Part shown: positions 1 to 64,000 of the stretch, piece by piece
Numbering within the stretch: position 1 is the stretch's first letter
Layout of the letters: each line of letters starts with the position of its first letter
Assembly (NCBI RefSeq): GCF_963506605.1
Contig: NC_083282.1
Coordinates: 37,138,001 to 37,202,000 of the forward strand
Direction: 5' to 3'
DNA length: 64,000 nt
From: Zootoca vivipara
Lineage: Eukaryota
Program-made: the position numbers and the translations under genes
The notes under the pieces: model-generated
Databases searched by the model: none
Told to the model about the DNA's origin: nothing
Seen by the model: only the letters and a program-made list of their open reading frames with translations

Positions 1-533
1 TTGGGTGTGAGGGATTCAAATCTGCTGTTATATTTGCGATTGGACAACATTTAGCTGGCTAAGACTATGTTTGATTAAGAAGCAAATAAACTGCTTTCGG
101 AAAGCCAAATAATTTTAATTTTGCCTCCTGAAAGTGTCAGGTAAAATAATAAATGCATATAATATAAGTAAATAAGAATAATATTAAAATATAAGTACTT
201 GGCAGTCATTTTTAAATTATTTCTATGCAATTTTACACACATTTTTACTTACCAAACAAAATTAGATTAATGTAACCAAAATATCTCTTGAATTCCCAAG
301 TCATTCTATAACTTTTTAGCACCCTTCATTTTGGGAATTTGGGAGTTGAAAAATTCATCATGCCCTAATAGTATGGTGTAAGTCTCCTCCCTGCTCTGAA
401 TCAGATTGCGTCATATGTTATTTTAAATTTATACTGACCTCTCTTCCATGGATATTCATGCATATTGTACCTCTTAACTGCAATTTTACTTTGCTTGAAT
501 CGGTCAGTATGCTGCACCCTTTTTTTCTTTTAG

Positions 534-707
534 TGGGTCGAAGAATTTAAAAGCAGAATGTTGCCTGAAACAGACCCCCGTTACCAGGAGGTCAAAGAAG
601 TCTTTTTGCATCTGATTGACAGCAACAAGGATTTTCCAGGACTCTCTGAGTTCAAGTGGACTATCCATGTGGTGGAGGGGCCAGACATTAATGCTGTTGT
701 GCTTCCA
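534..707 (+). CDS. OMA1: OMA1 internal coding exon (WVEEFKSRMLPETDPRYQEV...GPDINAVVLP)
   Basis: Polypyrimidine+tag acceptor at 531-533 and gtaagt donor at 708; 174 bp, phase 0; translation matches vertebrate OMA1 (WMEEFK...HVVDSPIINAFVLP). Confidence 0.95.
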
Positions 708-838
708 GTAAGTAAAAAATCAAACACAAAAGGTGCGATGTAATAATTCAGAAAGAAGCTACTGACAGCGCATTCCTGTTGTCCTTGGGAGGCCAAAGGA
801 TTTTGCACATCTCCCTCTTGGTGGTGAGGGTGGGGGTG

Positions 839-990
839 GAGGGGTCGTAGCTCAGAGGCAGAACATCTGCCTGCCTTTTCCAGATTCAATCTCTGGCTTC
901 TGCAGGCAGGGCTGAGAATGTCACCAAATCTGGATCCCTGCCAGTCAGTGCGGACAGTACTGGACTTGACTTGGTACCGCTGTCCTTCCT
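839..990 (+). mobile_element. Degraded tRNA(Ala)-headed squamate SINE
   Basis: gtagctcagaggcagaacatctgc head and ctgccagtcagtg body motif shared with copies at 41355 and 62888. Confidence 0.55.
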
Positions 991-1341
991 CTGCCATTAT
1001 TGCTTTCACAGTAGAGAGGGGGGAAAGGTGTTGGAGAAGAAGAGGAGCTTCTGGGACCCAGCCTCCCCTAATCCACATACACGGGTTGACGGGTTGAGAG
1101 AAAACATGTCCTGAAATTTGCGTGCTGATTTTCTCTCCTTTTCTGACCAACGTGCTGAAGAAAAGGAGGAATAAAGAAGAAGCACAACTTCTCTTTTTTT
1201 CCTCCATTCTGTCTCTCACCCCCCGCCCCAATTTTGCTGCTGTGTTGGTGCTGTTCTGGCCGAGCTCTGGGTTCACCCCCCCCATTTCCACTCTGTGAAA
1301 CAATTTGTTTGCAGTATTATTTTTCCTCTCTTTGCCTGCAG

Positions 1342-1449
1342 AATGGACAACTGTTTGTTTTCACTGGTATGCTGTCTGCTGTGTCAGATATCAATGAGCT
1401 GTCTTTCATTTTGGGACATGAACTTGCTCATGCTGTTCTGGGACATGGG
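1342..1449 (+). CDS. OMA1: OMA1 catalytic exon ([36 protein letters not shown]), HExxH zinc-binding motif
   Basis: ttttcctctctttgcctgcag acceptor and gtatgt donor; 108 bp; HELAH M48 motif. Confidence 0.97.
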
Positions 1450-2016
1450 GTATGTATTCTGTTTTAAATAGTGATGTTGCCAAAGCCCCCTGAAACTAAA
1501 AACATACTTGTAGTCATAGTTGACCAATGTTGAGACCACCATATTTGACTGGAATTATCCAGCGATGCTCACAGCCTGCCTCTTTGGGCTAGAAAGCTTT
1601 GCTCCAAATTCTGCATCTGTGGTGTTAATTGAACTGACACAGTCAGAAGTTAGGGGTGTGTAGTACAACTGAATAGTTCTTTATAGGCCTTCCTTACCCA
1701 GGGCTGGTGCTATCCAGCATCCAGTGTTTCTTTTGTCAGCATTGTAGCTTCATACAGTGTTTCTCCAAGTTGGATCTCCAGCTGTTGTTGGACTACAACT
1801 CCCATAATCCTTAGCTAGCAGGATGTGATGGGAATTGTGGTCCAACAACAGCTGGAGAACCAAGTTGGAGAAGTAACAGCAACTTCTGCGTCTTCACGTT
1901 TTGTAAAAAGGGTCAGTAGACAGTGCATCGTTTTGCATACAGAAAACCTTAAATATCCATATGCAAGATTAGGAGATAAATAGGTGGTTTCAAAATACAA
2001 TTTTCCTTGTTTTAAG

Positions 2017-2145
2017 GCAGAGAAGGCGAGCCTGATGCATTTTGTGGATTTCGTGCTCCTCATTTTTCTCATAATGATTTGGGCTGCTTGCCCTGGAGAC
2101 AGCTTAGCAATCGTAGGCCACTGGCTCCAATCTTGGTTTCAAGAG
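2017..2145 (+). CDS. OMA1: OMA1 exon with transmembrane segment ([43 protein letters not shown])
   Basis: ttttccttgttttaag acceptor and gtaagt donor; 129 bp; matches human [31 protein letters not shown]. Confidence 0.95.
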
Positions 2146-2972
2146 GTAAGTTGATCAATGTTCTACAGAGCATTCGTCTAGCTCCTGTTCTTTGTGGGGG
2201 GAGATGGGGAGGTCTCTGTGTTACAGGACACAGTGCTTCATTTAATAGACTATGGACCTGATCTAGCAGTAAACGTACGGTCTTAAGTCAGCTTGCGTGT
2301 TGGATCTAAGAAGCGGAAAGAAACTGCAGTTCAGCCTGGGTGAGTAGCTAATTACAAGCCCTGGCTTGCCTTTCCCCCATGGGAAGCAGATCTTGATCTC
2401 ACTGTTTTTAAAATAAGACAAAGTCGCAACAAATGTAGGTCACTTTGTGGGTGTATTATGCACACTGTCATAGGTGTGGTTTGTTTGTTTTTTAAAAACA
2501 CTATTGGATTGATTCATGAAAGACACATACATTGCCTTCTAGTTTGTAAACTTCAGACTGTTGTGAGCTGGGAGTGAATGCCAGGAAATGGAAGTACTTT
2601 GTTATTTCCCTGGCCGCTGCTATGAGCCAGTAAACATTTTTCTTATAAACTCATTCTGCTGGCCCTAGACATACTACTGAGTGGAGCAGACTTACCTAGA
2701 ATCAATAATTCAAATTCTACTGTAGCATTCATCACCCACAATATTCCATCTCTGGAGGATGGCATGCATTTTGCAATAGAACTTCCTTCTCCTTTTAGGC
2801 CTTTGCATTTCTAAAGGTTAGCTTGATCACCCGGAAAACGATTTAAAATGCAATATTGTTCTTCGTACATCTGTTGAGCCAATATTGTGCTATATTAACA
2901 TTCTTGGGTGAAATCCATAGACCTCCCCAAGTGATCCGAGAACCTCAGATGCCCCGAGATCCTTCCACTTGG

Positions 2973-2973
<1 letters not shown>

Positions 2974-3035
<62 letters not shown>
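2974..3035. repeat. (TTTC)n microsatellite
   Basis: Direct inspection. Confidence 0.95.
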
Positions 3036-3505
3036 TTTCTTTTGCTCCGTGCTACAAGGCTCATTAACCAGGAACCAAGAAGAGAATAAATGGTCCTGCT
3101 CTCCCTGCAAAGTTTCTTATTACACTTGAACTTCCTGCCAGTCAGGAATAAAACCAGAGATTTAGGAAAAGGCAGTTCAGTAACCTAACCTAAAATGGCT
3201 GAGAGACCTGTCAGGATGATCAATGATACTTCAGCACCAGGCTTGCTTTATAGTACACAAGTTGCCAAACCCAGTTCTTCGCTCTCTGTCACATTTGGCA
3301 GTTTCTTTCCCTTCACGCTCCAGAAGTGTAAAATGCCGGTGGTAGCTCTTTTCTTTTTGAAAAGGGAGGTGCCAGGAAAACTTCTGAGGTTGCAGAAATG
3401 TGGTGATTTTATTATTGCTGTTTCTTGGTTTCCACAGCTGTCTGGGTGCTGCTCCCTCTAGCAATATTCCATATTATCCTCTCAAGTAAATGTTGTAACT
3501 TTGTA

Positions 3506-4093
3506 CAGTGGTACCTCGCAAGACAGAGGGACCCAGGTGGTGCTGTGGGTTAAACCACTGAGCCTAGGGCTTGCTGATCAGAAGGTCGGTGGTTCGAATC
3601 CCTGTGACGGGGTGAGCTCCCGTTGCTCGGTCCCAGCTCCTGCCAACCTAGCAGTTCGAAAGCACGTCAAAATGCAAGTAGATAAATAGGAACCGCTACA
3701 GCGGGAAGGTAAACGGCGTTTCCATGTGCTGCTCTGGTTTGCCAGAAGCAGCTTTGTCATGCTGGCCACATGACCTGGAAGCTATACGCCGGCTCCCTCG
3801 GCCAATAATGCGAGATGAGCGCGCAACCCCAGAGTCGGTCACGACTGGACCTAATGGTCAGGGGTCCCTTTACCTTTTACCTCGCAAGACAAAAATAATT
3901 CATTCCGTGGGTCGTGCCGTCTTACGAAAATTTTTGTCTTGTGGAAACAAATGGCAGACGGCAAAAAAAAAAAACCGCCTTGCGAAATGAGGCCATAGAA
4001 AGCTTTGTCTTGCTAGGCAACAAAGAATCGCTAGACGCTTTCGTCTAGCGAGTTTTTCGTTGCGCGAGGCATTCGTCTTGCGAGGTACCACTG
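3506..4093. mobile_element. Tc1/mariner (Tigger/pogo-like) MITE interrupted by a Sauria SINE
   Basis: TIRs CAGTGGTACCTCGCAAGAC / GTCTTGCGAGGTACCACTG flanked by TA. Confidence 0.85.
3526..3877 (+). mobile_element. Sauria SINE (full length)
   Basis: tRNA-like head with B-box GGTTCGAATCC, ACCTTT tail, 14-bp TSD tacctcgcaagaca. Confidence 0.92.
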
Positions 4094-5351
4094 TATTATC
4101 ACTCAGACAACCAGAAGTCAATAAGTCGCATAATAAAATGTGATTTCTGGTGACCCACAAGGCACTGAGCAAGACCATTTTGCTGTACCTCTTTGAAAAG
4201 ATTGCATTCTCAAATTAATTTTTTTAAATTTCATTTGGTACTGTTCATAAACCACCTTTCGTTGTGAAAAATAAGGGCAGTTTACAAAATAACAATATAA
4301 CATAGTTAGTGCCTTGGAATAACCGTATGGCCAGGTAGTTTTTTTTACCAACTGGTAAAAATGTGTTATTTCCAAGTTTAATACATGATTTGTTTGAAAA
4401 ACTGCATCCTCAGAGCACTGATTTAAAAAGGTCCCACTATTGTCAGTGTCACCGAGACACTCTGGAAGGGGAGTATGTTTATGAAATCTGTGGTCCATGC
4501 AAAATACGAGGTATTTCAAATGCAGTTGGAAATACGGTATCAATTCACATGGACTTTGCTCTATTATAGAACTAGGGCAGGGGGCCCTGTGGCCCAGCAG
4601 ATGGTTCCTGACTGCTAGGCATGCAGGCTGGGGCTGATGGGAGTTGGAGTCTATCCACATCTGCAGGCCCCATGTGCTCCCCATACCTGTAGGGTTAAAA
4701 CGAAATGAAATTTGGCAGTATTGTCAAATATCAGGCGGGAAAATCAGGTTTGTAAAAAAAGAAAAAAGGAACAAATGTGGGAACTGAATAAATTCTATTA
4801 CAGCTGAGGAGAGTCTTGAGGCTGTAATACGGCATGTCCATCTTTCATATCCACAATTTACTTTCAGTTGGGCTACTGCACGGGAAACCTGCTATCCAAG
4901 TTTTTTTCTTTTTCTGTCATAATTGCAGTGTGAAGCCTTACAATGTGTGGGTAATTTCCCATGACATTTTGGGAACTGGGCGGCAGGTAGATTGGAGCTG
5001 GGCAGGGCTTTCCTTGGGGCGAGACAGTGCCTTTTCTACAGTCATCCTAAGTTGTCAGCATCTGCCCTCATCACCGCTCTCTCTGACTTTGATCTCTGTG
5101 CTCCGCTGTCACTGCCAGTCGTTGGTTTACATTGTATTATAACTCGCTGATATTTGCATTACATTTTGCATTGAAAAGCTTTAATATGAGGGGGAAAGCA
5201 CTCTGCATATGCACCAAGGTGCTTTTTCCTTAAGACCTCTGCCATGGATTTAAAGGTGAACACACATATTGCGGTGACTCAGTGTTTTTTTTAACCATCT
5301 GTAAAATGGGACCATTGACAGCTAAAGGGTCTAAATGCAATAAAGCACATA

Positions 5352-5707
5352 AAAGGTAAAGGTAACGGGACCCCTGACCATTAGGTCCAGTCGTGACTGA
5401 CTCTGGGGTTGCGGCGTTCATCTCGCGTTATTGGCCGAGGGAGTCGGCGTACAATTTCCAGGTCATGTGGCCCGCATGACAAAGCCGCTTCTGGCGAACC
5501 AGAGCAGTGCATGGAAACGCTGTTTACCTTCCCATCGGAGCGGTACCTATTTATCTACTTGCACTTTGAGGTGCTTTCGAACTGCTAGGTTGGCAGGAGC
5601 TGGGACCAAGCAACGGGAGCTCACCCCGTTGCAGGGATTCGAATCGCCGACCTTCTGATCGGCAAGCCCTAGGCTCTGTGGTTTAACCCACAGCACCACC
5701 TGCGTCC
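5352..5707 (-). mobile_element. Sauria SINE (full length)
   Basis: Reverse-complement homologue of the 3526 copy; 14-bp TSD caataaagcacata. Confidence 0.92.
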
Positions 5708-6264
5708 CAATAAAGCACATAGATGTCTTTTTATCTTTTATCTGATGTGTCTGCAGAATACCTCACTGCTTTTATTATCAAAACCCATCTGGCTGCATGC
5801 ATTTTTAGTTTCCCTTTTTCACCTGTGGTTAGCTCTGGCCTCTTGTCATTATTCGCCAGGCCATGCAAATTCTCCCCGCTTAGCTGCACCCACTACCGGT
5901 ACTTCAATCTATAAAACGCTGGAGGATATCCTATCATTCTGTCTACTATAGACCAGAGAGAGAGAGAGAAAAGTGAAGAAGTATCACTGGCATGCATGAC
6001 TTCTATTGGAACCAAACTCTAGAACACAGCAGGTCCTCAGCCAGGCTGCTAATGCAACTGCTGATTTAGCTGCTTCCTAAATTCCCCAGGAAAAATGTAC
6101 ATCATTCTACAGCTTCTTCTCTAAGCCCTTTGCAGAAAGAGTAGGAGGGGGAACGCTTCTGCTGAAACTTGCCTGTTTGTTGCATGTAAGTTAGGAAAAT
6201 GCTTACTTTGGTTTCAGAAACTGGGAAAAACAAAGTTCTGATGTCTCTTTCCTTTCCCTTCTAG

Positions 6265-6339
6265 TTGCTGTTCAATAGGCCATATAGCAGGACATTGGAA
6301 GCTGAAGCTGACAAAATTGGGCTTTGTTTTGCTGCTAAG
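6265..6339 (+). CDS. OMA1: OMA1 exon ([25 protein letters not shown]), third zinc ligand region
   Basis: cctttcccttctag acceptor and gtaata donor; 75 bp; conserved YSRxxExEAD motif. Confidence 0.96.
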
Positions 6340-6617
6340 GTAATAATAGTTTTTGGCAACAGAATAAATGTTCCTTTGCTTCATTTTAAGTAGACAGTGT
6401 TTTTCACAAATGGTTTTCTGTGTGTAGTTGTACCACCTTAAATAAACGGGTCTTTCCCTTGCCATCTGCTGTATTAGGGTTTTAGAACTCGGGCCAGGAA
6501 GAAGATGAATTTCAAGTAAATCTTCAAAAGGTTTTATTAATGTAATGAAGAATTCAAATAGGAATCAATTCCAGTATAATAGGCAAATAAAAATAAATTC
6601 CAGTGAAAAAATCCCAG

Positions 6618-6649
6618 GACAAGGCCCTGTTTCGACAATTCTTCGTCAG
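6618..6649 (-). ncRNA. Hammerhead-ribozyme-like core, probably a Penelope-like element terminal remnant
   Basis: Minus strand reads CUGACGA-A-GA(AUUG)UC-GAAAC-AGGGCCUU-GUC; helix I not evident. Confidence 0.5.
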
Positions 6650-7191
6650 CAATGTTTTAATGGTCAGAGTGTACCAAGTATGGTTTTAGTCTTGTATTTG
6701 CTGTTTTTGTGTTTTCAAATGTTTTTGATTGTCTTGTATGTAAACGGCCATGAGACGGTTGCTTCGAATGTGATTAATAAAAATGATATTATGAATAATA
6801 ATTTGGGATTTCAGTATGAGGCTCATAAAAATACAAAGAAAATCCTTACCATTTCGTATGTACAGGAATGGGATAACTGTACCACCACTGCCACCTAGTG
6901 TTAGTATTATCATTAGAATTTTTTTATTATTAGAACACACACAAAGTAGTTACTAGCTTGACTGCTGGGAGAGGAACAAAGTTAGTGGACCCCTTATTTT
7001 CACAGGCATTTTGCAAACAGTGCTGTTAACAAGATCTTTTATTCCTCTGGGTGAAAATCCACCAAGCTTCTTTCTAGGGTTGACGGTATTGCCAATGCTT
7101 ATTGGTTTGTTACAATTATATTTGGCCTTTGAGGATACAGAAAAGTAGGAAGCATTTATGCCCGAAGGAGCAGCTGATGCTTCAACATGTA

Positions 7192-7480
7192 CAGTGGTAC
7201 CTCGACTTACGAACGACTCGACAACTGAATTTTTCGAGTTACGAATGGGGGTAATGGCTGCGCGCATACGAATGTCTTGACATCCGGAAAAAAACTGTGG
7301 TGGTTTTAGATAGGGATTTTTCGAATTTTTAGATGGGGTTGCTTCGACTTATGAATTTTTCCATTTCCAATGCATTCCTATGGGAAATCGCGTTTCCAAT
7401 GGCGTTTTTCGACTTACGAATTTTTCAACCTACAAAGGTGCCTTCGGAACGGATTAAATTCGTAAGTCGAGGCACCACTG
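7192..7480. mobile_element. Tc1/mariner (Tigger-like) MITE
   Basis: TIRs CAGTGGTACCTCGACTTACGAA / TTCGTAAGTCGAGGCACCACTG; TA TSD. Confidence 0.88.
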
Positions 7481-8704
7481 TACTTAAAAGGATGACTGGA
7501 TGAAGGGAAACTGCCTTGTTCATATTTATTTGCTTGTTTGCTTTTTCACCTTACTTTCCTCCATTCTGGAACGAAGGGCAGCTTCATATAACAAATGGTT
7601 AAAACCACCATCTTCAAAGAAATATAAAACATAAATAACAAATTCCTCCCTTATTAGAGATATCACAGTGCAGCTGCTTTATTAACCAAGGGCCATAGGC
7701 TCTGTCTCCTGGGGGCTGAGACACTTCCTCCCCCCCATGTGTTTTGTGTTGTGCATGAACGATGTCAGGATGTCGCACGACATCTCCTCAATCGCCTGGA
7801 GAAGCTGGTGCCTCTGATAAGGGCGCACATCTCCCCAGCACACAGTAATATTTATTATCCAAATGCCTGGCGTCTTAACCACAGCTATGGAAGACCTATA
7901 ATTGCCCGGGAGAGTTGTGGGTTTCAGACCATTCCAGCCTAGGAAGGTATTTGAGTACTAAGCCAAAACAAGGGAAAGGGTTAATCAGATATTTATAGGA
8001 AAAGTGATGCCACTGAGAAAAATATTTGAAAAGAAATGTAACTTGGGACCATGTAAATGTGCTGGTTGCTGGAGAGAGATCCAGATCTGTGGGATCAGTG
8101 CTGCTACAAATGCTTTGATTGTTAACCAAAACTCTTTAAAAAACCAACAACAACACACACACACACACACTCTCTCTCTTTCTGTGTGTGTTAATTCAGA
8201 GAAGTATCGGGTTTCAAGCCAAATAAAGATTTATTTATTTATTTATAAACCAGCTCTTCCCTTCTTTCCTTCCGTGGCATGTTTATTTGTCTCGAGCACT
8301 TTATAAGTCTGTTTCCATTTCATCCATTTTGCTGCAGCAGCTCCTTCTTTGCCTGTAAAGGTCAAGAACTTAACCCAGATGGTTTTGCTTCTATTAGCAT
8401 AATTGGTATCTCCTCCTCTTGCATTGGCATATGTGCACAAATGCCACCTGTTCCGTTTCAAGAGTTGTTTGCATTTGCAGGCACTGTGCGGTTTTCTCAT
8501 GACTCGACTTCCAGTCTTCAATACCTTTATTTTTTAAAAAAAATCAAAAATCAATATAGGTTGGTTTTGGTTTTTTTAAAAACAATTTCCCAGTGTTAGT
8601 TGGGTAATGTTAAGCAGTTCTTCCTTTTACTCTTCCTTTAGCATTTAGCATATGCTAAATTATAACCCAGTAGTTCTGTAATTTTAATTTTAATTCATAA
8701 CCCA

Positions 8705-8986
8705 GGAGAGCCAGTGTGGTGTAGTGGTTAAGAGCGGTAGACTCGTAATCTGGGGAACTGGGTTCGTGTCTCCGCTCCTCCACATGCAGCTGCTGGGTGA
8801 CCTTGGGCTAGTCACACTTCTCTGAAGTCTCTCAGCCTCACTCACCTCACAGAGGGTTTGTTGTGGGGGAGGAAGGGAAAGGAGAATGTTAGCCGCTTTG
8901 AGACTCCTTCGGGTAGTGATAAAGTGGGATATCAAATCCAAACTCTTCTTCTTCTTCTTCTTCTTCTTCTTCTTCTTCTTCTTCTT

Positions 8987-9015
<29 letters not shown>
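8705..9015 (+). mobile_element. MIR/Ther1-derived CORE SINE (Squam3-like) with (TTC)n tail
   Basis: tRNA head gtggtgtagtggttaagagc...ggttcg, CORE-like gggtgaccttgggctagtcac, long TTC tail. Confidence 0.85.
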
Positions 9016-9018
<3 letters not shown>

Positions 9019-9482
9019 CATTAGCAAGATCCAGCCTTTCATTTGATATAAATGCTCATTTATTTTACTTTTTTCTCTTTCCCATGGTTTTCTTCTTTAA
9101 CCAGTTTTCCCTTGATATCATAACATTTATGATACTTTGCCACTTACATTTCCCTTCTAGAAAATGTATTCTTCTGCTGCCAGCTCTGACTATTATCGTC
9201 TCAGGTTTCATGCATGGTGAGTCATTCAGAGTTGCATCTGAACCAGCTCATCTGCCAAGCACTTTTTGCTCAGCCCAGATATTAACAACTTGATTTTATT
9301 TTGTTAAGGCTATACCTGTTGCTCCCAAGAGTTTCAGAGCACTGAAGACGTGGAGAAACCTACTTATCTAACTATGCTTTTTCTCTGCTTTTAATGTGAA
9401 GGAAACGGCCAGTGATGTTTACAAGCATCTTAAGATTTCAGTTCGGTATCTTTCTGAGATATCGCCTTCTCTTTCTTTCTAG

Positions 9483-9632
9483 GCTTGTATGGATGTAAGA
9501 GCAAGTTCTGTATTCTGGCAGAAAATGGAGCTCGCTGAGACTCTTACAGGGCAACCAAGAGTGCCAGAATGGTTTTCTACACACCCCTCCCATGAGAATC
9601 GAGCTGAGCATTTGGACAGAATTATTCCAGAG
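9483..9632 (+). CDS. OMA1: OMA1 penultimate coding exon ([16 protein letters not shown]...[23 protein letters not shown])
   Basis: ctttctttctag acceptor and gtgagg donor; 150 bp; STHPS motif of M48 proteases. Confidence 0.96.
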
Positions 9633-9897
9633 GTGAGGTTGTTTGGGGTTTTTTGGTGTGTTTAAACTGAGTATCATTTTTCACATGTCTTTCCCATCCT
9701 TCTTTGAGTTTCCAAGGGTGGTATATATAGGATTGATTCGCACACGCACACACTCCAAATCTAATGGTCATTATGGGTTGCTTTCTTTGCTCGCAATTTT
9801 CTAAGACAAAGTACAAATACAAGTACTTGGTGCATATTGCTTAGATTTACTGAAATCTATCTTGCGGCATACCTTCAGCTTTTTCGCAGGAACAAAT

Positions 9898-10142
9898 ACT
9901 ACTACTACTAATAATAATAATAAAAATAATATATTATTTATACCCCGCCCATCTGGCTGGGTTTCTCCAGCCACTCTGGGCAGTTTCCAACAGAAATATT
10001 AAAATACAATAATTTATTAAACATTAAAAGCTTCCCTAAACAGGGCTGTCCTTTGAGAGATGTCCTCTAAAAGTCTGGTAGTTGTTTTTCTCTTTGACAT
10101 GTGGTGGGAGGGCGTTCCACAGGGCGGGCGCCACTACCGAGA
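9898..10142 (-). mobile_element. L2 LINE 3' end
   Basis: Reverse complement homologous to the L2 3' end at 41581-41890 (ORF2 C-terminal FSVVAPALWNALP and 3' UTR). Confidence 0.8.
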
Positions 10143-10272
10143 AACTGCTAGGTTGGCAGGAGCAGGGACCAAACAACGGGAGCTCACCCAGTCATGGGGA
10201 TTCGAACCGCCGACCGTCTGATCGGCAAGCCCTAAGCTCAGTGGTTTAGGCCACAGTGCCACCCAGGTCCCA
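10143..10272 (-). mobile_element. Sauria SINE 5' portion fused to the L2 tail
   Basis: actgctaggttggcagg...ggattcgaacc...gccacccaggtccc. Confidence 0.85.
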
Positions 10273-12186
10273 GGTAAGTGTGTATGTAGATACTATTTCA
10301 GCAACACTAGGAAGCCTTAGACTACAAAGACGATGATGGATTTACCTAGTTTTCAGTATACTCCTTCCAAAATACTGTAAATTAAATCAGACCAAGGCTT
10401 CAAACATTCAAGATATCACATGAGATAGGCTCAAACATGCAACTTCTCTCTCTTCAGCAACTCTTACCCTATTCCCGTTTCCTATTTATCATTTATACAT
10501 TTGCAAACTGCTTTGTAATCTTTGCCCTCAAATGATCCTGTCATTGTTCATATTTCAGTCATGTCTAGGGCAATACAATAATCTTATGGCAAAGGTGAGA
10601 TTTGAAACCAGACCTCTTAGTCCAGGCTAACTGTTACCTAGTATTAGAGCACAAGTTTGTCCGTAAGTAATGTGGCCTCAGTCTCAATGCTTTTTGGATC
10701 TTTAGCAGTGGACGCTAGTCCAGGCGATTATGAACAAGCTGTTCCTCTAAGCTTCTGTCAAATCTGCCGTTTCATAGGATTTGAGCTCAAGTGCAACTGC
10801 TTGTCTCTTGGGACCTAACTCACAGGCACTAGATAATAACTGGTTTGCATGCAATGTTAAACCATATTTAAACAGAAACTATTGGTTAATGCAGAGGATC
10901 ACAACACGCACAGCTAATAAAGTGCAAACTTCAGTCCTCCTCTATTCCTGCCATGTAACTAGCCAGAGTCTCGTTTGTCATAATGTCTGAAGCTCATAGC
11001 TGTTTTTCCCCCCTTTACCCAAACAAAGGAGCATTGGGAGGAAGTTTGTTTGAATAAAACAAGCCATGTGTCTGAATGCAATGAAACAGGAGTTGGGAAA
11101 GAGCAAAGCAAACAGCTGTTTGCATTAAACTATAGGTGGATTTTAAAAGGGGGAAATTAGAGGGGCCTTAATATTTTAGGAGTAATGTTTTCTCTTCACA
11201 TTCTGATTTCATGGTACTCTTGGCTTGAGTCCATACCCGTGAATCTCTGGTGCAGTAATAATACTTATTAGTGCTGTGGTCCCCAGTCTTTTGCAGCAAA
11301 CAGTTTCTGAGCCTTGTATGCTATGTCCTGTTTGTTCTGTAATAGCAACTTTTCTCATCATAAATTGGTTTACTGTTTAGGGATGAGATGAAAACCAATT
11401 TATACAGAGCAAGTTATGTACTCTTTTTTTATATGTTGCTAAATATGCTGTTTTGAAAGGCATCAGTTGACTTGCTTAGTGTTTTCTTATTTTTTTTAAA
11501 TGAGAACAACTACCAAATCTGAAAATAGAGTGCAAATTGCAAATACACATATTAGATGCAGAGTCTGCAAAATAATGGTGATATATAATGAAACAAATTT
11601 ATACACAAATTGGCCAGTACAGACATAATCTTAGAGGGCAAGAAGATAATTTATATTGGTTATCTTCCAGTCTCCTCTTCAGTCAAATTTTTCTGTGACA
11701 GGAATAGTAAGTGGATCACAAGTGTGACATGAAGGATCTTCTCGCTCGGCTCACTCTCCTAGCCAGCAGTATCGGGAAAGTTCATTAACCGTTTTTGTTG
11801 TCCTTGGATTTATGAAGAGAGTTGTGGTTTGCACGTTGTTCTCCTTTAGAAATGGCATGTATATTGTGCGTTTTGTTCGCTGACAGTTAGTTAAACTGAA
11901 GGTTGCTCTGCTTTATTTGGAGACATACTTCGTTTTGTTTTATTCCATAAAGTTGCATGCTTACATATAGATTTGCTTTAAACCGGCTTTGTTCCACACA
12001 TCATAGGTTGTCTCACAGATGAGAAAACACACCATGACTTCCCACCCCCTGCCTGAACTTGCTTTGTTTTCCAGCTAACCATAGGTAGGCCAAACAAACT
12101 ATGGCTTAGTGTTTGCGTAAAACCGCTCAGTATAGCTTACAATTCTTACAAACTCTTCAGGACGTCAGAAATTATGATTAGGCATC

Positions 12187-12230
<44 letters not shown>
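12187..12230. repeat. (ATT)n microsatellite
   Basis: Direct inspection. Confidence 0.9.
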
Positions 12231-12231
<1 letters not shown>

Positions 12232-13060
12232 ATGTGTATACTAGCTTTCATCCAAGGCTAGTTCTCAGGGTGGTTGACAACATGTCTGGTATAGTATGCT
12301 AAGGGTTGAGTCAGGCATTTGATGCTAAGGAGGCTGTCGATGAAGAAGTTCAGATGATCATTAGAGAAGCTGACTCTGGAATAGAAATGCAGCCTGCTAT
12401 GGACTGCTTTGTACTCCATCTGAAGTCCCAGGGGGTTCAGGAGCTGGCATAGCTCCTCGATATCCAAGTGGAATGCCTTTGCCCAGCTTCAGCTGGTGTG
12501 CAGGCTGCACCTCTTCCTGAAGTACCAACTCCTCCCACAAGAAGTGACCCAACAGTTGCCATTGATATTAGGCAGATGCCTTATTTTTTTAAGCATGAGC
12601 TTAAAACATTTTTGTTTAGGCAAGTCTACCCTAGTTTTTAATTATTTGTTTTTAACTGTAAACTGCTTAGAGGTTTTGCTACAATCAAGTGGTATGCAAC
12701 TTTCGTTGCAGAAGAAGAAGAAGAAGAAGTTGTGATTGTCACCAAAAGTCATGCCCTGTGTTCTGTTGCCAAGGGAGTACACTTGTCAATGACACAAAAC
12801 CAGGGCTTTTTCAGTGACAGTACCCTGGTTGTGGGACTCTCTGTAGTTCAGCTGGTCTTGCCTTTGATGGCTTTTAAGCAGGCAGTCAAGATCTTTTTAT
12901 TCTGCCCAGCTTTTCATGGTTCTTAAGTGGTGGTTAATTTTTCTCTCTTGATGCTTTTTTTTATTGATTTGTTTTTAATATTTTTTATTGCTCTCACTTC
13001 ATTGTAGGGTACGGCATGTGGCCTTATGGACTGCTGGGGGTGGAGTGAGTCTGGGGGAAA

Positions 13061-13062
<2 letters not shown>

Positions 13063-13109
<47 letters not shown>
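13063..13109. repeat. (GA)n microsatellite
   Basis: Direct inspection. Confidence 0.95.
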
Positions 13110-13114
<5 letters not shown>

Positions 13115-16100
13115 GCATATGCACATGGGTTAAACCATGGTTAATGGCATGCCAATTGCTTTTGCTTCATTCTTTCCCTCTAGCAAGTGGGAGCAGCAGA
13201 CCATAGCCCTCTGCTTACTTTTATACTTGAACCAAGGATCGTGGTTTGTTGTTGTGCTCCTCACTTTCATGGCAAACAGTGGTCCCTTGTGTGCAAACGC
13301 AGCCATGTTATAACTTAACCATCCCCTGATTTGTGACCACAAGGCATGTGATACCTTCATCATCTTACGTACCGTACCTTCTTTCTACAAATCTACTGAT
13401 CGAACTATATAGCATGAGAAGAATAAATGCAGAATTTCCTAGAGATGACCTAAAGTATTTATCTCTCTCTCTCTCTCTCCCCCGCCCCCCATATATGAGG
13501 GGGAAATCCCAGCTGTTTTGAAGCCTGTGGTATTGGAGCCTTCCAGGATTAAAAGCAAGTGCTGACTCTTATTGAAAAGCTGTGCGATCCATTCTCCCTG
13601 CAAGGCTGACTGTTTTCAAAACACTGATACATTCATGTAGAGAAAAGCCATTCCTGGCTTACCTTGAGCTGTGCAGCAAGAAGTGGAAAGGGGTTTTAAA
13701 TTTGGCATGGGAAAGGAGGATCATTGGTTTTCAGGGTGGTTGGGGAGATATTTTAAAATGTAAGGTTAGGTTTCAGAGATTTAGGATGAGAAGGAAGCCA
13801 GATGGGAAATTTAACACATGGATAGTCAAAGGTAGGAAATGCAGAGAACCAATAATTTTAAATGCTTTTTTTTTGGATTAGGTTGCCGTCGGACCCATGG
13901 GTAAAAAGTCCCCCGGTTAAGCAGCTAAAATTAATGGCGTTAGGGAGGGGTTCCTATGAAGAAGTTCATCGAATGCTCATTGCATTAATTTCAAATTTGT
14001 CCAAATAATATATATCACTGCAGTTTTCAAGGAAACATATGACCATTTCCTCCTTAGAGTTGATAATGCAAAATGTGTCATTGAAAAAGAAATTAATTGA
14101 AAATACAGAGGAATGCATGCATAAGTGTGTGTGCTGCTACACATGTGTGCGTGAGAGGGAGGGAGGGAGAGGGAAAGATATATTTCAGTTTTGTATCTCT
14201 CAGTGGTAAGATGAAGATTTTCCAAACTGTGGATTATAGCTACTTAAATTATGATGAGTGGATTGTTGAAAGCAGCTATAGTTGATACTGAAGCCTAGGA
14301 AATACTCTGTTCTGAGCTTAAAAACCACAAACAAAGCATATTTTTATTTACTGCTCTCTTTCATTTGATATCACTTTGTGAATTCCATTTTAAACTAAGT
14401 GTTCAGTGTTTGGGGAAAGATTTTCAAAAGCAAAATGTGGCATTTACATCTCATCGGATGTTGCTATGTATGGCACGCTTTGTCGTTGCCTGGGAAAAGC
14501 TGTCCCTTGGGTTTCATTCACATGCCGGCCTTTTAAAAGGTAATTGTACTTCCTGGCTACCAAATCCCTAAGTAGATGCGGTGACTTTCCCCCTACATCC
14601 ATAATTAATGCAGTAGTGGCATCTGCATTCGGGGGGTCATAAGAATATGTTACAGAACACAATATACTGATTCTGTGGGGCTGCCGCCACGAGATACTAG
14701 ACAGTTGAACTTTCCATAGGCATGATTTACATGGTGGGACTTGCATCTGTCATTTTAGAAGTTCTCTCAAATGCCACAGCTCAGATTGTGTATGCATGTG
14801 ATTGGTGGGAAAGAAATCGTTGCCTGGTCCCTAACAAAAATGCTGCTCTACCTGGTATTTGCTAACCCTAGTCTCAGGATAGTTCTAGGCATTTCAGGCA
14901 AATTGCATTGCTGTGTTCCTTTGCGTGCCCATCTAGATTAAAGGTCATGAAGGCTCTGTGCTGAACCATATTAGGGTTTTGTTACAGAGGCAGGGATAAA
15001 GACACACAGAGCCTCAGCCCAGTCATGTATTTTCCCCTTAAATCCTCTGCAACACAAGCAATACTGTGTGCTTGGTCAAGCAGTATAGCCTGATCACGTT
15101 TCCAAGTTACATGTTGATAAAATCATTTTGCCACTGGAAACACAGCGGAGGCTTCTCTATCTTGTGACCAGGGATCACTTGCTCTGCTTTGAATTGTGCC
15201 CTTCGAGGATAGACATTTTTTCCCTGGCATGCCTCCTTGAACATGCCAGCACAGGCAGAAATTCAACTAGAGCAGCTTTTCCTAGCAGGCCTCTTTACCT
15301 TTTGTCTGGCTGCTTTCATGCAAGGCTCCCAGTGACAGCAGCCCCAGGTGGGCAATCCGGTATTCCAAACCTCTCCCATAGGTATGCCCCAAAACGTGGC
15401 AAAATCCTGCTCAGCAGCTTATCAGGCATTTTGCGTAATGGTTAGAGCATACAGGCAGGGATTGTTCCAAAGCAGTGGTCATTCTAGGGTAGCAAAGGTA
15501 ACTTTCTGGAGTGCTTACCCATTTGCTAAAGGCCATCGCTGCTGAAGCCTACGTATCTATCTGCCTATTTAAAAACCTGCATGTTAAACTCAAAGGCACT
15601 TCTTTATTTAGGGGCCAGTGGTGTAAATAGACTGTCCCTGTTTGACAGGAGTAGGACATAAAGGTAATCTTAAAACAAAACAACACAGTATAATTGTTCT
15701 GAAGCACAAGTATTGGCTATAAAGCATGCTCCAGGTTTTAGATAATTTATGGAGAAGCAGCTTGCTCTGTACAAACATCACTCATTCTCAGCCCAGATTT
15801 CACGTTGCTTGTGACACAGACAAACTCAAAGGTAAATATTTTACTAGCTGGTATAATTGAATTGGCCTTGAAACTGCACGGGGCTTGAAAACCTAACATT
15901 TTCAGAATTGGAAGAAAAGAACACCCCTTTTCTTGGATTATACGATGTGTACCTGCTGTACAGTAACAAACAGGCTGTCAACTAAAGATTGCATTTGTGA
16001 GAATATGTATTTTCTCAGGAAACTTGTTAGAAGAGAAGGTGGCCACTTTTATTTCTACTTCTAAAGCAATTTTCTTCTAAATTACCTGGCAAACCCTCTC

Positions 16101-16242
16101 AAAGCTGCAGAATTTTAAAGCAGCTTGCCATTCCATAGTATTTTCTTGTTTTTTTTTTAAAATCTGATAAAGTAGATTACTTTGAGGACAGAATTTTGCC
16201 ATGAGTTCTGTGGGTTTCCTTCCCTCAAATGCTTTCTTGCTA

Positions 16243-16274
16243 TGAAGAAGAAGATGAAGATGAAGATGAAGAAG

Positions 16275-16305
<31 letters not shown>

Positions 16306-16548
16306 TGTTGTTGTTTGGATTTGATATCCCGCTTTATCACTACCCAAAGGAGTCTCAAAGCGGCTAACATTCTCCTTTCCCTTCCTCCCCCACAACAAAC
16401 ACTCTGTGAGGTGAGTGGGGCTGAGAGACTTCAGAGAAGTGTGTCTAGCCCAAGGTCACCCAGCAGCTGCATATGGACGAGCGAGTCGCGGACACAGTTC
16501 ACCAGATTACGAGTCTACCACTCTTAACCACTACACCACACATGGCTC
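16243..16548 (-). mobile_element. MIR/Ther1-derived CORE SINE (Squam3-like) with (GAA)n tail
   Basis: Near-identical reverse complement of the 8705 copy. Confidence 0.85.
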
Positions 16549-18395
16549 ATGAATGAGACATGATAGAGCAAACACCCAGATGATCTTCCGTGGTGCATTC
16601 TAAGTATATTGCTGTGCACAAGTCATTCAGCTGTGTTTTCTAAATAATATCCAGCCTTTGCCTCAGGGGGAAAGATGCGGATATTTTACATAAGTGAGAA
16701 AGAGGAGTTCACCATCACATAATAGGAACAAGCTACATAAAGAAACATCTGCCATGAGCTCCCGTGGCTAAAGAATTTAATTGAAAAATATTAATTTATA
16801 GGTCACTACTTATTCTTTAGTATACCTAAACATACAATAAAGTAATGTGTTTTCCTGCTATCTAAAGCACATTTCAACCCAAGGCATGGCCTTAGGCTTC
16901 ACTTAATGAGTAACCCCACTGAACTAAATAGAACCAAGTAAACATGCATGGGATTGCAATGCTATTGTTATTCCTGCCATATATTCATATGAGGGGATCT
17001 CTGCTGTTGCGGCACCCCTTAGGTCACGCTGCCACCCATTAGCAGGTCCTGACCCCACCAGTTGCAGAGCGCACTGCTGGCCTTAAACAAAACATCAGTA
17101 GCCAAGGAAGGGCACTCCCTTAATGAGACTTAACTTTTCCCATAGCGGTTGGAAATTGCTGCAGATATCACTTTGTCTGGTGTGTGCCTGCAGGAGGGCC
17201 ACCCTGAGTCCAGCCCTCCCTCTGCCGTGCCTGTAGTCTTCATCTTGTATTTAATGGGGTGTGAATCAGTGTTGCGGGTGTTTAATCAGCCCCCTCTTGC
17301 CCCCTCAAACTGCTTGATGTGGAATAAGAAAGCAAAAGTGTGTGTGTGTGGGGGGGGGAAATCCACCTCCACAGGATACGAATGTTTTCTCTGAGCAGTC
17401 TCGTGTCTCTTGATGGTTTTCCCTCTACATGCACCAGTGTTTTAGATAAGTTAAGCAGAGAAAGGGGAGATAGACACTATACAGTTAAAAGGGAGGGGGG
17501 GAAGCATAGAGATTTAAAAATGCTAAATTAGTTTAAAAGCGGATTACATTGCCCTTTTCAAGATACAGCCTAAATCTTTAGATTTCTACTTGGCTTGAAT
17601 AATGCTGTTTGACATTAATGCAGTCTTGCAGTGGCTTCTGTTCAGCAAGAAGAACAAGAGGAAACTCTGCCATTGCGAATATCTGTTAAGGAATTGATTG
17701 GTTGCTGAAGTGGAAACGGCTTGATATACATCTTGTGAATTTCTATGGGTGATATTCGGAGGGCCATCTGGAAAACAAAGTTACATTTTTTTAAAAAAGA
17801 AAAATGTTCTCACAGCAGGGACGGGGGAGATGGGAGCATAATAAAAATAAATAAACGATGCCAGAGGGGTATGTGAGACCCTCAACTCAGAGGGTTTTTA
17901 GTGATGAGACAACTATTCTTTTTCCACCATTGGATTGTGCAAATAAATAAAAATTTGTTTGGCTGGTATTTCTTTCTTGGCTAGTTTTAGAAAATAGCAT
18001 TTATTTACGTACTAAAAAAAAAAGGGCATTTTTGGTGGGGAAAAATATGGCTTCAGTAGCCAGCTGTGCAAGAGAAGCTTTTTATTTCTCTGTATCTGGG
18101 GGAAGCCACACAGACACAAAATGATTCTAAAATTTAAACTTAAAATAAAAACAAAAATGGCTTCCTCACGCCAGCTAGAATTGTCCGTGTACCTAACTAA
18201 GGCAACAGGAGATGGTCTCTTTGTGCTCCACTGATGTGCGGGGTAGGCTGTGGCTTTGAGAGCATGATTGGTTTGTGCGAACAGGTGATGTCTAAACTAC
18301 TCTTAAGGGTTTCTGCAAAATGCCAGCAGAAGCTACCTAAGGGCCAGCTTGACCATGAAGCTTTTGTGAAGGTGGAGCCAGTGGGTCTTCATGGC

Positions 18396-18710
18396 ATTTG
18401 CTTGATAAAGGCGCTCCATTTTGCAACTCCCACTGCTCTGTAATATGGCTGGCACATACCATTTTCTGCAATGGCTCCCTGCTTGTGGAATGCTCTCCCC
18501 AGGGAGGCTTGCCTGGCACCTTCATTACGTATATTACATATATTGAGGTGCCAGGGAAAAACATTCCAATCTATGGCCTTTTGAACTGTGTGTAGGGTTT
18601 TTTAAAAAATTGTTTTGGTTTGTTACTATGTTAAGTATTTTGTGTTTTTATATTGTAAACTGCCCTGTGATCCTTGGATGAAGGGCAGTAAGAAATTTAA
18701 CAAATAATTA
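18396..18710 (+). mobile_element. Old L2 LINE 3' fragment
   Basis: ggctccctgcttgtggaatgctctccc and tgtaaactgccctgtgatcc...gaagggcagta stem typical of L2 3' ends. Confidence 0.55.
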
Positions 18711-18743
18711 AAAAAAAAAAGCCACCACCTAAAGACCTGGTTA

Positions 18744-19020
18744 CCGTATTATCCGGTGAATAAGATGACTGGGCGTATAAGACAACCCCCAACTTTTCCA
18801 GTTAAAATATAGAGTTTGGGATATACTCGCCATATAAGACTACTCCTCTTCCTACGATCGTCCTTGGGCCGGACATGCCCACACTGCCCATTTCCGAAAT
18901 GTTCGCAGCGCCAGAAATCGCTTCTGCGGCTGCGTATAAGACCCGGCGTATAAGACAACCCCCAACATTTGAGAAGATTTTCCTAGGTTAAAAAGTAGTC
19001 TTATACGCAGGAAAATACAG
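18744..19020. mobile_element. Tc1/mariner (pogo/Tigger-like) MITE
   Basis: Imperfect TIRs CCGTATTATCCGGTGAATAAGA / TCTTATACGCAGGAAAATACAG, TA flanks, repeated gcgtataagac motif. Confidence 0.75.
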
Positions 19021-20501
19021 TATTTGTCCTGGCTTTCAATAATATCTGACGCCGATATGAATGGTTTTTGGTTGACTGGTTGTGACTTACCTGCCTGGCT
19101 TTTAATAAGTGTGTTGTGAATTTGAAACTCTTTTAGTAAGTAACCTTTCTCAAGTCGCTGTGCAATGAAGTTGGGTAAGAAATGTTTTGAATGGATTTAT
19201 ATTTTTAAAATATAATAATAAAATACATTGCACAACATGTATTCAAGCCACTTTTGCAGCACCATAGCTGAATCAACTTTGAGTAATGTTGCAGTGATTC
19301 AAATACGGTTTGATGCTTGAGTAGATGATGAAACATTCATATCCGTGATCTTAATTTTAACTCTGCACAGAACCACTGTGCCAACAGCATGCCAGTCTGG
19401 ACAATTCCAGTTTGCCCATCATGTGAGTGCCATTTAGAACAATATGGAATATCGCAATAAGAATTTCATGACCAACTTGACTTTTATGGAAACAACTTAT
19501 CGGAAGCATTTCTCTCTCTTTTTTTACTCTTAAAACATTCAGCATGCTTTCATGCGCAGCCCAAAAAAGAATTGCTTGAACTCAGCTAGAGGACAAGGAG
19601 AGGACAGAGGGTGAAGAAAGAGCTGTGAGTGGAAGGTGGGCTTTTCCCACCCTTCCAACCCCATGGGAAACTCAACAAACCTGGTGTGGTCCATGCACCC
19701 CAGGGGTTCCATCCATGGATGGGGTCGGAGGACTGGACACAAACAATGGTTTCCCCATTGCAGTAATATACATGCATGCAAAATTGTGTGCGCGCGTGAA
19801 TACAGTTTCCTGGGAAGGGGTTCCATATAGATTCTCAAAGGGGGTCTGTGACCGCCTCCAAAAAATGTTTAAAACCACCGCTATAGAGTAGTCTGATATG
19901 CCTGCATTTAAATTTTAATTAGCTGATTATAAATTATTAAAGCTATTGAAATAAAGTTTTGTAATTTAACACTGGCATCGAACCAGTATTCTTCTGGGTC
20001 AGAGAAGTATTTTTTTTGTCTGCGATGTGATTACATATTAATGACATTGTGTCCCTCAGAGGCTTCTGTTTTAGTGGACGCAGTGGATTGGATCAGGAGA
20101 AAATGGCGCAGTAGGGAGATGAAGAAAGCTGACTTCCCTGCCCCTGCTTCCTTCCCCCCCCCTCCGCGCGCAATGCCTAGCTCCCCACAAAGCCTCCCCT
20201 AAGGGTTGGGAGTCCTGCTGAATTGGAGGGTGGTCTGTAGCATGGGCAGGAAGGGAGGCAGTCTTCAAAATCAGACTGAGCCAGTATGTTTAAGCACCCA
20301 GTATTAAACCTTATGCAGCCAAAATTATCCAGTGAACTCCCAAGTGCACAAACCCTGACCACTCATTAAAATGCTCCATTGTATTCATCTTTGCATTGCA
20401 GCAATCCTGGGAAGAAGCGGTCATTTCCATTTTAAAAACTGGAGTTTGTTCTCCCACGTGGTAACTTACTTTCTTTGGTCTTTTTGTTGTCGCTGCCACA
20501 G

Positions 20502-20678
20502 GCCATTAAAATCAGAGAGCGCTGCAATTGCCCAGCTCTGCCTGGACAGGACCCACGCCTTGCTTTCAAACTGGCCAAGCAACAAATTCTGCAAGACGAG
20601 GGAGGCCTAAACCTCACTCACGATGCTCTTTACAGAACAAAGGAGAAGACACACGTGGACATAGTAGCTGAGAAATAA
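20502..20678 (+). CDS. OMA1: OMA1 terminal coding exon (AIKIRERCNCPALPGQDPRLAFKL...VAEK*)
   Basis: Pyrimidine tract+cag acceptor ending 20501; matches human [24 protein letters not shown]; TAA at 20676-20678. Confidence 0.94.
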   Translation, partial: AIKIRERCNCPALPGQDPRLAFKLAKQQILQDEGGLNLTHDALYRTKEKTHVDIVAEK

Positions 20679-21386
20679 CTCTGCGGGTAAAGGCAGAAAT
20701 GCTTCATGGATTAACGTTACCTAACTTCTCAAGGCAAGTACTGTGCTTTTCAGGAGACTGCTTTGGAAATTTGAAGTGTCCAGACTGACAGACAGTGCTA
20801 TTAATTCATGGCCACAATTTTTGACAGTGATGTGGCTCTGGAACTCGGCTCTTGGATGGATTTGCAGAAGAATGCTTCATATGCACAAGGAATATGAGGA
20901 AGAGAACAGGAAACCTTTGTCTGCATGGGGGCGGGGGTGTTGAGCAGTGCCCCAGAGGGTACTCCCATACATAATGCATGTATAACCAGGCTGCAATAGC
21001 AAATCCCCTTGTACACCAAAATGTTAGTCTGACTATCAGAACTATGTCTTTTCCGAATCATGTTATAATCTCCTCCACCCCCCCACCCCCCGTTTCCCAA
21101 TGGATGTCTCAAAGGGATATCCAGCTGAGTATGGTGGGGAGGGCAGGGATATTGGACAAATGGAAACATTGCTTCTGTCTAAATGTCTATCCAATGCAAT
21201 GCAGTTTTAGGTTGTATCCCCAGGCTCCAGTTGGATACAGATCTGTCCCTTTGTCGCAAATAATGAAATAGTACCCCTTACCTGTGTAAATCCTCTTGAA
21301 TTTGTTGCAAGCTCAGTTAGTTTTGTCCAATGATATTTATAAAAATAATGTTAATAATTCGCTGCCTTTTACAAGGATCAAGATGC

Positions 21387-21392
21387 AATAAA
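21387..21392 (+). promoter_or_regulatory. Candidate OMA1 polyadenylation signal (AATAAA)
   Basis: AATAAA ~710 nt after the stop, followed by GT-rich sequence (gtggtctgttt). Confidence 0.45.
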
Positions 21393-21837
21393 CTGACCAG
21401 TGGTCTGTTTCGAATATCACCTAATTGGTTGACCTGCTGTTGGGATTCCCTCTCTTTGTACTCTCTAAAAGGCAGATTGAGTCAACATTTCACTTTGAAG
21501 CAATCCCAAGGGACCGTGGAGTTAACCTTACAATGTAAACATGTTTGTAAGGCACAAGACAAAATTTTATTGGATAAAACCTGACATACAGCACTAAGGA
21601 GTGCAGTAGATTATTTGTCGGTGTCATTTAAGTAAACAGAATACCACTTGGAAAGGTTAAATTAGTTACAGTAGACCTTGTCCTGGTCAGATCAGTGCTT
21701 GAAAACCCAGTGATTGATGCTCAAGGAAACTCCCTGGAGTTGGATGATGTGCTGTGAGGTGCCTGCTAGTGATTTTAAAACCACATAGTCCAGGCACTGA
21801 TTTTTTTATGGGTAAGCGTTTTGAGGCATAACTTCAC

Positions 21838-22172
21838 TGCTGACCCGCCACCCACGTGGAGTAAATAAGACACAAGCACACAAGATTTTAGGTTAATGGA
21901 TAAAATAAGGCCACCACTTTATTGGTTATAGTATGTGAGTGGTATTGGCTTAGGCATTGGACAGGAACACAACACGTGACTCCACCAGACTAGTGTGGAG
22001 CTGGAAGCAGAGTGAGAAAATTCCCGCTGCCGCAGCTGCTCAACAGCAGCCAGACTCCGCCTCCCAGCGAGCCCTATTGGCCAGATGAGCGGCTTAACAC
22101 GGCAGCGAGGAAGGGCTGATGCAGGGGGCCGAACACGCCCCCCTGCAAGCACGGGAGGCTGGCCCCACCCAC
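21838..22172 (-). mobile_element. Possible solo terminal repeat of an LTR or tyrosine-recombinase (DIRS/Ngaro-like) retroelement
   Basis: GC/CpG-enriched island; minus-strand ccaataaagtggtggcc...gtgtcttattt polyA-signal region; TG..CA ends; no TSD. Confidence 0.35.
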
Positions 22173-22479
22173 AACTCCTCCCCTCTGGAATGGAGGAGAG
22201 GTCTTACTGGACCATAATACTCCTTTGCTCCTTGTTGTCCTTGCAGAGTTCCTCATTTTCACCTCATGTTCCTGTTCTCCTGAATATGCCTGCATTAAAG
22301 TTTCAGCCATGGTTGCTAGAGTGCATTTTGCTGCTATCCAACACTGAAATGGTTCTCTGAGTTCTATCCTTTCTATGGAGTGCAGACTATTGGGAAATAT
22401 ACACACACACACACACACGTTAGCTTACTCTGGAAAACTGAAATTCCTCCGCTTCATACTGCAGAACAAATATTAAATG

Positions 22480-22668
22480 CAGTCATACCTCGGTTTAAGT
22501 ACGCTTCGGTTTGAGTACTTTCAGTTTAAGTACTCCGCGGACCCGTCTGGAATGGATTAATCCACATTCCATTACTTTCAATGGGAAAGTTCACTTCAGG
22601 TTAAGTACGCTTCAGGTTAAGAACAGACTTCCGGAACCAATTGTGTACTTACAACGGAGGTACCACTG
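22480..22668. mobile_element. Tc1/mariner MITE (same family as 40788-41214)
   Basis: TIRs CAGTCATACCTCGG / CGGAGGTACCACTG; internal ccattactttcaatgg palindrome. Confidence 0.8.
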
Positions 22669-24643
22669 TACAAATTACTTGACACAGTACATCAGAGAAA
22701 GGCCCATGGCTTTCTACCTTTGATCAACAGCATGGTCCTGTAACATTTAAAAGTTATTTGTATGTTCTTCTATGAAAACCTGGGGAAATGTGGGATGATG
22801 GAAGCTTTATTTTTTTTCCCTGATGAAAATGTAAAAACATGAAACAATGCCACATACACAATATTTTTGCACACTATTTCCTCAAATAGGGCCCCCTGGT
22901 TCCATGTCCCCACTTATTGTAGAGCAAGGCAGTGCCACAACTCTAATATTCACAAAACCTGCCATTCCTGACAGGACATTGAAGAGGGCCAGATGAGGCT
23001 TCAAATCGATCTCAACTTTTAAGGGAGGAAGACTATCTTCCATTACTTAAGAAAGCTAGGGGTTGCCCCCAGTCACCAACAAGCCTTCAGGAGGCCAGTC
23101 TCTCTGCCATCTACCATTAGATTGCAGCCATAGTCATGCCCACTAATTTCAGTGGGTTTTCTCTGAGTATTCCTTGGTGTGGAACAAACTGAAGGAGATG
23201 AAAAGCTGCTTTTAATTATTGCAAACCTTCCAGTCTTCTGAAAGTCCATGAAACTCAGAATTGGCAGCTTTGGATCTTTCATACACTGCTTCAGAGAAAC
23301 AAAAAAATGAAACGATCAAAATGAACCTTCAGTCACAGAACCAATAAGACTGCAGTGTTTTATTAGACATAGAGATGGTATCCGAAGCAGTCCCCTTGTT
23401 AAGGGTAGAGCTGCCTTGTCTTGTGAGACAGCACAACACCATATTTTTGCTTTTAAATTGCCTCTTTGTTTTGATTTCACTAAAAGAAAGCATCCAGTAT
23501 CGACTGGACAAGAGTGAACTAACAAGCTCGTAAGTTGTAGTTTGTTTACTGACTTCAGCTGAAGAACATCAACTCTCTGAGCAGTGCCAACACCTACCTA
23601 ATTTATCTTGATTTGGAGGAGGTATTTTCAAGGTTAGCTCTGCCTCTGATTGCCAGGCCTGATTCTTTGTGTCTTGATTTAGTGCATACTGCTCCTAAGC
23701 CATGTATATAGATCAGTATGCAAGATGCCGGCAACAGGTAAAAGCTCACCTTGACCATCTCCTGCCACTTCATTCTTTTTATTTGTAGTGACAGGAGATG
23801 TTTGTTTTTTAAACAGAAAAGCTCAGAAATTTGGCCACTGTCACATAAAGTAATCAGAAAAATGCACACTGTGATAGTTGTCCTCGCCCCCAGATTTGTA
23901 CAACTTCTTATCTCATTGAGGAACTGAGGTGAATTGCTGTAGAGCACAAAAGGCAACTAATTGCAAAGGCCTTTGTGAATGTGCAGTTTTTACTTGGTTT
24001 TTAAAGTCACTCAGCATCCCAGAAAGCTGGTGGCACTACCAAGAATGCCTTGTTCCTAGTATGGCACCTGTGAAAGTCAGTTCTTGAAATTTATTGTGTC
24101 TTCAGCTACATACTGAGGAGGCAATTGTTTAAGGTGCCTAGGCCCCAAACTGTTTACAGTTGTAAAGGTGACACCCAGCACTCCTCAAAGGGAGCATGGA
24201 AAATGCCTCACATAATGCAGACTGGACAATGCCAAAATAATGTGCTCAGTCTTTTCCAACAATCGGATAGCTGCTTTTTGGTCCAATTGAGGTTTCTGGG
24301 CATTTTTGTGGGCTTCCCCAGGTAAACTCTGCTACAGGAGTCTAGTGAGGAAGTTAGTTACGCATAAATAACTGGCTAAGTCTGGCCTTTCCAGGGAAAG
24401 ACATTGCTGGTGGTAAGAGCTTGGGCGAGGGTACCATCTTAAATGGATGAGGGAGGAAGAAGTGCCTATACATAACATCAAACTTGTAAAGAATGTGTGT
24501 TCTTATGTGTGCTTTTCAGAGGCTTTTTAATACCTCTAGTCAAGCTTCCAAGTATATATTTTATTTAAAAAACGACTTTACATTTCTGCAATATGTGTTA
24601 CTCTGTGCCCTCGGAGAAATTCCAGTCTTTACTGCCCTCTGTA

Positions 24644-24807
24644 AGGTAAAGGTAAAGGGACCCCCGACCGTTAGGTCCAATCGCGGATGACTCTGGGGTT
24701 GCAGCTCTCATCTCGCTTTACTGGCCAAGGGAGCCGGCGTATGGCTTCCGGGTCATGTGGCCAGCATGACTAAGCCGCTTCTGGCGAACCAGAGCAGCGC
24801 ATGGAAA
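24644..24807 (-). mobile_element. 5'-truncated Sauria SINE
   Basis: 3' half of Sauria consensus; 11-bp TSD tgccctctgta. Confidence 0.9.
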
Positions 24808-25814
24808 TGCCCTCTGTAGTAGGAATCAATTGTAACTCGTGTGAATGAGCTATTACTGTTTCAGCTTAGAAGAAAGACAACCCCCCCCCCTACAAAGAAA
24901 GAAGCAACAGACAAGGTGACCATAGCCTTATTACAAGGCTTAGCATTTCACAGTTGCCTGCATATCCTGTGGATACTGTTTGAGTATTTGTTTGCTGGGA
25001 GCAGACTAGAATAATAGAATGGTAGGATCACCTATAGTGCAACCCTCTGCAATGCAGGACCCTCTTCCCCGTTTAAGAGTTTTCCCTGCTCATGGTTCAA
25101 AGTGTGGAGGCAGCAGAAGTGGCTGTGCTGCTTTCCCACCAGAAAATACACCATTTGACCCAAAGGTATTTGTGTCAGGCAGTGCTTGTTGAGAAAATGA
25201 AACAAATGTCAAAGTTAACCCCTTTCCTGGTGCCCCAGTCTCAATCCTTGACCTCCCCCCACACTTTCCCTAGGGCTTGTCCCAACTGGGCTTTGGTGAC
25301 TATGTGTTCGAGGCCATTTGACCTGTAAAATCAACTTTCCTTAAGTACCTTTGCCACTTCTGTCTTCTTGCCAAAATAAATTAAGAGCCTTGTTACCGGT
25401 ATGTTCTGAAAGCACGGAAAAGCCTTTAGCAAAAGCAAGAAACTATCATTTTGACCCTTAATGGAATCACTTCTAAAATCCCCGCTAAGGAACAATCACC
25501 TTGATTTATTGCAATACATCTCCAAGGCACAATAAAAAGCAAGAGTTGCCATGTTGGCCCATAAGAAAACAAAACCAAACCCTCCGTTACTTTGCTTAGG
25601 ATCCACTAAAGTGCCACAAAAATAGTAGCAAAGCTCTTTAGTTCTCTGGAATTCATCAGGTGAGATATTAGGAAGTGGAAGGAATGAGGAAAAATAAAAA
25701 GCAAGAAAATAATAATAATGAAAAGGCTGGATGTTTAGGCTCACTTCCAACATGATGACTGCAAATTCAATAGGTGTATCCAAGGTGTTATAGGGAACAA
25801 GCTGCACACTAGGG

Positions 25815-26518
25815 CAGGGGTTCCCAACAAAATTTTCTCGAGGACCCCTCATCGAGCCGCTATTGTGACAAGGACCACCATTAATTCCTAATCCTAAAAT
25901 TAAAAAGTGAGAGCCAAATTAATAGTATTTTTATATTTTATATTTATACATTTTTACAGTTACAACAGAGTACTCCATCAGTATACAGTTAGTTTTAATT
26001 TTCAGTTCTTAATGGGATGAGTTAAATCTGTCCTTTGAGTCCATTATTTCTGAAATATTAGGTTCCAAACTTGAAACTTTCATTCTGAAATCCGACCGCA
26101 TGTCGAGCCGATTCCTATATTTGTTTTTCATGAAACACATGGAACTGTAGCTTCCGCGAAAAACAACGCTTTGTTTACAAACACTACTGTTTTGCAAAGA
26201 GGCAGCGCGCACCAGGGAGGAGGGAGGGGAATGGAGAAGACAGGGTACCTGCGCAGTAGCGCACAAATGAAGCCGACGCGCGCAAAGCATCTTGGGGAGG
26301 TGAGCGTTAGTAGAATGCGCGCGCTGCCTCTTTGCAAAACAGTAGTGTTTGTAAAGCGCCACCTAACGGCATACAGCAGAACTACTGCCTCTATCTAATT
26401 CTAGTTTTGCGCTAGACTCTGCTCATGCAGGAAGCGGCCAAAACAAAAAATCTGTTATCATACGAAATATATTTAATATATTTTTTATTCTAATAGCATC
26501 TTGTGGACCCCTCTGGCA
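25815..26518 (-). mobile_element. hAT (Charlie/Buster-like) deletion derivative carrying a transposase C-terminal fragment
   Basis: TIR-like CAGGGGTTCCCAAC at 25815; minus-strand YSSMCFMKNKYRNRLDMRSDFRMKVSSLEPNISEIMDSKDRFNSSH* resembles the hAT dimerization-domain C-terminus; second TIR absent. Confidence 0.7.
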
Positions 26519-26636
26519 AGGGGAGTGGGCTGTGTGTGTGTGTGTGTATCCCTAAGAATCCTGTATCTTACAATATTTGGTCTACATGGGATGCCCACAG
26601 TGCCTTGCAAAATTAACCAATATAACCAGAAAGTTT

Positions 26637-26855
26637 TGAGAAGAGAAGACTCCCTGGAAAAGACCCTGATGTTGGGAAAGATTGAGGGCACAAGGAGCAG
26701 GGGACGACAGAGGACAAGATGGTTGGACAGTGTTCTCGAAGCTACGAACATGAGTCTGACCAAACTGCGGGAGGCAGTGGAAGACAGGAGTGTCTGGCGT
26801 GCTCTGGTCCATGGGGTCACAAAGAGTCAGACACAACGACTAAACAACAACAACA
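26637..26855 (+). mobile_element. RTE-BovB LINE 3' fragment
   Basis: RREDSLEKTLMLGKIEGTRSRGRQRTRWLD...WRALVHGVTKSQT; (CAA)n tail; 13-bp TSD aaccagaaagttt. Confidence 0.93.
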
Positions 26856-27345
26856 AACCAGAAAGTTTAAAGTAGCCATTAAATTTGAAGCCTTGCTGAA
26901 TTACTTTCTCTTTGTTCCTGTATAAGATCTTAGTAGTACTTGGTTATGTGACCTTTTTGTATTCAGTTGCAGGTGGAAGGGATAAAGGATTTTCTGTGCA
27001 TCCAAAAAGGAAGGCGGAAATTGTTGTACAACACAATACCTTGTAAAATAACACACCACTTGACAAAACCCAGCTTAAGTGCAGTAAAAAAATAGTGATG
27101 GTTTTGAACTCCTTTTGCATCCTTGACCATCACTGCTCAGTGGCCAGTCAGCCCACTTCAATTTTAATACCTACCCTTTTAAACAATTTCCTTAGATGTG
27201 CTGGCGGAGTGCATTAGTGCAGTTTTCCTCCTTCGCTGGCTTCTCTGTGCAGTGCCGAGTTTTAGAAATTTGTTTTATTTGTTGTATAGCAATGTAAGAA
27301 TCATTTTACCAGGGGCTACAGGAAGTTTAGCAGTACCACGAGACG

Positions 27346-27435
27346 CATAGCTGCCAAGTTTTCCCTTTTCTCGCGAGGAAGCCTATTCAGCATAATGGAA
27401 AATCCCTTAAAAAAAGGGATAACTTGGCAGCTATG
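27346..27435. mobile_element. 90-bp hAT MITE
   Basis: TIRs CATAGCTGCCAAGTT / AACTTGGCAGCTATG; 8-bp TSD acgagacg. Confidence 0.9.
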
Positions 27436-28427
27436 ACGAGACGTCTAATAGCATAATAGTGGCCTCCCCATATAAAAATAGCACCATTGCTACTTGCTAA
27501 TGAATGGCCCACAATAAGGAGATTACCAAAGCCTATTATTGGCTTTCTTCAAAATAAAAACTCATTGCATTAGAGAGGCTGGCTATAAAACTTGCATTGT
27601 TCACTCATTGTCCGGTGTTCTTAAAAACTTTAGAAGAAGAGTGGAGGGACAAGCTGGACTACAACTCCCATCATCCTTGACCATGGCTCATGCTGGCCGG
27701 GCCTGATGGGAGTTGGAGTCCAACACCTTCTGGAGGGCCAAATGTTTTCCATCTCAGAATTAGACAATGAGATCTGAACCAAGGTATGCTGACCCTGGTA
27801 TATATGAGCAATCATTAATTTCAGCAAGCAACAGAACAGCTGTGATGGGAAATGGATGACAAGAATGGAAGATAGCAACTCTGTGCTTCTTTTAGTAAAC
27901 TGCTTGGAACCTTGACTGAATGACAGAATCATATGAGACATTGGCACCTTGGTTGATAAGAACTCGAAAACATTATACCTAAAAAAATGCAAAAGATAAC
28001 AACAAGGGCATTATAATAGATGTGGAATTATCAACATTGTTTTGTTTTGAAGAAAAATCTTGGAATGTGGCAAAATGACCATGACTTTTTAAAATGTCAG
28101 AAAATCAGGGGTACTAGTTAAATTTTGGACACACCTGTAGTCTGCATTTTGTGGGGTTTTCCCCTATTTATGCAATGAAGTTACCTGAATTAAATACAAT
28201 GAATGAATTACCTAATTAAATGAAATTAGTTGAATGAAATTATGCATGAAATGAAATCTTCCATTGTGGTGCCTACCGTGTTGACATTAGGTGGGTGAGC
28301 TCTGATGATGAGAGCCTATCTCCTGATGGTTGCTACCATCTCCTGATGGTTGCTACCAATTCCTGATAAACCAATTCCTGTGGGGTTGTTTATTTTATTC
28401 TTAATGTTTATTTTATTCAATTTTAAT

Positions 28428-28510
28428 GGATTTCAAGATTCCTGCTTTGCAGAGGGTTGGACTAGATAACTCTCATGGTCCCTTCCAACTTTTCAATTCT
28501 ATGATTCTAC
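28428..28510 (+). mobile_element. CR1-type 3' tail fragment
   Basis: gggttggactagat...ggtcccttccaac...attctatgattct. Confidence 0.7.
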
Positions 28511-30415
28511 AAAATATACATTTAAAAGGTGGAAAATTCTGTTCTAGTTCCTGATCAATAGAAAATGTCTACAGAAAATCACCCCCCCCCCTGTTTCTTT
28601 CCTTGTTTCTTTCCTTGTAATTGCCTATTCAACTCTTCTTCATGTGCTCCCTCCATCCCCAGATCTGGCTGGCTCATTATGAATTTTATTCCAATATGCA
28701 GGTATTCTAGAAAACTTAGAAATTCTGTTTCATAACTAGGTGGGCTAGAAGAAGAGACCAACTCTTCACTCAGTCAAATGACTCCAATTGATTTGTCAAT
28801 ACAGTTATAATGCTGTTCTTACTATAACACTATTCTTATATTATTTTCTATGCACCATATAGCTATCTTATACCACTTTATGTGCCTGTTTTGCTTCAAA
28901 GGTCATAATATATTCCATGTGAAGGTAATAACATGTGTACTGCATTACATCGATGGATTTGTTTCAGTTACAGCCTGGAGTCTGTGCTCTTTAATCACTG
29001 GTTATACTTTACTCCCTGAACCACTGGGTTCCTAATCTGGAAATGTGAACCTGTATTCAATCACCAAATCTAACACAAGTGAGCATGAGACATTGTCCAT
29101 GGGGTGGTTGAATGTGTAGGGGACAAAATAATAGGTAGTGGGAGCTCAGGTAACATGAGGAAAGGCTTGGGTATAGATAAAGCTTGGAATCTAAATAATT
29201 GCACAGTTATTTATACAGGGTGAGGATTTTCATATTCTGCCCCCATCCATGTATCTCCATTTCCCTCTACAGTCCCACAAGAAACATCCGTTTTCTGGAA
29301 GCAATGCGATGTTACAGCACCGTCAGGTTAATGAGAAGGGAGGATTTGAACGCCATATGGTAGCAAGCAAGAGCAACTGACAGTTGTTAAATGTGCTGAG
29401 TGCCTGACAAGCCTGAAATTACACCCAACAAGCTCCCAACATCCTTGCATCCATTTTGAGAGGAGGTCCAGTACGTTTTTGACTTCTGTTTCTAAAGCAG
29501 CAAGAGGCAGCTCCCGAAAGCCCACAGAAAGCCGTGATTTCTATCCCAAATATCAAACGAAAGTTGGTCACAATGAATATCTCTGTGCCTTTGACGGCTT
29601 AATTTCTAGGACATCTCTGTCAGATTCCATTCAGCTCTCTGCCTGCCAGTCTGATCCTCCTGCGATTCCTCCAAATCACTCTCTCCTACTCATGTTGTAG
29701 CCTGTTTGCCCCATTATCGGGTAGTTGCTGCGAACAATGTAGCGCTTAGGTGGCCTCTACCCTCCTCAAACACTTCCTCCCCCACTGTCTTCTGCATTTG
29801 GTTTAAAGCTTGAGGTAATTAAATTTCTCTCTTTCCCCCCCTCTAGCAACATTGATCTATATTGGATATTTAGACTCCAGAGAATCAAAGCTCTTTATTC
29901 TTGCCTGGAATATGTTGCCCTCAGATTTATTCCCTACGTGCATGGAATAAATGAGGAAGGACTAATGTACTGGAGTCATAGCAGCAAGATTTGTTAACCA
30001 CAAGATGGCAGTTTGACTGCCTTGGCTAGACTTTTGTAATTGATGCATGGAAGCAGCCTCAGATTTTAGCCTGGCTTTGGCAGAGGATCCTGAGCATCTT
30101 CCTTTGGGGCTTTTAAATGGTTTTAAAAGTGAGACTTGGCTCTCAGTATTAAGGCTGCCATGTTTTAAACAGGAGGCTTGTTGGGGAATGCATTGTATGG
30201 GACATAGCATATTTCTGATGGCCTCTATATTTCTGGGAACTTTTCATATTTGCTCTTGCTTCATCAACTCCTCATAAGGAAGCTGTGCCTGGAGGAAGAA
30301 CTGGGAGGGGAGAGACTTTGTCAGGCAAGGCCTCCTTCCACCTGCCTTGCTCCACCCTCTAGTCTCTGCTTATCAATTTGTATTGTACTGTGGCTTGTCG
30401 TCGTTTTATTGATTA

Positions 30416-31637
30416 CTAGTGGATTTTAGCCCGTTTAAAAACGGGCGCTAGAGGAAGCGGCCTGCCGGGACTGGCTTGGCGGTGGCGGGTCTTCCCGCCA
30501 CCACCAAGCCAGTTCGCAGCGGGGGCTTTTCGCCGTTTGCCTTCCCCTGAGGGGGAGGCAAACGGCGAAAAACCCCGCCGCGCCGCAATTCGGCTCCGGG
30601 ACTGGCTTGGCGGTGGCGGGTCTTCCCGCCACCGCCAAGCCAGTCCGCAGCGGGGGCTTTTCGCCGTTTGCCTTCCCCTGGGGGAGGCAAACAGCGAAAA
30701 ACCCCGCCGCGCCGCAATTCGGCTCCGGGACTGGCTTGGCGGTGGCGGGTCTTCCCGCCACCGCCAAGCCAGTCCGCAGCGGGGGCTTTTCGCCGTTTGC
30801 CTTCCCTCGAGGGGGAGGCAAACGGCGAAAAACCCCGCCGCGCCGCAATTCGGCTCCGGGACTGGCTTGGCGGTGGCGGGTCTTCCCGCCACCGCCAAGC
30901 CAGTCCGCAGTGGGGTTTTTTCGCCGTTTGCCTTCCCCTGGGGGAGGCAAACGGCGAAAAACCCCGCCGCGCCGCAAATCGGCTCCGGGACTGGCTTGGC
31001 GGTGGCGGGTCTTCCCGCCACCGCCAAGCCAGTCCGCAGCGGGGGGTTTTCGCCGTTTGCCTTCCCCTGGGGGAGGCAAACAGCGAAAAACCCCGCCGCG
31101 CCGCAATTCGGCTCCGGGACTGGCTTGGCGGTGGCGGGATGTTCCCGCCACCGCCAAGCCAGTCCGCAGCGGGGGCTTTTCGCCGTTTGCCTTCCCCTGG
31201 GGGAGGCAAACGGCGAAAAACCCCGCCGCGCCGCAATTCGGCTCCGGGACTGGCTTGGCGGCGGCGGGAAAAAGGGGAGGAATTCCTCCCCTTCTTCCCG
31301 CCGCTGCCAAGCCAAAGCGGGCCTCCCTCCGTGCCCGCTGCCGCTTCGGCTTCCTCGGGTTCCCCGAGGAAGCGCCGTCCCATGCCGGAGGTGTGCGGCA
31401 AGGCTGCCGGGGGGGGGAGCGCTTCTCTCCCCCGCCGCCTCACCGCGCACCTCCAGCATGAGACTGGGCTTCGGAGCGGCGGTTGGCTGTTCCCTGTGTC
31501 CCGAGAGCACGGGTCCAATCCCTGTGTCCCTGGTTGTCCCTCCGTCCAATCCCTGTGTCTCTGGGGGACATGCGCAGTACCCCAGGGACACACGGGACAT
31601 CTGGACGCAGGGACAACATGGACATTATTATATAGGA
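30416..31637 (-). mobile_element. Non-autonomous Helitron (rolling-circle transposon)
   Basis: Minus strand starts TCCTATATAATAA and ends GCCCGTTT-TT-AAACGGGC hairpin + 9 nt + CTAG; inserted between A and T; no TSD. Confidence 0.88.
30465..31313. repeat. GC-rich minisatellite, six full 129-131-bp units plus a partial unit, inside the Helitron
   Basis: Units start at 30465, 30596, 30725, 30856, 30985, 31114 and 31244; each contains two inverted repeats. Confidence 0.95.
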
Positions 31638-32028
31638 TAGTTTAGAAATTATTTATTGTAACTTGAGGGGATTTCTATTTAACTTTTATATGTTTATATT
31701 CTTATTTTATACTACTCTAATAATTGTTGAATGTTACTTTTTGATGTAGGTTGCTTATTTTAAAGTTTTGTTTTATTATCACATTTTTGTATTGCATTAG
31801 ACTGTTATAAGATGTACATTTTTGTTTCTTCAGCTTGTAAACCGCCTTGAGTATTGTAAGATAGAAAGACGGTATATAAAAAAAGGATCAACTGTGAAAT
31901 GTCTGTAGGTGATCTGTTCTTTGCAGAATTGCACCTGCCATTTAATAGAAGATCAGGAACACAAAATAACTGCCTTGGATTCACATATGTCAAGAGATCT
32001 AATAATAACAGTAGGGTTATTCTAAGTA

Positions 32029-32256
32029 CAGTGGTACCTCTACTTGTGAATTTAATGCGTTCCGAACGCACATTCATAAGTCGAAAAAAATTGTAAGTCG
32101 AATCCCATAGGAATGCATTGGGAGAAAAAAATTCGTAAGTAGAAGCAACCCTACCTAAAAATTCGTAACTAGAAAAAATCCTATCTAAACCGCATCCAAG
32201 ATGGCGGACGGAGCTCCATTCGTAAGTAGAAACATTCGTAAGTAGAGGTACCACTG
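32029..32256. mobile_element. Tc1/mariner (Tigger-like) MITE
   Basis: TIRs CAGTGGTACCTCTACTT / AAGTAGAGGTACCACTG; TA TSD. Confidence 0.88.
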
Positions 32257-32943
32257 TATATTTTTAAAGTATTCCAGGGCATGGTAGTTAAAAGATAATA
32301 TATTAAAACAAGCATGAATGAGATTAAGCACTATGGTATACCATGGATTTTAGCCCATGTTGGACTTACTCAGAGTAGGCCCATTCATATTAATGGGCAT
32401 GGCAAATTTATGCCCATTATTTTCAGTGGGTCTACTCTGAGTAAAACTCAATGGGTCTTGTTTCCATAGGATTGTGTTGGATGTTAGTCTTATTTTCTCT
32501 AAGGAGGGGATATACTCCCCTTTCCAGCATAGGAACTAGGCTCTTTTCATCAACTCCCCTGTTCTCCCCTCCCACTCAATAAAGTGAGGTTGAGTGCAAC
32601 CATTCTGTAGCAAGTCTTCTAAGGTCATCCAATACATGAGGATGCTATATCAAGCTACTGCCATTGGGTTAGGGCTAGCATTATTCCTATCCTGACCATG
32701 AGATCAAAAATGCTCTCAAACAAGTGGCTCAGACTAGGACGTGTCATGGGTGCTTTTTGTTTCTTTAACTGTTACTACTTTGGTTAAAAAAGAAATGGCA
32801 CTCAAGACACATTCTAGTGTTAGCTGCTTGCTTCAGAACAAAAGAAGAAGAGACCTTGAAGGGAAACTAAAGTGTTATAAAAGCCAGGGACAGGGAACCT
32901 GCCTATGCTATTTATTCACTCAAAGTGATTTACTCTTAAAACT

Positions 32944-33278
32944 TTGTTGTTGTTTAGTCGTTTAGTCGTGTCCAACTCTTCGTGAACCCATGGACCAGAG
33001 CACGCCGGGCACTCCTGTCTTCCACTGCCTCCTGCAGTTTGGTCAGACTCATGTTCGTAGCTCCGAGAACACTGTCCAACCATCTCATCCTCTGTCGTCC
33101 CCTTCTCCTTGTGCCCTCCATCTTTCCCAACATCCGGGTCTTTTCTAGGGAGTCTTCTCTTCTCATGAGGTGGCCAAAGTATTGGAGCCTCAGCTTCAGG
33201 ATCTGTCCTTCCAGTGAGCCCTCAGGGCTGATTTCCTTAAGAATGGGTAGGTTTGATCTTCTTGCAGTCCATGGGACT
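32944..33278 (-). mobile_element. RTE-BovB LINE 3' fragment
   Basis: Minus-strand MRREDSLEKTRMLGKMEGTRRRGRQRMRWLD...; (CAA)n tail. Confidence 0.92.
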
Positions 33279-35150
33279 TAAAGGTTCACAAATCCCATCA
33301 TTTGGAAATGACATTAGTTCAGCAGACAGGTATTAGGTTTTTCTTGTCCACCACACGTGTTTGTGTTTTAAAGAGAGATTATTGGACTATTTATTTAAGT
33401 ATTTTGAAAATTTCTAAACTGCTCCTTCATCCAGAATGGATTCTATTGCCAATTCCAATACAATATTAAAGCAATGACAAATAAAAAATAATTTAAAAAA
33501 AATCTGACACTGAAAACTCTACAAGCAGCAGTACACTTTAAAAACCTTAGCTTCCTTAGCTAACTTGCCAAGCCCAGAATATAGAAGACACAATTTTGAC
33601 ATGGGTTCTCGATGAAGGAAAAAAGCAAACAAAAGGAGTAATTCAAGAAATACACTGAAATACTGCTGGGATGGTTTCTTTCATGCCTGTAGCTTTTTTC
33701 CTATATTTTCAATGTGATGATAATTCCAGTGACAAATGTGGAAGGAAAGGCACAAGACACAGGTGGAAATATATAACTTGGGGCCCCAAAGGACTGATGG
33801 TCCTTTAAATGAACTACCCTTAAGAAAGTACTCCCTTATACTGTATTTTTTTAAAAAATAAAAAACCCACAGAACAAAACATTCTCTAGAACAATTGTGG
33901 CAGTTACTGTTCCTTTCATAAATGCAGTCTGGTTGTGGCTGTTGTCTCTCCTGCCTCCCCTGCCATTTTGATTTACACCACTGCTTGGCTGAATGGAAGT
34001 CTTCCTCTTATTTATGACAGTAACCGAACTTTGTTCTATGGATTTAATTTGGGATGCGAACTAAAATATTTTCCTGGCTTTGGGTATAATCCTTCACTGT
34101 TTGCTGGCATTCTTGAAGATGAGATCTGAGCGAGTGTTTTAAAAAACAATCTCTGAGGAAAACTCCTCAAATTACATATGTATTCTGGATGAATACATGT
34201 TTGACTCTGAGTAGCGCACAGTAAGATGAATCTATCCATCATACATGTTTAGTGTAAAAACCTATATTTGCTTTTCTTTCTATCCTTACAGATTCGATCA
34301 CCATAGCTGGTTTGTCATTTGCTAAATACATGGGCTCAGCTCTCCGCGACCCCAGCTCATCAGTTACCAAGTGAGCAGGCTGTCATAGAAGCTACGCATA
34401 TCATTTATTACTGTCAGGTATCCAGAGATCAGAATCTTCCCAGAGCTTCTTATCCTTTGATGGCTTGGAAATAGAATGACTGGGAAAATCTTGTGCATGA
34501 GAATAGGAAATGTGAAGCTGAAATCCTGCAGGAGTCGGGCCAAAAATAGGGTTGGATAAGCTTGATTTAATTTCAGTTTTGCAACCTATTCTTTCATTTA
34601 AAATTTGCTCTGCATGATGCATCTTGGCTGTTTCTGGGAAAACCTAATGCAATGCCAACGTTTCAATAGGAACAGGTTTGGCCTCCATAATGATTGAAAT
34701 GGCCTGTAATCACAGAAGCTGGAATGTAACTTGCTTCTGAGAGGCCGTGGCTACATCTATGGTGGGGGTCGTGAAATATGCTGGTTCACCTTGTGACTGT
34801 GTCCCTGGAGGTAGTTGGGATGCATCATGTGGAAGAAAATGCACGTACCTGAACTGCTCCTTCATTGTAAGACGTTGAACTAGATGACCCTTTGGGTCCC
34901 TTCCAACTCTCTACAATTCTATGATTACTGGATGCCCATTAATAAAAGTTGATTTCGACTTTGGCTGGAATTTTATTTACACAGATGTTCATTCTTATTT
35001 ATATAGATTTAACCATGCAGGTCTCCATATAAGTCCCGCAAAGTGATTTACAGACTAAAACAATAACATTGTGCCATATAAGAAAGGAATCAAATACCAT
35101 TACTAAACATTAATTCGAGTAGCGCATTAAAGCTGACAAACTTAAATGTT

Positions 35151-35348
35151 CATAGGACCCAATTCCTAGGGGCCAAGGTACCTTCACCCCCCATAAAATA
35201 TTTGATGGGGCCAGACTTCCTCAAATTTGATGGACAGACAGTGCCATTCAAATTGTGCATGTGTGTGCTGCATCTTGTGATCAATTACTGTATGTGGGGT
35301 GGGGCTTACCTTCCCCCTCCCAGTATTTTATTCAGGTTGGCACCCCTG
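35151..35348. mobile_element. Old hAT MITE
   Basis: Degenerate TIRs CATAGGACCCAA / TTGGCACCCCTG; 7/8-matching TSD taaatgtt/taaaggtt. Confidence 0.6.
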
Positions 35349-37876
35349 TAAAGGTTACAGAAGACTTGGCAGAAAAGGTCTAAACCAGAAACTCGAATTT
35401 AACTCAGAAATAGACTGTGCGATAGTAAAGGAATTGCTGCTATATATATATTGTACAACTAGCTTCAAAAAGAAGCTGCATTCTGGGGAAGCTGAAATTT
35501 CCAAACTGTTTTCAAGGGTGAGCCCCACATATAGTGTCTTATAGTAGTCAATATCCAGTAATTTAATGGTGATTTTTGGAGGCAAATGCACATTATATTT
35601 TAACAATATGATTTTATTATTGCTTTTCTAAGATGGAATAGTGTAGTCTTAACTTCCTCAGTCATCTGTCTTTCTTTCATCTGATATGCCTCTGCTTAAT
35701 AGAATATAGGAATAGGAAAGCATTCCCCCCCATCAAATAAATGTGTAAACACTGTAAATGTGGTTCAGTATAACCTGACATGAGTTGTTTAAATACAGTA
35801 GTTTGCACTTTTCCTGTTATTTTCCCATTCTGCCATGTGGTAGACTGATAACCAGCAGATTGTCTCTGACTATTACCTAACTTGAACCATCACCCCTTGA
35901 CTGAAATGCTCGTTTTTGACATCGCAGCACAATATGCTCTGACTTGCACCTTAAACTGCTTCTCTTGCTTCTCCCAGTTTTGCTTTCTCTTTCTAAAAGA
36001 CCTCTGCATGGGGGAAGAACTAACCAGCTCTGCTTATTGAAGTGTGTTTGCTCAGCAAGAAGCCACTGGACTTCCAAACAGAAATTACTGGGGATTTTCC
36101 ATTTAGGCTGCTTATTGCAGACTGAAAGCTCTTTAAGCATATATTGATAGTTGCTCAGTTTTATCAATACACCTTAAGACATCCCTAATGCTGTGAATGC
36201 TCCTTTTGGAGTCCCTGCAGCCCGTCAGTGCAATGATCTATTACACTGCACGTATTGGAATAGCAATGTCTCCATTGGGCCGCAGGATTCAGTTAATTGT
36301 CTTCTGTCACATGAGATATCCAGGCATGTTATCTCAACCATTTGGAACTTTGTGCAGGTCAATTGGCTGTGTTTTGCAAATGCTAAGGTGATCTGCTTAC
36401 AGGTGCTGGTTTTAAGGATACCTTTGCACAATACTTGCATGATCAGTGATACAATTCTCTTAACAATCAGTATTTTTACAAAAGCAGAAACCCAAACTTT
36501 GACAAATTCCAATGCTTCTGTATTTTCCTGGGCTCCTGTGTCAATGACCAAGCAGCATGATCTACTGTGAACATCACATTAACCTAATATTGCTATGTGA
36601 CATCTATGGAGGGTTTTATTCACCTAGCTTGAAGCAACTCAACAAAGAGTACATCCTCTGCTTGGCAACCATATCACGATTTGATAAATACAAAGCTGTT
36701 CTTGTTCTCTCTCTCTAACAAAATGGCTAATTATACCCCTCCATTTCCATCTTACTGCTCCTAATTAGATTCTTCTTAAACAAACCAGCTCTTCCCTGGT
36801 GCCCCTCAAACGCATGAGAGGTGGTTATCATGCACTCCAGTACCACTTGTTATCTTCCCTCATGTCAACCCTTCTGGCTCATTAATAGTTCTACTTTTGC
36901 TCTTGCCCGAATTCCCAGTCCACTCCTCCACATCTTTCAATGACAGCGGAAATGTGTTTCCTCCTCCTCCACCACCCTATTGCTGCTTCTGATATGTTTG
37001 CAGTTTCTCAGATGTGCATAGGATGTCCTGAACATTGGATGCTGCCAATTTCAAACATCAAGTTGGAGGCCAAGAGAGAGGGTTACAGGGTCTCTACCTC
37101 AAATAATGGAATCCATATAATCCATAAATTAATACCTGTAGCATTCTACCTGCATTAACACTGAATATCTCTGCTCTTCTCAAATCCTAAATGATCAATT
37201 GGCATACTTTTTTGCATGCTAATTTTAGCTAACAGCTATCTAGCTAGAAGAAATGAATTATCTTCAAGGTGTACGTTATGCCTCTCGCACATTTGGCTTC
37301 CGACACGGTGGGCTGTTTAAGTCCAGCCTAACATGCATTCACACTGTTTTTATTTCTCTTGCACGTCATACCATGTTCCCTGTGAAGATGCATTGACTTA
37401 GTTTCATTTTCACCTTTTACCAGTGTGGGCACAGCCTTGCATTTAAATAGTCTCATTTCCTTTTGATACAGTGACATCTTCTCAGGAGAGGAACCACCTG
37501 ACTGTCCTGAAAATTTAGCGATGCCACAAGTCATAATGGAAAATCGAAAATGCTGCGTTCTTGGGAGAGCTTGCTGGCTGCGCATGCTGCTGTGTACTGC
37601 TTTGCGGAAAATTGGGGGGCCTATCTGAATGATCAGTTTGTAATGCATTAAATGCACAGTTGTTGTTCTGAGTCCACCCAGGTTGCACTTCATTTTCAAA
37701 AAGATCGCTTTCCCCCAGAGTAACATGTGCTGCATTTTTGTGCTTGGAGGAACAACACAGAGCTGTCTTCTGGTTACAAGTTGCATTGCTATAGTGATGG
37801 GCATGAGGAATGCAGTGATGGGGTGTCATTGGATCCTATTGAAAACATGCCCTCCCACATTTCTCTGATGAAAATA

Positions 37877-38224
37877 AGGTAAAGGGACCTCTGACCATTA
37901 GGTCCAGTCGTGGCTGACTCTGGGGTTGCAGCACTCATCTCTCGTTATTGGCCGAGGGAGCCGGCGTACAGCTTCCAGATCATGTGGCCAGCATGACTAA
38001 GCTGCTTCTGGCGAACCAGAGCAGCACATGGAAACGCCATTTACCTTCCCGCTGTAGTGGTACCTATTTATCTACTTGTACTTTGAAATGCTTTCGAACT
38101 GCTAGGTTGGCAGGAGCTGGGACCGAGCAACAGGAGCTCACTCCGTCACAGGGATTTGAATTGCCGACCTTCTGATCGGCAAGCTCTAGGCTCTGTGGTT
38201 TAACCCACAGCGCCACCCACGTCC
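37877..38224 (-). mobile_element. Sauria SINE (full length)
   Basis: Consensus match; 14-bp TSD ctctgatgaaaata. Confidence 0.92.
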
Positions 38225-39286
38225 CTCTGATGAAAATAGGGATGTCCTTTGTAACAACAACAACAACAACATACCCCACCCATCTGACTGGATTGTCCCA
38301 GCCCTCTGGATTGCTTTCAACATATATAAAAACATAATAAAACATTAAACATTAAAAAACTTCCCCATATAGGGCTGCATCCAACTGTCTTCTAGAGGCT
38401 GTACAGTTTCTTATCTTTTTGGCTCAAGGGTTGCATAACTCCACACCCTCCAACATTTCTCTGATGAAAATAGGGACGTCCTAAGGAAAAGTGGGACATT
38501 CCAGGTTCAAATCAGAAACCGGGATGGCTTCTGTAAATCCAGGCTTGTCATACAAAGCTCCCTCATTCTTGTGGCTCTTGTTTTGTGCTTTTTGATCTTC
38601 CCACTAGTTTGTATGTTCTCCTCTGATACTCCATTTCTCAGACAGCAAGAATAACACCAATAAATTCAAAACCTGAATCTTGGGAACAGAATGTGTTATA
38701 ACAAACTGAAGTAGGTAAACCTTCCTTTTGTGTACATTGATAGCAATGCCTGGTACAGTCGATTTGGATTATTTGGTTACAGAATACTTAAAAGACTTAC
38801 TTATGGGTTCACGGTAGATTACTAAGGCACAATCTGCTTTTAGTCAACACATGCTGGTTGTGGAGGGGGAGCAGGGAGACAATATTCACTTAGCAGCCTT
38901 CTGTGCAGTGTTTGGCATTGATTAAAACTGTCCAGTGTGGCAAGGGGAATCAAAGGAGAAACAAGCAAGGTAAAACAGTCCTTGGGATGCAGTTGACAGA
39001 GAAAGCCTGAGTTTTACTCTGCTGGGTCCCAGAAAATGCCCAGATTTCAACAAAGGATTGCCTCCAGCTCCCTTGTATATATGTGGGATACATAGCTCTT
39101 GCAGTGCCCTACAGCATCTATAATGCCATGGAAACAGCAAGCACTTCCAAAACAGTAAATGTCAGCCCTCTAACAGCAAGCCATGAAGATTTAGGAGCTT
39201 TCACAAAGAAATCATAGTTCCCTGCCATCCTGTTTGCATTTTTTTCAAAGTGAGCTATATCAAAATATGGATGTGAGATGGATGCG

Positions 39287-39327
<41 letters not shown>

Positions 39328-39525
39328 GGCTAGTTCCATGGCTTTCAAACCACATCTCTGTAAACCTTGGAGTGTTGTGTTATTGTGTTCTTAAAGCAGT
39401 CTGCACTATTTGAATTAAAAACATTGGGGTTTTTTTGTGGGGCTCTAAGAACCTGCTGGCTCCTCTGGAAGGGGCATGCCCAATAGGTAATACCTGGCCT
39501 GACACCTGCGGGTATAGGTTTATAT

Positions 39526-39528
<3 letters not shown>

Positions 39529-39571
<43 letters not shown>
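39529..39571. repeat. (AAT)n microsatellite
   Basis: Direct inspection. Confidence 0.9.
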
Positions 39572-39574
<3 letters not shown>

Positions 39575-40787
39575 TAGTGCTATTATGGTAACACTGTACA
39601 CATGGGTCTATCTTTATGCCTTCTCTCATTTTCCAAGGATGACAAGTCTTCTGTTGTTCTGAAACCACATGTTGGTTAACACACGACCTGTAGTAGTAGC
39701 ACAAGGGTGCTATTTTTTTGTATGTTGTTTTCATTAATATATGCATTTTTGCAAACTTTGGAATGTGGATTTTTCTACATATTATTTGCCTGATAAACTG
39801 TAGTGGATAATTTAGAGAGGTGTGAATCTTGAAGAATGGTGTATTTTTAGTTTATGCATTGTTTCAGAAAGTATGAATTACATAGGTTCGCCTTAAAATG
39901 AAAACTGAGTGGAATTGCTCCCTAATACCTAGTGAGAAGTAAATGTGTTTCATGTGTTCAGCCAGCGCATGCCTTTTTGCTTAGTTTTTCAAAATCAATT
40001 TACGTGCTTTTTGGAGCATGAGTGAATTTTTAAGCGCCTTAACTCTTTTCTTAAAGTGAAACCTTTTGATCCCAGATACATTGATAGATATCCCTTGAAC
40101 TGCTTTCTAATCCACTGCTAAACTTGTTCCCCTCTCCATTTATTCATATTTGGCTGCTTGCAAGTATCTTGGTTTATTTGTATTGCCTTGCATGTTCCAT
40201 ACATACTGCGTGGCTTCCATGGCTAAGTCAGTGTTGGAAAAGGTGAGTGTTTAATGCTGCTTTTAACAAGATCTGATAGCTTAAGTCCCTGGTGGAATTA
40301 TTTGACAAGCCCTACGTGGGTACGTTTTATTATCATTATTAATTGTTGCTGTGTGAGTCAGGAATGAAGAGTGCTAAGACAAACTCACCTGCCTGCCTTC
40401 ATTCTCTTTGCTTTCAATCCTGCGCCTTTGATTAGCCTTCCTTTCAGCCATGTGCATTTTTGTCTAATATTAAAGGTTACAAAAAGCTAATTACTGTGCA
40501 GAGAAGGCTACCGGTACATTTTCTAAAATATAACTTGTGTGTCTGACCTTGCATGTACTTGTATCGTTCTCTGTTATTTTTCATGTCAGGATGGCAAACA
40601 GGAATGATAATAGGGAAAGCAGATGCCACCTAGATTGGCTGTTGTAAGTGATGTGGGAGACGTGAATAAAGAAAGGGCACATGCACTCTTTCTTAATTTC
40701 CCATCTGCATCTTTCTTCCAGAAAGGGTTTCCTGTGTGCTTAATATTACTGCATTGCTTTTGTAATGATAAATCAGAAAAAAATATA

Positions 40788-41214
40788 CAGTGGAACCTCG
40801 GTTTACGAACACCTCGGTTTACGAATTTTCAGTTTACGAACGCCGCAGACCCATCAGGAACGGATTAATTCACTTTCCATTACTTTCAATGGGAAAGTTT
40901 GCTTCAGTTTATGAACGCTTCAGTTTATGAACAGACTTCTGGAACCAATTACACCCATGCTTCGGGTTAAGTACGCTTCAGGTTGAGTACTCCGCGGACC
41001 GGTCTGGAATGGATTAATCCACTTTCCATTACTTTCAATGGGAAAGTTCGCTTCAGTTTATGAACGCTTCAGTTTAAGTACTCTGCGGACCGTCTGGAAC
41101 AGATTAATCCACTTTCCATTACTTTCAATGGGAAAGTTCGCTTCAGTTTATGAACGCTTCAGTTTATGAACAGACTTCCGGAACCAATTATGTTCATAAA
41201 CTGAGGTACCACTG
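40788..41214. mobile_element. Tc1/mariner MITE with three internal repeat copies
   Basis: TIRs CAGTGGAACCTCGGTTTA / TAAACTGAGGTACCACTG; TA TSD. Confidence 0.88.
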
Positions 41215-41483
41215 TATCTACAAAGCAGAGGTAGCACACCTGATACACTCCACATGCTGTAGACTACAAATCCCACAGTTCTTTCTTATGCTGGCTGGGG
41301 CCAATGGAAGACAAATTCCACACCTGGCAGGCATCGCCTTAGCAGCTGCTCATGCAAAGCTACAGCTCAATGTTAAAGTATCTTGCTTGCATGCAGCAGG
41401 TCCCAGGTACAATCCCTGCCATCTCTAGGTAGGGCTGGGAATGTCCCCTGTCTGAAAACTAGAAAAGTGCTGCCAGTCAGTGT

Positions 41484-42157
41484 AAAGGTAAAAAAAGTAA
41501 AGGAAATCCTGGACTGTTAAGTCCAGTCAAAGGTGACTATGGGGTTGCAGCGCTCATATTGCTTTCAGGCTGAGGGAGCCAGGCTGAGGTCCAGTACCAA
41601 GGGCCTTCTGGCGGTTCCCTCGTTGCGAGAAGCCAGGTTGCAGGGAACCAGGCAGAGGGCCTTCTCGGTAGTGGCGCCCGCTCTGTGCAACGCCCTCCAA
41701 TCATATGTCAAAGAGAAAAAAACAGCTACCAGATTTTTAGAAGACATCTGAAGGCAGTCCTGTTTAGGGAGGTTTTTTAATGTTTAATAGATTATTTTAT
41801 TTTATTTTTCTGTTGGAAGCCGCCCAGAGTGGCGGGGGAAACCCAGCCAAATGGGTGGGGTATAAACAATAAGTTGTTGTTGTTGTTGTCCACAGACAGC
41901 TTTCTGGGACGTGTGGCCAGCATGACTAAACTGCTTCTGGCACAACAGAATATCATGATGGAAGCCAGAGTGCACAGAAACGCCGTTTGCCTTCCCGCCA
42001 CAGCGGTACCTATTTATGTACTTGCACTGGCATGCTTTCGAACTGCTAGGTTGGCAGGAGCTGGGACAGAGCAATGGAAGCTCACCCCGTCACGGGTTTT
42101 GAATTGTTAATGGCAAGCCCAAGAGGCTCAGTGGTTTAGACCACAGCACCACCCGCA
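41484..42157 (-). mobile_element. Sauria SINE (divergent subfamily) interrupted by an L2 fragment
   Basis: aaaggta tail, ctgctaggttggcagg body; flanking tcagtgta duplication. Confidence 0.8.
41581..41890 (+). mobile_element. L2 LINE 3' end
   Basis: Encodes LRSSTKGLLAVPSLREARLQGTRQRAFSVVAPALCNAL (L2 ORF2 C-terminus); (GTT)n tail. Confidence 0.85.
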
Positions 42158-42406
42158 TCAGTGTAGATAAAAGTGAGCTAGATGAACCTACAATGTGACT
42201 CAGTGTGGTATGTGTGTGTTCTTCTTCCCATTTAACATTTTCTTGACGCTTGACAGCCTCCTTGGCTGGCTGTACTTCTGAGTTGGGGGGGGGGCAGGGA
42301 ACCCATGGAACGAGTTACTTCAGGATGGTTTTTAATGAAGTGTGGAAAGCCAAATAAAAAAAATTCCTTCAGTAGCACCTTAAAGACCAACTAAGTTTTT
42401 ATTTTG

Positions 42407-42444
42407 GTATGAGCTTTCGTGTGCATGCACACTTCTTCAGATAC
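42407..42444 (-). ncRNA. Minimal type I hammerhead ribozyme of the PLE
   Basis: GUAU-CUGAAGA-A-GUGUGC(AU)GCACAC-GAAA-GC-UC-AUAC; helix I GUAU/AUAC and palindromic AGCU helix III. Confidence 0.8.
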
Positions 42445-42621
42445 AGTGAAATGGAAGTTTCCAGGCACTTATGTAGAGAAGGGGTGGGGATGGGGAGGGG
42501 GGATCACTCAGAAGGGTGGTGGAAATGGGTGATTGACTGACTGATAGCTGTTGATGACCGCAAACGACTGCAAATGGTTTTGCATGAAAAAGCAAGGGTT
42601 GAGATGGCTGAAGATCGCTTA

Positions 42622-43918
42622 TCATGTATAATGAGATAAGAATCCGATATCTCTGTTCAAACCAGGTCCCTCCATGGTTTTGAGCTTGGTGATAAGTTGC
42701 AATTCAGCAACTTCTCTTTCCAGTCTATTTCTGAAATTCTTTTGTAGTAAGACAGCTACTTTGAGATCTTGTATAGAATGTCCTGGGAGATTGAAGTGTT
42801 CTCCTACTGGTTTTTCTGTCTTCTGGTTCCTGATGTCAGATTTATGTCCATTTATCCTTTGGCGTAGGGTTTGGCCTGTTTGTCCAATATAGAGAGCTGA
42901 AGGGCACTGTTGGCATTTGATGGCATACACAATGTTAGAGGATGAGCAATTAAATAGTCCTGAGATGGTATGTTGGATGTTGTTGGGGCCAGTAATGGTG
43001 TTGTCTGGGTGTATGTGGCAGCAAAGTTGGCATCTGGGTTTATTGCAGGCTCTGGTACCAGTGTCCATGTTAAGTCTGGTGGTTGTATTATTGTGGGTGA
43101 GGAGTTGTTTAAGATTGGGTGGCTGTCTGTAGGCAATGAAAGGTCTTCCTCCCAGAGCTTGAGAAAGGGAGCTGTCATTGTCCAGGAGAGGCTGTAGATC
43201 TCTGATGAAGCGTTGTACTGTTTTAGCTTGGGAGCTGTATGTGATGACTAGTGGTGTTCTGTTATTTTCTTTTTTGGGTCTGTCTTGCAGCAGGTTCTCT
43301 CTAGGTATCTGTCTGGCTCTGTTGATCTGTTGTTTAACTTCATCAGGTGGATATTTTAGTTCTAAAAAGGTTTGCTGTAGATCTCTTAGGTGAGATTCTC
43401 TGTCTGTAGAGTTGGAACAGATGCGGTTGTAACGTAAGGCCTGGCTGTATACGATGGATTGTTTGGTATGTTTGGGATGGTAGCTAGAAGCATGTAGATA
43501 TGTTTGTCGGTCAGTTGGTTTTCTGTATAAGGTGGTGTCTATATGTCCATCCTGTATTTTTATAGTAGTGTCCAAAAAATGTATTTCTTGCATAGATTGG
43601 TTCATTGTTAGGTTGGTGGTGGGGTGAAAGTCATTGAATGTCTGGTGGAAGGTTTCCAGGGTCTGTTGTCCATGTGTCCAGATAATAAAAATATCGTCAA
43701 TGTATCGCAGGTACAGGAGAGGTTTGAGTGGGTAGGAGTTAAGGAAACGTTGTTCTAAATCTGCCATGAAGATGTTGGCATACTGTGGGGCCATGCGGGT
43801 GCCCATGGCTGTGCCGCTGATCTGGAGGAACAGGTCATCACCAAATTTGAAGTGGTTGTGGGTAAGGACAAAGTGGCAGAGTTTGGTAGCAAAGTCCGCT
43901 GTGGTTTTATCTGAAATG
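42622..43918 (-). CDS. PLE reverse transcriptase C-terminal half + GIY-YIG endonuclease (N-terminally truncated, no internal stops)
   Basis: GTAMGTRMAPQYANIFM, YLRYIDDIF, FLD, YRKPT, CNKPRCQLC linker, IVYAIKC...YIGQTGQTLRQRINGH, GLN. Confidence 0.9.
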
Positions 43919-44131
43919 GTGTGGAAAGCCAAGGAGGGTAGCTACTCAGCACCCAAGATCAATGCAGTCATTGGTTTTGCTTTTAAGGGGAATACTTCAT
44001 TTTACCATTCAATAAAATGCTTCTCTATTTGTTTATTAAAAGGAACACTCACTCACTCACTCACTCACTCAGACAGAGACATATATATCTGGGCACCTGG
44101 AAAGGCTGCAGAGTGCAGACCGCTAGAGATA

Positions 44132-44275
44132 TAGAATCATACAGATGGAAGGTACCCTGAGGATCATCTAGTCCAACCCCCTGCAATGCAGGAATAAGCA
44201 GCTGTCCCTTACGAGGATCGAACCTGTGACCTTGGTGTTACCAACACCACACTCTAACCAACTGAGCTATCCAGC
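44132..44275 (-). mobile_element. tRNA(Ile)-headed SINE with CR1-derived tail
   Basis: Minus strand gctggatagctcagttggttagagtgtggtg...ggttcgatcctcgta followed by gggggttggactagatgatcctc...atgattcta. Confidence 0.75.
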
Positions 44276-47200
44276 AGTAGGATAATAGAAAGGGCACTTT
44301 CAAACACCCCTTGGCAACTGTAAAAGTAAATTTACAATAAAGCACGCCCTACTGATTTTTTCCTATCCCCTTTGATGATTTCCAAGGCAATTTATTTCTG
44401 CATTAATTGATGCGGAATGGTTAAAGAAAAGCAGAAATGGTTAAACGAAACTGGGATCTTGATGGATAAATGAAAGCAGTCCCTTGTGTTCACAAGAAAA
44501 TGGTTTAACTTAAAGATGAGCGGCAGTGCTATGATGTCACTGGTACTAATCCCCACAAGGGGTGTAAGCTGATACATGTACTAACAACGATGCTGTACTG
44601 TAATGTCATGTTCAGCATTTTCTGTGCTGCTCAGGTGTGCATCCCTCAAGAGCATTTACGGTATGTTTTCTAGGAGCACAGGGCCATAAGGTCTGGACCT
44701 GGAAATCCCACTTCTTCACAAGTGCTAACTTTGAGGGCTGGGGCTGCTCTCATTCCTTGCTCTCCTCTAATCTTGCAGGCCCTTGGATAATGAGAGGATG
44801 CTGGTGCAAGTCAAAAAAGAATGTTGCCCTTGGTCTTTAACAGCTCATTAAGGACAAATAGGCTTTTAGCTAATGAAAATCTAGCATTTGTATTAAAGGC
44901 TTCATAATGATATATAAGTCAGAGGTGCTATACTATCCTGGGTAATTGGGGTTTTTATTTGTCTTTTTTTTTCTGGGGGAGCATCGTGGACAATATTGGA
45001 ATTGTTCTAAACTAAAATAATTAATTGGGCTATAAAATGTAAGTACCCAGAGCTTTTGGGGATAGAGAAGCAGCTACTGTGTGAACATTAATGCTTCTCG
45101 TAGTGCTGATCTGAGATACGACCAGGGCATTATGAATTGGTCAAATACACATTAAATAATGCATATGAAAGGAAGCACTCCACTGGGGGGTGGGGAGGGG
45201 AATGAAGTAATTTTCTCTTGTTAAGGAGAAGGCGGCACATAAAGGCAAAGGGCATGCTATTTCTGTGGGGCAATTCTGGAATTGACACAGTCATAATGGA
45301 TTTCATTCATAGGATGTGATCCACCAGGATTGCAGGAGCCCTGTTACAAATGAACAGCAGAGTCCACTCCATTCGCACAAGACAATCTTTGTAGCTTTAG
45401 CAGATGGAGAAGTGGAGGAAATCACTGGAGGAAATCTCATTGACTATAGCAGGGTCAGGCCATGAACTGTCTTAAGGAAGTTCCTCCAGATGTTGTGCGC
45501 AACAGACCCAACTTTGGGTGTGGAAGAGGCATGAGCAGTTGGCTGTGAAAACACTTGCAAGGTATTGAGTTTTTGCTTTCACAAATGGTAAAAATGGAAA
45601 TAACAATTCTTCTATTTTATTAATATTTTTTAAAATGGTTTTAGAAGCCACACTGTCGTAAAATAAATAAATAACAAGGCTGAATACAGCGTATAAAATC
45701 AAAACCAACAAAGGCTTCCATAAAAAAACACAATAAATTCTGACCAGATTAAAAGGGAAATTAATGTTGCAAAGGCCTGTCCAAACAAGAAAGTCTTAAG
45801 ATTCATCTGAATGTATCTGGTGAGGTAATGTATCACCAGAAGAAATTTAAGTCTTTTTTGGCTGAGTATAAAGAGGTGCTCTTTTCTTAACACCAAGAGT
45901 AGTATCATTCATCATAGTACCACTCTCCTATGTAGCAGAAAAGCTATAGCTTAGTTACTACTAACAGTTAAGGTGATGCTCAGTTTCATAAGGAGTCTTG
46001 AAAGAGATTAGCAACAGTGGGTTATGCTAGAGATGTTTTAAGCATCATAAAAAGCCACATATGAGGTCTTGGAAGCTTGGAATATGTTGTTTGCTTTGGA
46101 GCTCACAATTATGCAAAATCCTTTTCTCACCATTAGTGTGACATTCACAATCTGCCAGCACAAACCTCTAGTAGATTAAGCGAAATGGGTTTCTAAATTG
46201 TATGTTATTGACTTTTCAATTATGCAGGCAATGGTGGGAAAGCTACCGGAGGAGATATAGATTATAGGATCTCTGTCCCAAGGAAGATCTGCAAACAAAG
46301 AGAAGCAGAGCAGCCTGGGATCAGTCTGATGAATATTGATGGTGTGTTGGCGAGGTGCAAGGTGATGTATAGATAAATAAGCGATGTCCATGTGCCAGGG
46401 AACTGTTTGGTATAGAGACAATAGTGGTATTAAAGAAGAAATCATCCTTGATGGCCATGGGAAGAGGGGGGGGGAATCTTTATGGTTATGGTATTTAGCC
46501 TCTGAATGAACACATTGAAATCATCATGTAGTACAATTACTGGAACTTAATTCGTTTCTTTGTTGTGTCATTCTTCACATGGGCAAGCCTATTTTCCTTT
46601 TGTAATTACATTTGCTCGAAAACAGACACCCGAGTATAAGCTGACACTGGGATGACAAATGGACACAAATGGACCAAAGCAAACAAAGTATAGATTTGTT
46701 AACCCTTCATTTCCCCCTCTGTCCACTAGCAGTACCTTGGAAAGGGCCAGGTAGGAGGATGGTGCTTTCATTCTGGCTGGTTGTTTGCTAAACCAACTTT
46801 ATTACCGGTATTGCACACCAGAGAATGTCAAGCTGAATTCCAATTAAATCAGTGGGACATTGTAACCAATGGGTGAGATAGTTCCTTCCCTTGGCAATAC
46901 TGTTCTCGCTGTGTCCCTTATCTTATACAAGAACAATTCTCGTACAGACTTGCTCAAAAAGTTTATTATGAGAATGAAAGCTTATATTGACTAATTATTC
47001 CAGTAATTAATGCAGAACAGCATATGAGCATAAGTAGGAATCATGGGCACCTTTAACTTAATACATTCATACCTTAAGATATGAAAGAATCTAGTCTAAG
47101 AGAGGAAATAAGGTGGGTGAGCATAGCATTACATATGCTATCTCTATAAAATAGAGAATGTAATAGAACAATAATTTATTACTTGTACCCCAGCTACTCT

Positions 47201-47628
47201 GGGTAGCTTCCAAGAGAATATTGAAGTCCTAGCTCTGTATAGAACAGTCTATGGTTGGACAGATGGACACCAAAAGCAGGCATGAGGTTTCTATGCCTGA
47301 AAACAGTAAGCTCTCTCCTTCTCAATCAGATCTTACCAACCCCAACATCCAGTGTCCTTGAGAGTGGTGGAGTTAAGGACTATGGGAAAGCATTGGAACC
47401 CAATATGCTTCTGAGCCCATGGAAAAATTTGATTTTAAATAGGATTTTGAATTTCACAGGAGTGTATGTGAAAGGGAGGGGCTTCATGATGTGGAAGGTG
47501 AAAATAAAAGAGGGTCTTTGGAAAAAAAGACTTTGTAACTTTCCTTCTAGATGTGTTCCAAGATTGTCATCTTGCCTGAATTGCTAATTTTCATGTGCTA
47601 TGGAGTAAAGGTCTACTAAAATTTAATA

Positions 47629-47843
47629 CAGTGGTACCTCAGGTTAAGAACTTAATTCGTTCCGGAGCTCCGTTCTTAACCTGAAACTGTTCTTAACCTG
47701 AGGTACCACTTTAGCTAATGGGGCCTTGAGCCGCTGCCATGTGATTCCTGTTCTCATCCTGAAGAAAAGTTCTTAACCCAAAGTACTATTTTGGGGTTAG
47801 CTGAGTCTGTAACCTGAAGTGTCTGTAACCTGAGGTACCACTG
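47629..47843. mobile_element. Tc1/mariner MITE
   Basis: TIRs CAGTGGTACCTCAGGTTA / TAACCTGAGGTACCACTG; TA TSD. Confidence 0.88.
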
Positions 47844-47866
47844 TACTAGCAATTAGCTGGTATAAA

Positions 47867-48003
47867 CAGTGCTTTAAAAAATAAATAAATGTTTAGGGTT
47901 ACTCTCACTTTCCTACACATATTGAAATACTGCCCCTCGATGAGGTCAAACTTAAATTCACAAAATGTTTAGGGGTATGCGTACTCCCAGAAAAAAAGCA
48001 CTG
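47867..48003. mobile_element. hAT MITE
   Basis: TIRs CAGTGCTTT / AAAGCACTG; 8-bp TSD ggtataaa. Confidence 0.8.
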
Positions 48004-48056
48004 GGTATAAACATTTTTAAAAGAACTAGCGCATTGACATATATTCTCCCACCAAT

Positions 48057-48146
48057 CATAGCTGCCAAGTTCTCCCTTTTTTTAAGGGATTTTCCCTTAT
48101 GCTGAATAGGCTTCCTCGCGAGAAAAGGGAAAACTTGGCAGCTATG
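48057..48146. mobile_element. 90-bp hAT MITE (same family as 27346, opposite orientation)
   Basis: TIRs CATAGCTGCCAAGTT; 8-bp TSD ccaccaat. Confidence 0.9.
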
Positions 48147-48611
48147 CCACCAATACAAGACCATTCCAATCAGTTCTACTCTGGCTCATCTAGCATTTTC
48201 CTATCTTCAGACAAGCCAATGAACAAGTTGGCTGACAAACTAGAAAGAAGCACTTGCCATAGAAAAGGGGGGAGGGGGAGAGAGAAAATCCAAAGTATGT
48301 TCATGGAGAGAATGGTTTGCCCATGCTACCTGAGCTGCAGAATTAAAATGGAAAATATAATTAAGCGTTTAGACACAATAGGCATTGCATTTATGGGCAA
48401 TTGCTAACCCAGCATACCTTCAGTTGTGTAATAAGGCCAGGTGGGTTTTATAGCCCACAGAGTACAGTAATCACTTTCAAATGAGCTGCCTGGAGAGTAT
48501 TATTGCATGATGTGAAAAAGAAATGATGGATCAAAATAATAAAACAGTCAGATGTGAACACTAACTAGGGTCATATTATGGCCATGGATGAATATGAACA
48601 ATGCAAGTTAA

Positions 48612-48727
48612 GTGTGCATGCACACGAAAGCTCATACCAAAATAAAAACTTAGTTGGTCTTTAAGGTGCTACTGAAGGATTTTTTTTATTTTGTTTCGAC
48701 TCAGACCAACACAGCTACCTACCTGTA
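48612..48727 (+). mobile_element. Solo 3'-terminal fragment of the same PLE family, with half of the hammerhead
   Basis: Near-identical to the reverse complement of 42354-42433; 9-bp TSD gcaagttaa. Confidence 0.88.
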
Positions 48728-49669
48728 GCAAGTTAATCAGACGGCATTGATAGAGGATAAACGAGGAGGCCATGGGATTAGGACACGTGTATAAGCTTTA
48801 TTTCTAATTCAGACTCAGATTCCTCAAACTGATTTGACCGCTTTATACTCAGCATTCAGTCAGTGGTGATGGCCAACTGGTCCCAACAACACTCAAAGGT
48901 ATTTTGTAGAAAAAGTTAAAATCCCCAAATAGGGATATTGAAGCAAGTATGCACAACTAGCTACCACAACCTGGGTTGCTTATTCCCTAACCCTCTGACT
49001 CTAGATATTCTGCTCCTGTCCTCCAAGAGGAGGGGAGCTTCCCATTGGGTCAAAGAGACAGTATAATACCATATGCCTGACTTCTTTCAGGCTGTGTAAG
49101 GCACATCTAGGATGTAGGGGGCATGATCCACAGTGGCAGGGGGATGGGGGTGACACTGCAGTTGCCACTGTGCTGTCAGTGGGCTGGATACAATGGGTTG
49201 TATCCAGTGCTCAGAGTAGACCCATTGGAGTTAATAAGCATAACTAATTTAGCATCATTAATTCCAATAGACCTTGTCTGAGTAGAACTTAGCTGGATAG
49301 CTGTAATTCCTGCTAGATGATTCTTCCAGCTCTACAATACTATGATTCTAACCTTTAGTGTATTGTCTGAACCAGAGCCTCATGGCAAAGCAATGACCAC
49401 AAGCTGTAGCCAAGGTGTCTTCTTTGAATTTAAGCCACCTTCTTCTCATCTCTGCAACCCCTCCTTAGCTACTGTTGAAAAATCAGAGCGTGCTTTGCTA
49501 AACTAGTTTTACATTTTACCATGAGTGATAAAATGTACAAATCGTTTCCAGCATAGGTCACTTTTAGTTCTAAACATTTTAGCTAGTTTACTTGGCATCA
49601 AGTACCACCTGTGGATCATTTTAAAATGGGTCTCCTTTAACGCATAACTAGCAGTAACATAACTAGCAG

Positions 49670-49971
49670 CGCAGGTGGCGCTGCGGGTTAAACCACAGAG
49701 CCTAGGGCTTGCCGATCAGAAGGTTGGCGGTTGCTCGGTCCCAGCTCCTGCCAACCTAGCAGTTCTAAAGCACGTCAAAGTGCAAGTAGATAAACAGGTA
49801 CCGCTCCGGCGGTATTTCCATATGCTGCTCTGGTTCGCCAGAAGCGGCTTTGTCATGCTGGCCACATGACCTGGAGGCTGTACGCCGGCCAATAACGCAA
49901 GATGAGTGCTGCAACCCTAGAGTCAGTCATGACTGGACCTAATGGTCAGGGGTCCCTTTACCTTTACCTTT
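49670..49971 (+). mobile_element. Sauria SINE with internal deletions
   Basis: gcaggtggcgctgcgggttaaacc head; ACCTTT tail. Confidence 0.88.
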
Positions 49972-50029
49972 TAGCAGGAAATTTTAATTCCCCCCCCCAC
50001 ATATGCTCCCACTGGTTCAGATCAATATT

Positions 50030-51105
50030 ATGACCCACATCTTGTGCCCATCTGATCATAGATGATTTCATGAGTTCTTCTTTAGTTTCCCAATCCTATA
50101 CATTTTAGATAAATTTTTAACTCTAGATCTTAATATTTCTTTTTTTAATTCTGGTTTTTCTGCAAATCCCAGTTTCTTATCTACCTTAAATTTTGAATTG
50201 ATTTGATGATACTTTAGCTATGTTCTTTAACCTCTTCATTTTTTTCCATTTCTGGTTCTCCTTCTGAAACGTCTAACAAATCTTGTTAGGTACCCCTGTT
50301 ACCACTCATATTACTATTTTTCCTTGTCTCAGCTTCTATTGGTGATAACCACCATGGTGTTTTTTTTTCTAATTTTTTTTTGTATTTTCCCACACCCTAA
50401 TTAAGTTTTTCTAATAACATGGTTGGCGAAGCTTTTCCGTATTCCCACTTTGCCATACCAAACACAGACATGTCAGCTGTGTTTGGCATCATGACCCTTC
50501 AAATCAAGCAACTCTGTGTTTTCTAGCAATATCCAGTATTTTATCCAACACAGGCAGGCAGCTTCAAAATACAGTACAATTCCAAATCTGGGAGTGCAAA
50601 ACCTCCTCTGTCTTTTATATCAATGAGAATCCTATCTTAGGTTTCTTTCCCCTCCAAATAAACATAGACAGGTCTTTTATCCAATCTTTTAGGCATTGTG
50701 TATCATTAAGGATTGGGATTGTTTGGAATAAAAATAGCATGTTTGGGAGACTATTCATTTTTATTGCTGAGATTCTCCCCAATAATGATAATTGCATTCT
50801 GCCCCATATATCTAAATCTCTTTACCCCCCCCCCCACATTTTTTCACATAGATGTTTTGATTGTTTGTTGATACCCACACTCCTAAATCACCTTTTCCCT
50901 CTATTTTCCAGCCAGTAATGTCCCCTAATTTCATTTTAACTTGGTTATCTATGTTTTTAACTAATATTTTGGTTTTATCTTTATTTATTTTAAAACCCAC
51001 CAATTTTACAAATTCATTTATCTCCTTTAATAATTCTAGTATACTTTCTAAAGGTTAAGACAATATCATCTGCAAAAAACTTTTGTTTTACAATGTTGTT
51101 TGACC
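50030..51105 (-). mobile_element. Degraded L1-clade LINE ORF2 fragment
   Basis: Minus-strand FADDIVL, GFKINKDKTKIL and LSLLGRISAIKMNSLPNMLFLFQTIP...FIWRGKKPKI, with frameshifts. Confidence 0.8.
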
Positions 51106-52527
51106 ACTTCGAGGGTATGCTATAGCATAGAAGCTATTGATATGGTCAAGCACTATGTTTCAAGTACCAGCCAAAATTATCATGTACCGTAGTATTGACA
51201 AGAGGCAATGCTCTGTGCTATGAAAGTGAAAGTAAATCCATGCTTTCAGTGATGTAATTGAAGGTTCAAAATCAGCACCGCAGACACATACCTACCCTTC
51301 CCCACTGAATCTGAACAAGACATGCCCCGTGTTTCATTTTGCCTACTGCATAGCCTCATAGTTTCCTCCTGTAAGCCCCAACCGCCTTAATCTGTTCCAT
51401 AATTTATAAGGCAGCTGACCTTAGCATCAGCCAAGCTATTGAGCAAACACTGGAGAGTATTAAACTCCGTTTAGCCAGTGTTCTTGCAGAAGCCCTTGGA
51501 GTACATGAATACTGTTCAACACTCAAGTGGCTATCTGGGGACTACTGCACTTGTCTTGCTAAAAACCATCCCATTGTCTTGAAAGGCTGACAGATTCCTT
51601 CCTTACAGTTCCAAGAAAAGAGAAGGAGGGAGGGAGGGAGGGAAAGAGATTGACCAATTGCCTCCTTTTTCACAACTACGGTTAAAGAGATAATGCAGAT
51701 GTACCTAGTCCCTGTTTAAGTACTCTGTTACTAAGGAAACAAACTTGTCAAGCATGAGCCATGTGGGAATAATGGTGATTTATTTAGAAAAGGGAAGGTT
51801 TGTCATTTTGAGCTCACTACTACAAAATTGCTTTTTGATTACCTTCAAGCTTATTGCATTGTCTTGTCACAATAAACTATGGAAACAAGTGGAAAGGTTA
51901 ATAATTGTGGGATCTGTCCTTGTCAATTTCTTATGAGGAAGGTCACCCAGCAGGCTCATGCCCCTGGAAGAACATGCTGGGAAAATACAAAAGGTCCAAA
52001 ATAGGAAGCTAGAACATCATCATTATTGTTGCTATTGTCTGTGAAATGACATGACCCATCAACGTGGGGTGGGGTGGGAGCTTACACCTGGATTTTCCAG
52101 ATTCCTTCCATATGTCTTCTCCCCACCCCCTCCACACACAGTGGCATGAAATGGAATATTATTTAATGGAATTCTGGGCCAAAATGACAGGGCACTGTCC
52201 ATCTCTCTCAATAAAGAATTTCTGTTTGTAAAAATATACACATTTGAACATAATGCTAAACCATGGCTTAGCATTACATGGTTTACCTGCAGCAAGCCTT
52301 GGGCTTCCATGCTCCTTCCTTCACAAGGCATTGGAAGCACCTGCTTCTGCCTTACATTAGCCTCAGTTCAGTGTTATATCTAAACCCTAAACTGTAGTTA
52401 GTCTTGCCTATGTTTTCTTGAAGCAAGTTAGCTTCATAACCCATGGTTTGCAGTTAGTTGGTTTCAAAAAACTATAGTTAAGTTTATCAAGGTGCAAACT
52501 TTACAACAAACTGTGATTAATCTAAAA

Positions 52528-52663
52528 TAGGCATCCCCAAACTTCGGCCCTCCAGATGTTTTGGGCTACATTTCCCATCTTCCCCAACCACTGATCCTGT
52601 TAGCTAGGGATCATGGGAGTTGTAGGCCAAAACATCTGGAGGGCCGCAGTTTGGGGATGCCTG
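52528..52663. mobile_element. 136-bp palindromic hAT MITE
   Basis: TIRs TAGGCATCCCCAAACT / AGTTTGGGGATGCCTG; 8-bp TSD atctaaaa. Confidence 0.9.
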
Positions 52664-52888
52664 ATCTAAAACATAAGCGAACATGTAGCGTCAGAGGGGG
52701 GGGGGAATAGTGAAGCCTGTGACTTACGGTAGCTCATCCTTGTAATGTTAAATTATGGTTTATGGCTTTAAATGTTAACAACATCAGCACCTTAGATTGG
52801 GCCTGGAAACAGATAGGTAGGTAATGTAACAGTTGTGGCTTCTCCCAAAGAACTTCACGAACTATAATTAGTTATGGGTGCTGTGAGT

Positions 52889-53043
52889 TGTTAGGATACC
52901 GCGGACTGTTCCTGACTTTGGCTTTTCCTGATCCCCAGTACTGATACCCGACCTCGGATGGTTCCTGACCCGGACTGTTGGACCTAGGCTGCATCCTCAC
53001 CCGACTGTTGCCTTTAGCATGCCAACCTGTTGGCACCCTAACA
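52889..53043. mobile_element. Possible short solo LTR
   Basis: TGTTAGG...CCTAACA inverted ends; internal ggactgtt/cctgac repeats; no clear TSD. Confidence 0.4.
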
Positions 53044-55498
53044 ATTTAGTTGTATCTGTAAATCATTTTTATTTTAATCATTTTTGTGAGGCATTCCCCA
53101 AAATTATGGGATTTGTTTTATGTGACATACATAGGAGTGTGTGAGAAACATTTTCCCTACTGTGCACCTTGAGTGTGTGCTCTGCTCTGTTCATTTGGTC
53201 TGTCTGCATCTAAGGCATGTTTTCTGGTTATTCTTCAAAATGGTCATGTGGAGTCAGATTATATTTTTAAAAGGTTCCCTGCATGCTTAGCTCCACTGAA
53301 AACCTTTGCATGGCTAATACATTGGAATCTGCTAACTTTGGAAGAAAAAATGACTCCTGTCTGCCAGGCAATGGTAGTTACGGTAATTAAAATTCTGCTT
53401 CTCAGAAGCAAAATGCATTTTTAAAAAATATTTGTTCTTGTACATTTTCCTTGAGAATTCTTGCACGTTGCCTTAGAAAAAATAATCACTTCACTTTTGC
53501 TTTTAGCTTGGTTGCTTGCAAAATGGCTACCTCATACTTGGTAATGGTTAATTGGTCTTTGCCCTGCGGAAAGCAAATACTATTGGGTATTGCTTCACTG
53601 TCTCATAGCAAAGGTTATAAAAAGGGCTCCCTTCAGACTACAAACTGATAAGTCGAAAATAATTTGGTAGACAACCTCTTTTCATATTTGCAGGATTTAC
53701 ATTAGTGCCAATGTGTTAATATTGTTCTCAGTTAATATATCTGCCCAGCTGTTTTATGTAACAAGACCAGTCTCTTAACCTAGATATTTGTCCATATTAA
53801 AGCATATTCTGTCATCGACTGTCAAACATCCTGTGAATATATTTTTAAAAGGCTTAAATGAATCTCGGGAGAAAAGGAAGCCCTAAAGCTACACTTGATA
53901 ATCCAGAGGATTCTTCCATCTGCTGCCTAGTCTTGAAGGACACTATCACGCTAATGGCTTCTCCCTTCCCACCCAATATCATATTTATGGCAACTGTGAT
54001 GTGTTAACTATTTTTAAACCTAGAAGTTCTGCTTTTACCTTAATCAGTCATTTAAAAAATTGCATTCAGTTGGCTGTCTTGACTTTGTGTCTGTGTGCTT
54101 ATCTCAGAGTTCCCTGTTTGTATTTCATTTCGGAAGCAAGAAATCAGCCAACTATATGTGGCTAGAAGGGCTCATCCTGAGTACAATATGTCTGAAATCT
54201 GCAGAGCCAGAAGAATCTTTGGTAAGACAAGCATCTTACATTTATGTCTCAACCTTTTTTTCTGATGGTCTAAATATCTTTAGCCATTTCTTCCTCAAAT
54301 TTAATCATGATCACTCAGTTTCTCTGCAAACATATGAAACTGTTTTACATAGATCACTGGTTACTCTCATTGTAATTCAGGGGTCACGGCGATAGCTTCT
54401 GTGGGTGCCAGTGTGCCCAGTAGCAGGGGCAGATTTTGGTCTTTCAAATTCCAGCAGCGTCCTATGTAAGCCCCCAAATTGGCACCCCCCACCCTCCACT
54501 CTGCTCGATTCACGATGGCATAGTTGTGGTGCCATGCAGCCCCCTAAGCATGGCACCGAGTGCAGCAGAAACAGTTGTGCTGCCCTAAATCCTCCTCTGC
54601 CAGTAGTACCTCCTGCAGTGTAAGACTGGGGCCTAATTTGAATAGTAAAATGTGTAGCATCTGGTGGGCGGGGCTTTTGTGTTGTGCTCTGGAATCAGCC
54701 CCTCCCTTAGGTGTTCAGTTAGAATAGCCAACTGTCATTCTTGCCTCATGATGTTGTTTTAGTTTCTCTCAGACAGTATGATACCATGTTACAATTTTCT
54801 TTATTATTAAAGCTTTGTTTGACATGCGCAGGAGCTGAAGAATGGTGGAATATCCTAAACTGGGTGAGGAAGGGGATATTCCCAGTCTGACAGGAGGATT
54901 GATTTTTTTTCTTTAAAAAGGAAATCACCCCACCCTCCACAACATGCATTGACCATGACAGGTCTCAGAAAATATTGCCTCAAAAATCCACAATGCATGA
55001 GAGAGACTCTTTATCTTTTCCCGCTCAATTCCTGTTTGCACTGGCTCAGCCACCCTTACCCTAAACACACCCCTTAAACATTTTCTCGTATTGTTGGATG
55101 CAAGCATTGGACCCCCACCCTCTCAGCTGTGGATGAGTGTGGTGGTGTAGTTACCTCTCCCCACCCTTGATGGGGTAGCTGATGGGGGGGGGAGGCATGT
55201 CTGGACTATTTTGGAACCTTCTCTCTCTTTTGGGCTCTTTTGGTTGTGGCGGCCATTTTGTGTTGCGGCAGGCCCCACAACAGCCATTTTGTATTATGGC
55301 ATGTGGCCCACCCACATGGCCGCCGTTCTGTGAGTGGCAGCCATGCAGTTGTTTAACATCCCAGATGTACCCACTGTCACACAAAAAGTTGGCAACTCTT
55401 GGAGTGGCTCAAAATTGCTGACTTCTGTGACCATCTAGGAACTTAACGCACACGTCTGTAGCATATGAGGTAAAACCATTCAGAGAAGCAGCTCTGAA

Positions 55499-55713
55499 TA
55501 GGGTTGCCAGACTTGATAGAGGACAGGACTTCTGTGCCTTTAATCGCCCTGCTCTCTTTTGAGTCTGGAAACCTTAAAAAGAAACCAGCAGACCCTTTGT
55601 TTAATTTCCAAGCAAAGGGTCTGCTGGTTTCTCTTTAAGGTTTCCAGACTCAAAAGAGAGCAGGGCAATTAAAGGCACAGAAGTCCTGTCCTCTATTGAG
55701 TCTGGCAACCCTA
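55499..55713. mobile_element. 215-bp fold-back hAT MITE (Blackjack/Tip100-like TIR)
   Basis: TIR TAGGGTTGCCAGAC, ~100-bp near-perfect arms, 8-bp TSD gctctgaa. Confidence 0.9.
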
Positions 55714-56852
55714 GCTCTGAATTAGGCTCTGCTAATGAATGCACAGTATGTTTAGGAAGTGGCTGAAGTCCCTCTTTGCTGCTGTCAATCAGCGTTAAGT
55801 GCCCTTTCATGCTCTCGTGTTGAGTTCTGCAAGGTGGGGCAAGAAAAAAAATATTTCCTCACTTGTATCTGTCTTTAATCTCTTCCCTGCAGGGACTGCT
55901 TGCTTGATGTTTAAGCAGAAAATGAATAATACAAAGATAAGAAGATGCAGCATAAATTACTAATGGCAAATTAACAGCACATCCCCAGGACAACAGTAGT
56001 GGCAAGAACATGGACGACACCTGTTATGCTCCACGTTTAAGAGCACTTCGATGGAATTATTTATCAGCATAAGTAATTTCCATTAACTTTAACTGAATAA
56101 AAATGCAGAGAACACATTAATCACAGTATATTAAGTATTTCATTCAAATTAGCCCTAATTGCCAATCTTATTTGATGCACTAAATTTAGGTTGCTTAATA
56201 CTTATTGTAATGAATATTTTAACCCAATTGTATTGCAGCATCCATGGCGGTATACTGTCATTACTGGAGCCACATATTTTGAACTAATGGGTTTATGCAG
56301 TAATAAAAGCAATGGCAGACAGTATGGCTTTGTTTGTGATGGGGTGGTAAGCACTTAAGAGTTCCAGGGGACTCTAGGTCATGTTGAGCTGCTGTTTTTT
56401 TAAATAGTATATAGTATAGCATTAAGTAGCATCTTGTGTGTGGTTATAACGGGCAGCTGATTATTTCAAATTAAAAGCACTGACCATGCTGTGCACATGT
56501 ATTTGACTATGTCTGCTCCTTATATTGTTCATTTCCTACACTACCCTAAATGAAATTATGCCAAGACATCTAGGACAAAGCAACTGCAGCACTGCAGTTG
56601 TCGTATCCTGGATGTCTTGGCATTTATTGATGCATAGAAAATTAAAAATATAAGCAGCAGCCATAGTACTGCCAAGGTGCAGTAGACTTGCCAAATGAAT
56701 AGTACTAGTATTGCCAAGCACGGTGGCATTAGGAACTGATTTCTTGTTTCCTGTACCTCTGCTCAGAGGAAAGAACTGCAGCAGACAATTCAGGAGAGGA
56801 TATAGCCAGTTCCCAGTATCTTCTGAACCTGGCAGTCAGGTGATACCAGGCA

Positions 56853-58705
56853 CAGGGGCGTAGAAAAGGGGGGGGGCAGGGGAGGTCCGCCTTAGGTGCC
56901 ATCATGGAGGGGGGTGACAAATTATCAAGGAACAATTACTGCCCTACTAGGGCGGCTCATAAAAAACTTTTTTTTTTTTAAAAAAAAAAGCCTGCTCCAA
57001 AGGTGTCATCTTACTACACTAGGGATTATATAGTTATATATGAAATTTCATGTGTATCAGTTAATATCTTGACCCTCCTCCACGAAAATAGCTGTTTACT
57101 TGGCCATTTTCCTATGTCGTTAAGGCTGAAATTTCAATTCAATGGAGCAGGGTCAATATATTAACAGATATGCATGAAATTTCAGATCTATTAATGAATT
57201 CACACTTTGGACAACCAGTCTGATGCTTTTGCAGAAAAATATTCCTAGACACAAGACTTTTTATTTTTTATTTTTTAAGCCCTTTCAGTCTCCCATCTCG
57301 AGGCTAAGTACAGCAAACTGTACATTCCCACCCCTTTCCCCAAGGCTGGATTATTTACTTTTGTGTGCTTGTGTATATGTGTCTCCCTTGTATCTATTAG
57401 GGACTATTCTCTCGCCTTCCTTTGTTATATATGCTACTGATTACTTCTGCCGTTTTAATTTTAGAGAAAGTGTTTAATTTAAAAAGGATCTGTACTATAG
57501 AGTAACAGTGGTAACAATAACTTGAAGACAAGTAAATATTTTGGGGAGGGTGAACCCAGAGCCCTAGTGCCACCATCCCAAAGAGGATAAAATGGGCAGA
57601 CTTTGGTACTCTTTTGTCCTCCCCTCCCCCAATGTCTTTCTCTATATCTGAGCTGGCTCCCTGCCTGTTACGTTACATGCGGGGAAACCCGTGTGGGGTT
57701 CCTCTATGTGTAAATTCTTCAAGCTGTTCCTGCGTGTGCCTGACAAATCTGCCCCATTGTCAGAATTGATCTCTCCCCCCCCCCAGTCTCTGTTGTTGTG
57801 TGTCCTGGCTGAGGGGAAAAACAGAAGACGGATGGCAATCGGTCAGGGATGGTCTAGTTGAGATTCCTGCATTGCCCCAGGGGTTTGGCTAGATGACCCT
57901 CAGGGGTCCCTTCCAACTCTACAATTCTCTGGTGCAGGCTTGTGCAGAGTTTTAGGTACAAGTTGGAGGCAAGGGGTGCATAGGATTGCAGTCTATGTTA
58001 TGCACCGTCGGCTCGGGAATAAGCCCCACTGATCATGATGAGACTAGATTGCTGCTGGGCAGTCCTGTATTTTTAATAAATGTTTACCTTTTCAGATAAT
58101 ACAGAGCATGGTGAAATCACAATAAATAAAACCTCCCATTCAGTAGTTTCAAGCTTAGGTTCCACTTAATATCTGTACTGCATTGTTTACTGTGACAGCA
58201 CCTGCACTTTGGAACTCCCCGCCTATTGCAACAAAGCACGTGCCTTTGCTAGACTCTTTTTGGGCATCTGCTAAAAGCATTCTTCTTTAGGCAAGCATAC
58301 CTAGATGCTTAGGAAGTTGAAGTAATTTTAATCTTAATATTTTAGCTTTTGTATGTTTTAAAGTAGGATTGTTAATGTTTCTTGATTTTACTGCTGTGAT
58401 GTTTACTTGTTTCTTGTTTTGGTAAACTACTTTGCAAGTTTTTAAAAATAAATTCTATTAAATAAACAATAAATATAAATAACACAAGCCAAAACACAAT
58501 CCATCCTGTAGATTTAAGTATCTGTCCATAGTCGCCTACTTGTTATCAGAGACCCAGAATTCATATTCCTTTGTAAGAAAATATGAAATAACTTAAAAAC
58601 ATTTTTGCTGGCAAAAAAATAAAATAAAAATCAGTGTGTGTGTGGGGGGGGGGGGTGACAAGAAATTTTCCGCCCCGGGTACCACCTGACCTTCCTACGC
58701 CTCTG
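56853..58705. mobile_element. 1.85-kb non-autonomous hAT element
   Basis: TIRs CAGGGGCGTAGAAAAGG / CCTTCCTACGCCTCTG; 8-bp TSD accaggca; subterminal gggggtgacaa repeats. Confidence 0.8.
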
Positions 58706-59724
58706 ACCAGGCAGCCACTCCTGTCTGCAATAAATTCAGCAGACCTACTGCTTTCCTTTCAGTCCGTCTGAGCAACATTGGTCATGGAGGACAACAGCCT
58801 GTGTCACCCACCCATCCATGGCTGCTACACTTCTTTGTTTTTGGCTCTAAGCTTTAACTGGCTTAATGGTAGCTCACTTATATATGGTGCGTGAGTCTTT
58901 GCTGGGGAGAGAATTGGAACAGAATTCCTAATAGAAAACTCTTAGTATCTTTTCCAAACTACAGTATCTGTTCCAAACTACAGTTTCCACACCTGTGATG
59001 GAGGGGCGATAGATGAAAAGTGAGGTCTTTTTTTTTCAAGCTTGCATTTATTTTTGGAAAGTGAGGTATGGGTATTTTCATATCTCAGAGTTTTCTGTGG
59101 TATGATTGCATATTTACACCTCACTTCACTTACTGTACTATTTTATTGACTCATTTTAGATCTAGAATCATTGAATTACGATACAGCTTTATATAAATTT
59201 ACATATATTTTATAAGCTTTGTTAAATTTTAATTGATAAAAAACTTTATTATACAGATGGGGTGGAGACTTACTGGGAAGCTAATATTGGCTTTCTGGCA
59301 CATTTAATTCTAAAACAAAACAGACATTCACATGCGGTTCTATTAATACTTGTCAGGAACTGAAATGTGCAAAGCAATTCTGAGTGGAAAACATTTTCTT
59401 TGTCGTTCTAGTGGAAATGCATCTTAGCAAACTTTCTGTACAATAACTGGCTACCGTGAAGAAATCTCGCTAGCTTTGGCAATTTCAGTGCCTTGTTGGT
59501 ATGCACTGGGGGAGCCATCTGAGAAAAGGACCTTCTTTGCACCCTGTTGAGGCTGGGAACATTGCAATCTGGAAATCAGACTGGAGTGCATGGGAGCAGC
59601 AATCTGCTCTTTTTGAGAATGTTGTCATGAGAACACTGCTCCTCCTCCTCCAAGTCTGAGTGCCTTAACGGAGTATTTCAGTTGGCTTCCTCTCATTAAA
59701 CGGTCCTAAACTGTAGCTGTTACA

Positions 59725-60380
59725 TATGTAAGGTTCTATACTTAGGCAGGAAGAACCAGCTGCCCAAATATAAGTTGGGGGACACACCTGGCTTGCCAGA
59801 AAATGACCTAAGAGTCTTCATAGACCACAAGCTTACCATTGTGATGCAGCAGGAAAAAAACTCCTAATGCTAGGCTGCATCAACAGAAGTATAGTGTCCT
59901 GATCAAGGGAAGTACAGTAATAGTCTCACTCTGGTCAGACCACACCTGGAGTACTGTCTCTAGTTCTGGGCACTATTTAAGAATGATATTGGCAAGCTGG
60001 AATGTGTGCTGAGAAAGGCAACCAACATAATTTGGAAAACAAGTCTGAAGAGGAACGGTTGAGCATGTTGGCTAAGTTTAGCCAGGAAAAGAGGAGACTG
60101 AGAGGAGAAATGATAGCCACCTCCGAATATCTAAAGAGCTGCAACATGGCAGATGGAGCAAGCTTGTTTTCTCCTGCTCCGTGTGCTGCTCTGGTTCGCC
60201 AGAAGCGGCTTAGTCAAGCTGGCCACATGACCCGGAAGCTGTTGGCCAGTAAAGTGAGGTGAGCATCGCAAACCCAGAGTCGTCCACGACTGGACTTAAT
60301 GGTCAGGGGTCCCTTTACTTTTACCTTTACAGGGTAGGACTCAAACTAAGGGAATTATGTTACAAGAAAGGATATTCATA
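59725..60380 (+). mobile_element. CR1 LINE ORF2 3' fragment interrupted by a truncated Sauria SINE (~60181-60330)
   Basis: gtaaggttctatacttagg, ggctgcatcaacagaagtatag, ctggtcagaccacacctggagtactgt, EKRRLRGEMI motif. Confidence 0.8.
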
Positions 60381-60410
60381 ATTGTTGTGGTTGTCGTTGT
60401 TGCTTTATAC

Positions 60411-60546
60411 CAGGCACCCCCAAACTGCGGTCCTCCAGATGTTTTGGCCTACAACTCCCATGATCCCTAGCTAACAGGACCAGTGGATAGGGATGGTAGG
60501 GATTGTAGTTCAAAACATCTGGAGGGCCGAAGTTTGGGGATGCCTG
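60411..60546. mobile_element. 136-bp palindromic hAT MITE (same family as 52528)
   Basis: TIRs CAGGCACCCCCAAACT / AGTTTGGGGATGCCTG; 8-bp TSD ctttatac. Confidence 0.9.
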
Positions 60547-60636
60547 CTTTATACCCTGCCTATCTCGAAGGGTTTCCCCAGCTGCTCTGGGCAGCTTCCA
60601 ACAGAATATAAAAACATAATAAAACTAAACATCAGG

Positions 60637-60776
60637 AACCTGAAACTGTTCTTAACCTGAGATACCATGCCACACGATTTCTGTTCTCATCCTGAAGCAA
60701 AGTTCTTAACCCGATGTATTATTTCTGGGTTAGCGGAGTCTGTAACCTGAAGCGTCTGTAACCCGAGGTACCACTG
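60637..60776. mobile_element. Truncated Tc1/mariner MITE (family of 47629)
   Basis: Right TIR ...GAGGTACCACTG+TA present; left TIR missing. Confidence 0.75.
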
Positions 60777-62887
60777 TATTGTGCTTTGCTTTGAATTATT
60801 TTGTTTTTTGCACATTATAGTTTATAAGTTGCTTTGAGATGCTAATGCAAAGTGACTAATAAGTTAAATAAATAATAGTAACAACCTGCAAATAGTTAAA
60901 ATGAACAAATTTTCCTGAACCATACTTATGTAAATCAACACAGCAATTGCCCACAAAGAACAAAATGCCAAGTACTTGGTTTTAACGTATGAACAATGCA
61001 AATTTCTGAATCCAAAGAAAAAATTAGACAATTGCTGCTTGCAAACTTTGTAGTCAGCCAGTTCAAACTTTTATTCAGTAAACCAGTGTGCTGGGTACTT
61101 CAGAGCAAACCAAAAGCAGTCAGCCAACCACAGAAAATAGATATGGTACATGCCATCATATAGGCATTTAGAACCTAACAAAAACAAAGGTATCACTGTG
61201 GAACCAGCTTTCCCTCACTCATGTTTCATCCAGGTAACTTTGGGAAATGGAAAGAAGTGAGTCCAGAGGCTGATCCACACAATACCTAATTCAGGGGCTG
61301 GATTATTTCTTCAGCTACATAAGATGGCTTCCCTGATTTGATATTAATTTACTTAATTATTTCTGATAGTGACTGGGAAACAAGGTGGTGTGGTGTGGGT
61401 GTTGCCTTTCACTACAGAAAACATTTTAAGGTCTCAGGCTTAATGATGAGCAGATGAAAATATACAAAAACAAAGTTATGGCTGGGGTGGGGGAAGCACA
61501 GCAACACACACGCAAAAACACAATAGCTCTTGGATGCATTTAAATGCCATTTTTTTCTTTCGTATACCTTTTTATTTTCTGCAGTATAAGCCTGAACATT
61601 ACTTCTACTGCTTGTTACCAGACAACCCTTTGTTTTAAAGGAATGCCCCCCTTTCCTAAACATTACGGCTCCATAGAAATAATGGATAGCCTTTATTATT
61701 GAACAAACCAACTCCCCAGCACTACATCAAGCAGAGACTGAAGCTCCAGGGTTATACTTTGCAGTGGCCCTTATATCTGGGGATGTTGATCTGACAATCC
61801 TTCTTCATCTTTTGAAGTGGTTGCCTGTAAAGGGGCTATTGTATGGCCGTGGTTGAGTTTATAACTTGGATATATCCAACAAAGCCATCTAATTCTGAGA
61901 ATAGAGAGGATTGATGGTTACAGTAAACGGTATAAAAGCTTTTGGAAATCCAAGGAGTTCTGGCTTGTGCACCTCATAACAAGAAATAGCATTGCTGGAC
62001 AGCTTCATCATAATGACAGAAGCAGGGTAATGACCATCACCCTAGTCCTGATAACTGACCCACTAAGGAATATATGGTTCTGTGTACACACAGCATCTTT
62101 ACACCCTCCAGAATTTTTATTTATCATTTGAATACATTGCGTTGCCAAATCTTGTAGCTGTAATTGCAAACTATGAGGCAATGCAAGATTATATTTTCTA
62201 ATTTCACTCCCTGCCTTATCTCATTAGTGCAAGCCTGAGGGAGAACATGCTCACTTCATCCTCCAGAGCCGTTAAATGTCCACTCTAGTTTTTGCTGTCA
62301 TCAGGTGGTTCAAAGGAGCCAAGTACATACATCCCTCCTTTTCCAGGTCTCTTGCCCGAGGGAATGGAAAGGGTAGTAAGACAGCCGCTGGCCAGATGGG
62401 GTAGTCAGTTGCTTCAACAGATGGTCTCCCAATCTATTTTCTGACAAAGCTACTGTTGATCGCACTCCTATGAATTCAGTCCAGGAGGTCAAGAAACTAA
62501 GTTGCTATGGAAATTTCCCTTGCATAATTGCAAGTTGAAAACAGTTAGAATTCATGAGGCAATGCAACTCCATACTCGTCTCATTAAACAGGTGTTGCAT
62601 GTTTCATACTAAGCAGATGCCGTGTTACAAACACTAAAAACCAGCCTCTCGGTCAAGGAAGCATCTCGATTTAAGACATGATTTAAGGGCATTTCTAGGC
62701 TTCCTTGTCCTCAGTAGAATCTGAGCATTCCGTGAAAGTTAACCTCCTAACTACAAGGCTGTACTGACAAACATCCAAACTTCTCCCTCATTGCAAGGGA
62801 ATGCATCCTTCATAGCTACATTCATTTTGTATAACTACTTTGCATACTAACTATCCAGACAGATCTGCTTATTCTCTGAACGTATAG

Positions 62888-63075
62888 GGGGAGGGCTGTA
62901 GTTCAGTGGTAGAGCATCTGAGCTGCATAAAGAAGGACTCAAGTTCCATCCTCTGCATTTCAAAAGAACCGGAAATGTCTCCTGTCTGAAGTCCTGAGAG
63001 CTGCAGCCAGTCAGTATAAACAATACGCAGCGAGATGGACCAATGATCTGACTCAGTATGAGGCAGCATTTTATG
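62888..63075 (+). mobile_element. tRNA(Ala)-headed squamate SINE
   Basis: gggctgtagttcagtggtagagcatctg head; gccagtcagtat...gatggaccaatgatctgactcagtatgaggcagc body. Confidence 0.75.
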
Positions 63076-63362
63076 ATCCCGCCATCATCACATTTCTCCT
63101 GGTTGTTGACAAGAGGCATTGGAAAGAGTTCAAGGAGAGTAGGAGCTAAAAGTTGCTGGCCTCTTACTGAGCAGGTGAAGTGACCCAGTAGTCCTATGGG
63201 CTGATGGAATGGCTGCTGCTATTACTCTTTGGTAGCTCATCTATCCTGCACGTCTTTGTTTGATACAACAGTTTTAAATAGATGTATGAACTGGCCCTAA
63301 ACTAGGCTGGTGTAAGAGAAGCCAATGCAAAAGAAGCAACAAGCGCTTGCTAGCAACCAATA

Positions 63363-63643
63363 CAGTGGTACTTCGGTTTACAAACAGTCCCGTTTACGAA
63401 CGCCTCCATTTACGAATGCCACGGACCTGGAAGTGTTTACATCCAGGTTCCGCAGCGTCGGATGCGCAGACGCGATCTGCGCAGCTCGTGCATATGCAGA
63501 AGCGATCTGCGCAGCGCGTGTGTGCACAGAAGCACTCTAATGGTGCTTCATGCACGTGCAGAAGCGTGCCTTCGGGGAGCGAATGCCTCCGTTTACGAAC
63601 GCCTCCGTGGAACGGATCACGTTCGTAAACCGAGGTTCCACTG
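63363..63643. mobile_element. Tc1/mariner MITE
   Basis: TIRs CAGTGGTACTTCGGTTTAC / GTAAACCGAGGTTCCACTG; TA TSD; internal gcagaagcgatctgc repeats. Confidence 0.85.
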
Positions 63644-64000
63644 TATTGTCGAAAATGATCTTGGAATAAGATTGTAATTCATTTTTAGAGGCTGAAGTTA
63701 AAAGTTTCACAATTAAAATAAGACATGATGTCAGTCTTGTGCAAGTGTGTCGGTCATACTTCCTCTTATCAAAGGTTAGCCTCTACAGTGCTGTGGGGGC
63801 AGGGAGAATCTTAACTAGGAGATACTGAACTAGGATACTAAATTAGGGGATATTGAATAGGAATCCCTTTTTTTTGTTGGTGCATCATCATAGCAGAGAA
63901 ACATACACAAGACAAATACAGCAATGGGGCATGATGGAACTATGGAAATAATACTGCTATATGTTATTGGGTGTGTGTGTCACTCAGATGATTTCCTGGC

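Follow-up and report, generated by a model that had tools for sequence, protein, structure and literature searches.

The window examined here, 64,000 nucleotides of the common lizard Zootoca vivipara, contains on its minus strand a very young, gene-less rolling-circle transposon that has more than 100 near-identical copies in the genome and is a member or close satellite of the published Heli1Xen1-a family. We are highly confident in reading it as a very young non-autonomous Helitron, filled by a variable minisatellite of hairpin-forming 129-bp units, which probably moves in trans with the help of the intact Heli1Xen1-a RepHel elements of this genome. Given that the family, its transfer between frog and lizard and an age below 1 My have been published (PMC12001565), the headline is already known and the element itself is ordinary. 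The parts worth following are the rule that appears to govern the choice of targets and the naturally intact transposase.

Anatomy of the element and its insertion site

The element and the host sequence that it interrupts comprise the following features (window coordinates):

30416..31637, minus strand: entire non-autonomous Helitron of 1,222 bp, identified by both termini, its copies and its composition
31503..31637, minus strand: left terminal sequence beginning with TC; first 57/57 nt the same as in the intact autonomous copies, 128/135 overall
31269..31502, minus strand: GC-rich, non-repeated head, common to the subfamily and without a match in the autonomous element
30465..31268, minus strand: minisatellite of 6.2 units of 129-131 bp with 96% matches, from tandem-repeat and folding analysis
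30429..30446, minus strand: subterminal hairpin (8-bp inverted repeat), a putative terminator by analogy to Helraiser (PMC4778049)
30416..30419, minus strand: 3' CTAG terminus, then host T at 30415, from the sequence and fetched copies
30404..30415, minus strand: target flank of the host beyond the 3' end, T-AATCA-ATAA, built like the start of the element itself, T-CCTAT-ATAA
30270..31886, plus strand: older retroposon-like host repeat of ~400 bp with an A-rich tail, split by the Helitron and flanked by a 7-bp duplication (30263-30269 and 31887-31893)

Read on the minus strand, the element opens with TC at 31637-31636, directly after a host A at 31638, and closes with CTAG at 30419-30416, directly before a host T at 30415. 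Helitron1 elements are recognised by a 3' CTRR with a hairpin of 16-20 nt some 10-15 nt upstream, and here an 18-nt subterminal inverted repeat (8 bp + 2 nt, 30429-30446) stands 9 nt ahead of CTAG. The fold predicted for it, a 7-bp stem with a 4-nt loop, is not unusual alone (z -1.4), so that its weight comes from its conservation across copies; by analogy with Helraiser, rolling-circle synthesis would terminate there. Elements of the Helentron or Helitron2 type (DINE-1-like) insert into TT rather than AT; in our sample, A|T was the site in all 25 complete copies.

The insertion could be examined against several empty sites. Among the host-repeat paralogues (the best 19 of 39 other matches of this repeat), all 19 were collinear across the junction and 17 had no mismatch there. 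Three contigs from a sequencing run of another organism (X13) join over exactly 1,222 bp, while the orthologous X13 contig links 30262 to 31887 and lacks the host repeat. Taken together, these empty paralogues and joins indicate that the host repeat came first and the Helitron afterwards, and that the Helitron inserted at A|T without target-site duplication and without loss of target sequence. Contigs of three further runs (X1, X5 and X7) end inside the surrounding repeat at this locus. The X13 contigs left most of the element (at 85% likeness) and the RepHel ORF (at 90%) uncovered, and such contigs show presence, not absence. Two other mobile sequences were seen in the window. The first, at 32029-32256, is present in many copies, measures 228 bp, and has terminal inverted repeats and TA flanks; the X13 contig skips it, and we take it to be a Tc1/mariner-type MITE. 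The second, at 42622-43941 on the minus strand, is a frame of 439 aa that gives weak matches to RVT_1 and GIY-YIG, a fragment of a Penelope-like retroelement.

With a GC content of 0.68 and a CpG observed/expected ratio of 0.92 (0.31 in the remaining window), and with six open frames of 334-406 aa, the element could be mistaken for a protein-coding gene, a CpG island or a dispersed satellite lacking any transposon frame. We give such readings a negligible probability. The minisatellite accounts for 804 of the 1,222 bp, i.e., two-thirds of the element, and holds a single stop triplet with both strands counted together; a 129-bp repeat that is nearly free of stop triplets leaves both strands open, and the long frames are thus artefacts. 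A Pfam scan of two of them gave nothing above the cut-off. In the 47 complete copies, moreover, the repeat is bounded by sharp Helitron ends, and empty sites exist. The protein-coding reading was accordingly rejected on the stop-poor repeat, the Pfam result, the shared termini and the empty sites. One 129-bp unit folds as two long hairpins (z -11.4). Elsewhere in the window, at 40795-41171, tandem repeats of 16 bp and 90 bp are clustered, probably within another MITE.

The initial annotation, made from the letters of the window, had anticipated much of this anatomy. Its TC and CTAG ends are shared by 25/25 complete copies, its 8-bp GC hairpin 9 nt ahead of CTAG lies at 30429-30446, its A|T target without duplication agrees with the 19/19 collinear paralogues, and the empty site that it proposed looking for does rejoin at A|T, both in the host-repeat paralogues and in the X13 contigs. 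It was also right that the open-reading-frame track misreads the element as several proteins; both the 129-bp tandem array and the host repeat were overlooked.

Copies, age and the probable autonomous partner

A genome-wide search with the termini, as had been suggested, found 141 perfect copies of the terminal 31 nt at the 3' end and none of a reversed control. All 30 loci retrieved with the 5' end begin A|TC; 25 of them hold both ends, every one reading A|TC...CTAG|T, and the remaining five extended beyond the fetched stretch. Across the larger collection, 55/55 distinct 3' flanks open with T and 60/60 non-tandem 5' flanks close with A. A degenerate 5' pattern occurred 677 times and sister-type 3' ends a further 580 times, from which it follows that the element represents one subfamily among several.

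The 47 complete copies, which are those short enough for the fetched loci, range from 716 to 1,498 bp and carry two to eight full minisatellite units, with copy length following unit number (~127 bp per unit, r 0.94); slippage or template switching at the hairpins may have altered the number of units. Their heads diverge from the majority sequence by a median of 0.25% and a mean of 0.55% in a sample skewed to young copies by the choice of exact end matches; 13/47 heads are identical to the majority, as are 117 of 1,081 head pairs to each other. CpG sites in the heads are mutated about twice as often as other sites. The youth that had been deduced from abundant CpGs is thus borne out by the divergence of the heads.

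A search of the genome with Pfam PF14214 gave 24 matches, eight of them of identical score within a long open frame. These belong to eight autonomous elements of 6.58-6.65 kb in A|T, one of them a composite, with an intact 1,648-aa RepHel ORF in each. The protein has its Rep domain at residues 564-745 and a Pif1 helicase at 1186-1392, with HUH, Y2 and helicase motifs intact, and its best PDB match is Helraiser 7LCC (1,749 bits, residues 158-1648). The eight ORFs differ at 0-6 positions in 4,977 nt (0.05%), corresponding to ~0.1 My at the rate of Li and Pollet, and six of the seven differences among them (L076:2705-7651 and seven sisters) are non-synonymous, which is what neutral drift would give after copying in the very recent past. 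The RepHel ORF gained very little coverage from three RNA runs, 6% of each being analysed and no tissue given, in which reads did fall on the multi-copy termini. A search across sequencing runs listed no RNA run among its holders, which carries no information on expression.

The autonomous Rep-Hel partner with the same end that the initial annotation had advised seeking therefore exists in eight intact copies, and at the 5' end the likeness is complete over the first 57/57 nt (128/135 in all). At the 3' end, 24/31 nt agree (77%), or 31/39 (79.5%) over a longer stretch, against a usual family rule of 80%, and the interior of the element shows no derivation from the autonomous one. As the 3' match is weak and the interior unrelated, the partnership with the RepHel copies is likely rather than proven, and the element may descend from a sister lineage of slightly greater age. 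As to the donor of the internal head, only copies of the family were returned among the best 40 of 573 candidates.

This bears on a different account, namely that an older sister master, broken by now, both made and amplified the subfamily, and that the eight intact copies came in or spread later and are not its movers. Such a history would suit the 3' end, which resembles that of the intact copies at only 77-80%, and the 580 further sister-type 3' ends; there are also broken autonomous copies that share 94-98% identity with the intact ones, one of which (L084) has a 5' end slightly closer to the element (95.6% vs 94.8%), and the heads diverge more than the intact ORFs do (0.25% median and 0.55% mean vs 0.05%). 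We nevertheless judge it improbable: with 13/47 heads equal to the majority and 117/1,081 pairs identical, the subfamily and the intact copies overlap in age, there is no difference from the intact autonomous element in the first 57 nt, and Helraiser transposition continues at a reduced level even without its right end (PMC4778049).

We thus favour mobilisation of the element in trans by the lizard RepHel copies, along a route that can be sketched by analogy with Helraiser (PMC4778049). At the 5' TC, RepHel would nick the plus strand, which the helicase would then peel away while the donor is resynthesised; the hairpin would halt synthesis at CTAG, and the peeled strand or its circle would be joined between a host A and T.

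Several loci show further arrangements of autonomous copies. Upstream of its ORF, the autonomous element carries an unrelated minisatellite of its own (83 bp x 3.6, L076:1576-1873). At L081, a sister non-autonomous element adjoins a 5'-clipped intact autonomous copy to form a 7.9-kb composite, and at L083 an autonomous copy bears a sister-type 5' end; together they suggest that 5' ends have been swapped between elements. At L076/L077/L168 (G000:C1:43.68-43.70 Mb), two inverted intact autonomous copies have a common 1.1-kb 3' flank, and one of the two faces a non-autonomous 5' end, head-to-head, across 84 bp. The inverted pair L076/L077 may reflect either transduction or inverted duplication; in a search for 3' transduction or inversion, the continuation seen in organism B (the source of X13) was absent from the seven loci searched.

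Family membership and related Helitrons

The lizard RepHel is 92% identical over 1,401 aa to Xenopus laevis LOC108706566, which Li and Pollet (2025) name as Heli1Xen1, an intact X. laevis copy of 1,401 aa (PMC12001565). The database lists the RepHel protein under Zootoca vivipara, and its 90% cluster includes LOC108706566. In a tree built by a quick method from 25 hand-picked proteins, Helraiser left out, the two are sisters (SH-aLRT 100) and the cordylid and gecko proteins fall outside. A bat origin was considered and rejected, the nearest proteins being those of Xenopus, then Hemicordylus, Polypterus and Erpetoichthys; on the initially proposed likeness to the 5' end of Helibat/Helraiser, a full-text search turned up nothing relevant.

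Published work already places Zootoca vivipara in Heli1Xen1 group a, with a Ks of 0.003, an age of ~0.58 My and horizontal transfer, and describes ends with TC and CTAG, a TATATAA-like start and a CCCGTT..AACGGG hairpin (PMC12001565). The RepHel members of group a are about 95% identical at the nucleotide level (PMC12001565); our comparison, made at the protein level, gave the 92% over 1,401 aa mentioned above, and the lizard transposase belongs to the same lineage as the intact X. laevis copy. Assignment to Heli1Xen1-a by >80% 3' identity is less clear-cut for the non-autonomous element, with 77% over 31 nt and 79.5% over 39 nt, next to 100% over 57 nt at the 5' end. In the text of PMC12001565 available to us, there is no mention of this subfamily, the 129-bp minisatellite, the eight intact lizard ORFs or the target motif, and in those of its supplementary tables that were searched, Zootoca appears as a species entry only.

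The possibility of horizontal acquisition, raised in the initial annotation, is therefore well founded in the Xenopus sister RepHel and the published transfer (PMC12001565). Two of its other expectations fared worse: likeness had been sought among bat and insect Helitrons, and the nearest relative proved to be a Xenopus Helitron; Helitrons had been held to be rare in amniotes, yet young lizard Helitrons are no surprise (PMC3014272, PMC2997563). Helitron-1_AC, Helitron-2_AC and HeligloriaB of Anolis are likewise young and horizontally acquired, and as in Zootoca there are few autonomous and many non-autonomous copies of 1-2 kb (PMC3014272, PMC2997563). However, the non-autonomous families of Anolis are described as internal deletions of their master, whereas the Zootoca element has only its ends in common with its own.

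With Helraiser and Helibat1 of Myotis, the element shares TC, hairpin, CTAG, A|T and the absence of target-site duplication (PMC4778049, PMC5876387), and the similarity to Helraiser extends to RepHel architecture, non-autonomous partners and head-to-tail junctions (PMC4778049, PMC5876387; PDB 7LCC). Helraiser, however, is a reconstruction (PMC4778049), whereas the lizard ORFs are naturally intact, and it is not the nearest relative. DINE-1, HINE and Heli2Xen also have a central tandem array of variable number between fixed ends (PMC12001565), and the lizard element differs from these minisatellite carriers in its canonical Helitron1 ends and A|T target. In the Xenopus study, minisatellites were mainly linked to the other family, Heli2Xen (166 bp; PMC12001565).

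Target choice and 5'-end mimicry

The downstream target flanks are strongly biased towards T-N4-7-ATAA, a pattern that mimics the element's own start, T-CCTAT-ATAA. The motif was present in 53/78 flanks against 8.4 expected at matched AT content. Among the distinct 3' flanks of the element's subfamily, it was found in 34/52, where AT-matched A|T sites in the window predict 5.7. The motif was defined after inspection of this first set; in an independent set, made up of sister subfamilies and the autonomous element, it was found in 19/26 (2.7 expected). Flanks that are themselves Helitron 5' ends (3 distinct sequences, 5 loci) were excluded from these counts. Shuffling within flanks gave a maximum of 16/51 against the 34 observed, and the mirrored upstream flank, used as a control, carried the motif in 4/60.

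It could be argued that all the transposase requires 3' of the nick is AT-rich DNA that melts readily, and that nothing resembling the 5' end is recognised. Helraiser insertions are AT-rich within ~20 bp, mostly on the 3' side, and the target preference is described only in those terms (PMC4778049); the start of our motif, moreover, shifts over about four positions. Still, this explanation is rather unlikely in our view, as matched AT content and shuffled flanks both yield far fewer motifs than were seen, and G or C is allowed at flank positions +2 to +5 but almost never at +7 to +10. One copy, in addition, sits exactly at the 5' end of a resident Helitron. It lies in a tandem array (L169/L170, G000:C1:47.634-47.654 Mb) of at least 4 units of 4.31 kb, 99.7% identical, each consisting of a ~2.07-kb sister Helitron and flank. 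One unit carries a copy of the query subfamily precisely at the resident's 5' A|T, and the sibling units are empty, which shows that the copy inserted at a 5' end and did not arise by concatemer formation.

Recognition of 5'-end-like targets thus appears to fit the flanks better. The transposase would apply to its target the preference with which it reads its own 5' end, and copies would as a result stack at existing Helitron 5' ends. Head-to-tail junctions are seen in the genomic sequence. In the parts of the Helitron literature searched (PMC4778049, PMC5876387, PMC13286980, PMC10288648), no statement on such a motif or mimicry was found, and Kosek et al. 2021, on the Helraiser structure, may already treat it. 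At another locus (L171, G000:C2:28.7645-28.7715 Mb), a copy of the subfamily and its 3' flank form an inverted duplication and a 523-bp 5' flank is directly duplicated, a Helitron-linked rearrangement.

The eight intact, near-identical RepHel copies provide a natural vertebrate Helitron that can be put to the test without reconstruction, and the 5'-end-like motif provides a specific rule, itself open to testing, on how Helitrons choose their targets and how mixed head-to-tail stacks arise. More tentatively, and at somewhat less than even probability, the lizard may host a naturally intact, still-transposing vertebrate Helitron whose transposase picks mimics of its own 5' end (A|T-N5/6-ATAA). 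If so, integration would amount to left-end cleavage run backwards at a site that resembles this end, and targeted insertion, rather than rolling-circle run-on, would be the source of many head-to-tail Helitron arrays.
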